NCBI GenBank assembly: GCA_018985235.1
Contig: JADGIG010000008.1
Coordinates: forward strand, 44,581 to 64,580
Length of the DNA: 20,000 nt
Direction: 5' to 3'
Source: Sanchytrium tribonematis
Taxonomy: Eukaryota
The notes beneath the pieces are model-generated. The model saw only the letters and a program-made list of their open reading frames with translations, was not told the origin of the DNA and did not search any database. How positions within the stretch are numbered: position 1 is the first letter of the stretch; each line of letters opens with the position of its first letter. The position numbers and the translations under genes are program-made. This document shows, piece after piece, positions 1 through 20,000 of this stretch.

Positions 1-382
1 TACGGTATTTGGCTAATCCATCTTTAAGAATGTCATTTGAAGCTACTTCTAGTTTTTTGCTGAAACCGTGGGCAGCTGATAAGTCTTGAACGTTTACAAC
101 ATTTTGCAAATGGACACGTATTTTTTCAAATTCCAATCTGTCATTATCTCCCCAAACCAGCTTTGTGGTTTCTGAGCTTGTTAGTACTGTATACAAACAA
201 TGGGGAATACCATCGAATTTCCAAATTGGTATTAATAGTGCATGAGAGGCATTTCCTAACTGCATTAGTTCAATAAGGCCATTTTGGGTACCTTCTACAT
301 CCAAGGCAATATATCTATCATCCTTTAAAAATACTAAGTTATTTTCAATTTCATTTTCAGTAAAACAATACAATATTTTCAT
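1..382 (-). CDS. DEDD-family 3'-5' exonuclease domain protein (WRN-exo/EXD-like); partial, runs off the window start
   Basis: Not in the ORF track; translated by hand from the ATG at 382-380: MKILYCFTENEIENNLVFLKDDRYIALDVEGTQNGLIELMQLGNASHALLIPIWKFDGIPHCLYTVLTSSETTKLVWGDNDRLEFEK..., with no stop down to base 1. It has the ExoI motif IALDVE, followed by the LMQLG strand, the L..vL.s....K segment and an ExoII-like Asp typical of DNA_pol_A_exo1 domains. Confidence 0.75.
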   Translation of the reverse strand, partial: MKILYCFTENEIENNLVFLKDDRYIALDVEGTQNGLIELMQLGNASHALLIPIWKFDGIPHCLYTVLTSSETTKLVWGDNDRLEFEKIRVHLQNVVNVQDLSAAHGFSKKLEVASNDILKDGLAKYR

Positions 383-534
383 TAGTTTCAGAATTGATTA
401 TAAAATTTTAAAATATTACCACCATAATCCATGGAGCTTCGAATAATTACATAAATTTCTAAAAATTGCACTGGCGATTGGTTTTTTGCAGGAGTTTTTG
501 CCGATGCCAACTTGAAACGTAAATTTTGTAACCA

Positions 535-1158
535 ATGATTTCTAATAACAATTACGGTAGAGTAACAACGGAATGGGAAGACGCTTTGGTAAATCATGGA
601 ATTTTAGAAAGAAAAGAAGAGGTTCAATCAGAGGAAGAAATTACAACAGAAGATCCGTATGCTGGGCTAGAAAAGGACGATATCGATATTTTACTTGAAG
701 AATGTGGAGAACAAGAAGAGCAGATATTACAAAAGCTCAAACAAGAAAGAATTAAGGAAATGACGGCAAAATTAAATATTAAATTTGGAAGTGTCCACCA
801 CATCTCTCAGACTGAATACAAGGAAGAAGTCACAATTGCTAGTAAAACTGACATTGTCGTAGTTCTGTTGTTCGATGGTTCAGAAGACTCTCAGATTCTA
901 AATAGATTTCTTGATCGTGCCTCTGCGGAATTCGGTAATGTCAAATTTTGTGCTATTCCAGGTAAGACTGCAATCGCAAATTATCCAGCCAAAAATATTC
1001 CCACCATTCTAGTTTATGACAACGAATATCCGGTTTCTCAATTAATTAGAGTTGTCCCTGGTTTGAAAACTAACAACTATTCTGAATTTGCTAATTACCT
1101 TAAAGTTTATGCATCAATTAAAAGTTTAACTAAAAAGGATTCAGAAGAAAATGAGTAA
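535..1158 (+). CDS. PLP2: Phosducin-like protein (PhLP2/PDCL3 family; CCT co-chaperone), 207 aa
   Basis: N-terminal TEWEDALVNHGIL matches the family TEWNDILRxxGI motif. Also present are KFGSVHHISQTEYKEEVT and NYPAKNIPTILVY in a thioredoxin-like fold. Confidence 0.88.
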   Translation: MISNNNYGRVTTEWEDALVNHGILERKEEVQSEEEITTEDPYAGLEKDDIDILLEECGEQEEQILQKLKQERIKEMTAKLNIKFGSVHHISQTEYKEEVTIASKTDIVVVLLFDGSEDSQILNRFLDRASAEFGNVKFCAIPGKTAIANYPAKNIPTILVYDNEYPVSQLIRVVPGLKTNNYSEFANYLKVYASIKSLTKKDSEENE

Positions 1159-1204
1159 TTTTTCTATTAATAAATTTTGTTTAAGAATTTTTTTGAAACT
1201 TTCA

Positions 1205-2113
1205 ATGAACAACAATAGATTGAGGACTTTTGTTGTCTTAAGAAATTTGAAAATATTTATATCCTCGAAATACTTTGGACGAATAGTTTTTGTGGTCAGT
1301 CTCGTCCTGGTCGCTAAAAAATTTAAGCCTGCGATATACAATTTTATTAATACAAAGATAATCAATCCTATTGTACTACTTGGATACCCAGCTTTTTACA
1401 AGGATGTCAATGAATCTCTTGAAAAAAGTAAACCAGAATTTGTTGATCTAGTCCCAAATGCCATGAGAACTTCATTTCGAAAAATATTGGGAATTGCTGA
1501 TTCTGGTAACACTGGCAATCAGTTGTGGTGGGATAGAATGATGAGTAATATTTTGTCCAATCTAGATCAGTACGTCATACAAATTGAAGATCAGCTCAAG
1601 GATGAGGTCAGTAAAACATTGAACGACTCCAAAGAGAATATCACCCAAGCCGTAATACGCGGGGCACAAAGTTATTTGCATTTAAACATTGACCATGTCA
1701 ATGCCATTAATTATGTACACTGTGCAACATGGAAGGAATGGATCAGAATAACTGCTGAGGATTTACTACAAGCTATTTTGATTGAAGTAAACCTGGAAAT
1801 TCACGAGCAAACATTGAGAATAATAAGCGAGATGAAGATGAAATTACCATCTTGGTTACCGCAACAATTTACTTCGATTCTTCCCGGTGAGCTTGTTTCC
1901 CCTCCAGCATATATTCCAAATAACATAATTGAACGGATTTGGAAATGGATTCAGGAACTTGAAGTTTCAATATTAAAGCAAATCCATGAGCTAATAGAAA
2001 ACGAAGTTGATGGGACGGAGAAAAGACTTTGCCAAATTACTGAAAAAAGACTCCGCGAATCGATGCAATTAAAATTAGGATTTACCGGGATCAATATGTT
2101 ACAGCCACTGTAG
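1205..2113 (+). CDS. Hypothetical, largely helical protein with a basic N-terminus and one predicted TM/anchor segment
   Basis: Long open frame (1151..2113) in an AT-rich background. The ATG at 1205 is preferred because the ATG at 1151 overlaps the end of PLP2. The hydrophobic stretch YFGRIVFVVSLVLVA follows an Arg/Lys-rich leader. No family recognised. Confidence 0.65.
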   Translation: MNNNRLRTFVVLRNLKIFISSKYFGRIVFVVSLVLVAKKFKPAIYNFINTKIINPIVLLGYPAFYKDVNESLEKSKPEFVDLVPNAMRTSFRKILGIADSGNTGNQLWWDRMMSNILSNLDQYVIQIEDQLKDEVSKTLNDSKENITQAVIRGAQSYLHLNIDHVNAINYVHCATWKEWIRITAEDLLQAILIEVNLEIHEQTLRIISEMKMKLPSWLPQQFTSILPGELVSPPAYIPNNIIERIWKWIQELEVSILKQIHELIENEVDGTEKRLCQITEKRLRESMQLKLGFTGINMLQPL

Positions 2114-2177
2114 TGCCAATTTTCTTACAACTATCGTTTTGGATAGAATTCCAGTCTCAAAATAAATATACAAAGTG

Positions 2178-5100
2178 ATGAGTAAACTCCCCTTGTGTCT
2201 CACAATGGATGATGTTGAATCTTTTAAACGAATTTCTCCATCACAAAGAGGCTACATAATCTGCGCAACTGCACTTATTCCTGTTGCAATTTTGTTTCCG
2301 AAACAGAACTTATATACAGCTTTGTCGGGTGTGACAGGCTTAATCATAATTCTTGCTACCGTTCTAGGGTCAATTTGGTCGATTCATTTTAAAAAGTTTA
2401 TGTGGTATCAAGATGACAATAATGGCAAATTTTGCTTTATGCAACCCAGGCTACATCGCGGACAAGCAGATATCGTCCAAATTCAAGATCAAATTTTGGA
2501 ATTTCAAAAGATGAAATTTAGGTTTGACAATGGCAAATTACAGCGTATAGTTCCTCGGCTAGAATTTTCTGTGGATGAACTGGTTAGCCACAAAGGTATC
2601 ACTGACGCTAGCAATTTGATTGAAAAATTTGGCGAAAATCATTTTCAAATTCCCGTCCCGACCTTCATTGAATTGTTTAAAGATCATTTGGTGAAGCCTT
2701 TTTTTCTATTTCAAATATTTTGCGTTACCCTTTGGATGTTTGACGAAATGTGGTATTATTCACTTTTTACTTTAGTTATGCTATTTGTTTTCGAGGCGAC
2801 GGTTGTCATGCAAAGACTACGCACATTAAATGAATTCCATCAAATGCAACACCCACCTTTTGATGTTTTTTGCTATAGAAGCAAAAAATGGACTAAAGTA
2901 TCCACTAGAAAATTAGTTCCAGGAGATGTTATATCCATCGGCACTTCCCAAGATATCAAGGTAGAACAACAGGCTAGTATTCGTAACCCAGTCAAACAAG
3001 TTGTTACAATTGAAACATTAGTTCCTTGTGATGCCATTCTTTTAAAGCATTCTTGTGTAGTTAACGAAGCTATTTTAAGTGGGGAATCGACTCCTGTTTT
3101 AAAGGAATCAATATTGATTAGAAATGGACAAGATCTTATCAACAACAATTCGAAATTGCACATGATATACGGTGGTACGCAGGTATTGCAAATTTCGGAA
3201 CAAACTGGCGACTTCAACACTGGTTTTAATATACCGAATGCACCTGACAATGGCGTTGTAGCGCAAGTTTTGGTAACTGGATTTAACACCACTCAGGGTG
3301 AATTAGTTAGAACAATGGTTTTTTCAAGTGAACCTGTTTCTGCGAATTCAAAAGAGGCATTTGTTTTCATTTTATTTCTATTGATTTTCGCGATCACAGC
3401 CGCGCTTTATGTTTGGCATGTAGGAAGTCAAGAACCCACAAGGGATAAGTGGAAGCTTTTTTTGAATTGTGTGATGATTGTTACTAGTTGTGTACCCCCT
3501 GAACTTCCTATGGAACTGTCGTTGGCCGTCAACACTTCATTAATGAGTTTGGCTAGACTCGCCATATTTAGTACCGAACCTTTCAGAATACCATTTGCAG
3601 GGAGAGTCGACGTTTGCTGCTTCGATAAAACCGGAACCTTGACCGAGGAAAAATTGCAAGTGGAAGGAATAGTTATCGAGGATAATCTTGTAACTAAAAC
3701 AAGCGAAATTGACGATTCGACCAAAATAGCCCTTTCAACAGCTCATTCGTTGGTTAAATTAGAAGAAAAGAACGAGATCGTGGGCGATTCGATGGAAAAA
3801 GCTGTTCAAGAATGGCTTGGATTCGATCTTGACAAAGATTTTATTAAATGCTCGGACAGAATTCAAGTTTTAAGAAGATTCCCGTTCTCTTCAGCTTTGG
3901 CAAGAATGGCTACTTTTTGCAGACAAAGTGATGGCGCCTACTTGACAAGTGTAAAAGGTGCACCTGAAAGACTTCGTGAACTTTTTGTTGATATTCCGGA
4001 AAATTATGATGATGTTTTTCAAACTTATGCGCAACAAGGTGGCAGAGTGATTGCAATAGGATTCAAAAAAGAGTATCGAAAATTCAGCTCCAAAGAAATC
4101 AAAGATTTGGAGCTTTCAACCATAGAAAAGGGTCTTACATTCTGCGGGTTTTTGGTATTAAAATCGCCCTTAAAAAAAGATGCTCTTGAAACAATCATTG
4201 AACTTAAGCAATCTTCTCACCATGTCGTTATGATTACAGGAGACAACTCTTTGACAGCTTGCCATGTGGCGAAACAACTTCAAATCTGTGACAAGAGTAT
4301 TGTCTTAATAACCGAAAGAGGTGGAAAATTAATAATAGAGGATGAAGACAAAAAACTGTACAATGATTTTAGTGACATTAACAGATATAAGCATAACATA
4401 TGTGTTACTGGCAAAGGCTTCGACTTAGTGCTAAAGTCTTCAATTGCGGAAGATTCCACATGGATTGCCAAAGTTGATGTTTGGGCCAGAGTCAGTCCAG
4501 ATCAAAAAGAATTTATAATCACACAGCTAAAAGAGCTAGGACTTTTTACACTAATGGCAGGAGATGGCACCAATGATGTGGGAGCATTAAAACAAGCTCA
4601 TGTTGGTGTTGCTTTACTTAATGGAACAGAGGAGGATCTTGACAAAATCAACAAAATTGCTAGAATTCAGAGATTGAAGCAAGTTTGGGAGAAACAGTCA
4701 GAAATTGCGAAGCGATTTGGTCAACCTAGTCCTCCGCAACCTCCTGAACTTAAGAGATATCTTGAAGAAAAAAATGAGAAAAATGTAAGCAAAACTCTCG
4801 CCAATCGGGAAAAACCCACAACGGTGGAAGAAAAACGCCAACACGCAATGCAAAATATGCTTGCATCTCTAGAAAGTGTTGACGATGATGAAGTGCCTGT
4901 GTTGAAATTTGGAGATGCTTCTATTGCAGCACCGTTCACAAGCAAACTATCTCAGGTTAAAGCAATTGCTCACATTATAAGGCAAGGTAGATGTACACTG
5001 GTAACAACTATTCAGATGTATAAAATTTTAGCTCTTAATTGTCTCATATCGGCCTACTCTATGTCAGTTCTTTATCTACAAGGAATTAAATGGGGAGATT

Positions 5101-5703
5101 GGCAAATGACAATTCAAGGTATTTTACTAAGCATTTGCTTCCTTTGCATCAGTAAAGGTAAGCCTTTAGATAAGCTGTCCAGAGAAAGACCCCAAGGAAA
5201 TATCTTTAATTGGTATGTATTATTAAGTGTGTTAGGACAAACTTTAATTCATGGAATCTGCTTTTATCAAGTTACTGCACAGGTACATGCAATTGAAGGG
5301 GAGCTTGAATTCGATTTTGAAAATAAGAAAAAATTTGAACCCTCTCTGCTCAATACTTGTATATATCTTCTTTCAATGTCAATGCAAGTCAGCACATTCT
5401 GGGTTAATTACATAGGTCGTCCATTTCGAGAAGATATTAGAGAAAACTCGTTACTGTATAGAGGGCTGTTAGCTGGAATTGGTGTAGCTTTTGCTGGAGT
5501 TTTAGAAATATTTTCAGACTTTAATAATTTCTTGCAACTAGTTCCTCTCTTTGATGTAATTTTGATTCATTTAGCTGAAAAATTATCTGGGTGCTGTAAT
5601 GTTGTTTGATTTTTTTGGTTCTTTCATTTGGGAAAAGTTGTGTTTTAAATTCTTTTCTGATTCTGGTAGAAACAAGATTAACGAGTTTTTAGATTTGGAA
5701 TAA
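2178..5703 (+). CDS. SPF1: P5A-type ATPase (Spf1/ATP13A1, ER transmembrane-helix dislocase); exons 2178-5555 and 5575-5703, about 1168 aa (start may be the ATG at 2205)
   Basis: Motifs PPELPMEL (P5A TM4), DKTGTLT (phosphorylation site), SGES, MITGDN, GDGTNDVGALKQA and GDASIAAPFTSK. Removing the 19-nt intron gives the tail LKNYLGAVMLFDFFGSFIWEKLCFKFFSDSGRNKINEFLDLE*, which supplies the final TM helix and resembles the yeast Spf1 LLLDFFGSWGVEHFFKFFF segment. Confidence 0.96.
5556..5574 (+). other. 19-nt spliceosomal intron in SPF1 (GTAATTTTGATTCATTTAG), phase 0
   Basis: GT...AG boundaries. Excision restores the conserved last TM segment and gives a stop at 5701-5703. Confidence 0.9.
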
Positions 5704-5713
5704 ATTTTTCATC

Positions 5714-5851
5714 ATGAAACGATGGCATGATTTTAAAGAAACGTACGAGTTGATAACATCAAAATCCCAAGTGGAGGCCAGAAAAAAGTTCCAATTTCAT
5801 ACTGAGGTTGACTTGACAACATTTATTGATTCTTTAAATAAACCTGAATAA
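5714..5851 (+). CDS. Candidate 45-aa microprotein MKRWHDFKETYELITSKSQVEARKKFQFHTEVDLTTFIDSLNKPE
   Basis: ATG-to-TAA frame covering 138 of the 160 bp between the SPF1 and CSC1 stops. It leaves gaps of 10 and 12 bp, like the other tight gaps in the window. Too short for the ORF track. Confidence 0.45.
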   Translation: MKRWHDFKETYELITSKSQVEARKKFQFHTEVDLTTFIDSLNKPE

Positions 5852-5863
5852 TTTATTAAAAAT

Positions 5864-8446
5864 TTAGCCATTACGGTTGTGAAAGCTTAAAACGGAATTT
5901 GATTCTGAGTGTAATCTTGACCTACCTGCGTACGAAGCTTGTGATGAATTTGATCCATGGAGACTATTGGAAGAAATCATATGTCCGGGCCCAGATGATG
6001 CTTGAGGTGATCTGCTTTGATATTGCGAAGTTTGGTGATTTTGCTGTTGCAATAAATAGGAGCTTTGTAGACTTGATGAAGATCCCATCTGCCTCGGACC
6101 AGAAGAAGGTTGTAGTACTCTACTTTGGTAAGGTGGAACTGGGTAATTTTGCTGTTGAAACGGTATTGGTCCTGGTTGGGCTCTTCCTTGATTTGTTGGA
6201 TTTTGATAATTTGGTTGCCGCAATGACTGCGAACTTCCATAATGCTGCTCTTTATATTTCTGCATTAGGGGGAAATCTTCTGATACCGTATTTGCGCCAT
6301 TAAATGTCGTTGTTGACTGAGACCAATCATTCGCCGCCATTCCGATAGTTCCTTTTAAATAAGGCAGCAACAATGGTTGCATTTTCGGATCGAGCATCGC
6401 GGCCTCCGGCTCGCTAAAATATAATGGATGTAGAATTTGAAACTTTTCTTCTTCACGGGCCTCGTCTTTTGGAATCTTAAATTTTCGCTTTAAAGTTCTT
6501 TTTTGAATCAAAAAGCCTATAAAAGTAGCAATAAACAAACTCATTAGAAGGTAACTTTGAATATTAGCATCGTAAACTCTGAAAAGCAAAATCAAAATTG
6601 CTTGACTAAATAACAAAGCTGCATATATTCTGTTAAATACTAGGGGCCAAAAACTGCCAGCTGTATCGCTATCGGAGCTGAAGACATAAATGACTTGATA
6701 TTTGTAAACAACATAAGAAATTCCAAAGAAGAACAATCCGAATACCAAAATAATAGGATGTATAGTAGCATATGCAATAGCTAGAAAAAACATAAAAAGA
6801 TTACTTGTCAGAACGACGTCATGTCTAAATTTTGGGGGCTTCAACAATTCTTTGTATTCTCTTGCAGTTGGATTTGACCATCGCATTTTGATTTTTAACA
6901 TTATAAAAGGTAAAAATCTGGCGAGATCGATGGGGATGGAGCCCGGTCCATTCAAAGTTAACCAGTTGATCCAATAAATTCCCTTGTTCGCAACATTATA
7001 AGCAATGCTGATTGTGAACTTATTAAAAGTCTCGTACGCAGCTTGAGCTGAGGTTACAGTTTTAAACTGAGTCAAAGACCAGATTGACCCACTCAACGTG
7101 AATAATAAATAATATCCAATTATGAAAAATGAAAATAACTTTCTCATCGTTGCTTTTTGGATTTCTGTGTTGGTTGGTTCAGCTTGTAAATTTGCAATAA
7201 AATAAAAGATGTCTGGAATGAAGATCAATAGTAATTTCAAAAGTAGCGGTGTCAAGACACTTTGAATAAATGCCGCAAATTTCGGATAATCTGAAACTAA
7301 TGTTGCTATAAAAGGCAAGTAGCCACTTAGGACATGGAGGTCCGTAAGAGGAGCGAGAAAAATAATTGGAATCATCCAAAAACATACTAAACCTAGTGTC
7401 AATAGTCTACCTATAAGTCTTCTTGACTTTATCTCGGCAGGCACCATTTTGACATTATTCCACACAATATCGTTTACATCAACTGCATGGTATGGAGTCC
7501 ATTCACTACTTCTAAGAATACTTTTAGAGCTTGCTTCATAAGCATCCTCAGGATCTCTAAATATTCCAAATCCCGAAGGCAAGTATTGGATACTTGTAAG
7601 TCCTTTTTGCTGCTGATCAAAGATCGTTTGCTTCAGATTAGTTAAATCGTCAATCATACGTATTGCCACGTCTGGATTGTCTGGATTTTCGTGGCAGAAC
7701 TTCTCTAACTTGCTCAAATTCGCATTATACTTTGCAAATAGTTTAACTAGCTCAGATGGGTCAGAAAGTAATATACCAGTACATTGAATGTTATGCTTTT
7801 TGTAAACGTGCCTATCAATGACAAATGGCTTATTTTTGTTTGAAATCCCAGTATAGAAAACTAACTTTGAGGTGTTGTAAAAGTTTGTCACATATCTTTG
7901 TCTAACTGTTATGTAATAGTGCCACATATTGACGGTAAAGTAGAATACAAGACCTGTTATGAAATACATTATTGCAGTATGTGCATAGAGGTAATCAGGA
8001 CTCCCGACTAATGTAAGAAGTGAAATATTGTTTAAATCCGCATTAACACCAACCCTTTTTCCTGAAAGATGAATAGGAATGAGCACGATTAAACATACAG
8101 GTGTCAAAATCAAGAACAATTTGAGAAACATTCGCAAGACTTTGATTGTTAAAAGCCCATCCACCCCAGATGTATTAACAATAATATCATCATCTAATCT
8201 GATGAGTTCATAAATCCATTTAAATGTAAAAGACAACTTTGGCGGATGCTTTTCTTCTTTTAAAACGTAGTAATTAGGTTGATAAATCTTCTTATTCTTC
8301 GGTCGCAATAATGTAAATGCCAATATGGCTGCTATTCCGGTTATACTAGCAAAAAGGAATTGAATGAACACACCAAACAAATCATTTGCTTGACTGTTAG
8401 AATCCTGTAAAGAATTCAAAGTGTCGTCAATATTTTGACTAGACAT
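5864..8446 (-). CDS. CSC1/OSCA/TMEM63 (RSN1/PHM7-like) osmo/mechanosensitive channel family protein, 860 aa, with a Q/S/P-rich C-terminal tail
   Basis: N-terminal TM followed by LRPKNKKIYQP, SGVDGLL..LR, IVLIPIH, DIVWNN, a multi-TM RSN1_7TM region, PIILVFGLFFFGISYVVYKYQVIYVF and DTAGSFWPLVFNR. Confidence 0.92.
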   Translation of the reverse strand: MSSQNIDDTLNSLQDSNSQANDLFGVFIQFLFASITGIAAILAFTLLRPKNKKIYQPNYYVLKEEKHPPKLSFTFKWIYELIRLDDDIIVNTSGVDGLLTIKVLRMFLKLFLILTPVCLIVLIPIHLSGKRVGVNADLNNISLLTLVGSPDYLYAHTAIMYFITGLVFYFTVNMWHYYITVRQRYVTNFYNTSKLVFYTGISNKNKPFVIDRHVYKKHNIQCTGILLSDPSELVKLFAKYNANLSKLEKFCHENPDNPDVAIRMIDDLTNLKQTIFDQQQKGLTSIQYLPSGFGIFRDPEDAYEASSKSILRSSEWTPYHAVDVNDIVWNNVKMVPAEIKSRRLIGRLLTLGLVCFWMIPIIFLAPLTDLHVLSGYLPFIATLVSDYPKFAAFIQSVLTPLLLKLLLIFIPDIFYFIANLQAEPTNTEIQKATMRKLFSFFIIGYYLLFTLSGSIWSLTQFKTVTSAQAAYETFNKFTISIAYNVANKGIYWINWLTLNGPGSIPIDLARFLPFIMLKIKMRWSNPTAREYKELLKPPKFRHDVVLTSNLFMFFLAIAYATIHPIILVFGLFFFGISYVVYKYQVIYVFSSDSDTAGSFWPLVFNRIYAALLFSQAILILLFRVYDANIQSYLLMSLFIATFIGFLIQKRTLKRKFKIPKDEAREEEKFQILHPLYFSEPEAAMLDPKMQPLLLPYLKGTIGMAANDWSQSTTTFNGANTVSEDFPLMQKYKEQHYGSSQSLRQPNYQNPTNQGRAQPGPIPFQQQNYPVPPYQSRVLQPSSGPRQMGSSSSLQSSYLLQQQNHQTSQYQSRSPQASSGPGHMISSNSLHGSNSSQASYAGRSRLHSESNSVLSFHNRNG

Positions 8447-8621
8447 GTGTTTGAGGGGTTGGAAATGAAGGTCACTAGATCCTTTTTTGCCAGGATTGAA
8501 ACACGACGATCAATTCTCATGAGATGTACGTTACGCATCCATTAACGATGTCTCAAATATTTCTGCTCTTTATCATTCATCACAATAACAAAAATAGCGG
8601 AGAAAATTAGTGTAACTTGAA

Positions 8622-9668
8622 ATGTTGTGTGACCACTGTCAACAATGTAGAGCGATTTTATTGCGACCAAAGACGCAGCAGAAAATATGCAAAGAATGTT
8701 TCTTTACTGTCTTTGAACTTGAAGTTCACCAAACTATTGTTGAGAATAATTTGTTTAAATCTGGCGAGAAAGTTGCAATCGGGGCCTCAGGAGGAAAAGA
8801 TTCAGTAGTTCTAGCGTACATTTTGAAACTTTTAAATGAAAGGTATAATTACGGGCTAGATTTGTATATGTTAAGCATAGATGAAGGGATTTCGGGATAT
8901 AGAGATGATAGTTTGAAAGCTGTTGTTAGAAATCACAAACAATATCAAATTCCATTAAAAATATTAAGTTATGAGGAGCTTTATGGATGGACAATGGATA
9001 AAATTGTAGATAAAATTGGCCACTCGAATAATTGTTCATATTGTGGCGTTTTTCGTCGTCAGGCTCTCGACCGAGGCAGCTCGATGCTAGAAGTTGACCA
9101 GGTTGTTACAGGGCACAATGCTGATGATCTAGCCGAAACAATTCTGATGAATATTCTAAGAGGTGATATTAGTCGCTTAAGAAGATGCACAGCAATTAGT
9201 ATTGAAATGGAAGGTTACGTAAAAAGATCAAAACCATTTAAGTATACTTACGAAAAGGAAATTGTTCTTTATGCGTATTTCAAGAAATTGGATTACTTTT
9301 CCACTGAATGTACACATTCACCTGGCGCGTTTCGCGGAACTGCGAGGATCTATTTAAAAGAATTGGAAAAAATAAGACCTAGAGTTATTTTGGATATTAT
9401 ATCGAGTGGTGAGAAATTCCAAACACATGACAATAATCACCCTGCAGACCTCAAATCTTGCTCAAGATGTGGTTATATGTCTTCCCAAGACATCTGCAAG
9501 GCATGCATATTGCTAGAGGGGTTAAACAAAGGAATGCCAAAATTAGGCGTTTACAAAACTGATAAGATTCGCAAAAAGTATGATATTTCAGTAGATGACG
9601 AAAGTAATAATCTAGAAAAATTTAGCAAGAATCAGAAAAGCAGGTCAAACAATTCACTTGATTTTTAA
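8622..9668 (+). CDS. NCS6: Cytoplasmic tRNA 2-thiolation protein 1 (Ncs6/Ctu1), 348 aa
   Basis: N-terminal CxxC...CxxC, PP-loop [59 protein letters not shown], and a C-terminal [16 protein letters not shown] zinc finger. Confidence 0.97.
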
Positions 9669-9704
9669 ATTTAAAATAGTTTCTTTGTTGTCAAACTTCA
9701 GATT

Positions 9705-12700
9705 ATGAACAGACGAACAAGCAGTGAGATTGGCCTTCATGAAATAAAAAAGATGCATTATTCTAATGCTTTAAAGCAAGATACTATTGTTCATAGGATA
9801 AACACAATGCCTCAAAATAATGAAATTTCTTTATCTTCTAAAAGCAATAGTCTCACAACTGCGCTTGGGTTGGCATTTAATAGATTAGAAGTGAAAAGAT
9901 CGAATATTGATTTGAGCAAATCAGAGTCCAAAGTAGAAGCACAACAAGATCAACATGTCAATCAGATTTTTCTTAAAACAAGTGAAAAATTAAATGGGGA
10001 CTTGGCTACGAGCTACACGTCAATGGAGTCCCCTTCTATGAGCTTGGATGACAATAGTCTTCCCCAACTCTCACCTAGAAAAAAAGAGCAGCACGACCTT
10101 GATGATCATTCATATCAAATCGAAAAAGAGAACAACTCTTTTTTAAGGTCAGTTTTATTATTTTGGAACGGTCAGGTAGGGGGAGTCAAGAAACTCTCTC
10201 AATTTTTTGCAGCTTTTTCCAAATTGCAATTAATCTTTGCAGAAATTGTGATAGCATTAGCATTTGCTATTCCTTATTCGATGCTCGATGGAAATGATTT
10301 ACTGGTACTGCTCATTGTAAATTGTATTGTTATTTTTGCTGTTTTGCAAATGAAAAAGAAGTTCGCCATGAAATATCACGATACTTGGAGCATTTTTACG
10401 CTTATAATACATCAGATGCTGTTAATGTACTTAAATCACGTCTTTGCGATAAATGAGAACCAAGTTTCAACAAATTTATTTCTAATTTTCATCAGTAGCT
10501 CATTGACTTGTGTTTCCTCTCTGGCTACTAAAACGATCATTGTTTTTAATATATTGGCAAAAGCGTTATTATTCTTGGTAAGCCGCAAAAACTTAGATTG
10601 GAAAATATTTTCTTTGACGTTATTTGTGGACTTAGCTGGTTGTTTTGTCGCGTTGCTAAACAGTTTAAAGATAGTCCAAGTATTTCAAAAGAAAGGCTCT
10701 GGTATAGTTGATTTTCAGGCTGTAATTGATAAAACAAGGAAAGAGGTCGAACTGCTCGATAAAATGGCGAATTCGCTTCTTCCTGATTATGTTTGGCATG
10801 AATTGAAAGAGGGCAAACATGGTGCATTTACAGGGAATATAAACAAGGGATTGCGATATGAATATCCAAAAGTTTCAATCTTGTTTGCTGATGTTGTCGG
10901 GTTCACTGCCCTTAGTTCCAAAATAGATAAGGATGAATTACTTAAAGTTCTTAATCACGTATTCACAAGATTTGATAAAATTGCTGAGGTCCACGATATG
11001 GAAAAAATTAAAACTGTGGGAGACTGCTATGTAGTGGTGGGTGGCGTAACAACTGCAAGCGAAGATTGTGTAGCCAGGTGCGCTTTGATGTCATTGAAAA
11101 TGGTTGAGGCAATGAAAGAAATTCAACAGAGCTCAATTATTCCTGAAGGTGTGACTGTAGCTCTGAGGATTGGATCGCACGTAGGATCAGCAACTGGGGG
11201 ACTGATAGGTGATACGAAAATGCTTTTTGACATTTGGTCTAAGGATGTTAGTCTAGCCAGTTTGATGGAGCAGTCTGGGGCGCCAAATAGAGTTCATATC
11301 TCTCAAGATTTTTATAATGAAATTTCCGACATAGCCATTGTTGATGCAGCGCAAGAGGTGATATTCTCTGAGATCAAAGTCAAATCCTACTTTTTGGAAG
11401 GCATCAATGTTAACAGAGAATTTTTCAAACTTCCATTTATAGTTAAAAGCTGCAAGATTTCTAGCAATTACAAACACAGCTTTTATCGGCCTGCTAAAAT
11501 GTCAAATAAGAACCAGATTTCGTTGCTTCAAAAAACTCCGCATATCTTGCACAAGTTTCTAATGCATTTTGAAGAGTTGCAAATTGAGAATGAATTTATT
11601 AGAAAACACCAGAAAGACAATCTACATAGCGTACTGTTGGGATTATTTTTAAATCTAATAATTGGCGTAGTTTTTGGGGTTTTAGGAATATACTTTAGTA
11701 GAAGTTCAACTATTGCAATTTTGATTGCATTTAATGCCATAGTTCATCTATCCTGTACTGCCATTATGCTAAGCATTAAATTTCGTGGTGGCTCGTCGTT
11801 CGAAAATCTTAGCATTCTTGAAAAACAGTTTTACAAAATAGGATCCAAAGCTCAAACTTTAGATCAGGATGTTTTAATACTTACAACAATGTTTAGTACC
11901 TATTTGCTTGTGCTGGGAAGCTCGGTCGTCTTTCAGAGTGATTTGCCATTTATTCATGGATCTTTTTACATTTGTATAATTTCAGGATACATATTTCAAG
12001 GCTTAAAGTTTCCTTATTTTGTTATATTTTTTCTCTTGTCAACCATTACCTATGGATATTTTTTAAGCTATCAAACTCTGACTACTTGCGATGATTTCAG
12101 AAGCATATTTTTTTATTTTGGCATAACTATATGTCTTTTTAACAATTATTCTCGAAATTTTTGTAGCAGAAATTTTTTTAGTGTTGATACAAATCAAAGA
12201 GAAGAGTTGTTCGTTTTACAAGATCAACACCTAAAAACTAATAAGACTGTTTTGAAATTGCTGCCCAAGCACGTTATAGACATACTGAAGTCCGGAACCA
12301 CAGATTTCAGTGAGAGTTTTCCTGAATGTGCCGTAATCTTTTGCGAAATTATGGGCTTATCAAAATACTCCAATAATCCAGATCTTTTGAATGAGATTAT
12401 CAGTCGAGTAGACAAAAGTTTAATTTTTTTTCCAGGAATTGACAAAGTTAAAACCATTTACTCGATATACATGGCTGCAACCGGAATAACACCAGAATCC
12501 AGGTCCACGAAAGAACATTTGAAATCTGCTCTTGATTTCGCTTTGTCATTGAAAAAACATATCAAAGTATTCCAAGAAAAAGGAATCACGCTAAATTTTC
12601 GAGTTGGAATTTCTATTGGGCCCATCATTGCGGGCCTTGTTGGCAAATCTAAGTTGACTTATGATATTTGGGGCGATACAGTGAATGTTTCTTCGCGCAT

Positions 12701-12866
12701 GGAATCTACAGCTGATCCAGGGACCATTCAAGTAACTCAGCGTGTTTTTCATTTGTTTGAAGACACTTTTAAGTTTGAAGACAGAGGGCCGATATATGTG
12801 AAAGGCAAGGGGACAATGAACACCTACCTCTTGCTAGGCAAAAAAAGAAGAAATCAAAGTAAATGA
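9705..12866 (+). CDS. Class III transmembrane adenylyl cyclase with animal-type architecture (N-term, ~6TM, C1, ~6TM, C2), 1053 aa
   Basis: C1 motifs: SILFADVVGFT, KIKTVGDCY, FDIWSKDVSLASLMEQSG. C2 motifs: KVKTIYSIYMAATG, GPIIAGLVG, YDIWGDTVNVSSRMEST. A hydrophobic helix cluster precedes each cyclase domain. Confidence 0.92.
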   Translation: MNRRTSSEIGLHEIKKMHYSNALKQDTIVHRINTMPQNNEISLSSKSNSLTTALGLAFNRLEVKRSNIDLSKSESKVEAQQDQHVNQIFLKTSEKLNGDLATSYTSMESPSMSLDDNSLPQLSPRKKEQHDLDDHSYQIEKENNSFLRSVLLFWNGQVGGVKKLSQFFAAFSKLQLIFAEIVIALAFAIPYSMLDGNDLLVLLIVNCIVIFAVLQMKKKFAMKYHDTWSIFTLIIHQMLLMYLNHVFAINENQVSTNLFLIFISSSLTCVSSLATKTIIVFNILAKALLFLVSRKNLDWKIFSLTLFVDLAGCFVALLNSLKIVQVFQKKGSGIVDFQAVIDKTRKEVELLDKMANSLLPDYVWHELKEGKHGAFTGNINKGLRYEYPKVSILFADVVGFTALSSKIDKDELLKVLNHVFTRFDKIAEVHDMEKIKTVGDCYVVVGGVTTASEDCVARCALMSLKMVEAMKEIQQSSIIPEGVTVALRIGSHVGSATGGLIGDTKMLFDIWSKDVSLASLMEQSGAPNRVHISQDFYNEISDIAIVDAAQEVIFSEIKVKSYFLEGINVNREFFKLPFIVKSCKISSNYKHSFYRPAKMSNKNQISLLQKTPHILHKFLMHFEELQIENEFIRKHQKDNLHSVLLGLFLNLIIGVVFGVLGIYFSRSSTIAILIAFNAIVHLSCTAIMLSIKFRGGSSFENLSILEKQFYKIGSKAQTLDQDVLILTTMFSTYLLVLGSSVVFQSDLPFIHGSFYICIISGYIFQGLKFPYFVIFFLLSTITYGYFLSYQTLTTCDDFRSIFFYFGITICLFNNYSRNFCSRNFFSVDTNQREELFVLQDQHLKTNKTVLKLLPKHVIDILKSGTTDFSESFPECAVIFCEIMGLSKYSNNPDLLNEIISRVDKSLIFFPGIDKVKTIYSIYMAATGITPESRSTKEHLKSALDFALSLKKHIKVFQEKGITLNFRVGISIGPIIAGLVGKSKLTYDIWGDTVNVSSRMESTADPGTIQVTQRVFHLFEDTFKFEDRGPIYVKGKGTMNTYLLLGKKRRNQSK

Positions 12867-12877
12867 ATCGTAACCGT

Positions 12878-13219
12878 TTATTTTCTATCTTCCACCATTA
12901 TGACATGGTATCCAAATTTTGTTTTTAAAGGCTCTCTATTGAATTGTGGGGCATTGGAAGTAGAGACTGACAAGGAAAAGGCTAGATCCTGGAAGTCACC
13001 TATCATTTGTCCACGCGACTGCCACCCTAAGGAGCCACCTTGTCTAGCTTTATCAATGCTCATTTCTTTGGCAACATTTTCAAATGATTCCCCTGCATCA
13101 AGCCTTTTGATTGCATCAATTGCTTGTCCGTGCTTTTCCGTGAGTATGTGCCTAACCTTGATTGCATTGGCTGGCTTCTGTTTATCCGAATTGTTACTAC
13201 TTTGCTTCTTTTTGGCCAT
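12878..13219 (-). CDS. PIN4: Parvulin-type peptidyl-prolyl isomerase Par14/PIN4, 113 aa
   Basis: Basic N-terminus, [22 protein letters not shown] and [12 protein letters not shown]. No WW domain, so it is Par14-type rather than Pin1/Ess1. Confidence 0.95.
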
Positions 13220-13250
13220 GAAAAAATGTGTTCTCCTATGCCCAAAATAT

Positions 13251-13832
13251 TTATTTTAACAGAGCTCGACGCAATTCAAACTTAGGCTGCACATATGGGA
13301 AGAAGGGGCTCATTTCACAGTCTAGCTGTGATACTTTTGGATTGATTAATTCAGTGGCATTTGGTAGGGGACGAAATTTTTTTAGATCTATTGTCTGGCT
13401 TGTGGGTAATTCCGCGAAACATTCTGGATGAGTAAATGGATTTATAACATGTATATAATTTCTATTTTTGAATCGGTGTCTTATTTTACAGTCAAAATCG
13501 GTTGCTTCGTTTGTTAATTTAATAAAATGATTTTTATAGATTTGCTTTTCTTCAAATGGCAAATCATCACGAAATGCTCCAAAGTGATGCACAATATCTT
13601 TTTTGAAAATCACAAATCCTTCTTCCTTGGCATGTAAAGTGAATGTTCTTCCTCGAAAGACGTTGTCCCCACAATGCCATTTCGTTCCTCTCTGAGTTAT
13701 AATGATTTCTCCTGGCTTAACATACTCCATACTAAACTTTTTGATACCCAAATATTTTGGCAGGGCTTTTCGGTTATTTTGAGTACTACCACTTGATTTT
13801 TTTGTTGCAAACTTGATTCCTGACAAGAACAT
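13251..13832 (-). CDS. MRPL27: Mitochondrial ribosomal protein bL27m with C-terminal extension, 193 aa
   Basis: [41 protein letters not shown] and [12 protein letters not shown] match the L27 signature, preceded by a very short leader. Confidence 0.9.
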
Positions 13833-14027
13833 GAAATTAGGAGAATTTTAAATTTCAGTACATTTTGAACTTGAGAAATCTAAATAAATTATTCAATCAG
13901 CCTAGTTAAAAACTTGGCGGAAACCTGGATCTCTGTTTTCAGGATATTTTAGATTTTTCACCTAATTTGTGTACAACATTCAAGGATTGATTCAATCAAG
14001 TACGAGACGTACGGAGATTTTTTTAAA

Positions 14028-16289
14028 ATGTCATCGCAACACGAAATTGAAGAAAATTATATCTTTGAGGAGCTCAGCAAAAAATCCATGCTTTCAGCAA
14101 ATCCTCAAATGGTCCATAAATTAGCTCAATTATATGGTAAAAAAATGATGAATAATCTTGCAAAGAAAAAATCTGGAGACCCCGAAAATGATATGGATTT
14201 AATGACTTTCTTTTCTACACTGATGGAAATGACCATAAAGAAAGATGATCCGCCCGAAGAGGGAGATTATTCTGGAAGTGACTGTCTAAGTGAAGTTAGT
14301 AACAATTCTTACAATGACCGTACTCGCTATTTCAGTGTATCTGATCATACTTCAATTGCACATTTAATAGTTGCAGAAGAAATGAGACTAAAACAGAGTA
14401 TGCTTCGTGAAAAGGAAGAATTTAAAAAACAGAGACAGGCTCAAAAGGACAAACAAAAGCTCAAGCGAGAATTGGAGGAGACGGAGAAGCTGAAATTAAA
14501 AGAGCTAGAGATAATTGAAAAGAAACGCCAGGAAGATGAACGAAAGCGTGCGAAAGAAGAACAGGAAGCGTTTGAAAGCCGAAAATTATTATGTCGCAAA
14601 AAAATGGAAACAAATGCTAGAAAATGGTTTTACCACTACTCGGATACATCAAAGCCTCGCTTTATTGATTTAGTACGACTTTCGGAAGATTTCGACGAGA
14701 TTCCAATATCTAAATTGTATGAATTGGAATACAAATGGGACCCTTTAAAATCTAATCAAATTGACAGCGAAGATGTGTCTGAATGTATTGGCTCGCATTG
14801 TTTTGAACTTAATAGGTACGAGTCGTATGAGCCCAAAGAGGGGAGACAAGAAACTCCACTTCATGCTAGTATTAGAGGCGCTGCAAAATGCAATGATTGG
14901 ACAATTGTGAAATTTTTACTCGATAAAGATATTAATTATAATATCCCTGATGAAGATGGCATGATCCCTTTGCATTTGAGCATTCACATGGAGAGCCCTG
15001 AGGAGATTATGCAAAAAATGATAAATAATTCAGGTGCCCTGATTGATGAAAAAGACATAAAAACTGGCTCCACAGCCCTCCATATAGCTGTAGAAAAAGG
15101 TAATGCTAGATGCGTTAAAATGCTGCTAAATTCCAAGGCTAGGATTAATATTTTAGATATAAATGGAAATACTGCCGAATCAATTGCTCAAAATAATTTC
15201 GATAAAAAATGTATTACTGGAATTGACAAAACTGACTGGTTTAAACTAGAGATTTCATCATTGCCTGCAAAAACTGGAAGTTCTCCCGCTATAATGGCTT
15301 GTTTGTCTCTGCTCAAAAAATCACGGGAACTTTTAGAACATGAAAGAATAGAAGCTATGCGCAAAAAGGAAGAAGTTAAGAAAGAAGAACTCGAAAAAAA
15401 ACGATTACAAGAAATAAAAGACGAAGAGGCGAGAAAAAAAGCTGCTCAAAAAGTGCGTAAAAATGAATTAACCTTTGATTTAACACCGGCCTTTTTAAAT
15501 TCAGAACCAAAAGTACAAACGACGCCAAGCAAGAAAAAGAAGAGCAAGAAGAAAGGGAAGAAGAAGAACATCGAAGATGCTGTTTCCATCAATTCTTCTG
15601 CTGTCGATGAAACTGTGTCCCCGCCTCCCTCTGTTCAACAATCAGTGGCTTCTACACCTGTGCTTGACTTTGAAAGATCTAGATCAGTATCTAGTGAAAG
15701 CTTAGTTACTAAAACTCCACTCAAAAGTAGGGTTGACGACGTTTCTCCTCCGCCAGGATTTGTGTACACCGCGGCTGATCTGGAAAGAGAATTGCTTCAA
15801 GGATTTTCTGTTCCAAAAGAAATTGGCGAAGTTAAAGATGAACTTGCAACAGACAACACATCGACTATTGAAGATTTTTTGTCTAGAACTGCTATTCGTA
15901 AAAGGGCTGAGGATGTGGTGCTGACAGAACCAGTCTCTGAAAATTTTGCTCGCGTACCACCTGTCGTGAAAAGCAATTTGAAAAGAAAAACTAATTTACC
16001 TAACGGAAACAGTATAAACTTGCAAACAAAGCCAAAATTATCTGGAAAAATCTCAGATGCTGCCCCAGGGTTTGAGCCTGTAAACAAAAAGACTGAAGAG
16101 GAAGCCTTGAAGCCAATTGGATCTATTCTAAAGTCGATTTTAACAGAATCTGATCAGGACGAAATAATTATGAAAAGCGCACCTACCAAAAAGGCGGAGA
16201 CTTTTTCATTGTTTAATGACACCAAACCTTTATTTACTTCCACGTCATTATGGGCTCCATCGCAAAACAGCGAGTGGTATTCAAAATAA
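14028..16289 (+). CDS. Ankyrin-repeat protein with flanking charged coiled coils, a Lys-rich NLS-like patch and a disordered C-terminus, 753 aa
   Basis: Ankyrin repeats ETPLHASI, GMIPLHLSI, GSTALHIAVEKGNARCVKMLL and GNTAESIA; E/K/R-rich helices; KKKKSKKKGKKK. Confidence 0.85.
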   Translation: MSSQHEIEENYIFEELSKKSMLSANPQMVHKLAQLYGKKMMNNLAKKKSGDPENDMDLMTFFSTLMEMTIKKDDPPEEGDYSGSDCLSEVSNNSYNDRTRYFSVSDHTSIAHLIVAEEMRLKQSMLREKEEFKKQRQAQKDKQKLKRELEETEKLKLKELEIIEKKRQEDERKRAKEEQEAFESRKLLCRKKMETNARKWFYHYSDTSKPRFIDLVRLSEDFDEIPISKLYELEYKWDPLKSNQIDSEDVSECIGSHCFELNRYESYEPKEGRQETPLHASIRGAAKCNDWTIVKFLLDKDINYNIPDEDGMIPLHLSIHMESPEEIMQKMINNSGALIDEKDIKTGSTALHIAVEKGNARCVKMLLNSKARINILDINGNTAESIAQNNFDKKCITGIDKTDWFKLEISSLPAKTGSSPAIMACLSLLKKSRELLEHERIEAMRKKEEVKKEELEKKRLQEIKDEEARKKAAQKVRKNELTFDLTPAFLNSEPKVQTTPSKKKKSKKKGKKKNIEDAVSINSSAVDETVSPPPSVQQSVASTPVLDFERSRSVSSESLVTKTPLKSRVDDVSPPPGFVYTAADLERELLQGFSVPKEIGEVKDELATDNTSTIEDFLSRTAIRKRAEDVVLTEPVSENFARVPPVVKSNLKRKTNLPNGNSINLQTKPKLSGKISDAAPGFEPVNKKTEEEALKPIGSILKSILTESDQDEIIMKSAPTKKAETFSLFNDTKPLFTSTSLWAPSQNSEWYSK

Positions 16290-16334
16290 ATAAATTCTAT
16301 AAAACTCGTAAAATTCTCCTTTTTTCATAATTTT

Positions 16335-17361
16335 ATGGACAGCACACTTCGATCTTTAGTTGAAAGTAATTTCAAATGGATATTTTGCGGAGGTAAAGGT
16401 GGTGTTGGAAAAACGACATCCTCTTGCTCGCTAGCCACAGTCTTAGCACTTAGCGGCAAACAGGTTTTACTAATTTCAACAGATCCAGCTCATAACTTAA
16501 GTGACGCATTCAATCAAAAGTTTGGCCAAAATCCTTTGCCTGTAAATGGATTCGATAAGCTACCGCCTATTGAAGGCTTGAATACAAACGGGAAAAAAGG
16601 AAATTTGTTTTGCATGGAAATTGATCCACAGAGTACCATGAATGATATGATCAAGGAAGAAGGCACAAGCATGTTGAATGATCTAGGCATGAACATTCCT
16701 GTAAATCATATTCACTTAGGGTGTTGATGAGGCGATGGGATTTGCAGAAGTTATGAAGTTGGTAAAAGGAATGTCATACGACGTTGTTGTTTTCGATACG
16801 GCTCCAACTGGTCACACTTTAAGATTTCTTTCATTTCCTAGTGTCATGGACAAAGCTTTAGATAAAATTAGAGAACTTGGAGGTAAATTTGGAAGCATAA
16901 TGACACAAATGTACACAATGATGGGAGCTTCTACAACACAAGAGCAGATGTTTTCTAAAATGGCAGAGACTCAAGCAACTATCAAGCAAGTTCATGCTGA
17001 GTTTACCAACCCTGAAAAATGCACGTTTGTTTGCGTTTGTATTGCTGAATTTTTGAGTTTGTATGAGACCGAGAGAATGATACAAGAATTAATGGGATAT
17101 GATATCGATACACACAATATCATTGTTAATCAGCTAATTTTTGATAGTCCTGATGTCAAAAATGTTAAGTTGTTGAGAGTGCGTCGAAATATGCAGCAAA
17201 AATACTTGTCGCAAATCCATGAATTATATGAAGATTTTCATGTTGTAACTATGCCTCTTTTGACAAAAGAAGTGAGAGGTGTTGATAGAATTCGTCTTTT
17301 TGGTTCTTGGCTTTTAAAAGGTTATGATCCTAAAGAAGATATTGATTCCGATGAAGAATAG
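16335..17361 (+). CDS. GET3: ATPase GET3/ASNA1/TRC40 (tail-anchored protein targeting); exons 16335-16700 and 16720-17361, 335 aa
   Basis: Motifs [34 protein letters not shown] and [17 protein letters not shown]. Splicing joins MNIP to GVDEAMGF and recreates the conserved IPG(I/V)DEAM motif. Confidence 0.97.
16701..16719 (+). other. 19-nt spliceosomal intron in GET3 (GTAAATCATATTCACTTAG), phase 0
   Basis: GT...AG boundaries. Excision fuses ORFs 16335..16727 and 16735..17361 and restores [10 protein letters not shown] with no extra or missing residue. Confidence 0.95.
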
Positions 17362-17375
17362 GTAAATAAATTTAC

Positions 17376-19767
17376 TTAATCTATCTCAGGCTCTTCGTTT
17401 TCCTTTTTATCAACTTGTTCCAAAAATTGCAGCCTTCGCTTTCGAAGTTCCTCTGCACTCACATTTTGTTGTACAGGTATAGTTTGTTCAATGTTTTCTA
17501 TTAAAACAGGATCCACCTCAGAATTTTGAAGCGTTTCCTCGATTGGGGAATTTTGTATTGGCTCAGGAGTTGGCATTTGCTCATTTTCTTGCAATCTTTG
17601 ACGCTGTTGTTCTCTCATCTGTTCTAAAAGCGAATTAAGCCTTGCGTTGGATTGCACTTCAACGACAGGCACATCGTTAGTAGGCGCTCGCAGCTGAACC
17701 TGATTTCTCCTTCTAATATAGAAAAGGTATCCACTTACAAGTATTAAAGCAAAAAATATTAAATTGTCCATCCCAGCGGAGGAAGACCCAAAAAACATAT
17801 TTTCTAAAGTTGAAAACCCATCATTGTAATTATTACGCTTCCATGTTGGTGTGCGCATTTCATCAATTTCCCAATCAATCTCCTCAGTTTTGTGCTGCTT
17901 AGAAATGGGCAATTCCTCTTCCACTACTTCTTCAGACTCTTCAGAATTGTTTTGAAAGTATTTAAGAAAGTCATTCCAACTCCATCGCAGACGAAGTTTC
18001 AAATTTGATAATGAGACAACAAGCCATGTGTCCTTGTTGTATTCGTATGCAAGGTCATAAAACCTCATTGCCATATTAAAATCCTGCTTGACACCTATGC
18101 CATTTTCATACATATACCCAATATTCCATGCTGCGTAGGAACTCCGGCTTTCGGATGCCGCTTTATAATATTCGAAGGCTTGCTGCCTATCTTCTTCAAT
18201 GCCATTTCCGTTATAATGATAATCACCTGCTTTAATTCTCGCATCCACATTACCCTGATTTGCAGCGCGGTGAAACGAAAGCAGAGCTAAATTTTTCAAG
18301 TTCTGGGTGATATTTGATTGCTTGATCTCTTCTTTATCAATTAGATATGCAAGGTTCACCTGCGCAAGCTCAATTCCCATTTCAGACGCCAATAAGTAAT
18401 TGATTAAGGCATTTTCTAAATTGTCTTTGGTTAAAGAATCGTAGGCTTTGACTGTATACGGAAAAAACCATTCATACCCTGTTTCGGCAACTTTCTTGAA
18501 CAACTAAATTAAAATTAATTACACTAACTGCTTGTTTGCAATCGGCACTGACACCATATCCATTTTGTACCATGTCGCCAAGTAAAAATGAAGCCTGAAC
18601 ATTGCCAAGATGTGACGCAATATTAAGGTAATTACTCGCACTGATGTAGTCCTTATTTTCCTTATGATGCTTCCCAAGTCTTGTGAGACCAAACGCGTCT
18701 TGTCGTTCAGCGGCCTTTCCATACATTTCTAAGGCTTTCTTCATGTTTGGCGATGTACTAAGTCCATATTCATACATATAACCTAAACCTGAAAATGCCA
18801 TACCTTCTCCGATATCTGCTCCCTTGGTAAACCATGAAAAAGCTTGTTCGTTATTCTTCTCTACAAATTCACCTCTGAGGTACATTCTGCCCAACATTGC
18901 AGCACTTTTACCTGCAAAAAGTCTATCTTTTCGTCTCATATAAGCATCTTCTTCATCTTCGGAGTCTTCTGGCTTTTCTACTGCTGTTGCAGCCTTTTTG
19001 AAATACATAAAAGCAATTTGATAATTTTGCTTGAAGTTTTGTAAACCTTGATAAAAAACTTGACCAAGCAAAAATTGAGACGATATATCGCCTGATTCGG
19101 CAAGCATTTTTGAATAATCAATAATATCATCCTCGGATATCCCAGAACTATCGTCTCCAAATATTCTGTCATTTGGTTTATAATGTGAGATGTGTCCATA
19201 AATTCCTCCATCTGCCGCTTCTAAATGTACTGGTAGTGGAGGATATAAAGTTCCTAATGGCGGTCCATCAACACGATGTTTAACAACAATTTTAGCAGCT
19301 GCTTTGTAATATTGTAAAGATTTCGAACAAGATTCCTTCACGCCTATTCCATGTGAATATCTATACCCCATTGACATAAGTGAGGGTAGGTATCTATCTC
19401 TGGAAGACAAGGCAAGGTGAATTAAAGATTGCTGAATAGAATTTTCTTCACTTATTATTTTTGAAGATAAGAAAACGCCCTTAATGAAATGCCCATAAGG
19501 ATGGCCATCTTTTGCCAAAATAGTTGAAATCTCGTAAACCTTGTTGTAGTCATGTTTTGTATATAAATAGTAATCCAAAACTGTTTCCAAGCTTTTGACA
19601 TGTTGGTAATGATCATAATTTTGCTTTAATTCCTCCAGTGCCAGCTTAGGATTGACCGTCAGTAAATCTTTATTCTTGAGATATTCTTGTTCTGATAATT
19701 CTTTGGAGTCCTGTACAGGTACCAGATCAGTCGCAAATATCAAAATACTGAACAAAATAATTTTCAT
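17376..19767 (-). CDS. HRD3: ERAD adaptor Hrd3/SEL1L (signal peptide, Sel1-like repeats, C-terminal TM, cytosolic tail); exons 19767-18523 and 18503-17376, 790 aa
   Basis: Signal peptide MKIILFSILIFA; many Sel1 repeats (MGYRYSHGIGVKESCSKSLQYY, LGRMYLRGEFVEKN, AANQGNVDARIKAGDYHYNG, IGYMYENGIGVKQDFNMAMRFYD); TM NLIFFALILVSGYLFYI followed by RRR. The splice yields CKQAVS-LFKKVAETG. Confidence 0.93.
18504..18522 (-). other. 19-nt spliceosomal intron in HRD3 (GTAATTAATTTTAATTTAG), phase 0
   Basis: GT...AG on the minus strand. Excision fuses ORFs 18472..19767 and 17376..18503 and gives the conserved C..A..LFK.VAE.G Sel1 motif. Confidence 0.93.
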
Positions 19768-19949
19768 TGGTTTCAGAAATTAAATTTTTATTAGACTTGA
19801 AATAAGTCTTTCAAAAACTTGATGGTGTCATCTGGAGATCGAACAGTATATCCTTTAACTCTTTTATCAGAGTAGATTTCGTAATCATTTCCGCCCTTTT
19901 CGGTTTTGTCACCAAAAAAATAAATTTCCTTAAATCCTTCTTTCTCAAC

Positions 19950-20000
19950 ATGACGCAAGCAGTAAGTTTTATCCCATCTAAATGAAACAAGTATACCCTG
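19950..20000 (+). CDS. Possible 5' end of the next gene (ATG ACG CAA GCA, then a GTAAGT splice donor)
   Basis: The ATG follows a pyrimidine-rich leader (TAAATTTCCTTAAATCCTTCTTTCTCAAC) 182 bp from the HRD3 start, a spacing like the other divergent pairs. A canonical GTAAGT sits at 19962. The unspliced frame stops after 11 codons. Confidence 0.3.

Follow-up and report, generated by a model that had tools for sequence, protein, structure and literature searches.

Introns of 18-21 nt are given for the chlorarachniophyte nucleomorph (Bigelowiella natans) in PMC10245619 (section 7), and heterotrich ciliates (Stentor, Blepharisma) have introns of 15-16 nt. Mikrocytids (Mikrocytos mackini, 16-17 nt), myxobolids (median 22 nt) and dicyemids belong to the same list, and among holomycotans the closest precedents are introns of about 25 nt in the microsporidian Encephalitozoon cuniculi and of about 30 nt in S23 of Rozella. 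We analysed a 20-kb stretch of DNA (the window) that carries four GT-AG inserts of 19 nt, each in a housekeeping gene. In the papers compared here, no class of introns in fungi or animals is this short, and from their sequence the inserts are very likely introns. The sequence-only reading of this DNA had set them beside nucleomorphs and heterotrichs, but it omitted mikrocytids, myxobolids and dicyemids and overstated the surprise.

Results

The window had been taken for part of an ordinary nuclear genome, possibly that of a sanchytrid. The presence of a bL27 gene (PF01016) and of an HRD3 gene with Sel1 repeats agrees with the first point. As for the second, the SPF1 sequence of the window fell into a clade (support 100/100) with Amoeboradix gromovi and two relatives from metagenomes, and this sanchytrid clade grouped with Blastocladiomycota (100/99), in a tree of one gene that has a long stem branch (1.15) and is without chytrid, aphelid or rozellid rows. 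A. gromovi is also the most identical named match of NCS6 (76%), GET3 exon 2 (87%) and the SPF1 C-terminal region (85%). The agreement between this tree and the identity ranks of NCS6 and GET3 supports a sanchytrid (Sanchytriomycota) adjoining Blastocladiomycota as the source organism. Sanchytrids are described as fungi parasitising algae in PMC8371127. The intergenic gaps of the window span roughly 10-200 bp, its intron density is about 0.2 per kb of coding span, and Rfam and ARAGORN gave no matches on it, including no snRNA and no rRNA. The blastocladiomycete B. emersonii has 19,375 introns in 10,031 genes.

Three of the inserts had been noticed before, in SPF1, GET3 and HRD3, and all were found where they had been placed, each 19 nt long and with GT and AG ends. 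The gene of the P5A ATPase SPF1 lies on the plus strand, with a first exon at 2178..5555 (an ORF with homologues and the Pfam domains E1-E2_ATPase and Hydrolase), a putative phase 0 intron at 5556..5574 whose branch-like A is at position 14 (-6), and a second exon at 5575..5703, which aligns as a conserved hydrophobic C-terminal segment of 42 aa followed by the stop. GET3, also on the plus strand, has ORFs with ArsA_ATPase profile matches on both sides of a phase 0 intron at 16701..16719: exon 1 (16335..16700) covers profile positions 2-88, and exon 2 (16720..17361), which has homologues, covers positions 106-303. The gene HRD3/SEL1L is on the minus strand, where exon 1 (18523..19767; ORF, Pfam match and homologues) and exon 2 (17376..18503; ORF, Pfam match and alignment) flank another phase 0 intron at 18504..18522.

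Without splicing, the reading frame meets a stop 17 (SPF1), 8 (GET3) and 16 (HRD3) codons past the junction. Spliced GET3 aligns without gaps over the junction to 10 full-length homologues, including P0123, and to P0122; both of these relatives lack the intron at the site, and P0123 is 85% identical in a single uninterrupted ORF. Spliced HRD3 likewise aligns without insertion or deletion at the junction to P0361, an intron-lacking relative of 781 aa in one ORF that is 64% identical. Splicing of SPF1 regains an exon that can be aligned with the C-terminal ends of SPF1 from other fungi. The claim that each removal exactly restores a conserved motif stands for GET3 and HRD3, where the match is free of indels, whereas the match in SPF1 is looser than a strict motif would give. 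Among the competing GT-AG or GC-AG pairs of 3n+1 length near each junction, the 19-nt pair alone keeps the flanking conserved residues. A 15-aa insertion in GET3 was rejected as an intron, being coding and common to P0123. Private in-frame insertions of 6-7 aa relative to close relatives are absent from SPF1, NCS6, GET3 and HRD3, the four genes compared, with the window's other nine genes outside this comparison.

We found an additional case beyond the earlier range of 5556..18522, in the gene of the phosphomannomutase (PMM) SEC53, on the minus strand. The candidate intron (19978..19996, phase 2) has the same 3' motif as the others and precedes the last exon (19791..19977) of a gene that continues beyond the window end, where the Pfam PMM match begins at residue 9. 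Splicing turns an R of the unspliced frame into G, the residue found in 3/3 of the PDB alignments shown, this being the one upstream residue at which the frame can be checked, given an upstream exon of 4 nt within the window.

All four inserts follow GTA...TT[A/C]A[C/T]TTAG, with donors GTAATT, GTAAAT, GTAATT and GTATAC, and place a branch-like A at -6. The nine-base 3' motif was derived from the first three and the fourth, in SEC53, conforms to it; the 5' end was loosened from GTAA to GTA after the SEC53 intron had been spotted by eye. A general pattern, GTA...TNAYNYAG, has 5 matches at length 19, against 0.35 expected (at most 2 in any of 200 dinucleotide shuffles) and between 0 and 3 at every other length from 14 to 40, and the strict pattern has 4 matches at length 19, against 0.02 expected, all these counts being post hoc, since both patterns were composed after the introns were known. 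In the window, the strict motif has no match at lengths 14-18 and 20-26.

Several motif matches are likely due to chance. Those at minus 1580 (19 nt) and minus 14303 (18 nt) are antisense to long ORFs, the 15-nt match at plus 2977 falls in a stretch whose protein sequence is conserved in P0512 and P0243, and removing the 25-nt match at plus 9591 would disrupt the end of NCS6, which agrees with that of relatives. Other matches are one of 24 nt, in-frame, at plus 1428, and sense-strand ones at minus 6161 and minus 13448.

The putative SPF1 intron position is common to three sanchytrid-like relatives. P0242/P0512, P0243 (A. gromovi) and P0244 all switch to V (GTN) at the codon where the window has its intron, and then stop after 3, 2 and 30 residues, respectively. 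Among the next 57 SPF1 homologues, only 2 have V at this codon and 56 run on for at least 39 residues. Of 20 residues of exon 2 in the window, the read-through of P0244 can encode 14 at an offset of 19 only, against at most 6 at the other offsets from 4 to 45, and 0 of 2000 shuffles reach 14 (maximum 12). At this offset an AG is possible and an A is forced at position 14, which, at the level of sequence, extends the -6 A of the four introns to this relative. The read-through of P0242/P0512 has its stop at intron positions 10-12. This excludes the U that would be expected at position 12 for a 19-nt intron with an A at -6, and suggests that the length or the motif may differ there. At the GET3 site, a metagenome search with exon 2 gave 29 loci, some resembling transcripts, many being near-duplicates and none closely related along the full length of the query; G[VI]DEAM is intact in 28 of them, and none of these 28 has the intron.

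Genes encoding spliceosomal proteins are annotated in A. gromovi, where the matches listed include PRP8, SF3B1, U2AF small subunit, BBP, U1-70K and PRP22. They also include an RRM protein, K12837, which we take to be the U2AF large subunit from its KEGG identifier. U1-70K is among the matches listed for S. tribonematis as well. U1C (K11095) does not occur among the matches listed.

Discussion

Our results support the earlier interpretation of these ultra-short GT-AG inserts as introns. We consider that the four are very probably U2-type spliceosomal introns of a sanchytrid, shrunk to near the smallest size that a spliceosome can handle. The donor of U12-type introns is extended (RTATCCTT) and their branch box strong; none of the four donors has that extended form. 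In the mechanism that we propose, U1 and U6 would recognise a short GTA donor. The branch-site consensus is yUnAy, and U2 could pair with the box resembling it, bulging A14 to give a lariat loop of 14 nt. Since three bases separate A14 from the AG, there is no space for a polypyrimidine tract, and the acceptor is probably chosen by its distance from the branch point. This branch-to-acceptor geometry would keep the length near 19 nt. With a length of 3n+1, an intron that is retained causes a frameshift and an early stop. Reduction to this size was probably an independent event in the sanchytrid line, under a compaction that would also have given the short intergenic gaps.

It is a real possibility that the introns are spliceosomal but vary more widely in length, for instance over 17-25 nt with some beyond that, and that 19 nt is only their mode. 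Nucleomorph introns cover several lengths, the misfit of the P0242/P0512 read-through points in the same direction, and frame-preserving lengths are harder to spot: the sample is small and biased to frameshifting introns, and stop-free introns of 18 or 21 nt could hide in ORFs. The cases number only five, yet those in the window (4/4) and the one inferred in P0244, the relative where length could be measured, are exactly 19 nt, and strict-motif matches at neighbouring lengths are absent. At the other extreme, sanchytrids might have a spliceosome that measures length and is set to 19 nt throughout the genome, with an ordinary U1/U2AF/BBP set apparently kept and introns still being gained at this length, as could be read from the absence of the GET3 and HRD3 introns in close relatives and from the unbroken GET3 site of the 28 readable loci. 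We regard this as possible but rather doubtful.

A less probable alternative is that the spliceosome does remove the introns, but inefficiently or seldom, so that much of the mRNA retains them. The short introns of Encephalitozoon average under 20% spliced according to PMC6349667, and mikrocytid introns of 16 and 17 nt are spliced at 63% and 37%. Yet the sequences of the second exons remain conserved, and the introns lie in the middle of GET3 and HRD3 and, in SEC53, ahead of the conserved sequence of the catalytic domain, so that function presumably needs substantial splicing.

Removal by the Ire1/tRNA-ligase route is very unlikely. HAC1/XBP1 introns are of similar size (about 19-26 nt), with twin stem-loops and a CNG'CNGN cleavage motif at both junctions. 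The four genes all belong to the ER or secretory pathway, a pattern seen post hoc, but their inserts have GT-AG ends and a branch-like box, their junctions show no shared or stable hairpins (z-scores of 1.36, 0.15, 0.73 and -0.95), and by inspection the loop motif is not at both junctions. It is just as improbable that the frameshifts reflect pseudogene lesions or mistakes of assembly or amplification, with coincidental GT-AG ends: published sanchytrid genomes do derive from whole-genome-amplified cells, but the excess over close relatives is exactly 19 nt and not 1 nt, one motif is common to four sites, the downstream coding sequence is conserved in the shifted frame, and the break of the relatives' separate assemblies at the same SPF1 codon, together with the fit of P0244 to 19 nt with a -6 A, argues against error.

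If the four inserts are U2-type introns, a fungal lineage is added to the few lineages in which introns under 22 nt have arisen independently, and the known fungal minimum falls from the mid-20s to 19 nt. These are probably the shortest introns reported for Fungi; were the length fixed at 19 nt, they would be the shortest of Fungi and perhaps of opisthokonts. Our literature search, which covered few subscription journals, found no account of sanchytrid introns, although the supplement of PMC8371127 might mention them. Such introns had also been expected to cause mis-annotation through minimum-intron settings. Public records are indeed faulty, since that of SPF1 (P0241, 1143 aa) reads through the intron and that of GET3 (P0121) is a 208-aa fragment, but PMC8371127 describes the published sanchytrid proteomes as TransDecoder ORF calls on genomic contigs and names no minimum-intron setting as the method. 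As such proteomes hold split or truncated proteins, gene counts, 'lineage-specific' proteins and inferences of gene loss may need rechecking.

The comparison with known systems shows partial likenesses to each. Nucleomorph introns share the size class, the narrow range and the compact genome (PMC10245619), but they belong to a relic endosymbiont nucleus with more than 800 introns in about 300 genes, whereas those described here are sparse and in the main nucleus of a fungus. Mikrocytids are also parasites with few, uniform and sequence-conserved tiny introns; set against them, the sanchytrid introns lie in genes such as a P-type ATPase and a phosphomannomutase, and A. gromovi keeps U1-70K, U2AF small subunit and BBP. 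The introns of myxobolids (medians of 22-27 nt) and dicyemids are those of opisthokont parasites too, with the donor reduced to GTa, but these are animals, and their introns are longer and of broader range, with a weak branch signal and a distance to the AG that varies with length. Microsporidia and Rozella are parasites with GT-AG introns, but these are longer, and those of E. cuniculi have a strong 5' bias, often lying directly after the ATG, whereas in the sanchytrid they are mid-gene or 3'. Moreover, the SPF1 tree places the sanchytrid beside Blastocladiomycota, whose intron-rich genomes thus offer a close comparison for finding changes in the spliceosome. Finally, the heterotrich introns resemble those described here in their GTA start, TAG end, AT-richness and low density, and the 15-nt introns of Stentor and Blepharisma have a conserved A at position 10, likewise -6. 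The sanchytrid introns are four bases longer, of 3n+1 rather than mostly 3n length, and have a clearer yUnAy-like box. Because the two groups are unrelated, their likeness is presumably convergent, and the shared -6 A suggests a common, testable geometric limit of the spliceosome.

Results

Three genes of the window are interrupted by 19-nt inserts that run from GT to AG in phase 0, at exactly the coordinates proposed by a sequence-only reading: SPF1 (5556-5574, +), GET3 (16701-16719, +) and HRD3 (18522-18504, -). Left unspliced, each gene reaches a stop 8-17 codons past the junction. Splicing restores the conserved proteins, as that reading had claimed. Spliced GET3 (335 aa) is gap-free over the junction against 10 full-length homologues, among them P0123, a metagenomic relative (85% identical, single ORF), and against the relative P0122. 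Spliced HRD3 crosses its junction without indel relative to its homologue P0361 (64% identical, 781 aa, single ORF), and spliced SPF1 recovers a 42-aa hydrophobic tail that is present in other fungi. GET3 also has a 15-aa insertion (~16560-16605, +), common to P0123 and missing from other fungi; it is coding, and we rejected it as an intron.

A fourth 19-nt GT-AG intron, outside the coordinates of the earlier reading, lies at the window end in SEC53/phosphomannomutase (19996-19978, -). The Pfam match begins just past it, and splicing gives back a G, found in 3/3 PDB alignments shown, where the unspliced frame has R. The four introns have in common GTA at positions 1-3, TT at 11-12, A at 14 and TTAG at 16-19, with AT fractions of 0.74-0.89 versus 0.57-0.70 in the flanks. 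A general intron pattern matched 5 times at length 19, against 0.35 expected (200 shuffles, maximum 2), and 0-3 times at each of the remaining lengths between 14 and 40, but these counts are post hoc. Motif transfer is the fairer argument: the 3' nine-base motif from the SPF1, GET3 and HRD3 introns also fits the SEC53 intron, on the sense strand and at the homology break. Antisense within the ankyrin ORF (14286-14303, -) lies another GT-AG stretch, 18 nt long, that includes TACTAAC and this 3' motif; it is probably due to chance.

About 13 genes are packed into the window, a very compact stretch of eukaryotic DNA with intergenic gaps of roughly 10-200 bp (gene starts estimated). The genes are the phosducin-like, SPF1, CSC1/RSN1, NCS6, nucleotide cyclase, parvulin, bL27, ankyrin protein, GET3, HRD3 and SEC53 genes, and two further ORFs without significant Pfam match. 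The first ORF (1130-2113, +) contains an in-frame 24-nt GT-AG segment at 1428; the other (2-397, -) has a DxE motif reminiscent of a 3'-5' exonuclease. The nucleotide cyclase (9675-12866, +; 1063 aa) has two PF00211 stretches with hydrophobic segments ahead of each, a layout that we take to resemble membrane adenylyl cyclase architecture. The intron-bearing SPF1 (2178-5703), GET3 (16335-17361), HRD3 (17376-19767) and SEC53 (19791-20000) have roles in protein insertion, quality control or glycosylation at the ER, and no frameshifting intron was seen in the other approximately nine window genes. This bias was noticed post hoc and involves three neighbouring genes out of four, so it may be chance.

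The guess that the organism is a sanchytrid is supported. Amoeboradix gromovi was the most identical named homologue for NCS6 (76%), GET3 exon 2 (87%) and the SPF1 C-terminal region (85%), the next named fungi reaching at most 69%, 65% and 69%, respectively; several ENA proteins were about as identical as A. gromovi. In an SPF1 tree (18 rows, LG+G4, without chytrid, aphelid or rozellid rows), the window groups with A. gromovi and the relatives P0512 and P0244 at 100/100, and this clade with five Blastocladiomycota at 100/99, on one gene and with a long stem. The placement agrees with the Sanchytriomycota position in the accessible part of PMC8371127.

We compared the SPF1 site across the first 60 of 119 homologues fetched. 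The ORF-called proteins of three relatives all switch to V at the codon corresponding to the window's intron, and run on for 3 (P0242/P0512), 2 (A. gromovi P0243) or 30 (P0244) residues before ending. Among the next 57, V occurs there in 2, and at least 39 further residues follow in 56; the sole exception, the much longer P0257, is probably an alignment artefact. The P0244 tail matches the window's wrong-frame read-through at 13/31 residues. With all codons allowed, it could specify 14 of the 20 residues that open exon 2 of the window's gene when placed at offset 19, a value reached in 0/2000 shuffles; the other offsets between 4 and 45 gave 6 at most. The segment at offset 19 starts with GT, can end in AG and has a forced A at position 14. 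This fit and the forced A make it very likely that a second, separately assembled genome has a 19-nt SPF1 intron with the same site and geometry. In the P0242/P0512 read-through, intron positions 10-12 form a stop codon, incompatible with U at 12, so this intron may depart from the window's in motif or length, which counts against uniformity.

At the window's sites, the GET3 intron was not found in P0122, P0123 or any of the loci with intact motif (28 of the 29 matched in a metagenome scan with GET3 exon 2, some transcript-like and many near-duplicates), nor the HRD3 intron in P0361. These absences in relatives show intron turnover within the clade, be it by gain or by loss. The records of P0122 and P0361, neither with the window's intron, both give 15,291 bp as longest contig, which suggests that GET3-HRD3 adjacency is conserved in that relative. 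Several other fungal GET3 loci (L006, L007 and L020-L029) break directly after the EVMK motif; this appears to be an intron position that is widespread but missing from the window's gene. In A. gromovi, BBP/SF1 is entered as two consecutively numbered ORFs of one contig (PMC8371127 supplementary file 4, rows 1135-1136), and GET3 is N-terminally truncated, at differing points, in A. gromovi and two ENA relatives (P0125, P0122, P0124); these are candidates for more hidden introns.

Discussion

The observation of 19-nt inserts is confirmed, and their interpretation as ultra-short introns is supported by the sequence comparisons. Their termini, common motif, frame restoration and conserved position argue, with high confidence, for removal by the major spliceosome. 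A14 would be the branch point inside a box resembling the yUnAy consensus, and branching there would give a 14-nt lariat loop. The introns are too short to accommodate a polypyrimidine tract, so the AG would be picked by distance. Intron retention would lead to an early stop. The accessible part of PMC8371127 supplementary file 4 annotates in A. gromovi at least PRP8, SF3B1, a U2AF small subunit, a K12837 RRM protein, BBP, U1-70K, SNRNP40 and PRP22, from which the lineage is predicted to have spliceosomal machinery, with no loss evident from these entries. The ER-related roles of all four genes might suggest an Ire1-type removal, but this is disfavoured by junction folds that are neither stable nor common to the four introns. 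A single-base error fails to account for the frameshifts: compared with close relatives, the genes carry 19 extra nt, not 1 nt.

Such introns were predicted to cause mis-annotation, and the public collection indeed translates the window's SPF1 through its intron and holds GET3 as a fragment. Sanchytrid proteins were called with TransDecoder on contigs, according to the accessible methods of PMC8371127, whose main text has the word "intron" only once, within a reference title. We found no description of sanchytrid introns in the literature searched (subscription papers and two supplements were beyond reach), nor in the accessible parts of PMC10459994, PMC8476143, PMC10815200, PMC9730499 and PMC6899921.

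The nucleomorphs and heterotrichs invoked as precedents do have uniform tiny introns (18-21 nt and 15-16 nt), as do mikrocytids (16-17 nt), according to the accessible text of PMC10245619. The portions available of other sources give medians of 22-27 nt for myxobolids, with similarly short dicyemid introns (PMC13644364), and a minimum of 23 nt in Trichomonas (PMC12316389). Within Holomycota, introns measure ~25 nt in E. cuniculi and ~30 nt in two Rozella S23 cases (PMC6349667, in part), and those of the window are probably shorter than any yet reported from fungi. The 15-nt introns of Stentor and Blepharisma have a conserved A at position 10 (PMC9505925 and PMC13685798, as far as accessible), six from the end, as in the 19-nt introns described here.
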